Source: an uncultured Aliishimia sp. (GTDB lineage Bacteria; Pseudomonadota; Alphaproteobacteria; Rhodobacterales; Rhodobacteraceae). Taken from it: a stretch of DNA of 64,000 bases. The position numbers and the translations under genes are program-made. The stretch is from contig CAWUIP010000001.1 in NCBI GenBank assembly GCA_963922415.1, positions 3,114 through 67,113 of the forward strand, read 5' to 3'. The notes under the pieces are model-generated. The model was not told the origin of the DNA. It did not search any database and saw nothing but the letters and a program-made list of their open reading frames with translations. The number at the start of each line of letters is the position of its first letter. Within the stretch, counting starts at the first letter, position 1. This document shows, piece by piece, positions 1 to 64,000 of the stretch.

Positions 1-14
1 TAAATGAGTGGATT

Positions 15-743
15 TTGATGCGCGTTTTGTTGACCGTGACGACCTGGGACGCCGTACAGTTGGAGCAACAGCTGACGGAGACGGGATTTTCGGTGACAGC
101 CGTTGACGATGCCGAAAGCGTCTTGGATGCCTTGAATTTGTTGGGGCGACCCATCGCGGTTGTCGAAACAAATGTGCCGGGCATCGATTGGCATGCTCTG
201 GTCAAGACGCTGCGCCAAAAGCACCGCGCGATGTCGATCTTTGTCTTCAACTCGTTTCAGTGCGCCGAAGATCAAGTACGTGCGCTGGAGATGGGTGCGG
301 ATGACGTGCTGAATGCCAATATGAGCGCAGATGAACTTGCGGCCCGGTTGCGCGCGGTTTTAGTACGTCGCGCCGGCTATGCATCGCCGAACGTGTCTGT
401 TGGACCACTGCAAATGCGTCTTGCCGAGAAGCGTGTGTTTTGGGGCACAAATCAATTGGCGCTCTCGCCCGCAGAGTACCGGATCTTGGAGACCATGTGC
501 CTGGCGTCGCCCAAAACCATGCGCCGCGACGCGCTGATGGCGGAATTGTATGGTATCGAAGAAGGGTGCGAGCCCCGTACGATAAACACTTTTCTGTCGA
601 ACTTGCGCGGTCGGTTGACCGCGGCAGGTGCCCCTAATGACATTATCGAAACGAAGCGCGGAGAGGGGTACCGTTTGGTCAACGTTGACGACCCCGTAGA
701 CGTGCACGGGGTTGGCGCGGTGTCAGCGTCGCACGCAGCTTGA
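15..743 (+). CDS. OmpR/PhoB-type winged-helix response regulator with degenerate (pseudo) receiver domain
   Basis: N-terminal CheY-like fold and C-terminal wHTH (LSPAEYRILE...GEGYRL). The expected phospho-Asp position reads VVETNVPG (Glu51, gaa 165-167). The conserved Thr/Ser and Lys positions are also altered. TTG at 15 or ATG at 18. Confidence 0.75.
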   Translation: MMRVLLTVTTWDAVQLEQQLTETGFSVTAVDDAESVLDALNLLGRPIAVVETNVPGIDWHALVKTLRQKHRAMSIFVFNSFQCAEDQVRALEMGADDVLNANMSADELAARLRAVLVRRAGYASPNVSVGPLQMRLAEKRVFWGTNQLALSPAEYRILETMCLASPKTMRRDALMAELYGIEEGCEPRTINTFLSNLRGRLTAAGAPNDIIETKRGEGYRLVNVDDPVDVHGVGAVSASHAA

Positions 744-771
744 TGGGTGCGGTTCACAGCGTGCGGGTGAA

Positions 772-848
772 TGGTAGGCCCGGCAGGACTTGAACCCGCA
801 ACCAAAGCGTTATGAGCGCTCTGCTCTAACCAATTGAGCTACAGGCCC
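772..848 (-). tRNA. tRNA with CAT anticodon (Met by anticodon; body resembles tRNA-Ile2/lysidine type)
   Basis: The reverse complement folds as a cloverleaf: GGGCCTG TA GCTC..GAGC, anticodon loop CTCATAA, T-loop GGTTCAAGTCC, encoded CCA. C4-G69 and C5-G68 pairs and the T-loop resemble E. coli tRNA-Ile2 as I recall it. Confidence 0.9.
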
Positions 849-959
849 GCCACACCGTGTGGATTAGGTGTGAAGCTGAGGCGCGTCAAGCCTTGCCCTG
901 TTGCGATAGCCGCGGCGATGGTCTAGGTCGCGCTGCAACATCAGCGGGGCAGGGCGGGC

Positions 960-2015
960 ATGACGGCAAACAGCGACGGCAAGAACGGATTGACCTACGC
1001 GGATGCGGGCGTCGACATCGATGCGGGAAATGCGCTAGTGGATGCGATCAAACCGGCTGCTGCGTCCACCGACCGCCCAGGCGTTATGGCTGGGCTGGGC
1101 GGCTTTGGTGGGCTTTTCGACCTGAAGGCTGCAGGCTTTCAAGATCCAATTTTGGTGGCGGCAACCGACGGGGTCGGCACAAAACTTCGGATTGGGATCG
1201 AAACCGGCCAGGTAGACGGTCTGGGCCAGGACTTGGTCGCGATGTGTGTCAATGACCTTGTCTGCCAGGGCGCGGAGCCTTTGTTTTTCCTAGATTATTT
1301 TGCCACTGGGAAACTGGATGTTCCAGTGGCTTCGCGGATTGTGGAGGGGATTGCGCGCGCCTGCACAGACGCCGGATGCGCGCTTTTGGGCGGCGAAACC
1401 GCCGAAATGCCCGGCCTATACGCCGCGGGCGACTTCGATCTTGCTGGGTTTGCAGTCGGCGCAATGGAGCGGGGGCAGGGTTTGCCACACGAAATTGCGC
1501 CCGGACATGTCTTGCTGGGCCTTCCATCAACGGGCGTGCATTCAAACGGCTACTCCCTTGTCCGCAAAATCGTTGAGACCGCGGGGCTTGATTGGTCTGC
1601 GCCGTGCCCTTGGTCAGCCGGCACGCTGGGTGACGCTTTCATCACACCCACGGCGCTTTATGTTAAAGCGGCAGTGGCTGGTATGCGCGCGGGCGTCTTG
1701 TCTGGGCTTGCCCATATCACGGGGGGCGGGATCAGTGAAAACCTTCCGCGCGTTCTGCCAGATGGGTGCGGCGCGACGATTGACTTGGATGCATGGCAAC
1801 TCCCGCCCGTCTTTGCGTGGCTGGCTGATCAAGGTGGCATTGCCGATCACGAGATGCTCAAGACGTTCAACTGCGGAATTGGAATGGTTGTCGTTGTGGC
1901 GCCAGATAAAGCAGACATAGCCCAAGACGCATTGGACGGCGCGGGCCCAGACGTTTTGCGCATCGGAACCGTCAGCGACACGCCTGGTATTGCTTACCAT
2001 GGGTCGCTTGTGTGA
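960..2015 (+). CDS. purM: Phosphoribosylformylglycinamidine cyclo-ligase (AIR synthetase)
   Basis: 351 aa. N-terminal [12 protein letters not shown] and a GGFGGLF motif typical of PurM. Followed by purN with a GTGA overlap. Confidence 0.95.
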
Positions 2016-2605
2016 CCCTGAAGGTCGCGATTTTCATTTCTGGCGGTGGCTCCAACATGCGTGCGCTGGTCGCCAGCATGACCGGCGCGCACCCGGCGCG
2101 ACCGGCAGTCGTCGTCGCTAACACGGCTGCTGCGCCTGGGATTGCTTGGGCTGCGGCGCAGGGGGTGCCAACCGAAGTGGTGGATCACATGCCCTTTGGT
2201 CAAGATCGGGTGGCCTTTGAGGCGGCGATTTCACATCGCTTGGCCAATTACACAGTGGATGTGATCTGTCTCGCAGGCTTCATGCGCGTGCTGACGGGCG
2301 GGTTTGTTGCGCAGTGGTCTGGGCGCATGATCAATATCCATCCGTCGCTTTTGCCGAAGTATCGCGGGCTGAACACGCATGCCCGCGCGCTGGAAAGCGG
2401 TGAGATCGAACATGGTTGCACAGTCCACGAAGTGACCGCGGAACTCGACGAGGGTCCCATCCTGGGCCAAGCGCGATTGCGGATTGATCCAAACGACACC
2501 GCCGAAACGTTAGCGGCGCGTGTGCTGAAGCTCGAACATCAACTTTATCCGGCCGTCTTGCGAAGGTTTGCCGCAGGAGATCGAACCAGTTTGTTGATCG
2601 GCTGA
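2012..2605 (+). CDS. purN: Phosphoribosylglycinamide formyltransferase
   Basis: 197 aa. ISGGGSN and [17 protein letters not shown] motifs. GTG start overlaps the purM stop. Confidence 0.93.
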
Positions 2606-2664
2606 GACCTTTTCATCACCGCGCCAATCGGCTAGGCATTTTGGTCAAAGAAGAAAGCAGGCTG

Positions 2665-3822
2665 ATGCGCACCCTGACCACGACCCAAGAGCTTCACGCC
2701 TTTTGCCAAGAGGCGGCGCAGGCGCCCTATGTGACAATCGACACCGAATTTCTACGGGAACGCACCTATTTCGCAAAACTATGTCTGGTACAGCTCGCCT
2801 TTCCTGGCGACGGCGAAACGGACGCGGTTCTTGTGGATCCACTGTCTGACGATCTCTCGCTTGAGCCGCTCTATGAAATCTTTCGAAATCAAGACGTTGT
2901 CAAAGTTTTTCACGCAGCGCGTCAGGACCTTGAGATCTTCTTTTTTGAAGGTGGTCTTTTCCCAGAGCCTCTTTTTGATACGCAAGTTGCAGCTATGGTG
3001 TGCGGGTTCGGTGACCAAGTCGGCTATGAGACGCTTGTGCGACGCATTGCCAAAGCATCCTTGGATAAGACGTCTCGGTTCACCGACTGGTCGCGGCGCC
3101 CTTTAACGGATGCACAAAAGACCTATGCCTTGGCGGATGTCACGCACCTGCGGCAAATCTATGAACACCTTTCAGAACAGCTTGAAAAAACCGGCCGCGC
3201 CAAATGGCTCAAGGAAGAATTGCGCACGCTTACGAGCGCGCAAACATACGTGATTGAACCGCACGAGGCCTGGCAACGCGTGAAAACGCGCACCAGTTCG
3301 GGCCGCTTTCTATCCATGGTCCGAGAGTTGGCCGCGTTCCGTGAAGAGTATGCGAAGTCGCGCAACATTCCCCGCAACCGTGTCTACAAAGATGATGCGC
3401 TGGTGGAGCTTGCGTCGCTGAAGCCAAAAAATACGACGGAACTCGGTCGCGCGCGTCTGCTTCTGCGTGATGCGCGCAAAGGCGACATTGCTGATGGCAT
3501 TCTCGCCGCCATTGAAAAAGGAACAGCCTGTCCGGCGGATGATTTACCCAAGGTCGACAAAAGCCGCGACAAGCTACAGGTCAACCCGGCGCTGGCGGAT
3601 CTGTTGCGGGTTCTGCTGAAGGCGAAAACTGAAAGTACCGGCGTCGCACCGCGATTGATTGCCTCGGCTGCGGATCTTGATGCCATTGCAGCGGGAGAGC
3701 GGGATGTGCCGGCGCTGACGGGGTGGCGGTCCGAAGTTTTTGGAGACGAGGCTTTGCGCCTGTGTCGCGGCGAGATCGCACTCTCAGCCAGCAATGAGGC
3801 CGTTCAAATCGTCGAGATTTAG
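2665..3822 (+). CDS. rnd: Ribonuclease D
   Basis: DEDD exonuclease motifs (VTIDTEF, LVQLA, VFHAARQDLE) plus an HRDC-like C-terminal part. ATG 2665 is preferred over the upstream TTG 2641. Confidence 0.85.
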   Translation: MRTLTTTQELHAFCQEAAQAPYVTIDTEFLRERTYFAKLCLVQLAFPGDGETDAVLVDPLSDDLSLEPLYEIFRNQDVVKVFHAARQDLEIFFFEGGLFPEPLFDTQVAAMVCGFGDQVGYETLVRRIAKASLDKTSRFTDWSRRPLTDAQKTYALADVTHLRQIYEHLSEQLEKTGRAKWLKEELRTLTSAQTYVIEPHEAWQRVKTRTSSGRFLSMVRELAAFREEYAKSRNIPRNRVYKDDALVELASLKPKNTTELGRARLLLRDARKGDIADGILAAIEKGTACPADDLPKVDKSRDKLQVNPALADLLRVLLKAKTESTGVAPRLIASAADLDAIAAGERDVPALTGWRSEVFGDEALRLCRGEIALSASNEAVQIVEI

Positions 3823-3829
3823 CGGCAGG

Positions 3830-4351
3830 CTAGCGCCGGACCTCGCGGGCGTTCTGCGCCGCTTCCACGCGAATACGGCGAACACCAGCCAATTGTTGGT
3901 CCGTCAAGTGACGTGCAGCCACAACTTCCCGGGTTTGCGCCGGGCCCACGGCTTGGGTCGCTTGGGGAAGTTGGCGTTCCAGCGTGTAAACCAAGACACC
4001 GTCTGATGCTTTTTCATCATCATTAGCGGGGACGATTTCCACGTTGAATGCGCCTTGCCGTGTGTCACGGCCTTCGGCGCGGATGATGGCACCGCCGGGC
4101 ACGCGTTCTACGCGCAGCGCCGTGATCTCAGCGATCGGTGTGGTCAGGTCAATAACCGCTGAGCTGCGCGAACCGCCGAACAGTGCGCTCCGCTCCGGGA
4201 TCAATGGATTTTCGTCTGCAGCAGATTGCTGCACCGGGACTTCGCTCGACCGACCAAACCAATTGAACGGGTTCAAGCGGCTGTCGCGCACGAAACCGCA
4301 ACTGGCCAACACAAGGCTTGCCGCTAGAAGAATTATCAGTGTTCGAACCAT
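3830..4351 (-). CDS. Hypothetical lipoprotein
   Basis: The internal start gives MVRTLIILLAASLVLASCGF, a lipobox signal peptide. No recognisable catalytic motif. Confidence 0.6.
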   Translation of the reverse strand: MVRTLIILLAASLVLASCGFVRDSRLNPFNWFGRSSEVPVQQSAADENPLIPERSALFGGSRSSAVIDLTTPIAEITALRVERVPGGAIIRAEGRDTRQGAFNVEIVPANDDEKASDGVLVYTLERQLPQATQAVGPAQTREVVAARHLTDQQLAGVRRIRVEAAQNAREVRR

Positions 4352-4506
4352 ACTGCGCGCCCCCCAAGGCCAAGTCATGCCATTTGGTCGTGTTTTGTTT
4401 GAGGTATCGTAAGTTTCGGGTGGTTGCAAAGGGTCATTGCAGGGCACTGGACGCGGGGGCCGGACGGGATTAGGTCATGCGGCAGTGCAGAATAAGGGTT
4501 GGCACC

Positions 4507-4917
4507 ATGGCGACAGAAGCCTTCGAAGAGATTGTTGAAGATTTCGAGTTTCTTACCGACTGGGAGGATCGCTATCGCTTCGTGATTGACGAAGGCAAAA
4601 AGCTCGATCCCTTGCCGGACGCGTTGAAGGTCGCCGCGACCAAAGTCGACGGATGCGCCAGCCAAGTGTGGCTGCATCCCGTGATTGACAGCAATCAGTT
4701 TTCCTTCGACGGGGAAAGCGATGCGATGATTGTGCAAGGTTTGATCGCGGTTTTGCGAAAGCTTTACAATGGCTTACCTGTCGCGGATGTTGCCAAAGTG
4801 GACGCGCGGGCAGAGATGGCGCGGTTGGGGCTCAACGACCATCTAAGTGCGCAACGGTCCAACGGGCTTCGCGCGATGATTGAGCGGATCCAGAAGGTCG
4901 CCGCCGAGGCTGCGTGA
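4507..4917 (+). CDS. sufE: SufE-family cysteine desulfuration protein
   Basis: About 136 aa with the conserved VDGCASQVWL active-site Cys motif. Confidence 0.8.
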   Translation: MATEAFEEIVEDFEFLTDWEDRYRFVIDEGKKLDPLPDALKVAATKVDGCASQVWLHPVIDSNQFSFDGESDAMIVQGLIAVLRKLYNGLPVADVAKVDARAEMARLGLNDHLSAQRSNGLRAMIERIQKVAAEAA

Positions 4918-5547
4918 TCAAAGTTTCTCAAGCGTTGTCGCGAGGTCGCCATAGCCGGTGAAGCGCCGCTCAAACGCAAGACCCAAACGCTCTGCACAGA
5001 CACGTGCCTTTTCCGTGAGCGCGGGATCGTCTGTCTGCGCCTGATAGACCAGCGTTGTGTAGTTGCCAAAAAGCATATCGCGCAGCTCTGGCGCGCGGTC
5101 GAGCCCCATGGGTTTCCAGACAAAAGCGTCAAACTGCCGGACCAGGAAGTCCGTCAGATAAAAGGTACCTAAATCATCCCCGGTCTCGGCGAAGCGGGCA
5201 TTGCCCTCAAAAAAGCTATAGCAGTGTGGGCCAGCGACCATCTCAACGCCCATTTCAGCACAGGCCGCCTGAAGCTGGCCGCCCGTACCGCAATCGGCAT
5301 AAACCACAAAGAGCGTCTGGTAGGTTTCGCGGTGTTGGGCGACAGCTTCGCGCACGGCTTCGGTGATTTTGTCGGGGTAGAGATGTAGATTTGCGGGCAG
5401 GCAGGTCAGGTCCATATGGTCCCAACCGTTTAGGCGCTTCAGATCCAAAATCTCTCGTGCCAGCGCGCCGCAGGCAATCAAGAGTATGCGTCCTTGGCCC
5501 GAAGCCGCCAATCCGGCTTCGGTTAGGTCCTGATCCGATGGCAACAT
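4918..5547 (-). CDS. DUF1638 domain protein (accessory protein of corrinoid methyltransferase systems)
   Basis: LIACGALAREI and YADCGTGG motifs as I recall for DUF1638. Lies 6 nt downstream of the corrinoid protein gene on the same strand. Confidence 0.7.
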   Translation of the reverse strand: MLPSDQDLTEAGLAASGQGRILLIACGALAREILDLKRLNGWDHMDLTCLPANLHLYPDKITEAVREAVAQHRETYQTLFVVYADCGTGGQLQAACAEMGVEMVAGPHCYSFFEGNARFAETGDDLGTFYLTDFLVRQFDAFVWKPMGLDRAPELRDMLFGNYTTLVYQAQTDDPALTEKARVCAERLGLAFERRFTGYGDLATTLEKL

Positions 5548-5553
5548 CGTCAG

Positions 5554-6258
5554 TTAGCCAGCGGCCATTTGGTTGTGCTTGCGGCCCACAAATTCCTTTG
5601 CGGTTTCAACGGCCACAGCCGCATCGCGGCAATAGGCATCTGCGCCGATGGCCTTGCCAAACTCGTCGTTCAGGGGCGCACCGCCCACCAAAACGATGTA
5701 GTCGTCGCGCACGCCCTGTTCGACCATCGTGTCAATCACGACCTTCATGTAGGGCATTGTCGTGGTCAGAAGCGCGGACATGCCTAAAATGTCCGGCTGC
5801 TCGTTGGTGAGCGCTTCCATATACGCCTCGACCGCATTGTTAATGCCAAGATCAACAACCTCAAAGCCCGCGCCTTCCATCATCATCGACACCAAGTTCT
5901 TGCCAATGTCGTGAATGTCGCCCTTCACTGTGCCAATGACCATTTTGCCAACGCGCGGTGCACCGGTTTCGGCCAAGAGCGGTTTGAGGATGAACATCCC
6001 ACCCTTCATTGCATTCGCGGCCAACAGCACCTCGGGCACGAACAAGATCCCATCGCGGAAGTCATTGCCTACAATGGTCATGCCGCCCACCAACGCCTCG
6101 GTCAGGACCCTGTAGGGTTCCCAGCCACGTTCGAGCAGGATATGCACACCCTCTTCGATTTCCTCTTTCAGGCCATCATAGAGGTCGTCGAACATCTGTT
6201 GGACGAGCTCGTCATCGTCGAGTTCGGACAGGATGATATCATCTACATCATCAGACAT
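5554..6258 (-). CDS. Cobalamin-binding (corrinoid) protein, MetH B12-cap plus B12-binding domain type
   Basis: DxHxxG (DIHDIGKNLV), SxL (SALLTT) and GG (LVGGAPL) cobalamin-binding motifs. Start at MSDD (6258) has an AAAGGA SD-like sequence upstream. Confidence 0.8.
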   Translation of the reverse strand: MSDDVDDIILSELDDDELVQQMFDDLYDGLKEEIEEGVHILLERGWEPYRVLTEALVGGMTIVGNDFRDGILFVPEVLLAANAMKGGMFILKPLLAETGAPRVGKMVIGTVKGDIHDIGKNLVSMMMEGAGFEVVDLGINNAVEAYMEALTNEQPDILGMSALLTTTMPYMKVVIDTMVEQGVRDDYIVLVGGAPLNDEFGKAIGADAYCRDAAVAVETAKEFVGRKHNQMAAG

Positions 6259-6456
6259 GGGCCAATCCTTTATGCGTGTCCCAAGGGGCAATGGCGGTTC
6301 GTACCGCATTGTAACGGCGACGAAAAGAACACTAGGCAAGAAACGACATCGCCCGTTTCAGCCGCGACTAAATTTGTCACATCGCTGTGCGTATAGGCTG
6401 ATGTGTTGAAGAAAGACTTGCGTTTGTTCCCGTAATGTTCTCTTTTTGGTGCTGCC

Positions 6457-7530
6457 ATGCCGCTGCCCTTGATCCCACCGCGTGCCCGCGCCTCCCAGAC
6501 CAACGCGACCGGTCGGTTTGAGCGTGTGGCCTCTGTGCGCGAGGCGGATGGCTGGTCCGACTCGCGGCTTGATGATCCGGCCTGTGTAACTGAGGTGCGC
6601 GATGAGATGGCGCGTACGATCATCAGCTATAACAAGTCGCCGGACTTGCCATTCGACCGCGCGATAAACCCCTACCGCGGTTGCGAACACGGGTGCATTT
6701 ACTGCTTTGCTCGACCCAGCCACGCCTATTTGGGGTTGTCGCCTGGGCTCGACTTTGAGACGCGCCTGATCGCGCGGCCCAACGCGGCGGAACGGTTGCA
6801 ATCCGAGTTGGCGGCGCCTGGATACCGCGTCGCGGCCATGGCGCTTGGCACGAATACCGATCCCTATCAGCCGGTGGATCAAAGTCGTCAGATTACACGC
6901 GCGTGTGTGAAGGTTTTGGCCGACGCGCGTCATCCGCTGGCTATTGTCACGAAGGGCACCTTAGTGGAGCGCGACATCGATATTCTCTCCGAAATGGCAG
7001 CGCAGGGCTTGGCGCGGGTCGGGATCTCGATCACGACGCTGGACGCAACTCTGTCGCGAAAGATGGAGCCGCGCGCACCTGCGCCAGCTCGGCGTTTGCG
7101 GACGATTGAGCGTTTGGCGGAGGCGGGGATCGAGGTGCGGATTATGGCCTCGCCCATGGTGCCTGCGCTGACGGACCCAGAGTTGGAGCACATCTTGGAA
7201 GCTGGGCGCGATGCTGGCGCGCGGCAGGCCAGTTGGATCATGTTGCGGTTGCCGCGCGAGGTGTCAGCGCTGTGGCAAGAATGGCTGGCGGTGCATTACC
7301 CGGACCGTGCCGCGCGCATCATGGCGCGGCTGCGCGAGATGCATGGCGGGCGCGACTACGATGCGCGCTGGGGGCACCGGATGCGCGGCGAAGGGCCATA
7401 TGCCGAAATCGTTGCCAAACGGTTCCGGGTCGCATGCAAGCGCCTTGGCCTGTCGGAAGCTGCAGCCCCGCTGCGGACAGATTTGTTCAAGCCACCGCAC
7501 TCAGACGTTCGACAGATGGCGTTGCTTTAA
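6457..7530 (+). CDS. Radical SAM protein (PA0069 / spore-photoproduct-lyase-like family)
   Basis: CEHGCIYC CX3CX2C cluster motif. Length and layout fit COG1533-type proteins. Confidence 0.8.
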   Translation: MPLPLIPPRARASQTNATGRFERVASVREADGWSDSRLDDPACVTEVRDEMARTIISYNKSPDLPFDRAINPYRGCEHGCIYCFARPSHAYLGLSPGLDFETRLIARPNAAERLQSELAAPGYRVAAMALGTNTDPYQPVDQSRQITRACVKVLADARHPLAIVTKGTLVERDIDILSEMAAQGLARVGISITTLDATLSRKMEPRAPAPARRLRTIERLAEAGIEVRIMASPMVPALTDPELEHILEAGRDAGARQASWIMLRLPREVSALWQEWLAVHYPDRAARIMARLREMHGGRDYDARWGHRMRGEGPYAEIVAKRFRVACKRLGLSEAAAPLRTDLFKPPHSDVRQMALL

Positions 7531-7534
7531 GACC

Positions 7535-8557
7535 TCAGGCCGCACGACGGCGATTGCGACGCTTCGGCGCCGGACCTCCGCCATCCGTACCATCGCTTTC
7601 AGAACTGAAGCCGCCCAGCGCCTCTGTGATCGCTTCAAGGCTGGGGCGTTCACCGCGTGGTTGCGTATCGAGGGCTGCGCGCATGTGGCGCAGATGATCT
7701 GGCGTCGTCCCGCAGCAGCCACCAATGATCCGTGCGCCACTGTCGCGGGCCAAGAGCGCATATTCCGCCATTAACTCCGGCGTGCCGTCATAGTGGATGT
7801 GGCCGTGCACATATTTTGGAATGCCTGCGTTGCCTTTGGCGATGATCGGATACTCTGTGCCTGTGGCCGAGAACCCTTGCACAGTGCGCAAGAGGTCAGA
7901 TGCGCCCACGCCGCAATTGGCCCCAAACGCAATCGGCGGATTGGGGATCTGTGCCAGCATCGTGACCATGTCAGTACTCGTGACGCCCATCATGGTGCGC
8001 CCGGCTGTGTCAAAGCTCATGGTGCCGCACCAATCGATACCGGCACGCGCAAAGCCTTCGGCCGCTGCAAGAAACTCTTCGGGCGCGCTGATGGTTTCTA
8101 GCCACGCCACATCGGCGCCGCCGTCTTTGAGCCCTTCGGCTGTCTCGTGGAACATCTCAACCGCGTTGTCGTGGCTCAATGTGCCAACTGGTTCCATAAT
8201 CTCGCCGGTCGGGCCGACAGATCCCGCGACGATCACAGTCCGGTCTTCTTTGTCGGCCAACTCGCGGCCAATTTCTGCGGCGACTTTAGACAGGCGATAG
8301 GCATCTTTTTCGGCGCCGTGCAACTTCAGCCGCGAGGCGTTGGCGCCAAAGGAGTTGGTCAGGAATAGGTCAGATCCCGCCTCAATTGCGCCGCGGTACA
8401 AATCAGCGATCCGGTCGGGATGCTCGTCATTCCACATCTCGGGCGCGTCACCCGAAGAAAGGCCCGCGTTGAAAAGGTTTGTGCCTGTTGCACCGTCGGC
8501 AAGCAGCACACCTTTTTCGTCGAGAAGGCGGGCGAGAGGGTTTTGCGTTTGGGTCAT
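7535..8557 (-). CDS. Homocysteine S-methyltransferase domain protein (Hcy-binding module of split methionine synthase)
   Basis: 340 aa Pfam S-methyl_trans-like protein. Zn-ligand Cys motifs GANCG and GGCCGTTPDH. Confidence 0.8.
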   Translation of the reverse strand: MTQTQNPLARLLDEKGVLLADGATGTNLFNAGLSSGDAPEMWNDEHPDRIADLYRGAIEAGSDLFLTNSFGANASRLKLHGAEKDAYRLSKVAAEIGRELADKEDRTVIVAGSVGPTGEIMEPVGTLSHDNAVEMFHETAEGLKDGGADVAWLETISAPEEFLAAAEGFARAGIDWCGTMSFDTAGRTMMGVTSTDMVTMLAQIPNPPIAFGANCGVGASDLLRTVQGFSATGTEYPIIAKGNAGIPKYVHGHIHYDGTPELMAEYALLARDSGARIIGGCCGTTPDHLRHMRAALDTQPRGERPSLEAITEALGGFSSESDGTDGGGPAPKRRNRRRAA

Positions 8558-8587
8558 GACCGCTCCAGTCTTTGAGCGATGTGCGTG

Positions 8588-10510
8588 TCACGCTGCCGAT
8601 TTTGAGGCAACTTCATTATTCTCATCATTTATATGAATTTCCTTGAAGTCGGATGCCTCAGCTTCGGGGAGGGGCACCGGTCGCATGACCTCCCGCGCAA
8701 TGTCGGCCAGCCCAATGCACAGTGCGAGCAGATTGGGGGCAGCCACATAGCGTGGCGTCCATGTGGGCGCGAAGGCCGATTTGAATTGGCGCAAGCCTGC
8801 CGCGTGGGAGTATCCTGCTGTGTAGATCGCAAAAGCCCGCCACAGGGCGCTTGACGGATTAGGGCAGGCGGGCGCTGCAGCCAAACACAGGTGGCCAATC
8901 TCTTGGGCGCGCGCATCGGCGAGGGCAGTCGCCACAATTTTATAAATCGTGCCATCCGGCGCGCCTTGGCCGTCGCGCATGAGGTCAAGTGACCATTCAA
9001 GCTCTGTTGCGTGAAAACTCGCAAATGCAACGGCGATGCCGTCTACACGGGCGACATAAACTCGTTGGCCTGACAGGTAGGACGGGCAAAACCGTCCCAT
9101 TGTGGCTCCGCGTGCGGGCCCGTGACGCGCTTGCCAGTCCGCGTCGAGTGCTGCGAGGGCTGCCATGTCGCCCACGTGCGCCCTCTCGACCGTAACGCCG
9201 GCCCTGTCGGCCTTCCGCAACTTTCGCCGCAACCCAGAACACGCAGGACACTGCACATCAAACGTAGCAGGTATCACCATCGCTTCATCGGCAAGATGTA
9301 TCACTGACCAGCCTGCGGTACGCGCGCGCACAGCGGTTTGGGCGGAGCATTTGTAGAGAACGGCAAACCGATTGCGCTGCCGCGCGCGCCGCGCCAGCTC
9401 CGGAAAGAAAGCCTTTCGGGGGGCCTCTGAGGGATCAAAGAGGCCAATGAAGGTCTGCGCTGTTCGCGAGACGGCCATCAGATGCCCTGCAATATAGGCG
9501 ACCTGGCCGCCTGTCTGGCGAATAACACCCGACTCTGCGCGGGGAAGTTCGGCCAAAGACGTCAGGTTTAGCTCTTCGGCACGGCCAGATGCGACACCGC
9601 GTTTTGGCGCAAAGGTCAGGTAAACAAAGGCCAAGATCGCGGGGGCCACGTAATAGACAATGCGAAACGCCCCAAAGGCGACCAAGAGTGCGGCCGTGTC
9701 GGGAACTTGCGGCATCGTGTAGCTGGCGATTGAAAGCAAAGTCAGATCAAAAGGGCCTGCACCGGCGGGCGTTCCCGATAAGACCCCGACCGCGAGCGCG
9801 ACTGCAAATGCGGTCAGGAACGGCCAGAAAGCAACCGCAACCTCAGCGGGCAGCAGGGCGTACAGCGCCAATCCCGCATAGCCTATGTCGACGAACGCCC
9901 ACAAAATTGCGGCCCCATGCGCGCGCAGTGATGGCATGTGCATTGACACGCGACCGAGCTGCCAGTGCGGCCACCAAACAGTGGCCAACAGTGCGCAAAA
10001 CACGCATATCAGTGTGGTGATGGCGAGCCAGGACGCCGCCGCGTTGGTCGCACCAAGCAGAGCGATGGTGGCAATGGTCGCGGCCATGCCAAAGACAAAC
10101 GTCAATGTGGTAAAGACAGTGATGCGCGCCGCCATCGCTGCTCCGATGTCGGGCAAAAGCCGCCATCGCACCAGCCCGCCCACAACGGGTCCTGCGCCCA
10201 GCGCCTGACCCAAGGCCACAGCGGCAGCACCCGCGGCGCGGCCGCGATAGGGCGCTACATTTGTGTGGAAATGACGGTGGCCGATCAGATCATACTGGCT
10301 TACGGCGGCCAAGCTGACGGCGGTTGCGACACCTGCCAAAACCCACTGCCAAAGACCAATTGCGGCCCAATAGGCCGTGATCTGCGCAGACTCCAGACCA
10401 GACAAAACCGGCCACAAAAGCGCAAACGACCCAATCAGCCATGCAAGCGGGATCAGGCGCGACAGCCACGCCTTAAACCCATTTTTCAAATGAAACGCCG
10501 ACATCTTCAC
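8588..10510 (-). CDS. MprF/LpiA-like aminoacyl-phosphatidylglycerol synthase (polytopic N-terminus plus DUF2156-type C-terminus)
   Basis: About 330 aa of hydrophobic helices followed by a soluble C-terminal domain resembling the lysyl-PG synthase domain. Assignment is from recollection of the family. Confidence 0.6.
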   Translation of the reverse strand: MKMSAFHLKNGFKAWLSRLIPLAWLIGSFALLWPVLSGLESAQITAYWAAIGLWQWVLAGVATAVSLAAVSQYDLIGHRHFHTNVAPYRGRAAGAAAVALGQALGAGPVVGGLVRWRLLPDIGAAMAARITVFTTLTFVFGMAATIATIALLGATNAAASWLAITTLICVFCALLATVWWPHWQLGRVSMHMPSLRAHGAAILWAFVDIGYAGLALYALLPAEVAVAFWPFLTAFAVALAVGVLSGTPAGAGPFDLTLLSIASYTMPQVPDTAALLVAFGAFRIVYYVAPAILAFVYLTFAPKRGVASGRAEELNLTSLAELPRAESGVIRQTGGQVAYIAGHLMAVSRTAQTFIGLFDPSEAPRKAFFPELARRARQRNRFAVLYKCSAQTAVRARTAGWSVIHLADEAMVIPATFDVQCPACSGLRRKLRKADRAGVTVERAHVGDMAALAALDADWQARHGPARGATMGRFCPSYLSGQRVYVARVDGIAVAFASFHATELEWSLDLMRDGQGAPDGTIYKIVATALADARAQEIGHLCLAAAPACPNPSSALWRAFAIYTAGYSHAAGLRQFKSAFAPTWTPRYVAAPNLLALCIGLADIAREVMRPVPLPEAEASDFKEIHINDENNEVASKSAA

Positions 10511-10594
10511 CCCTACACCACGGGCGCAGGTCTATCAGCGACGTGTGACTAAGGGTTTAATAGGCCGGCGCGTTTGACGCCAAGCCGCATCAGA

Positions 10595-10912
10595 TCACGA
10601 GGTCTCGGACATCAATTGCGCTTTGGCCTCCGCCATAAGGGCTTTCATCTGCGCGCGGATCGTGTCCTCGTCTGCTTTATCACCAAGATCGCCCGAGACT
10701 TTGCGGTAGACATCTTCGTCGCCGGCCTCTTCGAAGTCGGACTTTACGACGTCTTTGGCGTAGGCTTCTGCATCATCACCGGTCTTGCCCAGCAACTCTG
10801 CCGCCCAAAGCCCCAAAAGCTTGTTGCGCCGCGCTTCGGCTTTGAACTGCATCTCCGCATCATGGGCGAACTTGTTTTCAAATGCGTTCTCACGGTCTTC
10901 AAAGGTGCTCAT
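10595..10912 (-). CDS. DUF1476 protein (zeta-type F1-ATPase inhibitor family of alphaproteobacteria)
   Basis: 105 aa from MSTFEDRENAFENKFAHDAEMQFKAEARRNKLLGLWAAE, which is typical of DUF1476. Confidence 0.7.
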   Translation of the reverse strand: MSTFEDRENAFENKFAHDAEMQFKAEARRNKLLGLWAAELLGKTGDDAEAYAKDVVKSDFEEAGDEDVYRKVSGDLGDKADEDTIRAQMKALMAEAKAQLMSETS

Positions 10913-11069
10913 GTGGCTCTCGCTAATGGTGGTTGTTCCGTTACGGTTAGATATGCGTCCTGGCCGCGCGCATGCAAGGGGTGTGAGGCTGCTTGGCATT
11001 GTTCAGGGCTTGGCGTAAGAGGTCGCAGCACCCCGTGTCGCCGCAGGGCCCGGGTCGACCGTTGAAAGG

Positions 11070-11837
11070 ATGCCGATGGCGCGCCGCAAAAAGATCTACG
11101 AAGGCAAAGCAAAGATACTCTACGAAGGCCCAGAGCCCGGCACGATCGTTCAATATTTTAAAGACGATGCGACGGCCTACAATGCAGAAAAACACGATGT
11201 GATCGAAGGCAAGGGCGTGCTCAACAATCGCCTAAGCGAGTTTTTCATGTCTGGCCTAAATCAGGTGGGTGTTCCGACGCACTTTCTGAAGCGGTTGAAT
11301 ATGCGCGAACAACTGGTGCGGTCGTGCGAGATTATTCCGCTTGAGATCATTGTTCGGAACTTTGCCGCCGGATCCATGTCGAAGCGTCTTGGGATCGAAG
11401 AAGGCACGCAACTGCCGCGTCCCATTGTGGAATATTGCTATAAGAACGATGATTTGGGTGATCCATTGGTCACCGAAGAGCATATCGCCGCCTTCGGATG
11501 GGCCAGTCAGCAGGACATGGACGACATTGTAAGCCTGGCGCTGCGCGTGAATGACTTCATGAGCGGCGTTCTGTTCGGCGTTGGAATTCGGTTGGTCGAC
11601 TTCAAAATCGAGATTGGCCGCATCTACGACGGAGACTTTATGCGGCTCATCGTGGCCGACGAGATTAGCCCGGACTCGTGCCGATTGTGGGACATGGAGA
11701 CAGGTCAACGGCTGGATAAAGACGTGTTCCGGCGCGACTTGGGATCGCTCACAGACGCCTACACAGAAGTGGCGATGCGTCTTGGGGTCATGCCGAAAAA
11801 CACGGGCCAGTTCAGCAAACCAACGCTGATCAACTGA
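11070..11837 (+). CDS. purC: Phosphoribosylaminoimidazole-succinocarboxamide synthase
   Basis: [12 protein letters not shown]-terminus and [15 protein letters not shown] motif. Confidence 0.93.
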
Positions 11838-11856
11838 CGCATAGGAACGAAAAGAG

Positions 11857-12096
11857 GTGGCAGGGATGAAAGCACGCGTGCATGTCATGCTGAAAAACGG
11901 AGTTCTGGACCCCCAGGGCGAAGCGGTGCGTCATGCGCTTGGAGCGCTTGGCTTTGAAGGGGTTGAGGGCGTGCGCCAAGGCAAAGTCATTGAGTTGGAC
12001 CTCGCCGATGGCATCTCTGAGACTGCGATCAAAGACATGTGTGAAAAACTGCTCGCCAATACAGTGATTGAAAGCTATCGGGTGGAGCTTCTGTGA
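11857..12096 (+). CDS. purS: FGAM synthase subunit PurS
   Basis: 79 aa with VLDPQGEAV motif, sitting between purC and purQ. Confidence 0.9.
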   Translation: MAGMKARVHVMLKNGVLDPQGEAVRHALGALGFEGVEGVRQGKVIELDLADGISETAIKDMCEKLLANTVIESYRVELL

Positions 12097-12767
12097 CCAT
12101 GCGCGCTGGTGTTTTGGTCTTTCCTGGATCGAACTGCGATCGAGATCTAGAAGTTGCCTTCCGGGCTGCGGGTTTTCAAGTCGAGATGGTTTGGCACAAG
12201 GAAACAACCCTGCCAGATGGCCTGGACATTGTCGGCGTGCCTGGCGGCTTTTCCTATGGGGATTACTTGCGCTGCGGCGCTATCGCGGCGCGGTCGCCGA
12301 TCTGCAGCGCGCTCGTTGCCCATGCAGAGCGGGGCGGGTTGGTTTTGGGCATCTGCAATGGCTTCCAAATCCTCACCGAAACAGGCCTTTTACCCGGTGC
12401 TCTGCTCCAAAATGCGAAACTGAAATACATTTGCAAAACTGTTGCGTTGAAGGTGGCAACTGAAAGCAGCCTCTTCACATCCGGGTATGCGGCGGGGGAT
12501 ATCGTCGACATTCCGATCGCGCATCATGAAGGCAACTACTTCGCCGATGATGACACAATTTCCCGTTTAAAAGACGAGGACAGAATCGCCTTCACCTATT
12601 GCGACACGCCGAACGGCGCGAAGGCTGATATTGCGGGCATTTTAAGCGAAAACCGCCGGATCCTCGGCATGATGCCGCACCCCGAACGAGCAGCCGATCC
12701 CGGCCACGGCGGCAACGATGGTGCCGCGCTCTTTCGGGCATTGGCAGACAGCCTGACTTTGGTTTGA
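12093..12767 (+). CDS. purQ: FGAM synthase glutamine amidotransferase subunit
   Basis: VFPGSNCDRD, GICNGFQ (catalytic Cys) and MMPHPER motifs. GTG 12093 overlaps the purS stop. ATG 12099 is an alternative start. Confidence 0.93.
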   Translation: MTMRAGVLVFPGSNCDRDLEVAFRAAGFQVEMVWHKETTLPDGLDIVGVPGGFSYGDYLRCGAIAARSPICSALVAHAERGGLVLGICNGFQILTETGLLPGALLQNAKLKYICKTVALKVATESSLFTSGYAAGDIVDIPIAHHEGNYFADDDTISRLKDEDRIAFTYCDTPNGAKADIAGILSENRRILGMMPHPERAADPGHGGNDGAALFRALADSLTLV

Positions 12768-12826
12768 CTTGAGCAAGCCCTAAGAGCGCCTTAATCTCGG
12801 CCCATGACCGAGGTTAAATATATCTA

Positions 12827-14593
12827 ATGACCGAGGCAGTTCGCAGATCCACAGGCGACGCGTCCCAACGACGCGTGCGCATCGTCTTTTTGGCGGTCTT
12901 TGCCGTGGCGTCTTTGACGGTATGGATTACAAATCGGCTGCTGAGTGAGCGCTTCATCGAAGACACGCGCGGCGAGGCAGAGTTGCAGGTGACCCTGAAC
13001 AGCGGCAACCTGATGGCTGAGCTGCGCCAGAACCGCATCGTGCCACAGCTATTGTCGCGCGACCCTGAACTGATCGATGCTTTGGTCACATCGAACTTCT
13101 CCGGCTCCACGCAACGTCTCATGACCTTCCAAGAAGAGACCGGCGTCGCGTCACTTATGCTGCTGGACCTTGATGGGCGTAGTATGGCGTCCACCGACCG
13201 CAATCGGCTTGGCACACAACACAGTGCGCGCGCTTATTTTGTTGAAGCTTTACGAGCACCTGACACGATATTCACGGTCGAGCGGCGCGAGACGGGCGGC
13301 TATGCCTTTGTCTATTCCCGGCGCGTCGTGTCCGGCTCCGTGCCGCTCGGTGTGATCCTGGTAGAGGTCGATCTTCAGAAATTCGAACGGGCCTGGTCTG
13401 GGATCGCAGAAGCGTTTTTGGTGCTCGACAGCGCGGGTACCGTGATCTTGTCGACGCGTCCGCAGTGGCGCGGGTCGACGGAAGAGGCGGCTTTGGCGGC
13501 TGAACAGGATCCGGGTGCCTTCGGTTGGGCGCGCCGTCTTGGTGCGGACTGGTCGATGCCGCAATCTGACACCTACCTTCAGGACGAGCCGATGATCCGT
13601 CTGGAAACCCGCGTGCCGTTCCGGGGGTGGCGCATGGTGTCCTACACCTCTTTTGCCACAGTGCGCGAACGCGTGAACGGTGTTTTGGCGCTCGAAATCA
13701 TGGTCTTTGCGATTCTCTTGGCGCTCGCGTTCTACGCCCAGAACCGAAAATCGGCGGACCGTGCTTCCCTTTTTGCGCGAGAGTCGGCAGAGCTCCGCAC
13801 GCTAAACCAGCAGCTCCAGCAAGAAATCGCCGAGCGTTTGCGCGTCCAAGAGAGCCTCGCGGTGGCGGAACAGACGCTCGAACAATCCAGCAAATTGGCG
13901 GCTCTGGGCGAGATGTCGGCGGCTGTCAGTCACGAGTTGAACCAACCTTTAGCGGCGATGAAAACCTATCTTGCGGGGGCCAAGCTTTTGCTGAGGCGCA
14001 ATCGACCGGATGAGGCGCTTTCGGCCTTCAGGCGGATCGATGATCTGATCGAGCGGATGGGCATGATCACCCGCCAATTGAAGTCTTATGCACGCAAAGG
14101 GCAGGCAGCCTGGAGCCCTGTGAATATGCAAGATGCACTGGCCTCTAGCCTTGCGATGATGGAGCCGCAGCTGCGCCAGCGCGAGGTCCTGATCAACCGC
14201 AACTTCCCGCGCGAGCCGGTCGAGGTTCTGGGCGATCAGCTCCGCATCGAGCAGGTTATGATCAACCTCTTGCGCAACGCCCTCGACGCCACCAAATCCC
14301 AAAAAGAGGCCCGGATCGATATCATCTTGGCCGCGGGCGAGTCCGCGGTGGTCACGATCCGCGACAATGGCCCCGGGATCGAGAACAAGAATGAGCTTTT
14401 TGAGCCCTTTTACACCACCAAGCAGCCCGGAGACGGCGTTGGCCTGGGGCTTGCGATCTCGTCTGGCATCGTCAACGAGTTGGGAGGACGGCTCCGTGCC
14501 CGCAACGGACAGAAAGGCGGCGCGGTGTTTGAAGTGCATCTGCCGATCCACGAGAATGGTCTCGCTGGGTCGGATGTAACAGCAGCAGAGTGA
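12827..14593 (+). CDS. Sensor histidine kinase, DctB-like
   Basis: Two TM segments flank a periplasmic domain. H-box SHELNQPL, N-box LLRNALDA, G1 DNGPGI, G2 GVGLGLAIS. Confidence 0.8.
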   Translation: MTEAVRRSTGDASQRRVRIVFLAVFAVASLTVWITNRLLSERFIEDTRGEAELQVTLNSGNLMAELRQNRIVPQLLSRDPELIDALVTSNFSGSTQRLMTFQEETGVASLMLLDLDGRSMASTDRNRLGTQHSARAYFVEALRAPDTIFTVERRETGGYAFVYSRRVVSGSVPLGVILVEVDLQKFERAWSGIAEAFLVLDSAGTVILSTRPQWRGSTEEAALAAEQDPGAFGWARRLGADWSMPQSDTYLQDEPMIRLETRVPFRGWRMVSYTSFATVRERVNGVLALEIMVFAILLALAFYAQNRKSADRASLFARESAELRTLNQQLQQEIAERLRVQESLAVAEQTLEQSSKLAALGEMSAAVSHELNQPLAAMKTYLAGAKLLLRRNRPDEALSAFRRIDDLIERMGMITRQLKSYARKGQAAWSPVNMQDALASSLAMMEPQLRQREVLINRNFPREPVEVLGDQLRIEQVMINLLRNALDATKSQKEARIDIILAAGESAVVTIRDNGPGIENKNELFEPFYTTKQPGDGVGLGLAISSGIVNELGGRLRARNGQKGGAVFEVHLPIHENGLAGSDVTAAE

Positions 14594-14604
14594 GGACCGA
14601 GAGC

Positions 14605-15939
14605 ATGGCCCAAGCGATGAAGATTGCGATTGTAGACGACGAGCGCGACATGCGGCAGTCGATCAGCCAGTGGCTGGCCCTGTCGGGTTACGACACCGAA
14701 ACCTTCGCGAGCGCAGAAGACGCGCTTAAGAACCTGGGCCCGGAATATCCGGGCATCGTTATCTCGGACATTCGTATGCCGGGCATGGACGGGATGCAGT
14801 TTCTCAAAAAGCTGATGGGGTCCGACAGTGCGCTGCCGGTGATCATGATTACTGGTCACGGCGACGTGCCGATGGCGGTTGAGGCGATGCGTGTGGGCGC
14901 CTTCGACTTCCTGGAAAAGCCCTTTAACCCCGATCGCATGTCCGAACTGGCTAAGAAGGCCACCAATGCTCGCCGCTTGACGATGGACAACCGCGTGCTG
15001 CGGCGCGAGCTGTCGGATGGCGGCACGATCATGAAAAAGCTCATTGGTCAGTCGCCTGTGATGGAGCGGCTGCGCGAAGATATCTTGGATCTGGGCCAGG
15101 CGGATGGTCACGTGCTGATCGAAGGCGAAACAGGCACAGGCAAGACCATGGTGGCCCATGCGCTTCACGCTGTGGGCAGCCGCGCGGGCAAGAAGTTCAC
15201 GCTGATCACATGTTCCGCGCTGGAAGAAGAGGTGCTTGCGAAACGCCTCTTTGGCCCGATGCTGCCCGAGGATGCGATCCTGCCTGCCATCGAAGAGGCG
15301 CGGGGCGGCACGCTGGTGCTTGAAGACATCGAAGCGTTGAGCGAGGCGCTTCAAGCCCGGCTTCTGAGTGCGATCAATGATCAAGGCACACCTGCCGAGA
15401 CGCGCATCATCGCGATCTGTAACATGCAAGACGAAGGCCGCACGACCGAGGATGCGCTGCGCCCGGATCTATTCTATCGCTTGGCTGCGTTGCGGGTCGT
15501 AGTGCCGCCACTTCGCCAGAGGGGCGAGGATATCTTGGCGCTTTTCACCCGTTTGTCCGAGCAGTTCGCCGAAGAATACGGATGCGAGGCGCCAAATGTG
15601 TCCGCGCAAGAGGCGGCACAACTGATGCAGGCACCCTGGCCGGGCAATGTGCGCCAGTTGATCAACGTGGCCGAACGCGCGGTGCTGCAAGAACGTCGCG
15701 GCTCGGGCACCATCGCCTCGCTGCTGATGTCGGACCACGAGGAAATGAAACCCGTGATGACGACAGAAGGCAAACCGCTCAAGGAGTATGTCGAAGCCTT
15801 CGAACGCATGCTGATCGACAACACGATGCGTCGGCACAAGGGCTCAATCTCTAGCGTGATGGACGAGCTGTGCTTGCCGCGCCGCACGCTCAACGAGAAA
15901 ATGGCCAAATACGGCTTGGCCCGCGCAGACTATATCTGA
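14605..15939 (+). CDS. NtrC/DctD-family response regulator (receiver + AAA+ + Fis-HTH) lacking the GAFTGA sigma-54 contact motif
   Basis: Canonical receiver (VDDE...ISDIRMPGMDG...EKP), Walker A GETGTGKT, WPGNVRQL and a C-terminal HTH. No GAFTGA is present between LFGP and GGTLVLEDIE. GTG 14590 and ATG 14617 are alternative starts. Confidence 0.8.
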   Translation: MAQAMKIAIVDDERDMRQSISQWLALSGYDTETFASAEDALKNLGPEYPGIVISDIRMPGMDGMQFLKKLMGSDSALPVIMITGHGDVPMAVEAMRVGAFDFLEKPFNPDRMSELAKKATNARRLTMDNRVLRRELSDGGTIMKKLIGQSPVMERLREDILDLGQADGHVLIEGETGTGKTMVAHALHAVGSRAGKKFTLITCSALEEEVLAKRLFGPMLPEDAILPAIEEARGGTLVLEDIEALSEALQARLLSAINDQGTPAETRIIAICNMQDEGRTTEDALRPDLFYRLAALRVVVPPLRQRGEDILALFTRLSEQFAEEYGCEAPNVSAQEAAQLMQAPWPGNVRQLINVAERAVLQERRGSGTIASLLMSDHEEMKPVMTTEGKPLKEYVEAFERMLIDNTMRRHKGSISSVMDELCLPRRTLNEKMAKYGLARADYI

Positions 15940-15967
15940 CGCGATATTTCCGAGTGACAGGAGAAGT

Positions 15968-16001
15968 GACCGCGCCTGCCATGCGCGGTCGTTTTCATTT
16001 T
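15968..16001 (+). terminator. Rho-independent terminator after the dctD-like gene
   Basis: GACCGCGC / GCGCGGTC 8-bp stem with a 7-nt loop, followed by GTTTTCATTTT. Confidence 0.6.
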
Positions 16002-16046
16002 CAGAGCACCAGGCTAGGAGGGCGGCACCCCATAGGAGTTGCCGCG

Positions 16047-16733
16047 ATGCCCGCACCTTGCCTTTTCGACATGGACGGCCTGCTTTTGGATACAGAGCGG
16101 GTGTTCATGGCCTTGTCAGTGGACCTGCTGACCCCAAGAGGTTTCGAAGTGGCCACGGTCGAGGCGTTCTTTCGGACGCTTGTCGGAAGCTCGTCCGCCG
16201 AGACCAAGACCCGCATTGCCGACTTTTTAGGCGGGGCTGCGGCGGCAGACGCGTTTTACGAAGACTGGTACGCCGCGCTTGAGACGGCCTTGGCCGACCA
16301 CATTCCGTTGCGTCCTTATGTTGTGGAGGTTCTGACGCATCTGCAAAGCGCCGGTCACCCCATGTCTGTGGTAACCTCCACCCGTGGCGCGATGGCGCGC
16401 GCGCATCTGCAGACGGTGGGGCTGTTGGAGTTCTTTGACCACGTGACGGGCGGTGACGAAGTGTCCGCCAACAAGCCTGATCCCGCCCCGTATGTTGAAG
16501 CGGCTGCAAAGTTCGGGGTGGCGCCCGAGGTGTGCTTTGCCTTTGAAGACAGCGACCGCGGCATCGCCTCGGCTATGGCGGCGGGTTGCAAGGCGGCGCA
16601 AGTCCCAGACATTCGCGACGCGAGCGTTCCGTTGCCAGCGCTTGGGCAAATTGTAGCGACGGATCTGCGCGACGCTGTGGTGCAACTTGGGCTTGCAGGC
16701 CCGCAGAGCCTGTCGACGGCGTCAGCGGTGTGA
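16047..16733 (+). CDS. HAD-superfamily hydrolase (beta-phosphoglucomutase/phosphatase-like)
   Basis: Start MPAPCLFDMDGLLLDTE carries the DxDx(T) motif I. A later EDSDRGIASAMAAG resembles motif IV. Confidence 0.8.
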   Translation: MPAPCLFDMDGLLLDTERVFMALSVDLLTPRGFEVATVEAFFRTLVGSSSAETKTRIADFLGGAAAADAFYEDWYAALETALADHIPLRPYVVEVLTHLQSAGHPMSVVTSTRGAMARAHLQTVGLLEFFDHVTGGDEVSANKPDPAPYVEAAAKFGVAPEVCFAFEDSDRGIASAMAAGCKAAQVPDIRDASVPLPALGQIVATDLRDAVVQLGLAGPQSLSTASAV

Positions 16734-17104
16734 TCACTTTGCCCATTGTCTTCTGGCGCAGAAACCCTTTATCTAATCAAAGGCGCATGTTGCGCCGGTG
16801 ACAGTTTCGCTGCTTGGGACCTTCGAAGGTACGACAAAACCTCAAAGTCTCGGCAGACCGATTGGGTTCGCACTCAGGCGAACCGAGAGACGCTGGCAGT
16901 TTGCTACGGATGACTGCAGCTTATAAATGGGGCCTTCGTGCCTCGGAGAAGAACCGCGATGACGCGCGCAAGAGCAGATATGTTCCGATCAGCAGGCCGT
17001 AAGCGCCCGTGCTGCCGCGCAATTCCCATCGCTTTGACAAGACACAATCGACGAAGTCTCGCACCCCCCGGGGGGCAGCGCGTGCGATTGCGCAACGGAC
17101 CCAC
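16734..17104 (+). promoter_or_regulatory. Long leader / promoter region of rne
   Basis: 371-bp non-coding gap upstream of rne with several hairpins (for example GGTTCGC..GCGAACC near 16865 and the CCCCCCGGGGGG palindrome near 17062). RNase E genes are commonly autoregulated through long 5' UTRs. Confidence 0.4.
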
Positions 17105-20041
17105 ATGGCTAAGAAAATGCTTATCGATGCCACCCACGCGGAAGAGACCCGCGTTGTGGTGGTTGACGGAAACAAAGTTGAGGAATTCGATTTTGAATCC
17201 GAAAACAAACGCCAGCTTGCTGGCAACATCTATCTCGCAAAAGTAACGCGCGTTGAGCCGTCGCTGCAGGCGGCGTTCGTCGACTATGGTGGAAACCGTC
17301 ACGGGTTCCTCGCGTTTTCCGAGATCCATCCAGACTACTATCAGATCCCGGTCGCTGACCGCGAAGCCCTGATGGAAGAAGAGCGCGCCTATGCCGAAGC
17401 GCAGCGCGCGCGTGACGAAGAAGAAGAGGCCAAGCCCAAGCGCCGGTCTAGGTCGCGCAGCCGATCCAAGGCTGCCAAGGCCAAAGATACCGATGCGGTC
17501 GCGACCGCAGAAGTGTCTGCGCCAGAGGCGTCTTCAGATCAGATCGAAGGCATGGAGACCATCGATCTTGATGACGACACAGACGTGGATGTTGTGACTG
17601 ACGCTGCAGCCTCTGACGAAGCCGCAGCGCCCTCGGATGCGTCCGAAGCGCCTGTTGCAGATGACGACACAGGCACCGCCGATGACGCCGCGGCGGTCGC
17701 GGAAGACGCCGCCGTAGAACAGGTCTCTGTGGATGTAAACGAAATCGCTGCTGCATCTGAAGACGATGCAATCGTCGCAGGCACAGACGACGATACTGCT
17801 GCTGCCGAAGGTGATGTGGCTGAGACAGAAACAGCGGACGTCGCGCAGTCAGAGGATGTGGCCGATACCGAGGCTAAGGCCGAAGCGGACGCAACGCCTG
17901 AAAATGGCGAAGACGCGGACGAAGACACTGAAGAAGACGACGCAGAAGCAGACGACGCAGAAGATGATGCCGGAGACGATGATGGCCCATCCGCCAAAGA
18001 TGCGGCGTCCAAGGATGACAGCATCGAATCCGTTGCCGATGACGACGACCAAGAAGACATTCGCCCCGTGCGCAAACCCCGGATGCGGCGCTATAAGATC
18101 CAAGAGGTCATCAAGGTGCGCCAGATCCTTCTGGTGCAGGTGGTCAAGGAAGAGCGCGGCAACAAAGGGGCTGCGCTGACAACCTATCTGAGTCTTGCCG
18201 GGCGCTATTGCGTCTTGATGCCCAACACTGCGCGCGGTGGTGGGATCTCTCGCAAAATCACGAATGCCGCCGACCGCAAGAAGCTCAAAGAGATCGCAGG
18301 TGAGATCGAGGTGCCGTCGGGCGCGGGTCTCATCGTCCGCACGGCAGGGGCCAAGCGCACCAAGGCCGAGATCAAGCGCGACTATGAGTACCTGCAGCGG
18401 CTCTGGGAACAGATCCGCGAGCTGACACTCCAAAGCATCGCACCCGCGAAGATCTACGAAGAAGGCGACCTGATCAAACGGTCGATCCGCGATCTTTACA
18501 ACCGTGAGATCGAAGAGGTCTTGGTCGAAGGCGAGCGCGGCTACCGCAACGCCAAGGACTTCATGAAGATGATCATGCCGTCCCACGCCAAGAACGTGAA
18601 GCATTACCAAGACGGTCTGCCACTCTTTGCGCGCTATCAGGTCGAAACCTACCTTGCAGGCATGTTCAACCCGACGGTTCAACTGCGTTCGGGCGGTTAC
18701 ATCGTGATCGGCGTGACGGAAGCTTTGGTCGCTGTTGACGTGAACTCGGGCCGGGCCACCAAGGAAGGCTCCATCGAGGAAACTGCGCTCAAGACAAACC
18801 TGGAGGCCGCCGAAGAAGTGGCGCGCCAGTTGCGCCTGCGCGACCTCGCCGGTCTGATCGTGATCGACTTCATCGATATGGATGAGCGCAAGAACAACAC
18901 AGCGGTCGAAAAGCGTCTGAAAGACAAGCTGAAGACGGATCGTGCGCGCATCCAAGTCGGCCGGATCTCGGGCTTTGGTCTCTTGGAGATGTCACGCCAG
19001 CGTCTGCGTCCAGGCATGTTGGAAGCCTCCACGCAGCCGTGCCCGCATTGCCATGGCACTGGCCTCATCCGCTCAGACGACAGCATGGCGCTGTCAATTG
19101 TGCGCCAGATCGAAGAAGAGGGCACGCGGCGCCGCTCGCGCGAGGTTTTGGTGAAGTGCCCGGTCGACATCGCGAACTTCCTCATGAACTCAAAGCGGGA
19201 GCATATCGCGCAGATCGAAGGCCGCTATGGGCTGTCGGTCCGTATCGAAGGGGACCCATCTCTGGTGAGCCCGGACTTCACTCTGGAGAAATTCAAGACG
19301 GCCACGCGGACTGTAGTTGCGCTTGAGGCGCCTGTTATTGTCGCGGACGCGACCATCATGGGCGATGTCGAAGACGAAGTGGAACTCGACGAAGCGCCCG
19401 AAGCAGCAGACGCCCCCGAAGCAGGTGAGGAAGAGGCCAAGCCCAAGCGGCGCAGACGGCGTCGTCGTCGGCGGCGGTCTTCGGGTGGCGAAGGCGAGGC
19501 ACCACGCAGCGAAGAGCAGACGGAAGCGCCTGCGGAGGCGCCGGACCCACAGCCCAATGGTGCTGAAGGCGACGCTGAAACGTCAGAAAGGGCAGAGGTC
19601 GAGACGTCTGACGGTGAGACTGTCGAAGCACCCGAGACGAAGCCAAAGCGCACTCGACGGTCGCGCGCGTCTAAGCCAAAAGAAGACGCGCCCGCTGCGG
19701 AAGCGGTCGAAGCAGATGCCACAGAAGCAGATGCCACAGAAGCGCCCGCGCCCGACAGCGATAGTGCAGAGGCCGAGCCAGAAAAACCAAAGCGCAAGCG
19801 CGCGCCGCGGTCTCGCAAGACAGCTGATGTCGCTGCGATAGAGCCTTCAGAATCAGCAGATCCGACCGCCGCGGAAACGGCGGAGCCTGCCCCAGAACCT
19901 GCAGCGGTTGAACAACCGGCGCCAGAACCGGTTGCAGCGCGCGTGGCACCTGATCCGGTGGCTGTCGAACCTGCGGCTCCGGAACCAGATGCGCCCGCAA
20001 AACCCAAGCGCCGTGGCTGGTGGTCTTTGGGCTCGAAGTAA
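17105..20041 (+). CDS. rne: Ribonuclease E
   Basis: MAKKMLIDATHAEETRVVVVDGNK N-terminus, S1 domain, DNase-I-like and Zn-link (CPHCHGTG) motifs. Large acidic insertion and an Arg/Pro/Ala-rich C-terminal tail. Confidence 0.9.
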   Translation: MAKKMLIDATHAEETRVVVVDGNKVEEFDFESENKRQLAGNIYLAKVTRVEPSLQAAFVDYGGNRHGFLAFSEIHPDYYQIPVADREALMEEERAYAEAQRARDEEEEAKPKRRSRSRSRSKAAKAKDTDAVATAEVSAPEASSDQIEGMETIDLDDDTDVDVVTDAAASDEAAAPSDASEAPVADDDTGTADDAAAVAEDAAVEQVSVDVNEIAAASEDDAIVAGTDDDTAAAEGDVAETETADVAQSEDVADTEAKAEADATPENGEDADEDTEEDDAEADDAEDDAGDDDGPSAKDAASKDDSIESVADDDDQEDIRPVRKPRMRRYKIQEVIKVRQILLVQVVKEERGNKGAALTTYLSLAGRYCVLMPNTARGGGISRKITNAADRKKLKEIAGEIEVPSGAGLIVRTAGAKRTKAEIKRDYEYLQRLWEQIRELTLQSIAPAKIYEEGDLIKRSIRDLYNREIEEVLVEGERGYRNAKDFMKMIMPSHAKNVKHYQDGLPLFARYQVETYLAGMFNPTVQLRSGGYIVIGVTEALVAVDVNSGRATKEGSIEETALKTNLEAAEEVARQLRLRDLAGLIVIDFIDMDERKNNTAVEKRLKDKLKTDRARIQVGRISGFGLLEMSRQRLRPGMLEASTQPCPHCHGTGLIRSDDSMALSIVRQIEEEGTRRRSREVLVKCPVDIANFLMNSKREHIAQIEGRYGLSVRIEGDPSLVSPDFTLEKFKTATRTVVALEAPVIVADATIMGDVEDEVELDEAPEAADAPEAGEEEAKPKRRRRRRRRRRSSGGEGEAPRSEEQTEAPAEAPDPQPNGAEGDAETSERAEVETSDGETVEAPETKPKRTRRSRASKPKEDAPAAEAVEADATEADATEAPAPDSDSAEAEPEKPKRKRAPRSRKTADVAAIEPSESADPTAAETAEPAPEPAAVEQPAPEPVAARVAPDPVAVEPAAPEPDAPAKPKRRGWWSLGSK

Positions 20042-20051
20042 GCAAAAGCGC

Positions 20052-20099
20052 GCCGGAAACCGTCACGGTTTCCGGCCCGATATCTTTGAAAGATATCGG
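20052..20099. terminator. Tandem hairpins between convergent rne and the tusA-like gene (bidirectional terminator)
   Basis: GCCGGAAACCG-TCA-CGGTTTCCGGC (11-bp stem) is followed immediately by CCGATATCTT-TGA-AAGATATCGG (10-bp stem). Confidence 0.6.
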
Positions 20100-20118
20100 T
20101 TGGGACGGTGGTGAGGTG

Positions 20119-20352
20119 CTATTTTTTTTGGATTACCCAGGTCGTCGCAGCACCTTGTTGTGATTGCGACACCACGTGATGGCCGGCCTCGTTACAAAAG
20201 TGCGGGACATCTACAATGGCTGCCGGGTCATCGGTTTGCAAAGTCAACTGCTCACCCGATGCAAGAGGCTGCAGCCGCTTACGGACTTTCAAAACTGGCA
20301 AGGGGCACAAAAGCCCAGTCGCGTCCAGGTGATGTTCTGTCATGGGCGGCAT
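20119..20352 (-). CDS. TusA/SirA-family sulfurtransferase
   Basis: 77 aa with LDATGLLCPLPVLK (CPxP motif). Confidence 0.8.
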   Translation of the reverse strand: MPPMTEHHLDATGLLCPLPVLKVRKRLQPLASGEQLTLQTDDPAAIVDVPHFCNEAGHHVVSQSQQGAATTWVIQKK

Positions 20353-20438
20353 TTAGTGTGAGTGTTTCAGTCTGTCCACACAGTTGTGACCGGTTGCCCC
20401 CGTGACGCCGTGCGCCGCTTCGCCTACACCCGCTAGGT

Positions 20439-21191
20439 ATGTTCGGGATCGACATCATAGACGCGGGTCTTTTACCTGCCATTTTCGTGTCACTTCTGGC
20501 AGGCGTCATTAGCTTTCTGAGCCCCTGCGTCTTGCCGATTGTGCCGCCGTATCTGGCCTATATGTCCGGCGTCAACGTGGCGGATATGGGCAGCGACGGT
20601 GCGGCGCGGCGCAAGACCGCCCTAACAGCGCTGTTCTTTGTTCTGGGCCTGTCGACAGTGTTTCTGATCCTGGGGTTCACCGCGTCGGCTTTTGGGGCCT
20701 TTTTTCTGCAAAATCAGGTGCTTTTTTCGCAAATCTCTGGCGTGGTGGTCATTGTTTTTGGCCTGCATTTTCTGAACGTCTTCCGCATCCCCTTTTTGGA
20801 TCAAGAAGCGCGGCTTGAGGCCGGCGATCAAGGCGGCAGCGCATTTGGCGCCTATGTGCTCGGGCTTGCGTTTGCATTTGGCTGGACCCCGTGCATCGGC
20901 CCACAGCTCGGCGCGATCCTAACACTCGCGGCAACCGAAGCCTCCGTGTCCAAGGGCACATTCCTTCTTGGGGTGTATGCCGCCGGTCTTGGGATCCCAT
21001 TTCTTCTGGCCGCGCTCTTTATGACGCGTGCCATTGGCCTCATGAACCGCCTCAAACGTCACATGTTGACCATTGAGCGCGTGATGGGGGGTTTGCTTAT
21101 CGCCGTTGGGTTGGCGCTCGTCACAGGTGCTTTTACGCGGTTCTCGTGGTGGCTTTTGGAAGTCTTCCCAGCCCTTCAATATCTCGGCTAA
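20439..21191 (+). CDS. ccdA: Cytochrome c biogenesis thiol-disulfide transporter CcdA/DsbD-family
   Basis: Six predicted TM helices with the two conserved Cys motifs FLSPCVLP and GWTPCIGP. Confidence 0.85.
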   Translation: MFGIDIIDAGLLPAIFVSLLAGVISFLSPCVLPIVPPYLAYMSGVNVADMGSDGAARRKTALTALFFVLGLSTVFLILGFTASAFGAFFLQNQVLFSQISGVVVIVFGLHFLNVFRIPFLDQEARLEAGDQGGSAFGAYVLGLAFAFGWTPCIGPQLGAILTLAATEASVSKGTFLLGVYAAGLGIPFLLAALFMTRAIGLMNRLKRHMLTIERVMGGLLIAVGLALVTGAFTRFSWWLLEVFPALQYLG

Positions 21192-21266
21192 GCGACCGCC
21201 TTACTTTGGCCGAAAATCCAGAGTAATCTTTGCGCAATCTTAAAAGGCTGGGCCCAAGGGTAAGCC

Positions 21267-22523
21267 ATGAGCAGGCGCACAACACACGAAGTTCGGAAAC
21301 GCCAGGTCTTTTACATTCCTGGCTATGACCCGATTCACCCGCGTCGCTACCGCGAGCTCTACCGCAAAGAAAGCGCTCATCAGGCTGAAATCTCAGGCTA
21401 TGACATTGCGATACGTGCAAAAACTGGGGCAGGCGGCTTCGGTTGGAATGTTGATGCGACAATCGACGGCGTAGAGACAGAGACACAGTTTGACGTGCTC
21501 GTTTGGTCAGACATCGTAAAAGACAGCATGTCTGGCAGCATTCTGGCGACCTATGGTCACCTGGTCCGGACCGCATGGGTTTACATCTCTACCGGAGCAT
21601 TGGGACGGCTTATGCAATTGCGGAAAGGCCCGGTGATCGCGGCGCTTTATCCCGTCGGTGTTTTGCTCTTACAGGCGCTTGCCGCTGTGATGCTGGCATG
21701 GGGCGTCTATGCGTCGCTTCTGTGGGCATTAGGGTTCTTTACGTCTGCGGGCCTCTCGGGCCAGGCGTGGCTGCATCAAGTCTCGGCCCTTGGGGCTGGC
21801 CTTGCGGCGGGGGTGCGGTTGTTGCGCTGGTTCAAAGCCAAAGATAACCGTATTTTTGCGTATTACTTGATGCATGACTACGCGTATGCGGCATCGACGC
21901 GCGGTGCGACGCCGCCTGCGCTAGACGCGCGGATGGCCGAGTTTGCCGAAGCGATACGGGCGGCGTTGACAGAAGACTATGACGAAGTGCTGGTGGTCGG
22001 GCACTCCTCTGGCGCGCACTTAGGCGTGTCGATCATGGCGGAGCTCGTCCGCACTGGGCGCGTGCCCGAAAACGGGCCTTACCTTGGTTTTTTGACACTG
22101 GGTCAGGTCGTGCCGATGGTCTCTTTCCTGCCAAACGCGTACCGTCTTCGCAGAGATTTGCAATTTCTCAGCGCGCGCGACGAACTGGCTTGGATCGATG
22201 TGACCGCACCCGGAGACGGTTGCGCCTTCGCGCTTTGTGATCCTGTTACGGTGACAGGTGTCGCGCCAGGAAACAAACGTTGGCCCTTGGTCTTTTCTGC
22301 TGCGTTCACTCAAACCTTATCGCGGGAGACGCTGGCTAAGCTCAAACGCCGCTACTTTCGGCTGCATTTTCAATACCTGTGCGCCTTTGACCGGCCCAAA
22401 GACTATGACTATTTTCAAATTACGGCCGGGCCCCTTAGTCTGCGAGACCGTTACGACGGCCGTCCGCCTTCGAAGTCCCGGATCGATCATGCGGTGAACA
22501 CTTATACATCGGTGGCTGCATGA
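21267..22523 (+). CDS. Uncharacterised membrane-anchored alpha/beta-hydrolase-like protein
   Basis: 418 aa. A hydrophobic stretch (roughly residues 125-190) splits a domain carrying a lipase-type nucleophile elbow VVGHSSGAHLG. I recognise no family. The stop overlaps the P450 start (ATGA). Confidence 0.5.
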   Translation: MSRRTTHEVRKRQVFYIPGYDPIHPRRYRELYRKESAHQAEISGYDIAIRAKTGAGGFGWNVDATIDGVETETQFDVLVWSDIVKDSMSGSILATYGHLVRTAWVYISTGALGRLMQLRKGPVIAALYPVGVLLLQALAAVMLAWGVYASLLWALGFFTSAGLSGQAWLHQVSALGAGLAAGVRLLRWFKAKDNRIFAYYLMHDYAYAASTRGATPPALDARMAEFAEAIRAALTEDYDEVLVVGHSSGAHLGVSIMAELVRTGRVPENGPYLGFLTLGQVVPMVSFLPNAYRLRRDLQFLSARDELAWIDVTAPGDGCAFALCDPVTVTGVAPGNKRWPLVFSAAFTQTLSRETLAKLKRRYFRLHFQYLCAFDRPKDYDYFQITAGPLSLRDRYDGRPPSKSRIDHAVNTYTSVAA

Positions 22524-23875
22524 CGCTGCCGCCAAAACCCGTCGCACGCGCAGATCGCGTATCCCTGTGGCGCTACGGACAGCTGTTTCGGCAGGACATC
22601 CTGTCGGCACAACCTGCACGCCTGTATCGAGCCTGGATGGCCGAGTTCAAAACGCCCTTCTTTCGGTCCTTTTTGATCAATCAGCCTGAACTGCTCGATG
22701 AAGTGCTCAAAGAGCGACCGGACGCGTTTCCCAAGTCAGACCGCATTGCAGAGGGGCTCAAACCGCTTTTGGGCGCAAACAGTGTATTTCTGACCAACGG
22801 AGACACCTGGAAACGTCAACGTCGGATTATTGACCCTGCCTTTGCGGGTGGGCGTCTGCGCGACGCCTATCCTGCGATGTGGGCCGCTGCCGATGCGCTT
22901 TGCGCGCGGTTGCACGCTAAATCAGGCCAAGTTCTTGAGGTGGAAGAAGAAATGAGCCACGCAGCGGCGGACGTCATTTTCCGCACGCTGTTTTCCATTC
23001 CCATCGACCATCATGTGGCCGCAGACGTGTTTCACGGCTTTCGGGCGTATCAGAGGACGGCTCCGATTTTGAACATCGCGGCGTTCTTGCCACTGCCGCG
23101 TTGGATGCCGCGCCTGTTTCGAAAAGGCACGCGCGCGCACGCAACGCACATTCGCACCTTAATCAGGGGACTGACCGAAGAACGCGCCCGCGCGATTGCA
23201 GATGGCACGGCGCCGGACGATCTGGCGACGAAAATCATGACGCAAATTGATCCTCAAACCGGGGCGCGGCTTTCGTCAGAAGAAATGGTCGACCAGGTCG
23301 CGATTTTCTTTCTCGCCGGTCACGAAACCAGCGCGTCTGCATTGGCGTGGTCGCTTTACCTGCTCGCCACCCATCCCGAATGGCAAAGCCGCGTGGCAGC
23401 AGAGGCGGCGGACCTTACAACCGATGCGTTTGCAGAGCTCTCCAAGCTGCAGATAACACGCGATGTGTTCCGCGAGGCCTTGCGCCTGTATCCACCGGTG
23501 CCGATGATGGTGCGCGAAGCGTCCCAAGCCGAGCAGTTTCGGGACCGACCTGTGCCACGTGGTGCGCAGTTGGTGCTAAGTCCGTGGCATCTACACCGGC
23601 ACGAACGGCTTTGGGATGCACCGGATGCGTTTGACCCTGGACGCTGGCAGACCGAGAACGGAAAATCCTGTGCGAGACACGCTTTTATGCCGTTTTCGGC
23701 AGGCGCCCGGGTCTGCACAGGCGCAGGCTTTGCGATTGTGGAAGGAACACTCATCCTTGCGCGCTTGATGCAGACGTTCCGTGTGGAGGCTGTACCGGAT
23801 GATGTTCCTGTGCCTGTCGCGCATCTTACCGTGCGCAGTCAATCAGGCATACGCCTGCGATTTGTCCGCCGCTAA
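22520..23875 (+). CDS. Cytochrome P450
   Basis: I-helix FLAGHETSA, ExxR (EALR) and heme-thiolate loop FMPFSAGARVCTGAGFA. Confidence 0.9.
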   Translation: MTLPPKPVARADRVSLWRYGQLFRQDILSAQPARLYRAWMAEFKTPFFRSFLINQPELLDEVLKERPDAFPKSDRIAEGLKPLLGANSVFLTNGDTWKRQRRIIDPAFAGGRLRDAYPAMWAAADALCARLHAKSGQVLEVEEEMSHAAADVIFRTLFSIPIDHHVAADVFHGFRAYQRTAPILNIAAFLPLPRWMPRLFRKGTRAHATHIRTLIRGLTEERARAIADGTAPDDLATKIMTQIDPQTGARLSSEEMVDQVAIFFLAGHETSASALAWSLYLLATHPEWQSRVAAEAADLTTDAFAELSKLQITRDVFREALRLYPPVPMMVREASQAEQFRDRPVPRGAQLVLSPWHLHRHERLWDAPDAFDPGRWQTENGKSCARHAFMPFSAGARVCTGAGFAIVEGTLILARLMQTFRVEAVPDDVPVPVAHLTVRSQSGIRLRFVRR

Positions 23876-23943
23876 CATGTAGGCAGGTCGCGCAGCATCT
23901 TTTATGAACCCCCCAACACTTAGACGTCAGAAGAGGACGGAGT

Positions 23944-24834
23944 ATGACACATCTTGAGGCAATGCGGTCGCAAATGGCGACAGGGCAAGGCTTTATCGCT
24001 GCATTGGATCAATCAGGCGGCTCAACCCCAAAGGCGCTTGCGCTCTATGGCGTGGATGCCAACGACTATGGCTCGGAAGAGGAGATGTTCGCCGAGATCC
24101 AAAACATGCGCGCGCGCATTATTCTGGCCCCGGAATTCACATCTGACAAAGTGATCGGTGCCATCTTGTTTGAACGCACGTTGGGTGAAGAGATCGAGGG
24201 GCTGCCTGTTTCGGACTACTTGTGGCAGAAAAAGCAGATTGTTCCCTTTTTGAAGATCGACAAAGGACTTGAGGCTGAAGCCGACGGTGTTCAACTGATG
24301 AAGCCGATGCCGGGGTTGGACGACGTCTTGGCGCGTGCAGCGGGCATGGGGATTTTCGGAACCAAAGAACGTTCGGTCATTCACGAAGCCAACGCCGCTG
24401 GGATCAAGGCCATTGTCGCGCAGCAGTTCGACGTTGCCCGCCAAGTTCTTAGCGCCGGTTTGGTCCCAATCATCGAACCCGAGGTAAGCATCAAATCAGA
24501 CACAAAATCCGAGTGTGAAAAGATCATGTGCGATGAGATTTTGTCTCAATTGAACGGTTTGGCAGACGGACAGGATGTGATGCTCAAGCTCACCTTACCG
24601 ACGGATGCCAACAGTTTTGATGTCCTGGCAGATCACCCGCGTGTTTTGCGCGTTGTGGCGTTGTCCGGTGGGTATTCAACCGAAGACGCCTGCGCGCGTC
24701 TGGCGCAAAACGAAAAAATGATCGCAAGCTTCAGCCGTGCGCTGACAGAAGGCTTGAAAAAGCAGATGTCGGATGACGCATTTGCAGCCGCTATTGGCTC
24801 CAACATCGATCAAATCTATCGCGCCTCTGCCTGA
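23944..24834 (+). CDS. fba: Fructose-bisphosphate aldolase, class I
   Basis: 296 aa. GFIAALDQSGGSTPKAL and FLKIDKGL motifs typical of bacterial class I aldolases. Confidence 0.85.
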   Translation: MTHLEAMRSQMATGQGFIAALDQSGGSTPKALALYGVDANDYGSEEEMFAEIQNMRARIILAPEFTSDKVIGAILFERTLGEEIEGLPVSDYLWQKKQIVPFLKIDKGLEAEADGVQLMKPMPGLDDVLARAAGMGIFGTKERSVIHEANAAGIKAIVAQQFDVARQVLSAGLVPIIEPEVSIKSDTKSECEKIMCDEILSQLNGLADGQDVMLKLTLPTDANSFDVLADHPRVLRVVALSGGYSTEDACARLAQNEKMIASFSRALTEGLKKQMSDDAFAAAIGSNIDQIYRASA

Positions 24835-24840
24835 GGTTTG

Positions 24841-24880
24841 GGCCCGGCGACGTTCCACGCCGTCGGGCCGCCTCTTTCTG
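24841..24880 (+). terminator. Probable terminator after fba
   Basis: Imperfect 12-bp GC-rich stem (GGCCCGGCGACG / CGCCGTCGGGCC; one mismatch and one wobble) followed by CTCTTTCT. Confidence 0.45.
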
Positions 24881-24994
24881 AAAGGGTGCCGGGCGAACTT
24901 GGTCGTTTGTGCGCGCTGGTTATTTGGTGTGAGCATGTTGGCGGGGTCTTGATTGCAACTCTGCAATCACGTGCGCCGCGGTGCCCAACGCAAG

Positions 24995-25255
24995 TTAACT
25001 GCCGCGGGACGTCGCGCCCGCGGTGTCGGGCCGTGATTTCTGCGCTCTAAATCGATCCAAGACAAAAACACGAATAGCCGAAGCGAGCCCGACATCTGCG
25101 CCGCGCGTTTCGTCAATTTCAGCAGCCAATGCGTTTAGCGCTTTGTCTTCTTCTTTCGCGATCTCTCTGAACGCGTCCCAAAAGGCGTCTTCCAAAGAAA
25201 CCGAGGTGCGATGCCCCCGCAACGTCAGAGAGCGTTTGGCCGGACGCGCTGTCAT
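24995..25255 (-). CDS. Ribbon-helix-helix domain protein (COG4321-like)
   Basis: 86 aa. LRGHRTSVSLEDAFWDAFREIA is typical of the RHH family found downstream of fumC in alphaproteobacteria. 4-nt overlap with the upstream gene. Confidence 0.65.
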   Translation of the reverse strand: MTARPAKRSLTLRGHRTSVSLEDAFWDAFREIAKEEDKALNALAAEIDETRGADVGLASAIRVFVLDRFRAQKSRPDTAGATSRGS

Positions 25256-25437
25256 TCGTCGCGTTTAGCTTGATCCAAGGCGCGCTGGAGCTTGGCAGCT
25301 TCACGTGCCTGGGTTGCGCGTTCAGCTTTCGTTCGACCAAATTTGACGGCATTCGCATCTGCGTTGGCGCGCGCCGCCTTGCGCTCTTTCGCTTTGCGCG
25401 CCTTGTTTAGGTTCACGATAGAGTGATCTGCGGTCAC
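25252..25437 (-). CDS. DUF4169-family small basic protein
   Basis: 61 aa, Lys/Arg/Ala-rich ([20 protein letters not shown]). 4-nt overlaps on both sides. Confidence 0.6.
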
Positions 25438-26825
25438 TTCGGGCCTATCATTTTTTCGGGACGCACCACTTCGGCGAAGCGTTCTTCAGTCACAAAGCCC
25501 AGTTTCACCGCCTCTTCGATCAGCGTCGTGCCGTTCTTATGGGCTGTCTTGGCAACAGTTGTGGCGTTGTCATAGCCGATTTCCGGCGCCAATGCGGTTA
25601 CGAGCATGAGGCTTTCGCGCATCAGCTTGTCGATGCGTACTTCATCGGCCTGAAGCCCGACGACGAGGTTGTCCGTGAAAGCAACCGCTGCGTCGCCCAA
25701 AAGCTGCATCGACTGCAGCACGTTGTAGGCCATCATCGGTTTGTACACGTTCAATTCAAAATGACCCTGACTTCCAGCGAAGCCAACAGCGGCGTCATTG
25801 CCCATGACATGGGCGCAGACTTGGGTGAGCGCTTCGCATTGGGTTGGATTGACCTTGCCCGGCATGATCGAAGACCCGGGTTCATTTTCCGGCAACACCA
25901 ATTCGCCGAGACCGCAGCGGGGGCCTGACCCCAACAACCGAATGTCATTGGCAATTTTGAAAAGCGACGCCGCAACTGTCTTTAAAGCCCCGGACATTTC
26001 GACCATCGCATCATGTGCGGCAAGGGCTTCGAACTTGTTGGGGGCTGTGACGAAAGGCAAGCTGGTGATGTCTGCCATATGCGCCGCGACGGCTTCGGCC
26101 CAGCCCTGTTGTGTGTTTAGACCAGTCCCAACCGCTGTACCGCCTTGCGCCAATTCGTAAATTCGCCCTAGGGCGTCTTCGACGCGCGCGATGCCCATGG
26201 CAACCTGGTGGCAATACCCGGAGAATTCTTGGCTGAGCGTTAACGGCGTTGCATCTTGCGTATGGGTCCGACCAATCTTGATAATCCCTTCGAACGCATC
26301 GACTTTGTCCGACAATGCGCCGTGCAGCTTTTTTAGACCCGGCAACAAAACGTCCCGCGCGGTCATTGCTGTCGAGATATGCATGGCCGTTGGAAACGTA
26401 TCGTTTGAGGACTGGCCCATATTGCAGTGATCATTGGGGTGAACCGGGTCTTTGGAGCCAATCACACCGCCCAAAATCTCAATCGCCCGGTTCGCAATCA
26501 CTTCGTTGGCGTTCATGTTGGACTGCGTGCCCGAGCCTGTCTGCCACACGACGAGCGGGAAGTTGTCGTCGAATTTGCCCGCCACAACTTCGCCCGCGGC
26601 CTCGATGATCGCATCAGCCAGCCGTGCATCTAGTGTGCCTTGTGCCTTGTTCTGCATGGCACAGGCTTTTTTGATAACGCCCAGCGCGCGCACGACGGCA
26701 ATGGGCTGCTTTTCCCACCCAATTGGGAAGTTCAGAATGGACCGTTGCGTCTGCGCGCCCCAATACTTGTCCGCTGGCACCTCAAGTGGGCCAAAACTGT
26801 CGGTTTCGGTGCGGGTGTCGGTCAT
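25434..26825 (-). CDS. fumC: Class II fumarate hydratase
   Basis: 463 aa from [13 protein letters not shown]. Signature [15 protein letters not shown]. Confidence 0.93.
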
Positions 26826-26956
26826 GCTGTTCTCCGATGGTGCCGTGTCTGCCACGGTATACTGACCCCATCCATCGCGTGCAATCTGCCAAAGATAACG
26901 AGAATATTTTACTCTCGATGGTAGTCGTTCGCGCAATTCTGACTTACATTGGTCGT

Positions 26957-27526
26957 ATGATGATGATTGTTCGTACTGTTTCCCGTGTCGCCACTCAGAC
27001 TGCTTTAGCCGCAGTTGTGTTTTGTCTTGTTGCCTTAACGGCGGTTGTCTCTCGGGCCGCCGAGGTGAAAGACTTTGTGGGGGAGTACTCAGGCTCCGTC
27101 GAAACTCAATCCCTTGATGGTTCTGCCGAGCAACGCGACCTTTCAGTTACGATTTCCCAGGACAAGGATGGGTTCTCGGTAGAGTGGTCGACCATCACGT
27201 TTCGGCCCAACAAAAAGTCAAAGCGCGCAGATTACAAAGTCGACTTTATCCCAGCAGAGCGGGACGGGCTGTTTGCAGCCGCGATGCGGCGCAACGTCTT
27301 CGGGCACGCGGTTCAGTTGGATCCGATGAAGGGAGAACCGTTTGTGTGGGCGCGCATCGATGGCCAAACGCTGACGGTCTATTCGCTGTTTGTCGACGAG
27401 ACAGGCGGATACGAGATGCAACAGTTCGATCGTACACTTGCCGAAGGCGGTCTTGACCTCCATTTCAAGCGGTTTCGAAACGGCGAGACGCTGCGTGAAA
27501 TCGTTGCCTTCCTCGCCCGCGAGTAG
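26957..27526 (+). CDS. Hypothetical secreted protein
   Basis: The internal start [36 protein letters not shown] looks like a signal peptide. No recognised domain. Confidence 0.5.
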
Positions 27527-27545
27527 ACTGGTCGTCGGGGTGCAC

Positions 27546-28034
27546 TTACTTCCGGAAACTGTCTAAAGAAACGACGTCAGCCGCAGTCTTTTTGTCTTCT
27601 TTGACCGCTTCCATGGGGGCTTCCTCGACCCGAGGCGCTGTTTCCACCACGGAGACCGTGTTGTCGCTGTCTGTATCGTCTTCTTGCGGTTCGAACCGCA
27701 GACCAAACTCAACCGATGGATCAACAAAGGTCTTGATTGCGTCATACGGAATGTAGAGCGGTTCGGGCTGGTCGCCGAAATTGAGCGTGACTGAAAAGCC
27801 ATCTTCGGTCACGTCAAGGTTGTCGTACCAATGTTGCATCACCACCGTCATCTCGGTCGGGTAGCGATCCGATAGCCAATCCGCAAGTTCCGCGTCAGGG
27901 TGCGACGTGTCAAAGGTTATGAAGAAGTGATGTGCTCCGGGTAGACCGTCCTTGGTCACCTGGATGAGCACTTTGCGAATGAGACCACGCATCGCCTCAT
28001 GCATCAGGCTACCGTATTCGATGCTGTCGCTCAT
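27546..28034 (-). CDS. sspB: SspB-family ClpXP adaptor (alphaproteobacterial type)
   Basis: Start MSDSIEYGSLMHEAMRGLIRKVL...GAHHFFITF...MTVVMQHWY. The acidic linker and C-terminal tail are typical of SspB. Confidence 0.7.
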   Translation of the reverse strand: MSDSIEYGSLMHEAMRGLIRKVLIQVTKDGLPGAHHFFITFDTSHPDAELADWLSDRYPTEMTVVMQHWYDNLDVTEDGFSVTLNFGDQPEPLYIPYDAIKTFVDPSVEFGLRFEPQEDDTDSDNTVSVVETAPRVEEAPMEAVKEDKKTAADVVSLDSFRK

Positions 28035-28163
28035 CCATTGCCCTTTACGTGTGGTGGTCACGCGCTGCGTGCGTGAAAGCATAAGGCATTTGCTGGGAGA
28101 GGAAAGGGGGGTTTTGGGATCAGCGGACAATGTTCAAGACAAGACGCCACGGGTGCTCGAGCT

Positions 28164-28601
28164 TTATGCGGGCGGCTGCAACCTTTGGCCGGATAAGCAG
28201 AACCCCATCGACCCGCTTGGCAAAAGCCCCATTTCTTCAAAGAACGACATGAAGTCACAGTGGATATAATATTCGACAATCTTGTCGTCTTTGAAACGGG
28301 CCATCAGTTGGAAGCGCACGGATATGTCGATCTGCGAATAGGCTGACGTTCCAGAGGTCACGACCATCGCGGACAGCCAATCCTCCTCTTCAACAGACTT
28401 CACGATGGACGTCTTGCGATCGGTCATGATCGCGTTGAACATTTTGACGACATCTTCGACGTCTTCCGCAGCCACCGTCTCGCCAGGGACCAGGCCCGTG
28501 GCTTCGAGGTCCTGTCCGATAAAATCGCCGATCACATCAAAATTCTGATTATCCCAGACTTGCGTGATGTACTCGTAGAGAATTCGTTCTAAGCGGGCCA
28601 T
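28164..28601 (-). CDS. SnoaL-like / ester-cyclase-fold protein
   Basis: YEYITQVWDNQNFDVIGDFIGQDLEA matches the N-terminal pattern of the SnoaL-like (NTF2-fold) family. Confidence 0.5.
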   Translation of the reverse strand: MARLERILYEYITQVWDNQNFDVIGDFIGQDLEATGLVPGETVAAEDVEDVVKMFNAIMTDRKTSIVKSVEEEDWLSAMVVTSGTSAYSQIDISVRFQLMARFKDDKIVEYYIHCDFMSFFEEMGLLPSGSMGFCLSGQRLQPPA

Positions 28602-28684
28602 GACGTCACCCAATTTATTGGCGTCATGAAAACTCTAGCGTTCAAGGTTTTATGAAGCGTTAAGTTGAGGGGATATGCAGGCTT

Positions 28685-29005
28685 CTGTTGCCAGGTGCCT
28701 GCGGACCCCGCCTAGACCGGCTAGGGCCTAGGGCTTAAATTCGGTTCGACCCGGACTGCTTACGCAGCCAGAGCAACCGGAGCACGATTGTCGTTTGCAA
28801 TTGTACTGTTTTCGCCGATATCGGTGGCAGACCGCCGAGACAAAGCAAACCCCTTTAGACGTTCGTCGATCCTATTTCGGCCCCCCAGTTTCGAAGGCAA
28901 TCCCCAAACGAAGGATTGCACCGAAAGAGATTTGGTGGAGCCGCCGGGTACCGCCCCCGGGTCCGATCCGCTTATTCCGAGCGCATTTATGTCCATAGCT
29001 CTTGC
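28685..29005 (-). ncRNA. ssrA: Two-piece (circularly permuted) tmRNA gene
   Basis: Minus strand. The acceptor piece ends CCGGG-GGCGGTA-CCCGG CGGCTCC A CCA (CCA at 28933-28935). The coding piece starts GGGGCCGAAATAGGATCGACG (28884 downward). GGGGCCG pairs with CGGCUCC, giving a G3-U70 pair. Tag ORF ANDNRAPVALAA-stop is at 28760-28798. Outer boundaries are approximate. Confidence 0.85.
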
Positions 29006-29096
29006 GAGCAGACCTTACCTATCCTTCACAGCGTCAGTTTTCAAGCGTTCGATGGTCTCAAGTTTCGGCAACTGCGCATCGCACGGGGCGCAGGAA

Positions 29097-29447
29097 CTAA
29101 AGGTTTGCCGCCAAGAACCAGGCGGCCAGCGCGGCCTCGATCCCGCCGAAAAGCGCCACTTTGCGCGCTGGTGGTGCGTCCAAGGCCAGTGATAGGCCGC
29201 GTCCCAAAGCGGCTCCGACAAAAGCAAATCCCAGCATGGCATAGGCCACTGGGTCGCCCAAGGCGATCGCGGCCGCTCCGGCAATGACGAAAAGCCCACC
29301 AACCGAGGCGCGCATCTCGCTAAGCCCCATCGTGGAACTCGTCGTGGCCAGATCCAGCGCCGAGGCCGTGTAGCGGGGGGCGAGAAAGCCAAAAAGGCCA
29401 AAGGCAATCGTCAATAGAGCTGCGACGACATTTAGGATATCAACCAC
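29097..29447 (-). CDS. Small polytopic membrane protein (DUF4345-like)
   Basis: 116 aa with 3-4 hydrophobic helices. GTG 29447 has an AAGGAG SD 8 nt upstream and avoids overlap with the GntR gene. The ORF-track TTG start is at 29504. Confidence 0.5.
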   Translation of the reverse strand: MVDILNVVAALLTIAFGLFGFLAPRYTASALDLATTSSTMGLSEMRASVGGLFVIAGAAAIALGDPVAYAMLGFAFVGAALGRGLSLALDAPPARKVALFGGIEAALAAWFLAANL

Positions 29448-29475
29448 CGAAACTGCTCCTTCAGGCTTGCCCTGA

Positions 29476-30210
29476 TCAGCTAGGGTGTTTGCGCCGTTGG
29501 GCAAAGACGCTTTCGGCCAGCGACTGCGTTTCTTGTTCGAGATCTGTCAAAGCTTGTGCGACTGCGGGTCCGTCATGGGCCTCGACAGCGTCCGCGACGC
29601 TGACATGCAGCGCCACGATCCGCGCCCGGTCGCGCGCCGTGAAGGTGATCATGTTCATCAAAGGCTGCATGGCCTCAACGGCCCCCGCCAACTGGTAGGA
29701 CAGAACCGGATTGCCCGCACCATCGACAAGCGCGCGGTGGAACGCGACGTCTGAGGCACAAAACGCCTCATCCGTCAGCCCGGGCTGAGACTGGCGGTGG
29801 ATTTCGGCACGCATCGTGGCCAGTTGGTCCGGCGTTCGGCGGGCTGCGGACAGCGGCGCGCAGGCGCGCTCTAACGCATAGCGGGCTTCACAGGCGGTCT
29901 CAAAACTGACCGCATTCATGGACAAAAGCAATGTCGACGTCGTGATCTGCTGCGGGTAGGCATCCTCGAAACTCAGGCGTTTGACGAAGGCCCCGCCGGT
30001 GGCACCGCGCTGCGTTCGGATCAAGGACTGCGCCGCCAGACGCTTTAAAGCTTCGCGGACGGTGGGGCGCGAGACGTCGAACTGTTCAGAGAGCTCTGCC
30101 TCGGACGGCAGCCGTTCATCAAACCGCAGGTCGCCTGCTACAATGGCGTCTCGGATCTGTGCTGCGATATCTGCCGACAGGTCGCCGGACTTGGGGGATG
30201 CATTTTTCAT
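29476..30210 (-). CDS. GntR-family transcriptional regulator (FadR/FCD subfamily)
   Basis: N-terminal wHTH (LPSEAELSEQFDVSRPTVREALKRL) and a helical FCD-type C-terminal domain. Confidence 0.85.
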   Translation of the reverse strand: MKNASPKSGDLSADIAAQIRDAIVAGDLRFDERLPSEAELSEQFDVSRPTVREALKRLAAQSLIRTQRGATGGAFVKRLSFEDAYPQQITTSTLLLSMNAVSFETACEARYALERACAPLSAARRTPDQLATMRAEIHRQSQPGLTDEAFCASDVAFHRALVDGAGNPVLSYQLAGAVEAMQPLMNMITFTARDRARIVALHVSVADAVEAHDGPAVAQALTDLEQETQSLAESVFAQRRKHPS

Positions 30211-30236
30211 TTGTCATACATTTTAATGTCTGACAA
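30211..30236. promoter_or_regulatory. Candidate GntR operator in the divergent promoter
   Basis: TTGTCATACAT-TTTA-ATGTCTGACAA: 11-bp inverted arms with one mismatch. Each arm holds a GT-N3-AC core like GntR boxes. It abuts the GntR start codon. Confidence 0.5.
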
Positions 30237-30270
30237 TTAGGACTGCAAGATTCCATTTGGCGGGGGAGAG

Positions 30271-31059
30271 ATGAGCGCCATTGCACGGTCTACACTCTGG
30301 CTGAGCTTTTTCGCAGTCATCCTGCTGTCTTGGGTTTGGCTTTATGCCATGTCCACGGGCATGGGGCTTGACCTGATCGGACGGCCCGATGCGCGTGCGG
30401 CGGCCATGGCGGCCATGGACCCGCGTATGGACATGTACATGCCCATGGCCGAGTTTGGACCCTTGCTGGCGATGTGGGCGGTGATGATGGCGGCGATGAT
30501 GCTGCCCACCATGGTGCCCACGCTCAACACCTACGAACAGTTGATGGTCAGCGCGGATGGCAGCCGGGCCGGGTGGCTCGGGGTCCTGTTGGGCTACAGC
30601 GTCACCTGGGTGGTCTTCGCCGTCCTGATCACACTGGCGCAACTGGCGCTGCTTTTTGGGGGTGTGATCGACATGCTGGGCATCTTTCATTCGCATTGGT
30701 TGGGTGCGGGTTTGTTGATCGTCGTGGGCCTGTTCCAGTTCACGCGCGCAAAAGAGATTTGCCATGGCGTCTGCCATAGCCCGATGAGCTATTTCTTGGG
30801 CCATTGGACGCCGGGCTTTGCCGGAGGTGTCCGGATGGGCCTGGGCCTTGGCGCGTTCTGCGTTGGTTGTTGCTGGGGCTTTATGGCGCTTGGGTTTGTT
30901 GGTGGGATGATGAACCTTTTGTGGATGGGGCTCGCCACACTCTTTATGGTCATCGAAAAGCTGCCCCAGATCGGGCACTATGTCACAAAACCGGCTGGCG
31001 CGGTTCTGGTCCTGGCCGGTATCGCGTGGGGCCTTTGGCCGCTCATGATGGGAGGATAA
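30271..31059 (+). CDS. DUF2182 family integral membrane protein (predicted metal-binding)
   Basis: 262 aa polytopic, Met/His-rich loops (MDPRMDMYMPM, MMAAMMLP). Normally paired with DUF1326. Confidence 0.65.
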   Translation: MSAIARSTLWLSFFAVILLSWVWLYAMSTGMGLDLIGRPDARAAAMAAMDPRMDMYMPMAEFGPLLAMWAVMMAAMMLPTMVPTLNTYEQLMVSADGSRAGWLGVLLGYSVTWVVFAVLITLAQLALLFGGVIDMLGIFHSHWLGAGLLIVVGLFQFTRAKEICHGVCHSPMSYFLGHWTPGFAGGVRMGLGLGAFCVGCCWGFMALGFVGGMMNLLWMGLATLFMVIEKLPQIGHYVTKPAGAVLVLAGIAWGLWPLMMGG

Positions 31060-31061
31060 TC

Positions 31062-31769
31062 ATGGCACGTCGTGAAAGACCTGAGGCAGATCGCCTGCCG
31101 ATATCGCAGCGGATTGACCAGCGGATGGAAAATCCAGGACGTCGCAAGATGCGCCCAACCGAGTGGGCGATCAAGGGCGAGCTGTTTCTGAACTGCTCTT
31201 GCACCGTCTTTTGTCCCTGCGTGGTCAGCTTGGGCCAACACCCACCCACCGAGGGCGACTGTAAAGCCTGGATGGCCATTGCCATTGATGAAGGGCACTT
31301 TGAAGGCGAAGACCTGAGCGGTCTGAACGTGGGCCTGATGGTCGACATTCCCGGCCGTATGGCGGAAGGCGGCTGGAAAGTTGCGGCCTATGTGGACGAA
31401 CGCGCCTCTGGAAAAGCCTATAACGGGCTTTTGCAGATCTTCTCGGGCGCGGCGGGGGGCACCACGGGTCTCTTCACGATGCTTGTCAGTGACATCATCG
31501 GCGCCGAGCGCGAAAAGGTCGAAATCGTGCGCGATGGCAAAAAGCGTGGGCTCTATATCGGGCGGAAAATCCAGGGCGAGATCGAAATGATCGACGGCGC
31601 CGACCCAGAACACCCGCTGATGGTCTCCAACTCCAAATATTGGATGGGCCCGGACATCATCGTGGCCAAGGGGCTGAAGTCCAAAGTGCGCGATTACGGT
31701 AAAGTTTGGGACTTCGGCGGAAAATCGGCCGAGATCTGCCCGATTGATTGGAAAGGCCCCAAACCGTGA
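31062..31769 (+). CDS. DUF1326 domain protein
   Basis: WAIKGELFLNCSCTVFCPC Cys-rich motif characteristic of DUF1326. GGAGGA SD upstream of ATG 31062. ATG 31149 is an alternative start. Confidence 0.65.
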   Translation: MARRERPEADRLPISQRIDQRMENPGRRKMRPTEWAIKGELFLNCSCTVFCPCVVSLGQHPPTEGDCKAWMAIAIDEGHFEGEDLSGLNVGLMVDIPGRMAEGGWKVAAYVDERASGKAYNGLLQIFSGAAGGTTGLFTMLVSDIIGAEREKVEIVRDGKKRGLYIGRKIQGEIEMIDGADPEHPLMVSNSKYWMGPDIIVAKGLKSKVRDYGKVWDFGGKSAEICPIDWKGPKP

Positions 31770-32275
31770 TCGAGCCTTGGTATGTGCGCCAAATGGCGCG
31801 GTACAACGCTTGGCAGCATAACCAGCTTTACCCTGTGCTCGACACGATGGGCGAGGCAGAGTTACGCAAAGATCAGGGTGCCTTCTTTGGGTCCATCTTT
31901 GGGACGCTGAACCACGTTCTTTGGGGCGACACGATGTGGATGAGCCGGTTTGATCCGAGCATCGCAAAGCCCGATGTGGCGATAACGGACAGCTCTGCCT
32001 TTCTGAGTTCGCTGGGAGAGTGGAACGCGGCGCGGTTTCAGATGGATGGCGCGATCACGCAATGGGCGCAGCGGATCAAAGCGCTCGATCTACAAAGTGA
32101 TTTGACCTTCTATTCTGGCGTGCTGGGCCGGGAAGTGCGCAAGCCCTTGGGCCTGTGCGTGGCGCATTTCTTCAACCATCAGACCCATCACCGGGGGCAG
32201 ATCCACGCCATGCTCACAGCGGCGGGACAATCGGCACCCGTCTCAGATCTCTTTTTGATGCCGGAGGAGCTATGA
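31766..32275 (+). CDS. DinB-family (four-helix bundle, metal-dependent) protein
   Basis: YNAWQHNQLY...LNHVLWGDTMW...HFFNHQTHHRGQI motifs. GTGA overlap with the DUF1326 stop and ATGA overlap with the dmdA start. Confidence 0.7.
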   Translation: MIEPWYVRQMARYNAWQHNQLYPVLDTMGEAELRKDQGAFFGSIFGTLNHVLWGDTMWMSRFDPSIAKPDVAITDSSAFLSSLGEWNAARFQMDGAITQWAQRIKALDLQSDLTFYSGVLGREVRKPLGLCVAHFFNHQTHHRGQIHAMLTAAGQSAPVSDLFLMPEEL

Positions 32276-33378
32276 CCCCAGTATTGGCAGCGTCCCGCCG
32301 CCTGCGTCGCACGCCCTTTGCGGAAGGTGTCGAAGCGGCAGGCGTCAAGGCGTACACAGTCTACAACCACATGCTCTTGCCCGCGGTGTTCCGGTCGCTT
32401 GAGGAAGACTACCGCCATTTGAAGGAAGCCGTTCAGGTTTGGGACGTGTCGGTCGAGCGGCAGGTGGAACTGCGTGGTCCTGATGCCGCGCGTCTGGTCC
32501 AGATGCTCACACCGCGCGATCTGCGCGGCATGTTGCCGGGCCAGTGTCGGTATGTCCCGATCGTCGATGAAACGGGGGGGATGCTGAATGACCCCGTCGC
32601 AGTGAAGCTGGCCGAGGATCGCTGGTGGATCTCCATCGCCGACAGCGACTTGATGATGTGGGTCAAGGGCATTGCCTATGGCTACCGCCTGGACGTGTTG
32701 GTGGATGAACCCGAGATCTACCCCCTTGCTGTGCAAGGTCCCAAAGCCGAGGACCTGATGGCAAACGTCTTTGGCGACGCGATCCGCGATGTACGGTTCT
32801 TCCGGTTTGGCATGTTCACGTTTCAGGGCCGCGATTTGGCAATTGCGCGGTCTGGCTACTCCAAGCAAGGTGGCTTCGAGATCTATGTCGATGGCGATGA
32901 CATCGCGATGGATCTGTGGAATGCGCTGATGGAGGCGGGCAAGCCGCTGGACGTCTATGCGGGCTGTCCCAACTTGATCGAACGGATCGAGGGCGGATTG
33001 CTCAGCTATGGCAACGACATGACCAAGGAAAACACCCCCCACGAATGCGGGCTTGGCCGGTTCTGCAATACCGCGACCGCAATTGGCTGTGTCGGGCGGG
33101 ACGCGCTGTTGCGCGTGGCCAAGGAAGGCCCCGTCCGCCAGGTGCGCGCCATTGAAATCGACAGCCAAACGCTGCCGCCCTGTGACCGGCTCTGGTCGAT
33201 TATGGCAGGCAGCAAGCGCGTTGGGTTTGTGAGTTCCGCGGCGCAAAGCCCGGATTTTGACTGCGGTGTTGCCATCGGCATGGTGCGCATGACCCATTGG
33301 GACGCTGGCACCGAACTGGCAATTGAAACACCAGACGGCACCGTTGACGGTGTCGTGCGCGAGGCCTTTTGGATCTAG
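32272..33378 (+). CDS. dmdA: Aminomethyltransferase-fold DMSP demethylase
   Basis: 368 aa. Extended similarity to my recollection of Ruegeria/Pelagibacter DmdA (RRLRRTPF, YTVYNHMLLP, QVWDVSVERQVELRGPDA, GGMLNDPV, WWISIADSDL, ARSGYSKQGGFEIYV, GCPNLIERIEGGLLSYGNDMT). Followed by acuI as in known dmdA loci. Confidence 0.8.
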   Translation: MTPVLAASRRLRRTPFAEGVEAAGVKAYTVYNHMLLPAVFRSLEEDYRHLKEAVQVWDVSVERQVELRGPDAARLVQMLTPRDLRGMLPGQCRYVPIVDETGGMLNDPVAVKLAEDRWWISIADSDLMMWVKGIAYGYRLDVLVDEPEIYPLAVQGPKAEDLMANVFGDAIRDVRFFRFGMFTFQGRDLAIARSGYSKQGGFEIYVDGDDIAMDLWNALMEAGKPLDVYAGCPNLIERIEGGLLSYGNDMTKENTPHECGLGRFCNTATAIGCVGRDALLRVAKEGPVRQVRAIEIDSQTLPPCDRLWSIMAGSKRVGFVSSAAQSPDFDCGVAIGMVRMTHWDAGTELAIETPDGTVDGVVREAFWI

Positions 33379-33428
33379 GCGCAGAGAAACGATACTTGAT
33401 CAGATGACAGAGATAGGAGCGACACGAT

Positions 33429-34415
33429 ATGGCCTTTAACGCGCTGGTGGTTGAAAAGAACGACGAGGGCAAAACATCTGCCGCCGTCACAGAAATCACC
33501 GAAGATCAGCTGCCCGAGGGCGATGTCACCGTCGCGGTCGAGTATTCGACGGTCAACTATAAGGACGGTCTTTGCATCGGCCCTGGCGGTGGGCTTGTCC
33601 GCAACTACCCACATGTGCCGGGTATCGACTTTGCGGGCACCGTCGAGGCGTCCTCCGATGATCGCTACAAGCCAGGCGACAAGGTCGTTCTGACCGGTTG
33701 GCGCGTGGGCGAGGCGCATTGGGGCGGCTATGCGCAAAAGGCGCGTGTCAAAGCCGATTGGCTCGTGCCGCTGCCTGAGGGGCTGACACCGCGACAAGCG
33801 ATGGCCGTTGGGACTGCGGGCTTTACGTCGATGCTGGCGGTGATGGCGCTGGAAGACCACGGGCTGAAAGGTGGACCGGTTCTGGTCACCGGTGCGGCAG
33901 GCGGTGTTGGGTCGGTCGCGGTGGCCCTTTTGGCAAGCCTAGGCCACGAGGTGGCAGGCGTCACAGGGCGGCCTGAAACGGCGGACTATCTCAAAAGCCT
34001 GGGTGCCACGCAGATCGTCGCGCGGGAAGAGATCAACGAGACCGTTAAGCGCCCGCTTGAGACCGAAACTTGGGGCGGATGTGTTGACGCGGTGGGCGGA
34101 GCAATGCTGGCGCGCGTGTTAGGTCAGATGCAGTACGGCGCAAGCGTCGCGGCGGTTGGTCTCGCAGGCGGGGCAGGGTTGCCTGGCACTGTTATCCCGT
34201 TCCTGTTGCGCGGCGTGAACCTTTTGGGCATCGATTCCGTCATGCAGCCCTATGATAACCGCGTACGTGCGTGGGGACGCATTGCAAAAGATCTCCCGAT
34301 GGAGAAACTGGAGGCGATGGTGCAGCCTGCAACGCTTTCAGATCTGCCTGGCCTTGGGGCGGACATTCTCAAAGGTCAGGTGAAAGGGCGCGTCGTCGTT
34401 GATGTGAACGCCTAA
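33429..34415 (+). CDS. acuI: Acryloyl-CoA reductase (YhdH/AcuI MDR family)
   Basis: 328 aa. VEYSTVNYKDGL and VTGAAGGVGS motifs of the YhdH subfamily. Synteny with dmdA. Confidence 0.8.
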   Translation: MAFNALVVEKNDEGKTSAAVTEITEDQLPEGDVTVAVEYSTVNYKDGLCIGPGGGLVRNYPHVPGIDFAGTVEASSDDRYKPGDKVVLTGWRVGEAHWGGYAQKARVKADWLVPLPEGLTPRQAMAVGTAGFTSMLAVMALEDHGLKGGPVLVTGAAGGVGSVAVALLASLGHEVAGVTGRPETADYLKSLGATQIVAREEINETVKRPLETETWGGCVDAVGGAMLARVLGQMQYGASVAAVGLAGGAGLPGTVIPFLLRGVNLLGIDSVMQPYDNRVRAWGRIAKDLPMEKLEAMVQPATLSDLPGLGADILKGQVKGRVVVDVNA

Positions 34416-34436
34416 AGCCCAAGACCGGAGCGCGCC

Positions 34437-34853
34437 ATGACTGCCTATGACGACCAGAACATCTTCGCAAAGATCTTGCGGGGCGAGATCCCCTCGATCC
34501 GTGTCTATGAAGATGATGAGACACTGTGTTTCATGGACATCATGCCGCGCGCCGACGGGCACTGCCTGATCATCCCCAAGACGCCCTGCCGCAACATCCT
34601 GGACGCGTCAGACGCGCAATTGGCGGCCACGATGGCCACAACGGCGAAAGTGGCGCGCGCGGCAAAGGCGGCACTGGAGGCAGATGGGATCACGCTGCAA
34701 CAGTTCAACGAAGGCCCTGGCGGGCAAGAGGTGTTCCACCTGCATTTCCATATCCTGCCGCGCCATGAGGGCGTACCACTGCGGGCGCCGGGCCAGATGG
34801 GCGACATGGACCAGATCGCGGAGATCGCGGCGAAGATCAAAGCAGCGTTGTGA
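34437..34853 (+). CDS. HIT-family (histidine triad) protein
   Basis: HLHFHILPR histidine triad. 138 aa. Confidence 0.85.
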   Translation: MTAYDDQNIFAKILRGEIPSIRVYEDDETLCFMDIMPRADGHCLIIPKTPCRNILDASDAQLAATMATTAKVARAAKAALEADGITLQQFNEGPGGQEVFHLHFHILPRHEGVPLRAPGQMGDMDQIAEIAAKIKAAL

Positions 34854-36067
34854 GCGAGGCCATGGCGTTAGACCTCGATTTCGTGCGCACGCAGTTCCCG
34901 GCGTTCTCCGAACCCGCACTCCAGGGGCAGGCGCATTTTTCGAATGCGGGCGGGTCCTATGCGTGCGGCGCGGTGATCGACCGGCTCACCCGGTTTTACC
35001 GCGAGCGCAAAGTGCAACCCTATTCGGCCTATGAGGCGTCCCGCCTGGGCGGTGAGGAGATGGACGAGGCGCAAACGCGACTGGCGCTTGTTTTGGGGGT
35101 GGATGAGAGCGAGCTTAGCTTTGGGCCGTCCACAACGCAGAACACCTACGTCTTGTCTCAAGCCTTTGCAGCCTGGATGAAACCGGGCGAAGCGATCGTT
35201 GTTACGGATCAGGACCACGAAGCCAATTCCGGCCCCTGGCGCCGCTTGGCCGAACGCGGCATTGAGGTGCGGGAATGGAAACTGGATCCCGCGACGGGGC
35301 ACCTTGATCCAGGAGATCTGACCGACCTTTTGGACGAAAGCGTGCGCCTTGTGTGCTTTCCGCATTGCTCGAACGTCGTGGCCGAGATCAACCCCGTGGC
35401 CGAGATCACCGCAATTGCCCATGCCGCGGGGGCCTTTGTTTGCGTCGATGGCGTAAGCTATGCGCCGCATGGTTTTGTCGATGTCGGTAAGCTGGGCTGC
35501 GATATCTACCTCTTTTCGGCCTACAAGACCTATGGGCCGCATCAGGGCATCATGGTCGTGCGCGAGGCCTTGGCCAAAATGCTGCCCAATCAGGGCCACT
35601 GGTTCAACGCAGAGCTTTTGCCGAAGCGTTTCACGCCCGCCGGTCCGGACCACGCGCAGGTCGCGGCCTCTGCCGGGATGGTCGACTATATCGATGCGCT
35701 CGCCCTGCATCATGGGCTGGCAGCCCCGAGCGAGGTGCATGATCTGATGCGCGCGCATGAAGTGGCTTTGTCCGAACACGTTCTGGACTGGGCGCGCAGC
35801 CGCAACGATCTGCGTTTGCTGGGGCCCGATCAAGCGGACGCGCGCGCGCCGACATTCGCCTTTGAACTCAGCATGCCGCCAGCGCCCGTGGCCGAAGCAC
35901 TCGTCGCCCATGGCATTATGGGCGAGGCGGGCGATTTTTATGCGGGGCGTCCGTTGGAGGCGATGGGGGTGGATTTGCGCCAAGGCGTGCTGCGCCTCAG
36001 CGCCGTGCATTACACCAGCCCCGCTGAGATCGACCAACTTTTGTCCGCTTTGGAGACGGTGCTCTGA
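34850..36067 (+). CDS. Class V aminotransferase-fold PLP enzyme (cysteine desulfurase-like)
   Basis: 405 aa. SAYKTYGP (PLP-Lys) motif. GTGA overlap with the HIT stop. Confidence 0.75.
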   Translation: MSEAMALDLDFVRTQFPAFSEPALQGQAHFSNAGGSYACGAVIDRLTRFYRERKVQPYSAYEASRLGGEEMDEAQTRLALVLGVDESELSFGPSTTQNTYVLSQAFAAWMKPGEAIVVTDQDHEANSGPWRRLAERGIEVREWKLDPATGHLDPGDLTDLLDESVRLVCFPHCSNVVAEINPVAEITAIAHAAGAFVCVDGVSYAPHGFVDVGKLGCDIYLFSAYKTYGPHQGIMVVREALAKMLPNQGHWFNAELLPKRFTPAGPDHAQVAASAGMVDYIDALALHHGLAAPSEVHDLMRAHEVALSEHVLDWARSRNDLRLLGPDQADARAPTFAFELSMPPAPVAEALVAHGIMGEAGDFYAGRPLEAMGVDLRQGVLRLSAVHYTSPAEIDQLLSALETVL

Positions 36068-36137
36068 CGGCACGGACCTTGACGCCTACGGGACTGCGCT
36101 AGCTCTCTCCAAACATCGGACGGGAGAGGGTGTAACT

Positions 36138-37547
36138 GTGACAAAACCCACGCTTTTATGGATCCGTCGGGATCTGCGGTTGAGCGATCACCCGGCGCTG
36201 TTGGCCGCTGTCGATCGCGGTCCGGTGATCCCGATCTTTATTCACGACAAGACAGTTGAGGACCTTGGTGCAGCCCCCAAGTGGCGTTTGCAAATCGGGC
36301 TAGAACACTTTGCAAAGTCTTTGCAAAGTCGTGGCAGTCGCCTCATCTTTCGACGCGGTGCGGCTCTGGATGTACTCCAGGCGATGATCGCGGAGACTGG
36401 GGCGGGGGCGGTCTTTTGGACACGCGCATATGATCCAGCAGCCGTCGCGCGCGATACTGAGGTCAAAGCGACGCTGAAGGACGCCGATGTTGAGGCGCGC
36501 AGTTTTGGCGGCCACCTGCTCTTTGAACCATGGACGGCAGAGACGAAGACGGGCGGTTTCTACCGCGTCTATACGCCGTTTTGGAAATCGGTACGGACGC
36601 GCGATGTCGATACGCCACGGCCTGCGCCGGGACAGATCCCAGCACCAAAGGCGTGGCCTGAAACCGAGGCGCTAGCAGATTGGGACATGGGACGCGCGAT
36701 GCAACGCGGTGCAACCATCGTGCGACCCTTCGTGCGTTTAGGGGAGCAGGCCGCGCAAAACCGGCTTGAGGAGTTCATCGATACCCACGTCGCGCGTTAC
36801 GACACGATGCGCGATAGACCCGATCATGACGGCACGTCTGGGCTAAGCGAGAACCTGGCGTTGGGAGAAATCAGCCCGTTCCAATGCTGGCACGCCGGCC
36901 GACGCGCATTGGAGGCTGGGCAGGCAGGGGCCGAGACGTTTTTGAAAGAACTGGTCTGGCGCGAATTTGCGTATCACCTTTTGCACCACACACCGCATAT
37001 TCTCACTGAAAATTGGAAACCCGATTGGGACGCCTTCGCCTGGAATACCGACGACACCGCCGAGGTCACAGCCTGGAAGCAAGGCCGGACCGGCATCCGC
37101 TTTGTCGATGCAGCCATGCGCGAGATGTATGTAACCGGTCGTATGCACAATCGCGGGCGCATGATTGTCGCGTCCTATTTGACCAAACACCTTCTGAGCC
37201 ACTGGAAGATTGGGCTGAAATGGTTCGAAGACTGCTTGATCGACTGGGATCCCGCGTCAAATGCGATGGGCTGGCAGTGGTCGGCAGGCTCCGGTCCCGA
37301 TGCAACGCCCTATTTTCGGGTGTTCAATCCCGTCACGCAGCGCGAAAAATTCGACCCAAACCGCGCCTATGTGGATCGGTGGATCGCAGACGGAAAGTCC
37401 AACCCACACACGGATGCGTTGAAATACTTCGATGCAATCCCCAAAAGCTGGTCCATTTCGGCGTCTGATCCGTATCCAGAGCCAATAGTCACAGCAGACC
37501 TGGGCCGAAAACGGGCTTTGGATGCCTACGGCGCGCGCACCTTTTGA
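36138..37547 (+). CDS. phrB: Deoxyribodipyrimidine photolyase
   Basis: GTG start after a GGGAGAGGG SD. LLWIRRDLRLSDHPAL N-terminus and FAD-domain motifs WREF, DAAMREMYVTGRMHNRGRM, GWQW. Confidence 0.88.
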   Translation: MTKPTLLWIRRDLRLSDHPALLAAVDRGPVIPIFIHDKTVEDLGAAPKWRLQIGLEHFAKSLQSRGSRLIFRRGAALDVLQAMIAETGAGAVFWTRAYDPAAVARDTEVKATLKDADVEARSFGGHLLFEPWTAETKTGGFYRVYTPFWKSVRTRDVDTPRPAPGQIPAPKAWPETEALADWDMGRAMQRGATIVRPFVRLGEQAAQNRLEEFIDTHVARYDTMRDRPDHDGTSGLSENLALGEISPFQCWHAGRRALEAGQAGAETFLKELVWREFAYHLLHHTPHILTENWKPDWDAFAWNTDDTAEVTAWKQGRTGIRFVDAAMREMYVTGRMHNRGRMIVASYLTKHLLSHWKIGLKWFEDCLIDWDPASNAMGWQWSAGSGPDATPYFRVFNPVTQREKFDPNRAYVDRWIADGKSNPHTDALKYFDAIPKSWSISASDPYPEPIVTADLGRKRALDAYGARTF

Positions 37548-37608
37548 GAAAGGCTTGCGTCACGATAAGTGTCAGCCTAGCTTGACAAAAATAAGAACGG
37601 GGAATGGG

Positions 37609-38817
37609 ATGATCCTGACACAGACTGAAGGCCACGACGGTCTGCCACGCTATTTTGCGCGGGTTTTTGAAACAGCAAAGCGGCTTAAGCGTGGGCGGTT
37701 GGACATTGTCATACCTGATGGTCGTCGATTTCGTGCGGAGGGGCCTGAGCCGGGCCCGGTGGCGGAGCTGCATGTACATAACTCCGATCTTTTTGCGCGC
37801 TTGATCCGAGAGGGCGATCTTGGCTTTTGCGATGCCTATTTGGACGAATGGTGGTCCACACCCGATCTGCAGGCATTTATGGATTTCGTGCATGCTGAGA
37901 ATGACGAACTTTATGACACGTATCCGGGTCAAAAATTGGTCCGTGCCTTCGAACGCTTTCGCTTCTGGATGCAGCGCAATTCAAAGGTGCAGGCGAAAAA
38001 GAACATCCAATACCACTATGATCTTGGAAACTCTTTTTATGGGCTCTGGCTTGACGAAACGATGAGCTACTCCTCTGCGCTTTTTGAAACAGGGCAAGAA
38101 AGCACTGAGAAAGCACAGCTTGCAAAGTACAAATCCATGGTCGACCAGATGGGCGCGCGCCCTGGGGATCATATTCTTGAGATCGGGTGCGGGTGGGGCG
38201 GTTTCGCCGAATACGCCGCGAAAGAACGTGGGCTGAAGGTCACCGGGCTGACCATCAGCGAAGAGCAGTTCAAGTATGCGAATGAACGTATTGCTAGTCT
38301 CGGCTTGCAGAACCAAGTCGAATTTAAGTTGCAAGATTACCGCGACGAGACAGGCCAGTATGATGGGATCGCCTCAATCGAGATGTTCGAAGCGGTGGGC
38401 GAAAAGTACTGGCCCACATACTTCAACATAGTGCGAGAGCGGCTGAAGCCGGGCAAGTCAGCGACACTTCAGATCATAACTGTTGCCGATCACCGTTGGG
38501 AGCTCTATCGCAAGGGCGTTGATTTTATTCAGAAATACATCTTCCCCGGCGGTATGCTCCCCAGTCCCTCCGCGCTGCGGGCGCAGATTGCGCAGGCCGG
38601 TCTGAGCTTTGAGCGGTCGTTTGAATTTGGATCAAGCTACGACATTACGCTGCGGCGCTGGCACGACACGTTCAATACGCGGTGGGATCAAATCGCCGAA
38701 CTTGGGTTTGACGATCGGTTCCGCCGAATGTGGAATTTCTATCTGACCTCTTGCGCGTCCACCTTCCAAAGTGCCAGTTGTGATGTCACACAGATCACCA
38801 TCAAGCGGCCCGGCTGA
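37609..38817 (+). CDS. Cyclopropane-fatty-acyl-phospholipid synthase-family SAM methyltransferase
   Basis: HYDLGNSFY, SAM motif ILEIGCGWGG, and IEMFEAVG motifs. Confidence 0.85.
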   Translation: MILTQTEGHDGLPRYFARVFETAKRLKRGRLDIVIPDGRRFRAEGPEPGPVAELHVHNSDLFARLIREGDLGFCDAYLDEWWSTPDLQAFMDFVHAENDELYDTYPGQKLVRAFERFRFWMQRNSKVQAKKNIQYHYDLGNSFYGLWLDETMSYSSALFETGQESTEKAQLAKYKSMVDQMGARPGDHILEIGCGWGGFAEYAAKERGLKVTGLTISEEQFKYANERIASLGLQNQVEFKLQDYRDETGQYDGIASIEMFEAVGEKYWPTYFNIVRERLKPGKSATLQIITVADHRWELYRKGVDFIQKYIFPGGMLPSPSALRAQIAQAGLSFERSFEFGSSYDITLRRWHDTFNTRWDQIAELGFDDRFRRMWNFYLTSCASTFQSASCDVTQITIKRPG

Positions 38818-38860
38818 GCACATGCGATAACGGGCTGCGATACGCGCACGAGAGACCCGA

Positions 38861-39310
38861 ATGCCTGACGCCGCCCGACTAGTTGCCGCCATCTGCCTGA
38901 GCTTGGTGGGGTTCTTGTTGTCCGGCCTGGTGATGGAGATCTACATCCGCGAGATCGGCGACACAAATTTTGGCTGGTTTGTCTATCTCAACGTCGCACT
39001 GGGCTTTGCCGTCGGATGGGTTTCCGTGGGTGGCCGGGCAGGGCGCGGTGTGTCATCCGCGCTGACCAACGGGCTGACGGGGGTGTTTTTGCTGACGTTG
39101 TGGGGCCTTTTTCTACAGGCGTGCAACGAGATGACGCGGCTTGCGATGAAGAACCGCTATGACGGCCCTATCGAGGCGATTGGCGCTGTGTTCCAGATTA
39201 TGGCGGAATGGGGTCTTCTGCTCTTGGACGGCCCAGTGCTTGGGACCATGCTTGTTGGGGCCTTTGTTACTGGCGTTTTAGCAGAGTATGCTTGGCGGAT
39301 ATGGCGATAA
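38861..39310 (+). CDS. Small polytopic membrane protein (possibly TrgA-like)
   Basis: 149 aa with 4 hydrophobic helices, directly upstream of cysK as trgA is in Rhodobacter sphaeroides. The family assignment is recollection only. Confidence 0.4.
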   Translation: MPDAARLVAAICLSLVGFLLSGLVMEIYIREIGDTNFGWFVYLNVALGFAVGWVSVGGRAGRGVSSALTNGLTGVFLLTLWGLFLQACNEMTRLAMKNRYDGPIEAIGAVFQIMAEWGLLLLDGPVLGTMLVGAFVTGVLAEYAWRIWR

Positions 39311-39383
39311 CCTCGGCTTGAGGTCCGCGCACCGCCCCGTTACATCTGAGCGAGAGCCGTCTGCACCAAGGAGCGACACAAAG

Positions 39384-40418
39384 ATGCGCATTGCAAAAGA
39401 CTTAGCAAACGCGGTTGGCAAGACACCTTTAATCCGACTGCGCCGTGCAAGTGAAGAAACGGGATGTGAAATCCTTGGCAAAGCGGAGTTCCTGAACCCA
39501 GGGCAATCGGTCAAAGACCGCGCCGCACTTTTCATCATCAAAGACGCGATCGCCCGTGGTGCGCTGCGCCCCGGTGGCACAATCGTGGAAGGCACGGCCG
39601 GGAACACCGGTATCGGCCTCGCACTGGTTGGCGCGTCGCTTGGGTTCAAGACGGTTATCGTGATCCCCGAGACGCAAAGTCAGGAAAAGAAAGACATGCT
39701 GCGTTTGGCTGGCGCGCAACTGGTCGAAGTCCCTGCGGTCCCGTACAAAAACCCAAATAATTATGTGAAGTATTCTGGGCGGCTGGCGGCGAAGTTGAAT
39801 GAGACCGAACCAAACGGGGCCATTTGGGCGAACCAATTCGACAATGTGGCCAACCGACAAGCGCATATTGAAACCACCGGACCTGAAATCTGGGATCAGA
39901 CCAACGGCGACGTCGATGGCTTTATCTGCGCGGTGGGGTCTGGTGGAACTGCAGCTGGCGTCGGAACTGTTCTACAGGCCAAAGGGGTCACCTGCGGGAT
40001 CGCGGATCCGTTGGGCTCCGGCATTTTCAAACTCTTCAACCCCGACGTCGCGGCGCAGACGGGCAACTCGATCAGCGAAGGGATCGGGCAGGGGCGCATC
40101 ACTGCCAACCTCGAAGGCTACACTCCAGACTTCACCTGCCAAGTGTCGGATGAAGAGGCTTTGCCAATCGTGTTTGACCTGTTGCGCGACGAGGGGCTGG
40201 TGATGGGCGGCTCAACTGGGATCAATATCGGCGGTGCGATGGCGCTGGCGCGGCACATGGGGCCTGGCCATACAATTGTGACGATCTTGTGCGATTACGG
40301 CACACGGTATCAGTCCAAACTCTTTAACCCTGCGTTTCTGGATGAAAAAGGACTGCCTTGCCCCGATTGGCTGCGCGCGGACGCGGCTGACGTGCCGAAG
40401 GTCTTTGACGCGGAATGA
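39384..40418 (+). CDS. cysK: Cysteine synthase A (O-acetylserine sulfhydrylase)
   Basis: AAGGAG SD. GKTPLIRL, PLP-Lys motif SVKDRAAL and GTAGNTGIGLA loop. Confidence 0.9.
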   Translation: MRIAKDLANAVGKTPLIRLRRASEETGCEILGKAEFLNPGQSVKDRAALFIIKDAIARGALRPGGTIVEGTAGNTGIGLALVGASLGFKTVIVIPETQSQEKKDMLRLAGAQLVEVPAVPYKNPNNYVKYSGRLAAKLNETEPNGAIWANQFDNVANRQAHIETTGPEIWDQTNGDVDGFICAVGSGGTAAGVGTVLQAKGVTCGIADPLGSGIFKLFNPDVAAQTGNSISEGIGQGRITANLEGYTPDFTCQVSDEEALPIVFDLLRDEGLVMGGSTGINIGGAMALARHMGPGHTIVTILCDYGTRYQSKLFNPAFLDEKGLPCPDWLRADAADVPKVFDAE

Positions 40419-42748
40419 TCCGCTGGCTCGCCTTTTGCTGCGTCAGCCTACTCGTCTGGAGTCTTGGCTGGGTTGGGCCGCTCGCTGCGCAGCAGGATGT
40501 TGTCGCCGCTCCGGACTATGCGACGTGGGAGAGTGTCGCGCGGCGCGCTGAGGCGGCGGTGGATGCTGGCACTGATACAAATGCCGTCTTTTCGACCTTG
40601 CGTGGGCGCATTGTCGGCTTTCGCACCACGTTCGAAGCGGCACAGTCCACGAATGCCGAACGCATTGCGACACTAAGGGCGCAGATCACAGCGTTAGGGG
40701 TCCTGCCAGCCGAAGGTGAAACCGAAGCGCCGGACATTGCCGCACGGCGCGCACAATTGAACGCGCGGCTATCTGAGCTTCAAGCCCCTGGGCAAGCCGC
40801 GCAAGAAGCCTTCACGCGGGCCGATGGGCTGATCGGTGAAATTGACCAGATCTTGCGGGGCCGACAAACAGAGCGGTTGTTGTCGCTGGGTCCCACGCCC
40901 ATCAACCCAGTGCTTTGGCCCGAGGCTTTGGAGCAATTGGGCGAAAGTCTCACGGACATCTCCGGAGAGCGGCGCGTTTTCAACAATCAAAGCCTTTTGT
41001 TGGCAGCACGCGCCAATCTCCCGCTTGTTGTTTTGCTTTTGGCCATCAGCATCGTCCTGCTGACCCGTGGACGCGGGTGGGCTGCTTGGGGCGGCGAGCA
41101 ATTGCGCAAGTTGGGCGGACGCGGGCGCGGCGTTTGGGGCTTTGTCATTTCGCTCTTGCGGATTGCCCTGCCATTATTGGGGATCTACGCCTTTACCGAG
41201 GCACTCTTTGCGACGGGCCTAGTTGGCTTGCGCGGAACCGAAATCTTGGAGGTTCTGCCAATTTGGGGCGCGATTTTCCTGAGTTTTCGCTGGCTCGCGG
41301 AGCGGCTCTTTTCGCGCAACGACGATGACGCGATCTTTTCGTTGCCGGCCGAACGACGCACGGAAGCACGGTTTTACATCACGACATTGGCTTTGGTGTC
41401 GGTCTTGCGCGGTTTTCTCGAACTTCTGTTTGGAGTTTCCGAGTTTACCGAAGGGTCGCGGGCGGTTTTAACGTTCCCAATCGTCGTTGTTGTTGGGTTG
41501 ATCCTGTTTCGCTTGGGGCAAATCTTGCGGCGTCAAGATATGGCAAGCGCGGACCCAGACGCACCGCAACCCGCCGCGCAGAGCTTTTCGCGCATCGTGC
41601 GGCTGTTGGGGCGCGCAACGCAGGTCGTCGCGGTCGTAGCGCCGGTCTTGTCTGGAATTGGGTACGCGACGGCTGGGACTGCGCTTTTGAACCCATGGGT
41701 GCTGAGCCTTGCTCTTTTGGGGCTCGTTTTGGTGCTCCAGCGTTTCGCTGCGGATCTCTACGGATGGATCTCTGGCCGCACTGTCGAAGAGGCGCGCGAC
41801 AGTCTTGTTGCGATGCTTTCGACGTTTTTACTGTTACTCGGCGCAGTGCCGCTGTTGGCGTTGGCCTGGGGCGCGCGCGTTACGGATCTGGCCGATCTGT
41901 GGGCCACCTTCTTGCGCGGTTTCACTGTGGGCGAAACAACGATCTCTCCGACCAACTTTGTTATCTTTGCGGTAGTTTTCGCCGCGGGCTACACGCTAAC
42001 ACGTCTGTTGCAGGGCGCGCTGAAAACATCTGTTCTGCCCAAAACTGGTATCGATCCTGGCGGCCAAACGGCACTCGTCTCTGGCGTCGGCTATGTCGGG
42101 ATATTCCTTGCAGGTCTGATCGCCATTACGACGGCCGGGATCGATCTTAGCTCTGTCGCGCTTGTCGCAGGGGCCTTGTCTGTTGGAATTGGTTTTGGCC
42201 TTCAGAACATTGTTTCGAACTTTGTGTCGGGCATTATATTGCTGATTGAGCGCCCAATTTCTGAAGGTGATTGGATTGAGGTTGGCGGGCAGCACGGCTA
42301 CGTCAAAAACATCTCTGTTCGCTCGACCCGGATCGAGACGTTTGATCGCTCGGATGTGATCGTGCCGAATGCGGATCTGGTCAGTGGGACGGTTACGAAC
42401 TACACGCGCGGCAATACGGTGGGTCGGGTGATCATTCCTGTCGGTGTGGCCTACGGGACGGATACGCGAAAGGTGGAAGCTCTGTTGCGCGAAGTCGCCG
42501 AAAGCCACCCGATGGTGCTCATGAACCCAAAGCCGTCGGTCGTGTTTCAGAACTTCGGCGCGTCCAGTTTGGATTTTGAGATCCGCGCGATCCTCCGCGA
42601 TGTGAATTGGATGCTGACGGTGAAGTCCGAAATGAACCATAAGATCGCGCAGCGCTTTGCCGAAGAGGGCATAGAGATCCCGTTCCCGCAGCAAGATGTC
42701 TGGCTGCGCAATCCCGAAACTCTGCCCGGCGGGGGCGAGACCAGCTAG
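40415..42748 (+). CDS. MscS-family mechanosensitive channel with long periplasmic coiled-coil N-terminus (MscK/KefA-like)
   Basis: Signal peptide, long helical N-domain, multiple TM helices and an MscS core (GIGFGLQNIVSNFVSGIILLIERPISEGDWIEV). ATGA overlap with the cysK stop. Confidence 0.85.
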   Translation: MIRWLAFCCVSLLVWSLGWVGPLAAQQDVVAAPDYATWESVARRAEAAVDAGTDTNAVFSTLRGRIVGFRTTFEAAQSTNAERIATLRAQITALGVLPAEGETEAPDIAARRAQLNARLSELQAPGQAAQEAFTRADGLIGEIDQILRGRQTERLLSLGPTPINPVLWPEALEQLGESLTDISGERRVFNNQSLLLAARANLPLVVLLLAISIVLLTRGRGWAAWGGEQLRKLGGRGRGVWGFVISLLRIALPLLGIYAFTEALFATGLVGLRGTEILEVLPIWGAIFLSFRWLAERLFSRNDDDAIFSLPAERRTEARFYITTLALVSVLRGFLELLFGVSEFTEGSRAVLTFPIVVVVGLILFRLGQILRRQDMASADPDAPQPAAQSFSRIVRLLGRATQVVAVVAPVLSGIGYATAGTALLNPWVLSLALLGLVLVLQRFAADLYGWISGRTVEEARDSLVAMLSTFLLLLGAVPLLALAWGARVTDLADLWATFLRGFTVGETTISPTNFVIFAVVFAAGYTLTRLLQGALKTSVLPKTGIDPGGQTALVSGVGYVGIFLAGLIAITTAGIDLSSVALVAGALSVGIGFGLQNIVSNFVSGIILLIERPISEGDWIEVGGQHGYVKNISVRSTRIETFDRSDVIVPNADLVSGTVTNYTRGNTVGRVIIPVGVAYGTDTRKVEALLREVAESHPMVLMNPKPSVVFQNFGASSLDFEIRAILRDVNWMLTVKSEMNHKIAQRFAEEGIEIPFPQQDVWLRNPETLPGGGETS

Positions 42749-42810
42749 CGGGTTGTCCAGCGTAGTTTTGCGCTTGCAAACCCTATCGCTGCCCCTCTAT
42801 ACCCGCCGGT

Positions 42811-42900
42811 GGACAGGTGGCCGAGTGGTCGAAGGCGCGCGCCTGGAAAGTGCGTAGGCGGGAGACCGTCTCGAGGGTTCGAATCCCTTCCTGTCCGCCA
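42811..42900 (+). tRNA. tRNA-Ser (anticodon GGA)
   Basis: GGACAGGTGGCCGAGTGGT..., anticodon loop CTGGAAA, long variable arm, T-loop GGTTCGAATCC, encoded CCA. Confidence 0.95.
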
Positions 42901-43080
42901 CCATTCAAGCTATTGCTATTGAACGTAAATTAGCTTCCAAAAGGAGTCGCGATTCCGGGCGCTTGCACAGGCGCTTGATCACCAGATATTTGATATTAAA
43001 GGAAAAATCGCCTGCAAAAGGTGCCAAGTCTCTGTTTGCAATTGCGGCGGAGAGAGTTTGCGGCGTTCCGAGAAGCAAAG

Positions 43081-44712
43081 TTATTGGTTTTCGAGCATTT
43101 TTCGCTGTTCGAACCAAACGATCGGGAAGCCCGTTTTGAGGAGGTAGTCCGTGGTCAGATTGATCGGCTGGTTTCCCGACGCAACAAGGTCTAGGATTTC
43201 TGGCGACAGCATCGCCAGATTGACCAGAGAATGAACACGTGGCGCAGGGATCCGCTCTTCGGCGGCAATGTCTACAGGCGACGTGCCGTCTATGATCATC
43301 GCCAACCAGCGTCGCGCCGTCACGATGTTTTGCACCAGGGTTCGATCGATCTCGGGTGGTGCGTCGCCGAGATGTAGTTTGAGCTCCACACCGCGTCGGC
43401 GCATCTGGAAGGAGGATGAAATCGTCAACGCCCCAGGGGCGATGCGCTCTGGCTTACGGTTCAGCAGTCTGGCAACCTCTTCCCTGTCCAGCGCGGTGGT
43501 CACTGAACCTTGTTCCAGGTCCACACGATGCACCAACAAATGAAGTGATGCAGCGTCCCGTGTTTCCGAGAGTCGGCTTTGCACCTGCACCATGTCTGCG
43601 GCGGATGCCGTCGGGACGAGCATTAAGGCCACCGTCGGTTTGCTTAGGTGAGTCTGAACCAGTTCAGCGATCAGGTTTTCCAGCTGCTCTGCCGGGAGCC
43701 GCCAGGCATCGGGATGCCTGGATCTGCGATCCACAACCAGGCGGCGGGAGATGTAGTACCTCAACCGCTTGCCATTCTTGCGGCTGTGGCTAGGGGTGAG
43801 CCGATCGCCAGTCTCGTCAAAGAGTTTTCCAGCAAGAGCGGATTGGTGACTCAGTTGTTTGCTGCCACGTTCCCTGGCAGCCCCCGTTACAAGCAGCTTC
43901 TGGATCTCCTCCCAGGTTTCCGGCTCGATGATTGCAGGATGCTGGCCGTCATACACCTTGTCTTTGTGCCGGATGCGGCCTGCGTAGATTGGATTGGTCA
44001 GGATCGCATAGATATGGCCGCGCGTGAACGGTTTGCCGCCCTTGGAGCATCCATTTGAGCCATTGACCATCCTTGTCCGTAGCCCAAGTCGGTTGGCGCA
44101 TTCCGCTACCTTGCGGACAGTTTTTTTCTGTCGATAGAGGTCGTAGATCGTTCGGATTGTTGCCGCCTCAGCGTCTTCAATGGCCAAAGTTCTACCGACT
44201 GCTTTGTACCCAAGCGGGACGTTGCCGCCCATCCATAGACCCTTCTTCTTCGAGGCCGCGATTTTGTCGCGGATTCGTTCCGCGGTCACTTCGCGTTCGA
44301 ATTGAGCAAAGGAGAGCAGCATGTTCAGCGTCAGCCGTCCCATGCTCGTGGCGGTGTTGAACGACTGGGTGACAGACACGAAGCAAGTCCCAGCCGCATC
44401 CAGCACGTCGACGATCTTTGCGAAGTCAGACAGGGACCTTGTTAGCCGATCGATCTTGTAGACAACAATCTGGTCAACCCGTTTCTCCTTGATCGCTTGC
44501 ATCAACCGTTTCAACGCTGGCCGATCCATATGCCCGCCCGATATGCCACCATCGTCATACCGATCGGGCAGCAACTCCCAACCCTCATGCTTCTGGCTGG
44601 CGATATAGGCCTCGCAGGCCTCTCTTTGGGCATCGAGGGAATTGAAGTCCTGTTCCAATCCCTCCTCGGTGCTCTTGCGGGTATAGAAAGCGCAGCGGAT
44701 GCGTCGCATCAT
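43081..44712 (-). CDS. Large serine recombinase (resolvase/invertase N-domain + recombinase domain)
   Basis: CAFYTRKSTEEGLEQDFNSLDAQ catalytic-Ser region, VYKIDRLTRS, then a long C-terminal recombinase and coiled-coil region. The start overlaps the DUF2924 stop (ATGATG). Confidence 0.88.
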   Translation of the reverse strand: MMRRIRCAFYTRKSTEEGLEQDFNSLDAQREACEAYIASQKHEGWELLPDRYDDGGISGGHMDRPALKRLMQAIKEKRVDQIVVYKIDRLTRSLSDFAKIVDVLDAAGTCFVSVTQSFNTATSMGRLTLNMLLSFAQFEREVTAERIRDKIAASKKKGLWMGGNVPLGYKAVGRTLAIEDAEAATIRTIYDLYRQKKTVRKVAECANRLGLRTRMVNGSNGCSKGGKPFTRGHIYAILTNPIYAGRIRHKDKVYDGQHPAIIEPETWEEIQKLLVTGAARERGSKQLSHQSALAGKLFDETGDRLTPSHSRKNGKRLRYYISRRLVVDRRSRHPDAWRLPAEQLENLIAELVQTHLSKPTVALMLVPTASAADMVQVQSRLSETRDAASLHLLVHRVDLEQGSVTTALDREEVARLLNRKPERIAPGALTISSSFQMRRRGVELKLHLGDAPPEIDRTLVQNIVTARRWLAMIIDGTSPVDIAAEERIPAPRVHSLVNLAMLSPEILDLVASGNQPINLTTDYLLKTGFPIVWFEQRKMLENQ

Positions 44713-45122
44713 TCGACCCCGAAGAAGCGAGGCCCGGACCAACGGGCCCCTGTGATGTGCCGCGCGATGGCTGACAACGACCGCCAGGACCTACCGTCCA
44801 TAACATATCCATCTTCTGTCACCTCGACCTGGTAGCTGCGCCCATTCCACTCCCGCACCAGGTGCGATCCCGGCTTGGCGACCAAAGGCACCGATTTGCC
44901 CGCGGCGATCTGCTTTAACCGGCGCTCTGTTTTGGCGGAGACGCCGCCGAACAACCGTGTTTGCAGCTCCCAGATCAGCACTTTCTTCATGAAGGGTTGC
45001 GAGAGATGCTTGGGTGGCGATCGTCGAAAGGCCGCGCGCCATCGCTCGAGGCAGGCGGATCGGTCAAATCTCTCGATCTCGGCAATCTGGTCGGAAAGGT
45101 CTTTGGGGTCCCTAGACGTCAT
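44709..45122 (-). CDS. DUF2924 domain protein
   Basis: LERWRAAF...PPKHLSQPFMKKVLIWELQ...REWNGRSYQVEV...GRSWRSLSAIARHITGARWSGPRFFG is typical of DUF2924, which accompanies serine recombinases. Confidence 0.8.
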   Translation of the reverse strand: MTSRDPKDLSDQIAEIERFDRSACLERWRAAFRRSPPKHLSQPFMKKVLIWELQTRLFGGVSAKTERRLKQIAAGKSVPLVAKPGSHLVREWNGRSYQVEVTEDGYVMDGRSWRSLSAIARHITGARWSGPRFFGVE

Positions 45123-45385
45123 TGCTTTGCCCCGGGCCCAACAATGCGGTAGACCGATCCCTTGTCGCTGTCCCGGCGTTCGATCTCAGCCCCAGCCTTG
45201 CGCAATCGCGATATGGCCGCCCGCGCCGTATGCGGCTGCCAGCCAAGGGCGTTCCGGATCTGAGCAAGCGTCGCCCCGGATTTGCGGGCCAGCAGCTTGC
45301 GAAGCTGGGTTTCGCGGGTTTGTTTGGGTTTGGGTTTGGGTTTCGACCGCTTAGTTGCAGTTCCAGTTTTGGCCTCATGTGTCAT
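45119..45385 (-). CDS. DUF3489 domain protein
   Basis: Lys/Pro-rich N-terminus followed by a wHTH-like LLARKSGATLAQIRNALGWQPHTARAAISRLRKAG. ATGA overlap with DUF2924. Confidence 0.75.
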   Translation of the reverse strand: MTHEAKTGTATKRSKPKPKPKQTRETQLRKLLARKSGATLAQIRNALGWQPHTARAAISRLRKAGAEIERRDSDKGSVYRIVGPGAKQ

Positions 45386-45504
45386 TGTCTTCTCCACTCT
45401 AGGGGTGCCGGCCAATCCAGCGCCCTGTACCGAGTGGAGCCCGGACATTCCGGGCGGCGACACAGCGCCAACACTACCGCTTCGCGTGGCCAAAAAGTCC
45501 AGCG

Positions 45505-45714
45505 CTATCTGGCGCCATCCAGGATCCTCTCGATATCGATCAGGATTTGGCGAGAACGCGTCAGATGCCGGTCAATTTCGGCCGCGATCGTCGTCAGGCC
45601 CGAGGCCGACGACCCCTGCCTCTGGCCCTCAATCGCCAAGCTCACCGCGTCTTCAAGGACACCCGTCAGCGCGGCGAACCGTCCTCCAAGCGTATCATTG
45701 TCTGTGTCGTCCAT
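45505..45714 (-). CDS. Hypothetical small acidic protein
   Basis: 69-aa ORF from MDDTDNDTLGG, upstream of and co-oriented with DUF3489. No recognised motif. Coding status is uncertain. Confidence 0.3.
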   Translation of the reverse strand: MDDTDNDTLGGRFAALTGVLEDAVSLAIEGQRQGSSASGLTTIAAEIDRHLTRSRQILIDIERILDGAR

Positions 45715-46035
45715 GCCAACACACAGGCTTGCCGCGGCACTGAAGTCCAGTAACCGCTGAAAGGGCGGTCTCTGCAGGCGCGAATGCTGCAGTTGGCAAC
45801 CACAACAGCAGACATTCAAGTGCTGCCAAACAGCGCCGACTAGCGCGGAAGCCGCATAAGCACGCTTATGTTTATTCCCTTTCTCTACTTGGGATAAAGG
45901 AGCGACCGTCTCTGCGTGTGGCGGCAGTCAGATAACAAGATACCGGGTGATTTCCCGTGGAGCGCGCGAGTTAACTCGGTCGAACAAACGCAAGCAAGTA
46001 CCTTGTCCCGAACACCTGGCAAAAAAGCTCTTGCA

Positions 46036-46079
46036 ATGACATCAGTGTCATGACATCCATGACATGACACTGATGTCAT
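46036..46079. promoter_or_regulatory. Composite palindromic operator-like array upstream of the LacI-family gene
   Basis: Perfect 17-bp inverted repeat ATGACATCAGTGTCATG / CATGACACTGATGTCAT with a 10-bp spacer. Each arm is itself a 6-4-6 palindrome. ATGACA occurs four times and TGTCAT twice within 44 bp. Confidence 0.5.
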
Positions 46080-46122
46080 GCCGCGATAGAAGCCAAAGAG
46101 CCTTGCGGACTGGGAGGGACAA

Positions 46123-47190
46123 GTGCCGACAATATACGATGTTGCGAAGCGCGCGGGCGTTTCGCCGAAAACTGTAAGTCGTGCAATAAATGGCGATGCT
46201 CCAGTTGCAGAGGCAACTCGTGAAGCGATCGCTTTGGCTATCCGCGATCTTGACTACGTGCCTTCTCATGCAGCTCGATCCATGCGATCTACAAAGACGG
46301 GTCTTGTTGGGATGATCACAGGCGCAGTGAGCGGTGCCAGCGACGCGTCGGCACCCGGTGGCTTGCCCGACTTGCTCATTGTTCAGACGGCTCAATCACG
46401 GCTTGAGCAGTCTGGTAAAGCGCTCTTTATCGCAGATTCTGGCGGCAGCTCGCAGCGCGTGCCCGAGCTTATCATGCGATTTCAGGCGCACCGGGTTGAA
46501 GGCATGCTCTTCGTAGCCGAACAGCACAAGCGCCTTGTGGACCCTCTTCCCTGGAGTGACACCAAGAAGGTGTTGGTGAACTGCTTTGACGATGAGGGCA
46601 CGCCGGCAGTGCTGCCCGACGATGAGGGCGGTCAATTCGATCTCGTGGAGGCAGTCCTTGCGAAGGGGCACAAGCGCATTGCGTTCCTCACGCTCGCAGA
46701 CGGACTTCCCGCGACCCAATTGCGAATGAGGGGATATCAAAATGCACTCACAAAAGCTGGGGTTGCTTTTGACCCGGACCTGGTTTTGCCAGCAGACCTT
46801 ATGGGGGATGCTGCAGAGCATGAACTCATTGCCGATGCGCTGGATAAGTTCTTCGCACTTCCATCGCCGCCCACTGCCATTTGCTGTGGTAACGACCGGC
46901 TGGCCGTCGCGGTTTACGGGGTTTTGAGGGCGCGGGGGATCACGATCCCGGACGATGTTTCGGTCGTAGGTTTTGACGATTATCGGGTCATCTCTGAGAC
47001 GCTCTACCCCAAGCTTACTACGGCAGAGCTGCCCTACGCTGCCATGGGGCAGAGGGCTGCAGAGATTCTGACAGAGATTCTCGAGGGGGCGGAGGCTCCC
47101 GCCGAAAAGATAACAGAACGCATAAAGGGCCGTGTTGTGGTGCGAGAATCTCTCGTGCCTCCGCCGGCTAACACGTCAACGAACCACTAA
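46123..47190 (+). CDS. LacI-family transcriptional regulator
   Basis: GTG start after GGGAGGG. PTIYDVAKRAGVSPKTVSRAING HTH and a periplasmic-binding-fold effector domain. Confidence 0.9.
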   Translation: MPTIYDVAKRAGVSPKTVSRAINGDAPVAEATREAIALAIRDLDYVPSHAARSMRSTKTGLVGMITGAVSGASDASAPGGLPDLLIVQTAQSRLEQSGKALFIADSGGSSQRVPELIMRFQAHRVEGMLFVAEQHKRLVDPLPWSDTKKVLVNCFDDEGTPAVLPDDEGGQFDLVEAVLAKGHKRIAFLTLADGLPATQLRMRGYQNALTKAGVAFDPDLVLPADLMGDAAEHELIADALDKFFALPSPPTAICCGNDRLAVAVYGVLRARGITIPDDVSVVGFDDYRVISETLYPKLTTAELPYAAMGQRAAEILTEILEGAEAPAEKITERIKGRVVVRESLVPPPANTSTNH

Positions 47191-47204
47191 GGGAGGAACT
47201 TCAA

Positions 47205-48464
47205 ATGACGTACAAGACTGGGCTTATTGCCCTTGCCGTTGCGGGGCTGGCGCATGGCGCAGCTGCGCAGACCGAGCTGAGCCTTTGGTACCACGGCGCA
47301 GGTAGCGCCAATGCGGAAGAGGCATTGGTCAACCAGATGGTGGAAGAGTTCAATGCCAGCCAGTCCGACTGGAAAGTGGTCATCGAAACCTTCCCTCAGC
47401 TGGCCTACAACGATGCTGTTGGAGCAGCAGCACTGGCAGGCGAGCTGCCCGACATTCTCGACGTTGATGGTCCTGTAATGCCGAACTGGGCATGGGCTGG
47501 CTACATGCAGCCGCTGGGCATCGATGAAGCCAAGCTCGAAGGCTTCCTGCCTGGCCCCATCGGTCGCTGGCAGGGTGAGGTCTACTCCGTAGGGCTCTGG
47601 GACGCTGCTGTTGCTCTGACCACGCGTCGCTCCACGCTCGCAAAATACGACATCCGCGTGCCCACGATTGACGCGCCTTGGTCGCTTGACGAGTTCAACG
47701 CGGCTTTGGAAACGATCAAAGCGTCGGGCGACTTCGACTATCCTCTTGACCTCGGCACCGCTTGGACGGGCGAATGGTATCCTTACGCATTCTCCCCGCT
47801 TTTGCAGGGTTTTGGTGGCGATATTGTTGACCGTGACGGCTACCAAACCGCGGAAGGTGTATTGAACGGTGACGAAGCCATTGCGTTTGGCGAATGGTGG
47901 CAGAGCCTCTTCGCAAACGACTATGCTCCGGGCACGAGCCAAGACGCGGCGGACCGCGATACCGGCCTGCTTCAGGGCAAGTATGCCATGTCGTGGAACG
48001 GCAACTGGGCCGCTTTGCCTGTCGTTGAAGCGTTTGGTGATGATGCACTGTTCCTGCCTGCGCCAGACTTCGGCAATGGTTCGACCATCGGTGCTGCATC
48101 CTGGCAGTTCGGCATCTCCGGCACGTCTGAGAACCCCGACGGCGCCCGTGCGTTCATCGAGTACGCCCTTCAGGATCGTTGGATCACCGCATTCTCCGAT
48201 GGCACTGGCCTGATCCCTGCGACGGCAACCGCCGCTGCAGGCACAGCGAACTATGCACCAGGTGGTGCTCTGGAAATCTTCTACCAGCTTTCCGAAGCAC
48301 AAGCTCTCGTGCGTCCTGTGACGCCTGGCTACATCGTGTCCGCTAAGGTCTTTGAAAAGGCTCTTGCCGATATCGCGAATGGCGCAGACGTCGCTGATAC
48401 GCTGGACGCAGCTGTGGATGAAATCAACGAGGACATTGAGCGTAACAGCGGATACGGCCACTAA
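47205..48464 (+). CDS. Carbohydrate ABC transporter substrate-binding protein (family 1)
   Basis: Signal peptide MTYKTGLIALAVAGLAHGAAAQ. 419 aa, of the size and pattern of sugar-binding proteins. GGGAGGA SD. Confidence 0.88.
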   Translation: MTYKTGLIALAVAGLAHGAAAQTELSLWYHGAGSANAEEALVNQMVEEFNASQSDWKVVIETFPQLAYNDAVGAAALAGELPDILDVDGPVMPNWAWAGYMQPLGIDEAKLEGFLPGPIGRWQGEVYSVGLWDAAVALTTRRSTLAKYDIRVPTIDAPWSLDEFNAALETIKASGDFDYPLDLGTAWTGEWYPYAFSPLLQGFGGDIVDRDGYQTAEGVLNGDEAIAFGEWWQSLFANDYAPGTSQDAADRDTGLLQGKYAMSWNGNWAALPVVEAFGDDALFLPAPDFGNGSTIGAASWQFGISGTSENPDGARAFIEYALQDRWITAFSDGTGLIPATATAAAGTANYAPGGALEIFYQLSEAQALVRPVTPGYIVSAKVFEKALADIANGADVADTLDAAVDEINEDIERNSGYGH

Positions 48465-48533
48465 TCGTATCCTCCCAAGGCTGCCCGGGGTAGTTCGGGC
48501 GGCCGCTTTCCTTCATAAACACGGAGCGAGCCA

Positions 48534-49604
48534 ATGGCCTCCAAGCTCACGCAGTCAAATCGCGCTGGCGTCCTGATGGCGCTCCCTGGTGTGGTCTTGA
48601 TTGCCACCTTTATCATTTTGCCATTCTTTTTGGCGTTCGCCTATTCGCTGACAAACCAACGGTTGGCGTCGCCGAACCCAACTGAATACGTCGGATTTGA
48701 GAATTACAGCGGCCTTCTGGGTCTGTCGGTCTTCACCCTTGAACCGGAGCGGGACGACGCTGGAAATGCTGTGATCGAAGACGGCGAAATCCAATACCCG
48801 CGACTGCGTACCTTCACACGCAACAATCCAGATTATCCGAATTTGCAGGGTAAGCGAGAGTGGTTCAGCTGGCAAAGCGGGGAGAGCCGCACGGTCGTTC
48901 TGGCCTCTGACGTTGTCTTTATGAAAGCCCTCGTCAACATCCTGATCTTTGTGTTGGTCGTGGCTCCGCTTCAGGCAGCGATTGCCTTGGGGCTTGCCTT
49001 AATGATCAACCAAAAGCTTCGCGGGATCAGCTTTTTCAGGGCCGTTTACTTTATGCCGGTGGTCGTCTCGATTGTTGTTGTTTCGCTTCTTTGGAAATTC
49101 ATCTACTCTCCTGGCGATGGCCTTTTGAACAATGTTCTCGGATGGCTCACCTTCGGCCTCTTCGAACCGAGGGATTGGCTTGGCAACACATCCACAGCGC
49201 TTGGGTCGATTATTGCCATGTCTATCTGGCAAGGTGTTGGATTCCACATGGTGATCTGGCTGTCCGGTCTGCAAACCATATCGCCGACGCTCTACGAAGC
49301 GGCCGAGATCGAGGGCTCCTCAAAGGTTCAGACGTTCCGCTATGTCACCTGGCCCGGACTTAGAAACACAGCCGTCCTCATCTTGATCGTGATCACGATG
49401 CAGGCCTTTGCCCTTTATGCGCAAGTCGATGTGATGACCAGCGGTGGCCCGCTCGATAGCACTCAAGTGCTTGTCTACCAGGCGGTTGAACGTGGGTACG
49501 GCAAACAAGACATCTCGGGCGGCTCTGCGATTTCGGTGATCTTGTTCCTGATCGTTCTTTCCATCTCGCTCGTCCAACGTTGGCTCACACGGGAGAAAAA
49601 CTGA
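48534..49604 (+). CDS. Carbohydrate ABC transporter permease (MalF/UgpA-like)
   Basis: Six or more TM helices and an EAA-loop region (YEAAEIEGSSKVQTFRYVTWPGL). Confidence 0.88.
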   Translation: MASKLTQSNRAGVLMALPGVVLIATFIILPFFLAFAYSLTNQRLASPNPTEYVGFENYSGLLGLSVFTLEPERDDAGNAVIEDGEIQYPRLRTFTRNNPDYPNLQGKREWFSWQSGESRTVVLASDVVFMKALVNILIFVLVVAPLQAAIALGLALMINQKLRGISFFRAVYFMPVVVSIVVVSLLWKFIYSPGDGLLNNVLGWLTFGLFEPRDWLGNTSTALGSIIAMSIWQGVGFHMVIWLSGLQTISPTLYEAAEIEGSSKVQTFRYVTWPGLRNTAVLILIVITMQAFALYAQVDVMTSGGPLDSTQVLVYQAVERGYGKQDISGGSAISVILFLIVLSISLVQRWLTREKN

Positions 49605-50485
49605 TGGCACTTGTGACCCAAGATAACCGGGGGTGGAGGCTGGCTGCGCGATATGCGGCGCTGCTCCTTGTGGCGATCATCTTCGTCTTTCCGCTGGTGT
49701 TCATGGCAATGTCGTCGCTCAAGCCAGACTTCCAGCTTTTGGCGGACACCAAAAGCTTGCGGGCCTTCCTGCCTGTGGGGGATCTGTCCTTTGACAACTA
49801 CACAGATGCCTTCCAGCGTGCCCCGATTGGCGTGTTCGTCTTTAACTCGGTCCTGGTTACGGGCGTAACTGTGGTGCTGACGCTTTTCGTCTGCTCTTTG
49901 GCCGCCTTTTCCTTTGTTTTTCTGGAGTGGACGGGAAAAGGGATCATTCTGTCGATCTTGTTGGCGACCTTGATTATTCCTTACGAGACAATCTTCATCC
50001 CCTTGCTGCTTATGGCGTCCCAATTGCCTTGGGTTGGGGCCAGCGGGATCGAATTTGGTTGGCTCAACACTTACCGCGTCCAGATCATCCCGTTTATTGC
50101 GGATGGGTTGTCGATCTTCCTCTTCGTTCAGTTCTTTAAGGACTTGCCGCGAGAGTTGATCGAAGCGAGCCGCGTGGAAGGCGCCTCTTGGTGGCTGATT
50201 TACCGGAAGGTGGTCATGCCTTTGGCAGGTCCGGTGATTGCGACCGCCGCGATCCTCAAGTTTCTCTTTATGTACAATCAATACCTGTGGCCGCTCATGG
50301 TGGTGCAGGCCGAAGAAATCCGCCCGGTTATGGTTGGCTTGGGCTACTTTACCGATCAGCTCAACGTGCCGTGGGGAGAGGTGATGGCCTATCTGACCAT
50401 TATCACGATCCCTGTCTTGGCCTTCTATCTCTCTTTGCAGCGGGTGTTTATCGCCTCTGTCGCTTCTACGGGGGTCAAAGGCTGA
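49604..50485 (+). CDS. Carbohydrate ABC transporter permease (MalG/UgpE-like)
   Basis: ATGA-type overlap with the upstream permease. EAA loop LIEASRVEGASWWLIYRKVVMPL. Confidence 0.88.
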   Translation: MALVTQDNRGWRLAARYAALLLVAIIFVFPLVFMAMSSLKPDFQLLADTKSLRAFLPVGDLSFDNYTDAFQRAPIGVFVFNSVLVTGVTVVLTLFVCSLAAFSFVFLEWTGKGIILSILLATLIIPYETIFIPLLLMASQLPWVGASGIEFGWLNTYRVQIIPFIADGLSIFLFVQFFKDLPRELIEASRVEGASWWLIYRKVVMPLAGPVIATAAILKFLFMYNQYLWPLMVVQAEEIRPVMVGLGYFTDQLNVPWGEVMAYLTIITIPVLAFYLSLQRVFIASVASTGVKG

Positions 50486-51465
50486 TGGTCCTTGCTTTGG
50501 ATGATAGGTGGGTCTGGGATAGCTGGTACGTCAGCGACGGTGGCCTGACCCATGCCTTTTTCCTACAGGCCGACAAGTCGATCGGCGATCCGGAACAGCG
50601 GCACTGGAACGTCAGTTACGGCCATGCAACAAGCGCGGATCTGATCAATTGGGACCATCTTGGTACCTGCTTTGCACCTGCAGAGCAGCCTGCTTGGGAC
50701 GACTTCACGACCTGGACGGGGTCCGTCATCCAGGATGACGATGGCATCTGGCATCTGTTTTACACTGGGACCAGCCATGCGGATGCGGGCAAGCACCAGA
50801 GGATCGGTCATGCCGTATCCAATGACCTTCATTCTTGGGAACGCGTGGGCAGCGGTCTGATCTTGGACCGGGATGATCGCTACGAGGAATTCGAAGACGG
50901 TCGTTGGCACGACCGAGCTTTTCGGGATCCTTGGGTCATGCGTGACCCAGAAGGCGAGGGGTGGCTGATGTACTTCACGGCACGCAATGCGAACGCCGGT
51001 CTTCAGCTTGAAGCCGGTGCCATTGGATTTGCGACATCAGACAATCTCTACGATTGGGCGTTACAGGACCCGATCCACACAGGCTATTTTGGAGAGTTAG
51101 AAGTCCCGCAGGTCTTTGAACGTGGGGGGACGTGGTATTGCCTATTTTGTGTGGCAGGCAAGTTCTTTGCTGACAGTGCCAGAGAGATTGTCGGGAGCGC
51201 TGAGACAGGAACCCACTATCTCATTGCCCAAAGCCCAAAGGGCCCGTGGAAGCTCGGCCCGGGGCCGATGCTGGATTCACAACACTCTGGCCAACGCTAC
51301 GCTGCGCGGGTGGTCGAACATGACAACAAGATGAAACTCATGGGTTTTCTCATGCACGATCCTGATACGGGTGCATTCCCCGGTATCATTTCTGATCCGG
51401 ACGAGGTTGTCCGGCTGAACGACGGACGGCTCGTGCTGAAAAGCGCATCAGAGGGAGGGAACTGA
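50485..51465 (+). CDS. Single-domain clan GH-J (GH32/GH68-like) beta-fructosidase-type glycoside hydrolase
   Basis: 326 aa. Candidate catalytic triad motifs VWDSWYV (nucleophile Asp), FRDPWVM (RDP) and ELEVPQVF (acid/base Glu). No C-terminal beta-sandwich. ATGA overlap with the permease. Confidence 0.6.
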   Translation: MVLALDDRWVWDSWYVSDGGLTHAFFLQADKSIGDPEQRHWNVSYGHATSADLINWDHLGTCFAPAEQPAWDDFTTWTGSVIQDDDGIWHLFYTGTSHADAGKHQRIGHAVSNDLHSWERVGSGLILDRDDRYEEFEDGRWHDRAFRDPWVMRDPEGEGWLMYFTARNANAGLQLEAGAIGFATSDNLYDWALQDPIHTGYFGELEVPQVFERGGTWYCLFCVAGKFFADSAREIVGSAETGTHYLIAQSPKGPWKLGPGPMLDSQHSGQRYAARVVEHDNKMKLMGFLMHDPDTGAFPGIISDPDEVVRLNDGRLVLKSASEGGN

Positions 51466-51466
51466 G

Positions 51467-52576
51467 ATGGCGGACGTAATCCTACGTGATATCAAGAAAA
51501 GTTATGGCGCGGTCAACGTCATCAAAGGTGTCGATATCGATATCAATGATGGTGAGTTCGTCGTGTTCGTTGGTCCGTCCGGTTGCGGAAAGTCGACGCT
51601 TCTCCGCATGATCGCGGGGCTCGAGGATATCAGTGGCGGCGATATGAGCATTGGTGGAAAGCGCGTGAACGATACTCCTGCCTCGCAGCGCGGGATCGCG
51701 ATGGTGTTTCAGTCTTACGCCATCTTCCCTCATATGACGGTTCGCGAGAACGTGGCCTTTGGCTTGACCGTCGCGGGTGCGAGCAAAGATGAGAAAGAAG
51801 CCAAAGTGGCTGAGGCCGCGCGGATCCTGCAGATGGAGCATCTGCTGGATCGTCGCCCATCACAGCTTTCCGGCGGCCAACGTCAGCGGGTTGCGATTGG
51901 TCGGGCCATTGTGCGCAACCCCGAGGTTTTCCTTTTCGATGAGCCGTTGTCCAACCTAGATGCGGCGCTCAGACTCGATATGCGCTTCGAAATCGGTAAA
52001 CTTCACAAGTCGCTCGGGGCCACTATGGTCTATGTGACCCACGACCAGGTCGAGGCGATGACCTTGGCCGACAAGATCGTCGTGCTTCAAGGGGGCTACG
52101 TCCAACAAGTTGGCTCGCCCATGGAGCTTTACCACCGTCCGAATAATCTGTTCGTGGCGGGGTTCATTGGCGCGCCCGCCATGAATTTCTTGGACGTTGA
52201 CGTGATTGCCAAGGATGCCGACAGTGCGAAAGTCCGCTCTGACCAAGTCTCGGAATTGGCGGTCGACGCGTGGCGACCCGACACGCCAAACGCTGGCAAA
52301 GGCGTCTTGGGCATCCGGCCGCAGGATCTACGCCCCGTTTCGAAAGACGAAATCGTCGTCGGCAAAGACGGGATGCTGATTGGCAATGTCACCTTGGCCG
52401 AGCGGATGGGCATCGAGACGGTTGTTGACGTGGCACTCCAAGATGGGAGCCGCGTCTTGGTGTCCCTGGCCGAGGATCGCGAATTTGCGCAAGGAGAAGA
52501 GATCACCCTGGGCTTTGACGCAGCAAAAGCGCATCTTTTTGCCCCTGAAGACAACACACCGAGTGCGCCACACTGA
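51467..52576 (+). CDS. Sugar ABC transporter ATP-binding protein (MalK/UgpC-like)
   Basis: Walker A GPSGCGKST, signature LSGGQRQRV, Walker B FLFDEPLS, and a C-terminal regulatory/TOBE-like domain. Confidence 0.92.
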   Translation: MADVILRDIKKSYGAVNVIKGVDIDINDGEFVVFVGPSGCGKSTLLRMIAGLEDISGGDMSIGGKRVNDTPASQRGIAMVFQSYAIFPHMTVRENVAFGLTVAGASKDEKEAKVAEAARILQMEHLLDRRPSQLSGGQRQRVAIGRAIVRNPEVFLFDEPLSNLDAALRLDMRFEIGKLHKSLGATMVYVTHDQVEAMTLADKIVVLQGGYVQQVGSPMELYHRPNNLFVAGFIGAPAMNFLDVDVIAKDADSAKVRSDQVSELAVDAWRPDTPNAGKGVLGIRPQDLRPVSKDEIVVGKDGMLIGNVTLAERMGIETVVDVALQDGSRVLVSLAEDREFAQGEEITLGFDAAKAHLFAPEDNTPSAPH

Positions 52577-53607
52577 TGAAGCCTGTCGTCATACTGGACC
52601 CGCACTTCCGTAAGATGGAGGAACTTTTCCGCCCATCAACCTACGCGGCCCTCGCAGAGCTTTGCGATCTCCGAGGCGGTATGAACGCGCCCATGCCGCG
52701 GTCCGAGATTTCGGCGCATTTGCCAGAGGCCCAATTCTACATTTCGTCCAGGCCGACATTGGATGAGGCAGAGGTCGCGACCGCGCAAAACCTGAAGGCG
52801 ACGATCGAAGTTGCTGGGGCCTTTCGGGATGGGTTGGCCTATTCCGCCTGTTTTGATCGCGGTATCGAAGTCCTGTCTTGTTCGCCGGGGTTCCGGGAAT
52901 CCGTGGCGGAGATGACCCTGGCGATGATGCTCGCTGGCGGTCGGGGGCTGGTCGCCGAACATGAGGCTTTTCGCAAAGGCGATGAGCGCTGGCTCGATGA
53001 TCGCGATGGCATTGATTTCTCGCTCTATGACGACACGGTCGGTTTCATCGGTTACGGTCAGATCTCTCGCGAAGTGCACCGTCTTATCGAGCCGTTTCGC
53101 ATCGATGCCTATGCGTACGACCCTTTCTTGTCCGATGCAGGGCCGAATACCAAGCTGGTTGAACTCGAAGAACTCGTGGCGACTTGTCGCGTGATCGTTG
53201 TGGCCGCGGTGCCTTCCGAAGAAACGCAAGGTCTGCTTAGTGCAGAGCTTATCGCAAAGCTGCGACCCGGGGCGTTGGTCATTGTGATCAGCCGGGCTTG
53301 GAGCACAGACTTCCCCGCGCTCGTAAAGGCCGCCGAGGCGCGGCGCATCACTTTGGCAACCGATGTCTTTCCCGATGAGCCTGTTGATCCGGCAGATCCA
53401 GTGAGGGCGTTGCCAAATGCTATTCTTTCGCCGCACAGGGCTGCCGCGGTCCCTGGGGGCCGGCATCTCATCGGAGATATGCTCTTGCATGACATCCAAG
53501 CCATCATGGAGGGGCGGCCGGAAAGGCATTTGAAGTCCGCCAACCCTGCAGACGTGCAAAGCCTGGTGGCTGCTCAATCTCTTATCAAGGGCATGGCCGA
53601 GACTTGA
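52576..53607 (+). CDS. D-isomer-specific 2-hydroxyacid dehydrogenase family protein
   Basis: NAD motif GFIGYGQISREV and catalytic region LSPHRAA. The start overlaps the ATPase stop. Confidence 0.8.
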   Translation: MKPVVILDPHFRKMEELFRPSTYAALAELCDLRGGMNAPMPRSEISAHLPEAQFYISSRPTLDEAEVATAQNLKATIEVAGAFRDGLAYSACFDRGIEVLSCSPGFRESVAEMTLAMMLAGGRGLVAEHEAFRKGDERWLDDRDGIDFSLYDDTVGFIGYGQISREVHRLIEPFRIDAYAYDPFLSDAGPNTKLVELEELVATCRVIVVAAVPSEETQGLLSAELIAKLRPGALVIVISRAWSTDFPALVKAAEARRITLATDVFPDEPVDPADPVRALPNAILSPHRAAAVPGGRHLIGDMLLHDIQAIMEGRPERHLKSANPADVQSLVAAQSLIKGMAET

Positions 53608-54593
53608 CAGGCTTTAAGTGGGGCATCTTGGGAACGGGCAACATCGCACGGTCAATGGCCGATGCTTTGTCTTATGTTCCAGGTGCGCAGTTGCAAGCAG
53701 TGGCGTCAAGGAACTTGGAGACAGCGCAGACGTTTGCCGTGCAGTGGGATGCGCGTAAGGCCTATGGGGCCTACGCGGCGCTCTATGATGATCCGGACAT
53801 CGACATCGTCTATATCGCCACGCCCAACGCTCTGCACAAACAGAACATTCTCGACGCGTTAAACGCGGGAAAACATGTGCTTTGCGAAAAGCCTTTGACC
53901 CTGTCGGCGGAGGATAGCCGCGCGTGTCAGGCAGCAGCCCAGGCGCGTGGCCTCTTCCTCATGGAAGCGATGTGGACGGCCTTCTTTCCCGCCATGGACA
54001 AGCTCCGAATGCTTTTGGCCGAAGGTGCGATTGGGACGCCGCATCATCTGACAGCGAACTTTATCTCGTATCGAGACGCTGCAACGTTCCCCAATCTTTT
54101 TGACCCGAGCCTGGGTGGCGGGGCGAGCCTGGACTTAGGGATATACCCGGTTGCTGCAGCCTTGCTTTTGGCCGGGCCAATTGCCTCTGCGTCGGCCGAG
54201 GTTGTCGTGGGCTCAACAGGCGTGGACGAAATGGTCGCCATGAGTGCGCGCCACTCTTCAGGGATTGTGTCGCAGCTGGGCTTTGGCTTTCGCCTTGAGA
54301 TGCCGGTTGCCCTTCGCCTTTCTGGGAGCAAGGGGGTGCTGGAAATCTCCGAAGACTTTCATCATCCGGGGCGTGTGACGCTCAGGACGGCAGAACGCGA
54401 AGAGACCTTTAACATGCCCCCGCTTGGTTTTGGCTACGCGCATGAAGCGATTGCGGTGCAGGACAGCATCGAAAAAGGCCTGCTCGAATGCGAAACTTGG
54501 CCATTGTCGTACTCCATTGCTTGCGCTGAACAGATCGAGAATGTGCGCAAGCAAGCTCTGTCGATAACTCCGCCTTCCAGAGGTTTGTTTTGA
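53604..54593 (+). CDS. Gfo/Idh/MocA-family oxidoreductase
   Basis: KWGILGTGNIA Rossmann N-terminus and an EKP motif (VLCEKPL). TTGA overlap with the upstream gene. Confidence 0.85.
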   Translation: MTGFKWGILGTGNIARSMADALSYVPGAQLQAVASRNLETAQTFAVQWDARKAYGAYAALYDDPDIDIVYIATPNALHKQNILDALNAGKHVLCEKPLTLSAEDSRACQAAAQARGLFLMEAMWTAFFPAMDKLRMLLAEGAIGTPHHLTANFISYRDAATFPNLFDPSLGGGASLDLGIYPVAAALLLAGPIASASAEVVVGSTGVDEMVAMSARHSSGIVSQLGFGFRLEMPVALRLSGSKGVLEISEDFHHPGRVTLRTAEREETFNMPPLGFGYAHEAIAVQDSIEKGLLECETWPLSYSIACAEQIENVRKQALSITPPSRGLF

Positions 54594-54722
54594 ACCCTAG
54601 CATAGTCAACAGCTTGATTAGGGAGCGTGCCTCAGGCTGCCAATCTTTTTGGATAGGTGCGTCAACACGGGGAGAATTCGCCGATCTAGCGCCTTTGACT
54701 CCTTGGAAAAGAAGGAAGTGAC

Positions 54723-55799
54723 ATGAGCACTTATGACCCGCGCTATAGGCCCAGTGAAAAGCGCTATGATCAGATGCCCTATCGTGCCTGTGGTCGGTCT
54801 GGTCTCATGCTTTCTGCTGTCAGCCTCGGGCTTTGGCAGAACTTCGGCGATGACCGCAGCGAAACCTTCAAAAGGGAGCTCTGCTGCGCCGCTTTCGACA
54901 ACGGCATCACCCATTTCGACAACGCCAACGTCTACGGCCTGCCCCGTGGCTCGACCGAAGAGTTTTTTGGCCGCTTGATGGCGTCAGACTTTTCCGGTCT
55001 GCGCGACGAGATTACGGTTGCTACAAAGGCTGGCTACGACATGTGGCGCGGCCCTTATGGCGAGCGCTGCAGCAGGAAGCATCTCGTTGCGTCTTGCGAC
55101 GCCTCCCTTGCACGGATGGGTCTGGATTATGTCGACATCTTTTATGCGCACCGCTTTGACGACCGGACCCCGGTCGAGGAAACGGCCTCGGCCTTGGATT
55201 ACATCGTGCGATCTGGCAGGGCGCTGTACGTCGGCGTCAGTTCTTACAACAGCCTTGTGGCGCAAGAGCTTACCGACGCGCTGAAATCGCTTGGGACGCC
55301 CTGCATCGCCAATCAGCCGGCCTACAATATCTTCAACCGCTGGGTCGAAAGAGACGGGTTGCTGGATCAGGCCGAGGCGGCAGGCACCGGATTGGTGGCC
55401 TTTACGCCGCTGTGTCAGGGGCTGTTGACCAAGAAATACCTTGGCGGCGTCGCCAAGGACAGCCGCGCGGCACAGGGCGATACCCTGTCCAAAGGGGACG
55501 TGTCGCAAAAGGTTCTGGATGCGATTGCCCAACTCAACACGATTGCCGAGGCGCGCGGTCAATCTCTGGCACAGATGTCCTTGGCTTGGGTGTTGAAAGA
55601 TGCACGGGTGGCCTCGGTTCTGGTCGGCGTGTCGCGGATGTCGCAATTGCTGGAATGCGTTGAAGCCGCGCAGAACACGGCTTTCTCTGAAGCTGAGTTG
55701 CAGCAGATCGACAAGATCTCCGAAGGGATTGATATCAATCCTTGGGCAGATGCCGTCGCCGCGAAACCGATAGGCTCGTGCGTTCAGATTTCTGGTTAG
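54723..55799 (+). CDS. Aldo/keto reductase (YghZ/Tas-like)
   Basis: 358 aa. GITHFDNANVYG, YVDIFYAHRFD and LVAFTPL motifs. Confidence 0.88.
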   Translation: MSTYDPRYRPSEKRYDQMPYRACGRSGLMLSAVSLGLWQNFGDDRSETFKRELCCAAFDNGITHFDNANVYGLPRGSTEEFFGRLMASDFSGLRDEITVATKAGYDMWRGPYGERCSRKHLVASCDASLARMGLDYVDIFYAHRFDDRTPVEETASALDYIVRSGRALYVGVSSYNSLVAQELTDALKSLGTPCIANQPAYNIFNRWVERDGLLDQAEAAGTGLVAFTPLCQGLLTKKYLGGVAKDSRAAQGDTLSKGDVSQKVLDAIAQLNTIAEARGQSLAQMSLAWVLKDARVASVLVGVSRMSQLLECVEAAQNTAFSEAELQQIDKISEGIDINPWADAVAAKPIGSCVQISG

Positions 55800-56611
55800 G
55801 CGCCCGCCTTTCTATTAGCCATTCCTGATAGGATGCGGGACATGATCCGCACGCGCAACGGCCGCGGTGTCATGGCCATGTTGTACCCCAGCACTTTGGA
55901 CAACAGGCCTGGGCGGATCGTCCCGCTGGAGCCCAATGCGCGCACAATACCTTTTGCGACACTTTCAGGGGTGCCAGCCTGTCCCATGGTCATATCCGCA
56001 CGGTCAGAGAACCCGCTGGCGATGGGTCCGGGGGCAACTGAGAGAACATTCACGCCCGAGGGTGCCAGCTCGATCCGCAAACCTTCGGCAAGGGTCTGCA
56101 CATAGGCTTTCGTGGCCGAATAGTTGGCCGTCATCGCATTGCCTTGGAACCCAAGAAGCGAGCCGAATAAGACGATATCGCCAGAGCCGCGTCGCTTCAT
56201 GCCTTGCGCAAGCCAATGGCTTAACCGCAGTACCGCTTCGCAGTTTACGTGCAGCATGTTGATCTCGTTTTCGATATGCACGTCGGCAAGATGCCCGGTC
56301 GCGCCAAAGCCAGCCGCGAGCACGGCGATGTCGGGTAGGCGCCCGGCGCCCTCCGGCGAACTAACCCAATCGATCAAAGCGCCTACGCCTTCGGCGGTTG
56401 CCAAGTCTTGGGCGAGGAGCCGCACGGAAACACCGTGTTTTGTCTCCAGATCCTTGGCTAGCGCGACAAGCTTGTCGCGGCGTCGGGCACACAGCAGCAG
56501 GTTGTTTCCTTTTTCGGCGAGGCTCCGCGCTGTCGCTGCACCGATGCCGTCAGAGGCCCCGGTTACCAGAGCCCAAGGTCCAGAATTAGCTGTGGTTGCG
56601 GAATTACTCAT
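55796..56611 (-). CDS. SDR-family oxidoreductase (copy 1)
   Basis: TGASDGIG cofactor motif and YSATKAY catalytic motif. Starts 1 nt after the DUF2141 copy 1 stop. Confidence 0.85.
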   Translation of the reverse strand: MSNSATTANSGPWALVTGASDGIGAATARSLAEKGNNLLLCARRRDKLVALAKDLETKHGVSVRLLAQDLATAEGVGALIDWVSSPEGAGRLPDIAVLAAGFGATGHLADVHIENEINMLHVNCEAVLRLSHWLAQGMKRRGSGDIVLFGSLLGFQGNAMTANYSATKAYVQTLAEGLRIELAPSGVNVLSVAPGPIASGFSDRADMTMGQAGTPESVAKGIVRALGSSGTIRPGLLSKVLGYNMAMTPRPLRVRIMSRILSGMANRKAGA

Positions 56612-56612
56612 C

Positions 56613-57038
56613 TCATTTCACCTCAATTTGGAGACTGACGCCGGCTTTGGTCACAGCAAAGGATGCTTCGTTAAATCGGGGCGCCCGAAGACGTGGGCGC
56701 ACGTTCCGTGACACACCCCAGGCTTCTTGTGGGAGGCCAAGGGCGTTGGTGTCTACAATCCGATTTCCGTTCATGTCGTGGGCGATTGCCACAGCATAAG
56801 AGCCCGGCACAACATCATTGAAAGTGCAGATCGCGCTTTGCTGGGACGGCCTCACCCAGATTTGCTGCGCGCCACTTTGGCCCATGGGGAAATCAGAACT
56901 CGGGGTGTGAAGAGTGCAGCCAATTTGGCCGCTGTTTGCGGCAAGACCGGTTACCTGAACCCGAACAACTTCCGCCGCGGCCAGGCTGGAAAGCAACGAA
57001 AGTGCCGTCGCGACGGCGAGATCTAAAGGTTTTATCAT
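56613..57038 (-). CDS. DUF2141 domain secreted protein (copy 1)
   Basis: Signal peptide MIKPLDLAVATALSLLSSLAAA. Motifs HDMNGNRIVDTNALGLPQEAWGVS and VRPRLRAPRFNEASF. Confidence 0.7.
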   Translation of the reverse strand: MIKPLDLAVATALSLLSSLAAAEVVRVQVTGLAANSGQIGCTLHTPSSDFPMGQSGAQQIWVRPSQQSAICTFNDVVPGSYAVAIAHDMNGNRIVDTNALGLPQEAWGVSRNVRPRLRAPRFNEASFAVTKAGVSLQIEVK

Positions 57039-57053
57039 AGGGAGTCTCCAGTG

Positions 57054-57103
57054 GTAGACGCTGTCTACTAAGAAAAGTAGCGCTCTGGTTGACGCTGTCA
57101 ACC
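57054..57103. promoter_or_regulatory. Two related palindromes (candidate TetR operators) in the divergent DUF2141/TetR promoter
   Basis: GTAGACGCTGTCTAC (57054-57068) and GGTTGACGCTGTCAACC (57087-57103). Shared consensus GTWGAC-GCT-GTCWAC, centres 34 bp apart. Confidence 0.5.
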
Positions 57104-57122
57104 TGCTGCAGTATTTTTCAGT

Positions 57123-57791
57123 ATGCCCGACCAAATTGCTGAAAATCCTGAAAGACCCTCGGCCCAGACATTGGGAGAGAAGTGTCTAGAAGCGGCTTTG
57201 GGTGCCATCGGCGAGAAGGGCGTGGAACAACTGAGTCTCCGCGATATCGCGCGTCGCTTGGGTGTCAGTCACCAAGCGCCCTACAAACACTTTGCGTCGC
57301 GTGATGATCTGCTTGCTGAAGTGATCCGCCGATGCTTGCAAGACTTTGCCACGGCGCTTCAAGACAGTGAACGCGACGAAGAGGGCGAGCGCCTGCCGCC
57401 CCGGGACGCGATGTTGAGCCTGGGGCAAACCTATTTGGGCTATGCATTGTCAAAACCTTTGGAGTACCGGCTGATGTTCGGAACTGCATGGCCCAGCGTA
57501 GCCAGAGACCGAAAGCTGGATAAAGACGCGCGCGCGGCCTTTGATGTTCTGAAGGCGCGTCTCGGGGCAATTCGGCCATTGTCTCCCGCCGAAGCCCTGG
57601 AAAATGATGCAATGTTCGTCTGGTCGACGATGCATGGACTTGCGAGCATTCTTCAAAGCGAAGCGATGACCTATCTTGGCGTCGAGAAGGCGCGAGAAGA
57701 GGCAATGGCGCACTACGTCATGGGATGCGTGGATCAAACGCTGCGCAGTCTTGGCTATGATGCGCCCCAACCGGTGGGCCCAAGCCCTTAA
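57123..57791 (+). CDS. TetR/AcrR-family transcriptional regulator (1)
   Basis: N-terminal HTH LSLRDIARRLGVSHQAPYKHF. 222 aa. Confidence 0.85.
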   Translation: MPDQIAENPERPSAQTLGEKCLEAALGAIGEKGVEQLSLRDIARRLGVSHQAPYKHFASRDDLLAEVIRRCLQDFATALQDSERDEEGERLPPRDAMLSLGQTYLGYALSKPLEYRLMFGTAWPSVARDRKLDKDARAAFDVLKARLGAIRPLSPAEALENDAMFVWSTMHGLASILQSEAMTYLGVEKAREEAMAHYVMGCVDQTLRSLGYDAPQPVGPSP

Positions 57792-57796
57792 ACCGC

Positions 57797-58408
57797 TCAG
57801 GGTTGCCTCGCACCCGAAAGAACCGCCAAGACGGCAAATCGCAGCTTTTGTCGCACCGCTTTGTCTTGATCCATTTTGAGAGCCACAAAACCGTGCGTTA
57901 CAGCCCATACCGCCGTCGAGGTGTTTTCGACCAACGCATCATTTTCTTGTAAATCCAGAGAATTGGCGACGGCCTGACGCAGTTTCATGCGCAACGCGCC
58001 CCGTGCATCAAAGAGCGATTGATCATCAGCGTTAAGTGCATCCCATCGGAACAGAACCGAAGCCGTACCAGGTTCTTCTGAATAGTACTTCAGGTAGGCT
58101 TCGCAGATCGCCACGAGGCCGTCCGTGGCAGTGTTCTGCGCGTGAACCGCGTTATCAAATCGATCACATAGGTCCTGGAACCCCTTTATTGCAACAGCTG
58201 TCAGAAGCCCCGCGATATTGCCGAAATGATGACCTGGCGCTGCGACTGCAACGTCTGCGCGCCGCGCAACTTCGCGCAGGCTGAATCCCTCTGGTCCGCG
58301 TTCGTTCAACACGTCAATTGCGCTTTCCAATAGGACCACGGGCAAATTGCCGTGGTGGTAAGCTGTCCGTTTCGCCTGTGGCATACGATCCTCATTTTTT
58401 TCGATCAT
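57797..58408 (-). CDS. TetR/AcrR-family transcriptional regulator (2)
   Basis: HTH FSLREVARRADVAVAAPGHHF. Convergent with TetR 1 across a 5-bp gap. Confidence 0.85.
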   Translation of the reverse strand: MIEKNEDRMPQAKRTAYHHGNLPVVLLESAIDVLNERGPEGFSLREVARRADVAVAAPGHHFGNIAGLLTAVAIKGFQDLCDRFDNAVHAQNTATDGLVAICEAYLKYYSEEPGTASVLFRWDALNADDQSLFDARGALRMKLRQAVANSLDLQENDALVENTSTAVWAVTHGFVALKMDQDKAVRQKLRFAVLAVLSGARQP

Positions 58409-58501
58409 ACGGCTTGATTTATACGTTGTCCAGATTCTATACAGTGTTCAGAATCAGAACGGTGTTCGCTTTCTAATCAGCGTATAAATGGAGGTCCGGA
58501 A

Positions 58502-59323
58502 ATGACTGATGCATCGGGACGCGGCAAAGCGAAGGTGGCCCTTGTCACAGGCGCAAGCCAAGGGATTGGCCGCAACATTGCTGATACGCTTGCGCGATCC
58601 GGTTACCGTGTTTTCGGCACCAGCCGCTCAAGCCATTCAAATCGCTCTGGCGTTGACATGCGCGTGCTGGACTTTCGGGACCCACTGTCGATCCAAGACT
58701 GTGTTGATCAGGTCGAGGTTTCGGCTGGAAAGATCGACCTTGTGGTCAACAACGCGGGTTTGACGGTTGTTGCACCGGCTGAAGAGCTTCCTCCGTATCT
58801 GGCAGAGGACATGATGGCCGTGAACTTCTTCGGCCCCGGGCGCCTGGTAAACGCAGTGCTGCCCGGGATGCGCAATCGCAAGTCCGGCCACTTTATTTTT
58901 ATCAGCTCGCTGGGCGGTCTTATGGGCGTGCCTGGGCAAGGGTACTACTGTGCGACCAAGCATGCACTCGAAGGGTATGCTGACGGCCTGGCCGCAGAGA
59001 TAAAGAGCTTTGGCATCGACGTGACCCTGCTGGAACCTGGCTCCTTCGAGACGAACATCATTTCGAAGTCCCCGGAACCTGATTGGCCAACATTGGAAGC
59101 TTATGACGGCACCCGCGAACGTTTGCGGGAAGTGATCACGCAAGACACTGAAAAAGGCGGAGATCCCCAACTTGTCGCTGATGTTGTGCTGCGCGCCGCA
59201 AGCGCGGCCCGTCCGGGGTTGAGATATCGCGTCGATGCGGATGGCAAGCGGGCGGTCTTTTTCAAGTCGCTTCTTCCGGAACGCACATTCTACTCAATCG
59301 TCGCCAAGCGGTTCGGCATGTAA
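58502..59323 (+). CDS. SDR-family oxidoreductase (copy 2)
   Basis: TGASQGIG, NNAG and YCATKHA motifs. Confidence 0.88.
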   Translation: MTDASGRGKAKVALVTGASQGIGRNIADTLARSGYRVFGTSRSSHSNRSGVDMRVLDFRDPLSIQDCVDQVEVSAGKIDLVVNNAGLTVVAPAEELPPYLAEDMMAVNFFGPGRLVNAVLPGMRNRKSGHFIFISSLGGLMGVPGQGYYCATKHALEGYADGLAAEIKSFGIDVTLLEPGSFETNIISKSPEPDWPTLEAYDGTRERLREVITQDTEKGGDPQLVADVVLRAASAARPGLRYRVDADGKRAVFFKSLLPERTFYSIVAKRFGM

Positions 59324-59413
59324 TCGACCGGACTGAAGGACCGAAGGCATCCGTCTTTCTTAGCACCAGACGATTCCGCCAAACGTCAGAGGACCATCCA
59401 AAAGGAGATCCCC

Positions 59414-59854
59414 ATGAACTCAGTTTTAAAGCTCTCCCCACACGTCGTGACAGCGGCGGCCTGTCTGGTGCACTGGGGCACCGGTGCCACTGCCGGGGAT
59501 CTAACGGTCACCGTTTCGGGAGTTAAAGGTACCCAAGGTGTGGTCGTCTGTGTCTTGCACGCTGGCAGCGCGAGCTTTCCCAATGGGAACGGCAGCGAAG
59601 TTGTAACAACCGTTGCACCCGATCCCGCAGGCGTCACGTGCGTTTTCCCGGACGTCACTCCAGGGCAATATACGGTCGCCGCAATGCATGACACCAACGG
59701 CAACGGGCAACCCGACACGAACGCCCTCGGCATTCCGTCAGAGCCTTGGGGGATGTCAAACGGCGTCCGTCCACGGCTACGCGCCCCCCGTTTTGATGAG
59801 GCGTCCTTCCCCGTTACCGATCAAGGCGGCCGCCTCACCATCACTGTCAAATAA
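59414..59854 (+). CDS. DUF2141 domain secreted protein (copy 2)
   Basis: Paralog of 56613-57038. HDTNGNGQPDTNALGIPSEPWGMS and the near-identical VRPRLRAPRFDEASF. AAAGGAG SD. Confidence 0.7.
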   Translation: MNSVLKLSPHVVTAAACLVHWGTGATAGDLTVTVSGVKGTQGVVVCVLHAGSASFPNGNGSEVVTTVAPDPAGVTCVFPDVTPGQYTVAAMHDTNGNGQPDTNALGIPSEPWGMSNGVRPRLRAPRFDEASFPVTDQGGRLTITVK

Positions 59855-59886
59855 CCAATGATCCTCATCCCTAAAGGAGACCCAAG

Positions 59887-60288
59887 ATGAGACGAGCCCT
59901 ACAAATCACGATGTTAGTCGTGGCCTCGGTGCCGCTGATGCTTGGCATTATGAATCTGATCGGCGGCGCTGGTGCCTTTGTCCCGCCCGAACATATCAAC
60001 GCGAATCTGGACAATATGCTGCGCTTCTATGCGGTTTGGTTCACGCTCGTCTTTTTCCTGACGATCTGGTGCGTCCGCAACTTGGATATCGCCGGTCCCG
60101 TGATGCTGATCATGTTCTGCACCATGGCGCTTGGTGGCGTCGCGCGGATCTTCTCGATGACGCAAGTTGGGTTGCCTGATGTTCCGATGCTCGTCGCCAC
60201 AGGCGTTGAAATCGGCGTTTTGGCCTTTATTCCCTGGCACGCTGCTGTCATGCGCCAGTCCCGCCAGGCTGCGGTTGCGGCAGAGTAA
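59887..60288 (+). CDS. Small 4-TM membrane protein (DUF4345-like)
   Basis: 133 aa with four hydrophobic helices. AAGGAG SD. The family assignment is tentative. Confidence 0.5.
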   Translation: MRRALQITMLVVASVPLMLGIMNLIGGAGAFVPPEHINANLDNMLRFYAVWFTLVFFLTIWCVRNLDIAGPVMLIMFCTMALGGVARIFSMTQVGLPDVPMLVATGVEIGVLAFIPWHAAVMRQSRQAAVAAE

Positions 60289-60293
60289 GCCCC

Positions 60294-61544
60294 ATGACCT
60301 CGCGCCTCCCGATTTTTCTGGTCGTTGCCACTGTCGCGATGAATGCTTTGGGCATCGGGATCATACTCCCGGTGATGCCCCAACTCCTTGTGGAGATGGG
60401 GCAGCCCGACATTGCCAGCGCCGCCGCGATTGGGGGGTTCTTGTCGCTCGCCTTTGCAGGAATGCAGGTGCTTTTTGGTCCGTTGCTTGGGGCATTGTCC
60501 GATCAATATGGTCGCAAACCGATCTTGATCGGGTCCATGGCCATCACGGGATTTGACTATGTGATCCTTGCCGTGTCGCCGGTGCTTTGGCTGTTTTTTG
60601 TTGCGCGGCTTGTTTCGGGCACGACGTCAGCCACCTTTTCGGTCGCCAATGCGATCCTGGCTGACGTTACTCCCCCCGAGAAACGCGCCGCGCAGTTCGG
60701 GTTAACCGGGGGCGCTTTTGGCCTTGGCTTTGTCTTGGGCCCGGTGATGGGCGGCCTATTGGGCGAACTTGGTCCCCGGGCACCATTTTGGGCAGCGGCT
60801 GTGCTGTGCTTTCTGGCGGCGACCCTCTGCGCCCTCGTTTTGCCTGAGACCTTGAACAAAGCAAAACGCCGCCCTGTTCGGCTGCGTGATGCCATTCCCT
60901 TTGCCGCTTTCCTAAAACTTCGCCACAAACGCAGCATTTTGCCCTTGGTCCGCGTGAACTTCGTCGATGCGCTTGCGGGCATGGTCTATCCCGCAGTTTG
61001 GGCCTATTTCGCGATTGCCCAGTTTGGCTGGGGACCGGCGATGGTCGGTTGGTCACTTGCGGCTTACGGCCTTTGCTTTGCCGCAGTCCAGGCCGGGCTG
61101 ATCCGCGTTTTCATAAGCCGACTAGGTGAAGCGCGAACGGCCCTATTCGGCCTGTCAGCGGGTGTCGTTGGATTTGTGATCCTTAGCGGGCTGAGCTCTG
61201 GCATGTGGGCCTTTCTATTGACCCCGCTCTTTGCTGCGCGCGCGGTGTCTGCGACCGCGCTGTCGGGCCTGATGTCGCAGCGCACTGGTGAAGACGCACA
61301 GGGCGAACTTCAAGGGATACTGGCGGCCGTCACGGGGGCGTCAACGCTGATTGCAATTCCCCTGCTGACGTCTGTGTTCGCCTTCGCGAACGCGCCCGAG
61401 CGTTCGAACCCCTGGCCGGGGGCGCCATTTGCCGTGGCTGCGATTTTCTCAGTCTCCGGTCTTATCATGCTGATCCTGTCTTTGCGGACGGGGACAGATA
61501 ATTCAGCTCTCAAGAAAGAAGAAGCTTACGCCAATGTCCCATGA
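60294..61544 (+). CDS. MFS transporter (TCR/Tet-like drug:H+ antiporter family)
   Basis: 12 predicted TM helices and an MFS motif A-like GALSDQYGRKPIL. Confidence 0.88.
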   Translation: MTSRLPIFLVVATVAMNALGIGIILPVMPQLLVEMGQPDIASAAAIGGFLSLAFAGMQVLFGPLLGALSDQYGRKPILIGSMAITGFDYVILAVSPVLWLFFVARLVSGTTSATFSVANAILADVTPPEKRAAQFGLTGGAFGLGFVLGPVMGGLLGELGPRAPFWAAAVLCFLAATLCALVLPETLNKAKRRPVRLRDAIPFAAFLKLRHKRSILPLVRVNFVDALAGMVYPAVWAYFAIAQFGWGPAMVGWSLAAYGLCFAAVQAGLIRVFISRLGEARTALFGLSAGVVGFVILSGLSSGMWAFLLTPLFAARAVSATALSGLMSQRTGEDAQGELQGILAAVTGASTLIAIPLLTSVFAFANAPERSNPWPGAPFAVAAIFSVSGLIMLILSLRTGTDNSALKKEEAYANVP

Positions 61545-62136
61545 GATTCATCTGTACCACTGCCCCGGCACAAGATCCGACCGTGTGAAGTTACTGCTGA
61601 ACATGTTGGAGCTTCCCTATACGGAAACTCTGATCGACCAAGCGGCAGGCGGGCACAAAAACCCACAGTATTTGAAGATCAATCCATTCGGGAAATTGCC
61701 AGGGCTGACGCTAGACGGGCAGCTTGTTGTCGAGAGCGCGGCACAGATGTTGCTGATCGCGGACATCGATCCTGAACACCGGATGGCTCCTCGCCCCGGT
61801 GTTCCAGCTCGGGCAGCTTATGTCCAATGGCTTGTTGCAACTCCGACCAGCATAGAGCCGATGGTCATGCCGGCACTCAGCCGCATGCCCATCCCCGGAG
61901 CAAAGAAGAACTTCAAGAAGGCGCTAGAGATCCAAACGGCTCTTTATCAGGGGCCGTATCTTGCTGGACCGAAGCTTACAGCGGCAGATATCTTCTTGCA
62001 TTGGGGCCTGCGCTTTGTGCATCGCTTGGGCCTCTTGGACCAAGATCCGCTTTGGCTTGACTACGCAGAGCGTCTCAACGCTGAGCTTGACTGGCAGGGG
62101 CTCAACGCACCGCAGACGGCGGAGGCGGCACAATGA
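61534..62136 (+). CDS. Glutathione S-transferase family protein
   Basis: 200 aa with a thioredoxin-like N-domain (NPFGKLPGL...ESAAQ) and a helical C-domain. Confidence 0.8.
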   Translation: MSHEIHLYHCPGTRSDRVKLLLNMLELPYTETLIDQAAGGHKNPQYLKINPFGKLPGLTLDGQLVVESAAQMLLIADIDPEHRMAPRPGVPARAAYVQWLVATPTSIEPMVMPALSRMPIPGAKKNFKKALEIQTALYQGPYLAGPKLTAADIFLHWGLRFVHRLGLLDQDPLWLDYAERLNAELDWQGLNAPQTAEAAQ

Positions 62137-62540
62137 CCCCCGAACTTTCGATACCCGTCGGGGCACTGATCCTTCTGACATTTGTGCAGACAATGCTGCC
62201 CGCGACCGTGCGCTGGTTCTTCTCTAACTATGCGGACGGAACGAAGCCCACCTTGTTCGAAGCCATGGGCCCAAGGGATCGCGCGCCGCACATGACCTCT
62301 CGATTTGGGCAACGCGCTGAACGGGCGATGGCAAATCAAATCGAAGCCTTGGCGATGTTTGCGCCGGCGCTGGCGCTGGTTGCCGCCATGCAGAGCGCGC
62401 CTCTTTGGGCTGTTTGGCTCTTTGTCGGAGCGCGGACGATTTACGTCCCAGCGTATCTGTTTGGCATTTTTGGTCTGCGGTCTGCGGCGTGGACAGCCGG
62501 TTTGGTCGCGACCGTGCTCACGTGGGCTGCGGCGCTTTGA
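62133..62540 (+). CDS. MAPEG-family membrane protein
   Basis: 135 aa with 4 TM helices and a RAMANQIEALAMF-type motif. ATGA overlap with the GST gene. Confidence 0.7.
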   Translation: MTPELSIPVGALILLTFVQTMLPATVRWFFSNYADGTKPTLFEAMGPRDRAPHMTSRFGQRAERAMANQIEALAMFAPALALVAAMQSAPLWAVWLFVGARTIYVPAYLFGIFGLRSAAWTAGLVATVLTWAAAL

Positions 62541-62582
62541 ATGAACAATACCCTCTAAATCTACCTGCGAGGAAATTGGAAG

Positions 62583-63350
62583 ATGGACTTCAAATCTAAG
62601 AAAATCGTTATCACTGGAGGGAGTATCGGTATCGGCAAACAGCTTGCCGTAGACCTCAAAGCCCGCGGGGCAGAAGTTCTGATTTGCGCACGCAACGAAG
62701 ACAAACTGGCCGAAATCGCCGCCCTTCACCCCGATATTCACACGGTTGTTTGTGATGTTCGCAAAGACGCCGATGTAGAGGCCCTGCACAAAGCTGCTTT
62801 GGAAAAGCTTGGGTCGGTAGATGTCCTCTTTAACAACGCGGCTTTGTTTCGTCAGTTGGACTTAATGTCGGATACCTCCGCGGCGCAAGACTGGATGGAC
62901 GAGATCGATGTCAATGTGAACGGGACCCTTCGTGTCACACACGCGTTTTTGCCGGATTTGCGGAAGGCGCCGCAGGCGACTATTGTCAATTTCACTTCGG
63001 GCTTGGCCTATGCGCCGGTCGCAGATGCGCCGGTATATAGCGCGTCAAAGGCGGCTCTCGCCTCTTGGACGCAATCTCTGCGCTTCCAGCTCCGAAAAAC
63101 AAACGTCAGTGTAATCGAGGTCAGCCCACCGGTTGTGGACACCCGAATGAACCAAAATAATCCCAGCTCTGAAGGCAGAAAGAAGTGGAGCACAGCGGAT
63201 TTCTGCAAGGTCGTGCTTGACCAGTTTGCGAAGGATCCGACGCGCGACATCCTTGTTGGGGATGGCAAAGCTGCCAAAACAATGGCGAGGATCGCGCCAG
63301 GCTTTACCTTCCGCATGATGAACCCGGCCGAAGGTCGCTCAAAGGCTTAA
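62583..63350 (+). CDS. SDR-family oxidoreductase (copy 3)
   Basis: TGGSIGIG, NNAA and YSASKAA motifs. Confidence 0.88.
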   Translation: MDFKSKKIVITGGSIGIGKQLAVDLKARGAEVLICARNEDKLAEIAALHPDIHTVVCDVRKDADVEALHKAALEKLGSVDVLFNNAALFRQLDLMSDTSAAQDWMDEIDVNVNGTLRVTHAFLPDLRKAPQATIVNFTSGLAYAPVADAPVYSASKAALASWTQSLRFQLRKTNVSVIEVSPPVVDTRMNQNNPSSEGRKKWSTADFCKVVLDQFAKDPTRDILVGDGKAAKTMARIAPGFTFRMMNPAEGRSKA

Positions 63351-63678
63351 GCCTCAGTTCAGCATCGCTCGTCATGAACGGTGTCGCTTCTGGCTAGGGC
63401 CAAAGTGGCAAGCTAACGCAGGAGCGGACACTCGTGCACTCTGAAGAGAAAGCCTTGCGCGAACCAGAATTACGCGAACGCTAACGACACCCTTGTGAAC
63501 GGTCTCAAAACCATCGAGATGAGGAAGTCTCCGGCACAACCAAGAGATAGACTTTATTTACATAAGATAGACTCTACGCCGTTTGGCAACGTTCGCTTTC
63601 GGAAAGCTGCGCCGCGGCATCGCAGGCGGCAACCGGCGTCAGCTTTGGGCCGAGACTGCCGAATTCGCTTTCAGCTGC

Positions 63679-63700
63679 GCCCGCCTCCTTCGAGGCGGGC
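63679..63700 (-). terminator. GC-rich hairpin just downstream of the edge-truncated minus-strand gene
   Basis: GCCCGCCTC-CTTC-GAGGCGGGC, a perfect 9-bp stem 8 nt after the stop at 63708. No clear U-tract. Confidence 0.4.
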
Positions 63701-63707
63701 GGTTAGC

Positions 63708-64000
63708 TCATGTTTTCCCTAGAAGCTCGGTGCCATCCGGAGGGCTGAGCTGGGATTGCCTGAACTCAGCGTCTTCTTTCTCCCGTTCTTGAACGGCCCA
63801 AGCGTGTCTCGCACGCAGCCCCTCAAGTTCTTTTTCGAACTCTTCCATGCTGAGCCGTGGTGGCGCGATCAGTCCCCGCATTTGAACTTTCGGTACGTCG
63901 GGCTGGTAGCGGTCGCGGATCCAGTCGAGGAACTTTTTGAACCCCAGCTCGCCGCCGAGCGCCCGCGCCTGCAGGCGTTTAATGAGCAATGCGATCGTGT
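63708..64000 (-). CDS. C-terminal part of an unidentified protein; the ORF stays open to the window edge
   Basis: The frame remains open upstream of the TTG listed at 63989 (..TIALLIKRLQARALGG..). No recognised motif. The N-terminus lies outside the window. Confidence 0.35.
   Translation of the reverse strand, partial: TIALLIKRLQARALGGELGFKKFLDWIRDRYQPDVPKVQMRGLIAPPRLSMEEFEKELEGLRARHAWAVQEREKEDAEFRQSQLSPPDGTELLGKT

Follow-up and report, generated by a model that had tools for sequence, protein, structure and literature searches.

A recurrent DUF2141–reductase gene pair behind a palindromic operator adjoins a second, distinct TetR-associated cassette

Introduction

Operons of the TetR/TetA, AcrR/AcrAB and TtgR types, which have a divergent TetR regulator and palindromic operators in a common promoter region, are among the nearest described counterparts of the locus reported here. 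The likeness extends to an MFS pump distantly related to Tet(A) in one of its two gene cassettes (cassette B), and to the RND pumps found beside relatives of the other (cassette A). The cargo here, however, is mainly a predicted exported DUF2141 protein and a short-chain dehydrogenase/reductase (SDR), and not a pump. CusF is a small periplasmic chaperone encoded inside the RND efflux operon cusCFBA. By analogy, the small, beta-rich and predicted exported DUF2141 proteins encoded after or beside RND pump genes in two related loci (L035 and L066) may be compared with it, but DUF2141 has neither sequence similarity nor significant fold similarity to CusF, it lacks a Met/His metal site, and pumps are missing from most DUF2141 cassettes. 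The CnaB and SdrD-B beta-sandwich domains are among the best, although non-significant, fold matches of DUF2141, and the Asp/Asn-rich loop of DUF2141 presumably resembles their Ca2+ sites; those domains are parts of Gram-positive surface adhesins, whereas DUF2141 is predicted to be a free periplasmic protein.

In many Sphingomonadales, the reported neighbour of DUF2141 is crtG, encoding carotenoid 2,2'-beta-hydroxylase, and there too DUF2141 has no assigned function (PMC5989583). That pair resembles ours in the Pfam family and in a neighbouring enzyme, there acting on a hydrophobic membrane compound, but differs in that no TetR, SDR or operator was reported with it and the locus described here lacks crt genes. 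No published function for DUF2141 was found in the literature, and its recurrence with a reductase behind one operator offers a concrete route to its role.

Results

The region covers 55796–63350 of the window, that is, the whole 64-kb stretch of DNA analysed, and contains eleven ORFs, all present where an earlier note on this DNA had placed them. Every domain assigned in that note was backed by Pfam: adh_short was found three times (SDR1, 128 bits; SDR2, 149 bits; SDR3, 169 bits), and both regulators carry TetR_N plus TetR_C_33. We read the region as two independent cassettes, tail to tail, each predicted to be TetR-repressed and ligand-inducible, an explanation to which, taken as a whole, we give slightly better than even chances.

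Cassette A consists of TetR1, two 15-bp palindromes, DUF2141-1 and SDR1. Its first gene, DUF2141-1 (56613–57038, minus strand), encodes a 141-a.a. predicted exported beta-sandwich protein. The second, SDR1 (55796–56611, minus strand), whose start codon is separated from the DUF2141-1 stop codon by 1 nt, encodes a classical NAD(P)-dependent SDR with the motifs TGASDGIG and YSATK and with neither a signal nor a TM segment detected. The best named NCBIfam match to SDR1 was mycolate reductase at 154 bits; with the cut-off at 380, SDR1 falls outside that family. For DUF2141-1, the ATG at 57038 is the most likely start, in agreement with the public gene call of 141 a.a.; the ORF lister's choice, the TTG at 57134, is unlikely.

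TetR1 (57123–57791, plus strand), the predicted repressor of cassette A, is divergent from DUF2141-1. The operators O1 (57054–57068; GTAGACGCTGTCTAC) and O2 (57088–57102; GTTGACGCTGTCAAC), 34 bp apart, are both 6-3-6 palindromes. Only two matches to the 15-bp consensus GTWGAC-N3-GTCWAC were detected in the window at one mismatch or fewer (57054 and 57088; 0.21 expected). Candidate promoters were assigned near O1 and O2: O2 overlaps −35-like hexamers on both strands, and the scan put the −35-like TTGACG of TetR1 within O2; promoter-like matches were not above their frequency in shuffled sequence.

The earlier note had proposed a conserved linkage among DUF2141, SDR and TetR genes. Our survey covered 82 loci with DUF2141, drawn from genomes and MAGs whose labels represent at least four phyla; several of these labels come from MAG bins and could reflect mis-binning. 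Since these loci were retrieved by peptide patterns from the window's own DUF2141 subfamily, the 39% linkage describes that subfamily and not all 13,810 DUF2141 clusters. In 32 of the 82 loci, an SDR1-type gene lay no more than 500 bp from DUF2141 (rate ratio 18, p = 4e-29, against distal flanks at 3–8 kb, with 13 SDRs in 591 kb), and in 42 a TetR1-type gene lay within 1.5 kb (rate ratio 21); DUF2141 was alone in 37/82. The SDRs adjoining DUF2141 are, judged by sequence identity, one orthologous type, sharing 39–61% identity with SDR1 and 25–33% with SDR2 or SDR3 in full-length alignments; likewise, the cassette regulators elsewhere are 37–54% identical to TetR1 and 23–32% to TetR2. The proposed linkage is well above chance, spans several phyla and comes with a common operator, but it holds only for the SDR1 and TetR1 types, namely the first of the two modules described in the note.

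DUF2141 and its SDR are translationally coupled: in 29 of 31 loci, the stop of the former overlaps the start of the latter in the sequence ATGA. In MAGs labelled Bacteroidota, Opitutales, Erythrobacter and Lysobacteraceae, an SDR1-type gene still follows DUF2141 although both TetR and the operator are missing. This overlap, together with the retention of the pair even in the absence of TetR, argues for a shared task. The coupling joins a predicted exported protein to a cytoplasmic enzyme, a feature that we counted against our preferred explanation.

The operator was present in 39/82 DUF2141 loci and upstream of DUF2141 in 37/82, usually as a pair with a start-to-start spacing of mostly 31–34 bp in the other loci and with a spacer that is also constrained (R-N-Y). 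Its presence tracks that of TetR (Fisher odds ratio 91, p = 3e-14), and no description of GTWGAC-N3-GTCWAC or its ligand was found in the literature. Only 10 of 120 operator-pair loci carried DUF2141, indicating that DUF2141 is an optional cargo of a TetR/operator system broader than itself. In metagenomes, operator pairs adjoin genes for SDRs, ABM and luciferase-like monooxygenases, hydrolases, MFS and OEP proteins, and the genes next to operators also include patatin-like lipases. The same parts recombine elsewhere with ABM monooxygenases and RND pumps: the divergent gene was an ABM in 8/30 loci, L035 has the order ABM-MFP-RND-DUF2141, and in L066 the order MFP-RND-DUF2141-SDR precedes an ORF whose ABM match is sub-threshold (21.5 bits versus a cut-off of 23.1). 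Ligand-inducible detoxification, as suggested in the earlier note, fits these ABM, RND, MFS and hydrolase partners, which speak to context, while the function itself is a reading of that context.

Both DUF2141 proteins matched PF09912 far above the cut-off of 24.4 bits (DUF2141-1, 92.0; DUF2141-2, 92.8). They are paralogs, as had been claimed, with 46% identity (E = 2e-40) and the motifs quoted in support common to both, and each has the hydrophobic, signal-like N-terminal region that had been taken for a signal peptide, short in DUF2141-2. A signal-like N-terminus was present in 56/60 family members, and C46 and C76 are almost invariant. The invariant loop D93-x-N95-x-N97-x3-D101, which we take to resemble DxDxDG-type calcium sites, suggests from its motif that DUF2141 probably binds Ca2+. 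The family also includes membrane-tethered forms, tandem multi-domain and PRC-barrel fusions, and one SDR-TM-DUF2141 fusion with a fitting topology, a singleton from one short contig. The comparison with known folds, which the note had called for, yielded no significant structural relative (Foldseek best E 0.012; query-normalised TM-scores at most 0.41), the weak matches being beta-sandwiches of CnaB, pilin and pilotin. In a neighbour-joining tree, DUF2141-1 was sister to the cassette copy of a Shimia MAG, and the long-branched DUF2141-2 was basal in the cassette-A clade. The nearest relatives of DUF2141-2 (55–56% identity) sit in TetR<DUF2141>SDR cassettes, and the family-invariant residues are all intact in it.

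Cassette B consists of TetR2 (57797–58408, minus strand; start 8 codons later in the public gene call), its predicted repressor, tail to tail with TetR1; SDR2 (58502–59323, plus strand), its first gene, a classical SDR of a PRK06179-like subfamily (237 versus a model cut-off of 310); a DUF4345 protein (59887–60288, plus strand; PF14248, 60.3 bits) with four TM-like segments; and a DHA-type MFS exporter (60294–61544, plus strand; MFS_1, 135.5 bits). The exporter is Tet(A)-related yet not a tetracycline-efflux gene (Tet(A/B/C) model, 293.8 versus a cut-off of 475). The imperfect inverted repeat at 58428–58460, which includes GTTCAGAaTCAGAAC, is a tentative candidate for the TetR2 operator; in the orthologous loci L210 and L211, the corresponding position is occupied by TGATCA-N-TGATCA palindromes in pairs, to which the window repeat is a loose match.

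All five loci with SDR2 orthologues (54–69% identity) had the gene divergent from a TetR_C_33 regulator, itself 36–43% identical to TetR2, with DUF4345 in 3/5 and MFS in 3/5. The DUF4345 orthologues (59–69% identity) directly follow SDR2 in L209–L211, and the MFS orthologues (59–66%) occur in L209 and L210. DUF2141 was absent from all five, and DUF2141-2 (59414–59854, plus strand; 146 a.a.), a diverged paralog between SDR2 and DUF4345, is therefore an insertion in cassette B. The second module of the note is thus a separate conserved TetR2-SDR2-DUF4345-MFS cassette, normally without DUF2141, rather than a DUF2141-linked unit.

The run continues on the plus strand with a GST-like protein (61534–62136; overlapping the MFS stop), in which solely GST_N-type domains were detected (43.1 bits), a MAPEG-family membrane protein (62133–62540; overlapping the GST stop; PF01124, 66.1 bits) and a third classical SDR, SDR3 (62583–63350), which ends it. 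SDR3 is of a different subfamily, 21% identical to SDR2 and unlike the DUF2141-linked type. In none of the five orthologous loci is cassette B followed by a GST equivalent, and no MAPEG gene was found in related loci. Since GST, MAPEG and SDR3 were seen beside no relative examined, these three, which the note had included in the system, are local additions.

Discussion

Judged from gene context, the most likely role is defence against a lipophilic compound, induced by a ligand and operating at both faces of the inner membrane, although our confidence in it is only a little above the midpoint. The sequences themselves establish gene content, DUF2141 paralogy, conserved linkage, the operator, translational coupling and the insertion in cassette B. 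We infer that the genes are repressed, that DUF2141 is exported, what kind of ligand is involved and what role DUF2141 plays, as follows. Without inducer, TetR1 dimers would occupy O1 and O2 over the divergent promoters, shutting off both their own gene and the DUF2141-1/SDR1 operon, until a lipophilic small molecule releases them. The exported, disulfide-containing DUF2141 would then act in the periplasm, most likely by binding or handing over the compound, and carbonyl reduction of that compound, or of a derivative, would fall to the NAD(P)H-dependent SDR on the cytoplasmic side. Cassette B would follow the same general logic; it took up its DUF2141 copy through an insertion and accreted GST, MAPEG and SDR3.

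DUF2141 could instead be a periplasmic carrier of a hydrophobic membrane component (a carotenoid, polyisoprenoid or unusual lipid), with the SDR as a long-chain keto-lipid reductase making or modifying that component and the TetR sensing a lipid intermediate, which we consider conceivable but unlikely. The adjacency of DUF2141 to crtG in many Sphingomonadales (PMC5989583; PMC9241875) is consistent with this, as are the long-chain beta-keto reductase that is the top named, sub-cut-off match to SDR1, the mycobacterial Rv1816 and Mce3R among the nearest solved relatives of TetR1 (weak E-values), and the lipases near operators. However, neither the window cluster nor the cassette loci examined contain genes for lipid or carotenoid biosynthesis, SDR1 scores far under the mycolate-reductase cut-off, it is efflux pumps and ABM monooxygenases that recur as partners and not biosynthetic enzymes, and a repressor-controlled gene pair resembles a stress response more than housekeeping envelope synthesis.

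We find it more doubtful still that DUF2141 is a periplasmic metal (Ca2+ or other cation) or general envelope-stress protein acting alone, with a co-regulated but chemically unrelated SDR. Although the presumed calcium-site-like loop, the weak CnaB, pilin and pilotin matches, the many stand-alone genes and the tandem and PRC-barrel fusions would suit such a protein, the ATGA overlap and the pair kept without TetR tell against it; moreover, a Cys/His/Met-rich metal site is missing from the family, and TetR regulators usually sense organic ligands.

The earlier note saw mirror-duplicated SDR + DUF2141 modules, and a recent inverted duplication of the whole SDR + DUF2141 + TetR module, suggested by two genes each for DUF2141, SDR and TetR_C_33 in 3.5 kb in roughly opposite orientations, is highly improbable, refuted by the separate orthologue sets of the two halves, with cassette B normally lacking DUF2141. 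The SDR1–SDR2 identity of 27% is SDR family background, TetR1 and TetR2 share 28% against the 46% of the DUF2141 pair, the order from the regulator is unmirrored (TetR1|DUF2141->SDR versus TetR2|SDR->DUF2141), and the operators of the two halves are unlike. DUF2141 is the sole duplicated gene.

Gene content and domain assignments

The eleven genes at 55796-63350 and all of the domains named in the earlier note were recovered in the list of open reading frames, with every Pfam score above its cut-off. On the minus strand lie SDR1 (55796-56611), a short-chain dehydrogenase matching adh_short (PF00106) with 128 bits, and DUF2141-1 (56613-57038; PF09912, 92.0 bits against a cut-off of 24.4), for which the public gene call of 141 a.a. 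starts at the ATG at 57038, a start that also agrees with the homologues. The regulators TetR1 (57123-57791, plus strand) and TetR2 (57797-58408, minus strand) both gave TetR_N and TetR_C_33 above the cut-off, and thus have the N-terminal HTH and the C-terminal ligand domain that define the TetR family. Seven plus-strand genes complete the set: SDR2 (58502-59323; PF00106, 149 bits), DUF2141-2 (59414-59854; PF09912, 92.8 bits against 24.4), DUF4345 (59887-60288; PF14248, 60.3 bits against 26.5), MFS (60294-61544; MFS_1, 135.5 bits, above the cut-off), a GST-like gene (61534-62136; GST_N-type domains), MAPEG (62133-62540; PF01124, 66.1 bits against 23.4) and SDR3 (62583-63350; PF00106, 169 bits). 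Since these seven genes run in the same direction with intergenic gaps of -11 to +90 nt, they are consistent with one transcription unit.

All three SDRs carry the TGxxxGxG cofactor motif and the YxxxK catalytic motif of classical SDRs. Three more specific assignments fell well below their NCBIfam equivalog cut-offs and were rejected: SDR1 as the mycolate reductase CmrA (NF040690; 154.2 bits, cut-off 380), SDR2 as the 3-ketodihydrosphingosine reductase KdsR (NF049977; 196.3 bits, cut-off 400) and MFS as a Tet(A)/(B)/(C) tetracycline-efflux gene (NF012174; 293.8 bits, cut-off 475). A canonical cytosolic GST was defined by a GST N-terminal thioredoxin-like domain together with a GST C-terminal domain; in the GST-like protein, GST_N-type domains were the only ones at E<0.01, and the GstA model scored 41.7 against a cut-off of 198. 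The solved relatives of TetR1 (best E=2e-10) were too remote to give a clue to its ligand.

Cassette A is conserved across genomes

A DUF2141 alignment was used to scan GTDB, each species being represented by a single genome, and gave 80 loci. We added two from metagenome look-ups, and searched the six-frame ORFs of all 82 loci with SDR and TetR profiles built from the window proteins. Of the 82 loci, 32 had an SDR at most 500 bp from DUF2141 and 42 had a TetR at most 1.5 kb from it, against a background, in the distal flanks of these loci (3-8 kb), of 13 SDRs and 5 TetRs in 591 kb. The resulting near-to-distal rate ratios were 18 for SDR (Poisson p=4e-29) and 21 for TetR (p=2e-40), figures that describe the subfamily retrieved by our search patterns rather than the entire DUF2141 family. 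In full-length alignments, the DUF2141-adjacent SDRs were 39-61% identical to SDR1 versus 25-33% to SDR2 or SDR3; they are a single orthologous type. Similarly, the regulators at DUF2141 loci shared 37-54% identity with TetR1 and 23-32% with TetR2.

The most frequent layout was DUF2141>SDR>TetR (14 loci); next came DUF2141>TetR (12), DUF2141>SDR (5) and TetR<DUF2141>SDR, the last being the layout of the window, where the operator pair, DUF2141, SDR1-type and TetR1-type genes lie side by side as a complete cassette A (55796-57791). The loci were found in Caulobacter, Rhizobium, Shimia, Reyranella, many Burkholderiales, Aquimonas and Lysobacteraceae, and also in MAGs labelled Bacteroidota, Acidobacteriota (Bryobacterales) and Opitutales, labels that mis-binning could affect. 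One of these loci (L005) encodes an SDR with 61% identity to SDR1 and a TetR with 47% identity to TetR1, and in the tree DUF2141-1 is sister to the cassette copy of a Shimia MAG. Caulobacter vibrioides DSM 9893 (locus L003), of a genetically tractable species, has the same cassette, and a second locus of this species (L083) has it too. The DUF2141 stop codon and the SDR start codon overlap as ATGA in 29 of 31 loci, and those of DUF2141-1 and SDR1 in the window are 1 nt apart; these junctions show a pair coupled at translation.

A paired palindromic operator accompanies cassette A

The TetR1/DUF2141-1 intergenic region contains two perfect 6-3-6 palindromes, O1 (GTAGACGCTGTCTAC, 57054-57068) and O2 (GTTGACGCTGTCAAC, 57088-57102). 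No further site of this type with up to one mismatch was found in the 64-kb window, including upstream of cassette B (0.21 expected). The consensus GTWGAC-N3-GTCWAC was present in 39 of the 82 DUF2141 loci, lying within ~450 bp upstream of DUF2141 in 37; the sites were mostly paired, with a start-to-start spacing of 31-34 bp, and two of the three spacer positions were limited to a purine and a pyrimidine. A TetR gene was nearby in 34 of the 37 operator-positive loci versus 5 of the 45 operator-negative loci (odds ratio 91, p=3e-14). A literature search combining the operator half-sites with "TetR" returned only noise.

O2 overlaps a -35-like TTGACG for TetR1 and, by our reading, also an opposite-strand TTGACA for DUF2141-1, with O1 just downstream of this TTGACA. 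Such sites over divergent promoters would constitute the standard layout of a repressor; the promoter assignment is one that we infer, because promoter-like matches in the operator region were no commoner than in shuffled sequence. TetR1 has the palindromic operator, within a putative regulated promoter, that is expected of a TetR-family repressor.

Cassette B is a separate unit with an additional DUF2141 gene

The earlier note had described the locus as mirror-duplicated SDR and DUF2141 modules around back-to-back TetR genes. Its two DUF2141 proteins are indeed paralogs, with 46% identity (E=2e-40). The identities of SDR1 to SDR2 (27%) and of TetR1 to TetR2 (28%) are at the level of any two members of these families, and the order from the regulator outward differs, being DUF2141, SDR on the TetR1 side versus SDR, DUF2141 on the TetR2 side. 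A whole-module mirror duplication is excluded by these identities and gene orders, together with the operators and the separate orthologue sets of the two halves.

We inspected five contexts of SDR2 orthologues (54-69% identity). A divergent TetR_C_33 regulator was present in all five, with DUF4345 directly after the SDR in three and MFS in three, and DUF2141 in none (0/5). Three comparison loci (L209-L211) carry colinear orthologues of cassette B, with a TetR2-type gene (40-43% identity) divergent from genes of the SDR2 (65-69%), DUF4345 (59-69%) and MFS (59-66%) types, and the window differs from them by the inserted DUF2141-2. Among the cassette-B contexts examined, GST, MAPEG and SDR3 followed cassette B in the window only. 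Paired TGATCA-N-TGATCA palindromes, which differ from the cassette-A operator, lie between the TetR and SDR2 genes in two of these loci (L210 6964-7001 and L211 6912-7001), and an imperfect repeat loosely related to them at 58428-58460 in the window is a candidate TetR2 operator.

In the tree, DUF2141-2 has a long branch and joins the cassette-A clade at its base, and its closest relatives (55-56% identity) reside within TetR<DUF2141>SDR cassettes, one of them at a locus with Caulobacter-like housekeeping neighbours that is seen in hundreds of assemblies. Gene order and phylogeny thus show what reads as a DUF2141 paralog inserted into cassette B, and the simplest reading would be that a cassette-A-type gene was copied and then placed between SDR2 and DUF4345. 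Taken together, the locus consists of two distinct, conserved TetR cassettes, with a conserved operator for cassette A. The earlier observation was largely right apart from the mirror duplication, and the DUF2141-SDR-TetR linkage that it predicted holds for one module, being above chance for cassette A and absent for cassette B, whose orthologues lack DUF2141.

Characterization of the DUF2141 family

An exhaustive search gave 13,810 DUF2141 representatives, each a cluster at 50% identity, and most of them ~145 a.a. long; the family has neither a published function nor a significant structural relative. In an alignment of 60 sequences (A2), F55, P56, G84, D93, N95, N97, D101, P108, E110, W112, G113, S115, P120, R123, P125 and E129 were invariant and C46 and C76 nearly so, and the invariant residues are kept in both window copies, which are included in a 6-sequence alignment (A1). 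They form two clusters, D93-x-N95-x-N97-x3-D101 and E110-x-W112-G113-x-S115, the former resembling a calcium-binding loop.

Both window copies and 56 of 60 relatives have a hydrophobic, signal-like N-terminus by a hydrophobicity heuristic, and the two nearly invariant cysteines suggest a disulfide in an exported protein. Neither a signal nor a TM segment was found in SDR1. From these features, the inner membrane appears to separate the sites of action of DUF2141 and the SDR1-type protein. One protein (P0356, L212 1899-3176; 425 a.a.) joins an SDR1-like domain, a TM-like helix and DUF2141, and is adjoined by a TetR1-like gene; its topology fits, and weakly supports, a trans-membrane partnership, with the qualification that the only example comes from a single 3.8-kb contig, where loss of a stop codon or an error in sequencing is possible.

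The AlphaFold model, predicted with confidence (mean pLDDT 88.4), is a beta-sandwich with a long conserved loop. Foldseek searches of the PDB and a viral library with this model gave no match at E<=0.001, and the top fold matches (pilotins, CnaB and pilin domains) were generic beta-sandwiches with TM-scores of at most 0.41. A PDB sequence search with DUF2141-2 returned only chance matches to antibody light chains. Other architectures in the family include tandem arrays of 3-4 domains, 2TM or multi-TM N-terminal anchors and PRC-barrel fusions. Eight proteins (P0241-P0245, P0295, P0334 and P0349) have 3-4 tandem copies, or two copies plus a PRC-barrel; such tandem and PRC-barrel proteins suggest a binding or scaffold role over an enzymatic one.

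The operator serves a wider regulon

Conversely, metagenome contigs were searched with the operator pair as the only query. This reverse scan yielded 120 loci, with a TetR gene in 83, an SDR in 47 and DUF2141 beside the operator in 10, which rules out an operator dedicated to DUF2141. DUF2141 is thus an optional cargo of this TetR subfamily, the commonest cargo being the reductase. The regulators at these loci were 24 to 60% identical to TetR1; where a TetR1-like regulator was present (33 loci, many on short contigs, so that the counts are lower bounds), at least 13 had an SDR1-type gene and at least 6 had DUF2141. Other operator-adjacent first genes encode ABM or luciferase-like monooxygenases, patatin-like or alpha/beta hydrolases, MFS transporters and outer-membrane efflux proteins.

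Among 30 cases in the genome set, the gene lying divergently on the other side of the operator encoded a small ABM protein in 8. A carotenoid link through this protein was rejected, as its CrtA match (E=0.004) reached 16 bits against a cut-off of 300. RND pump genes directly adjoin DUF2141 in about ten loci, for example as TetR_C_33< MFP> RND> DUF2141> SDR1-type> (L066 3053-9696), after which comes an ORF whose ABM match is below the cut-off (21.5 bits versus 23.1), and as ABM> MFP> RND> DUF2141> (L035 2420-8366). Most of the DUF2141-adjacent RND permeases scored far below the cut-offs of both the multidrug and the heavy-metal NCBIfam classes. These results show that efflux and monooxygenase genes are recurrent partners of the DUF2141 and operator loci.

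A 321-a.a. ORF with no Pfam or NCBIfam match (L181 5260-6225, plus strand) adjoins a GTTGAC-N3-GTCAAC operator pair, and this type of ORF is the first gene at such a pair in 17 loci (L181 and 16 similar metagenome loci). It may be an uncharacterised target of the TetR subfamily, or else a shadow ORF arising from high GC content.

Possible function of the DUF2141 system

The system in the window belongs to a familiar kind, the TetR-controlled stress operon, of which it is a variant not described before. Overall, it would mediate a ligand-inducible response to a lipophilic compound. The periplasmic part of this response would fall to DUF2141 and the cytoplasmic part, the reduction of a carbonyl, to the SDR, with removal of the lipophilic compound by the pumps where these are present. 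A bolder proposal, which we regard as improbable, is that DUF2141 represents a new class of periplasmic substrate handler, taking a lipophilic toxin or signal and handing it on for export or reduction. It would cooperate across the inner membrane with a reductase dedicated to it in the cytoplasm, and with RND/MFS pumps at loci that have them, under the GTWGAC-N3-GTCWAC TetR subfamily. Such a handler would be the organic-compound counterpart of metallochaperones such as CusF.

The main rival is that DUF2141 serves in envelope-lipid or pigment handling. The literature found assigns no function to the family and mentions for it only a co-location with crtG in Sphingomonadales (PMC5989583); searches for PF09912, IPR018673, COG4704 and DUF4345 gave nothing relevant. 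A role as a stand-alone metal-binding protein is less likely, because DUF2141 is coupled to the SDR.

If DUF2141 is a periplasmic helper of efflux or detoxification, it adds a component to the handling of lipophilic toxins by Gram-negative bacteria; if it is not, the locus is an ordinary pair of TetR-controlled stress operons. In either case, the locus gives well-defined access to a large protein family, narrowing the problem to defined regulator and operator sequences, a translationally coupled reductase and recurring efflux and monooxygenase neighbours. The operator-linked inducer, once identified, would point directly to the substrate.

Genomic surroundings

A tRNA-Ser gene (42811-42900, plus strand) is directly followed by a large serine recombinase gene (43081-44742, minus strand), and genes for DUF5681 (twice), an N6/N4 DNA methylase and ParB_N lie just past SDR3 in the metagenome scaffold that the window matches. 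Because of these flanking genes, both cassettes may lie on an integrated island; no direct repeat of the tRNA-Ser end that could mark the edge of an island was found within the window. An aldo/keto reductase gene (54723-55799) converges on SDR1, the gene ends overlapping by 4 nt, and is not part of cassette A in other loci; upstream of it are a sugar ABC transporter, a GH32 glycosidase and two more dehydrogenases. The window also contains a two-piece (permuted) tmRNA of the alphaproteobacterial type (28674-29048), with the tag peptide ANDNRAPVALAA; as a taxonomic marker, it assigns the organism to the Alphaproteobacteria.
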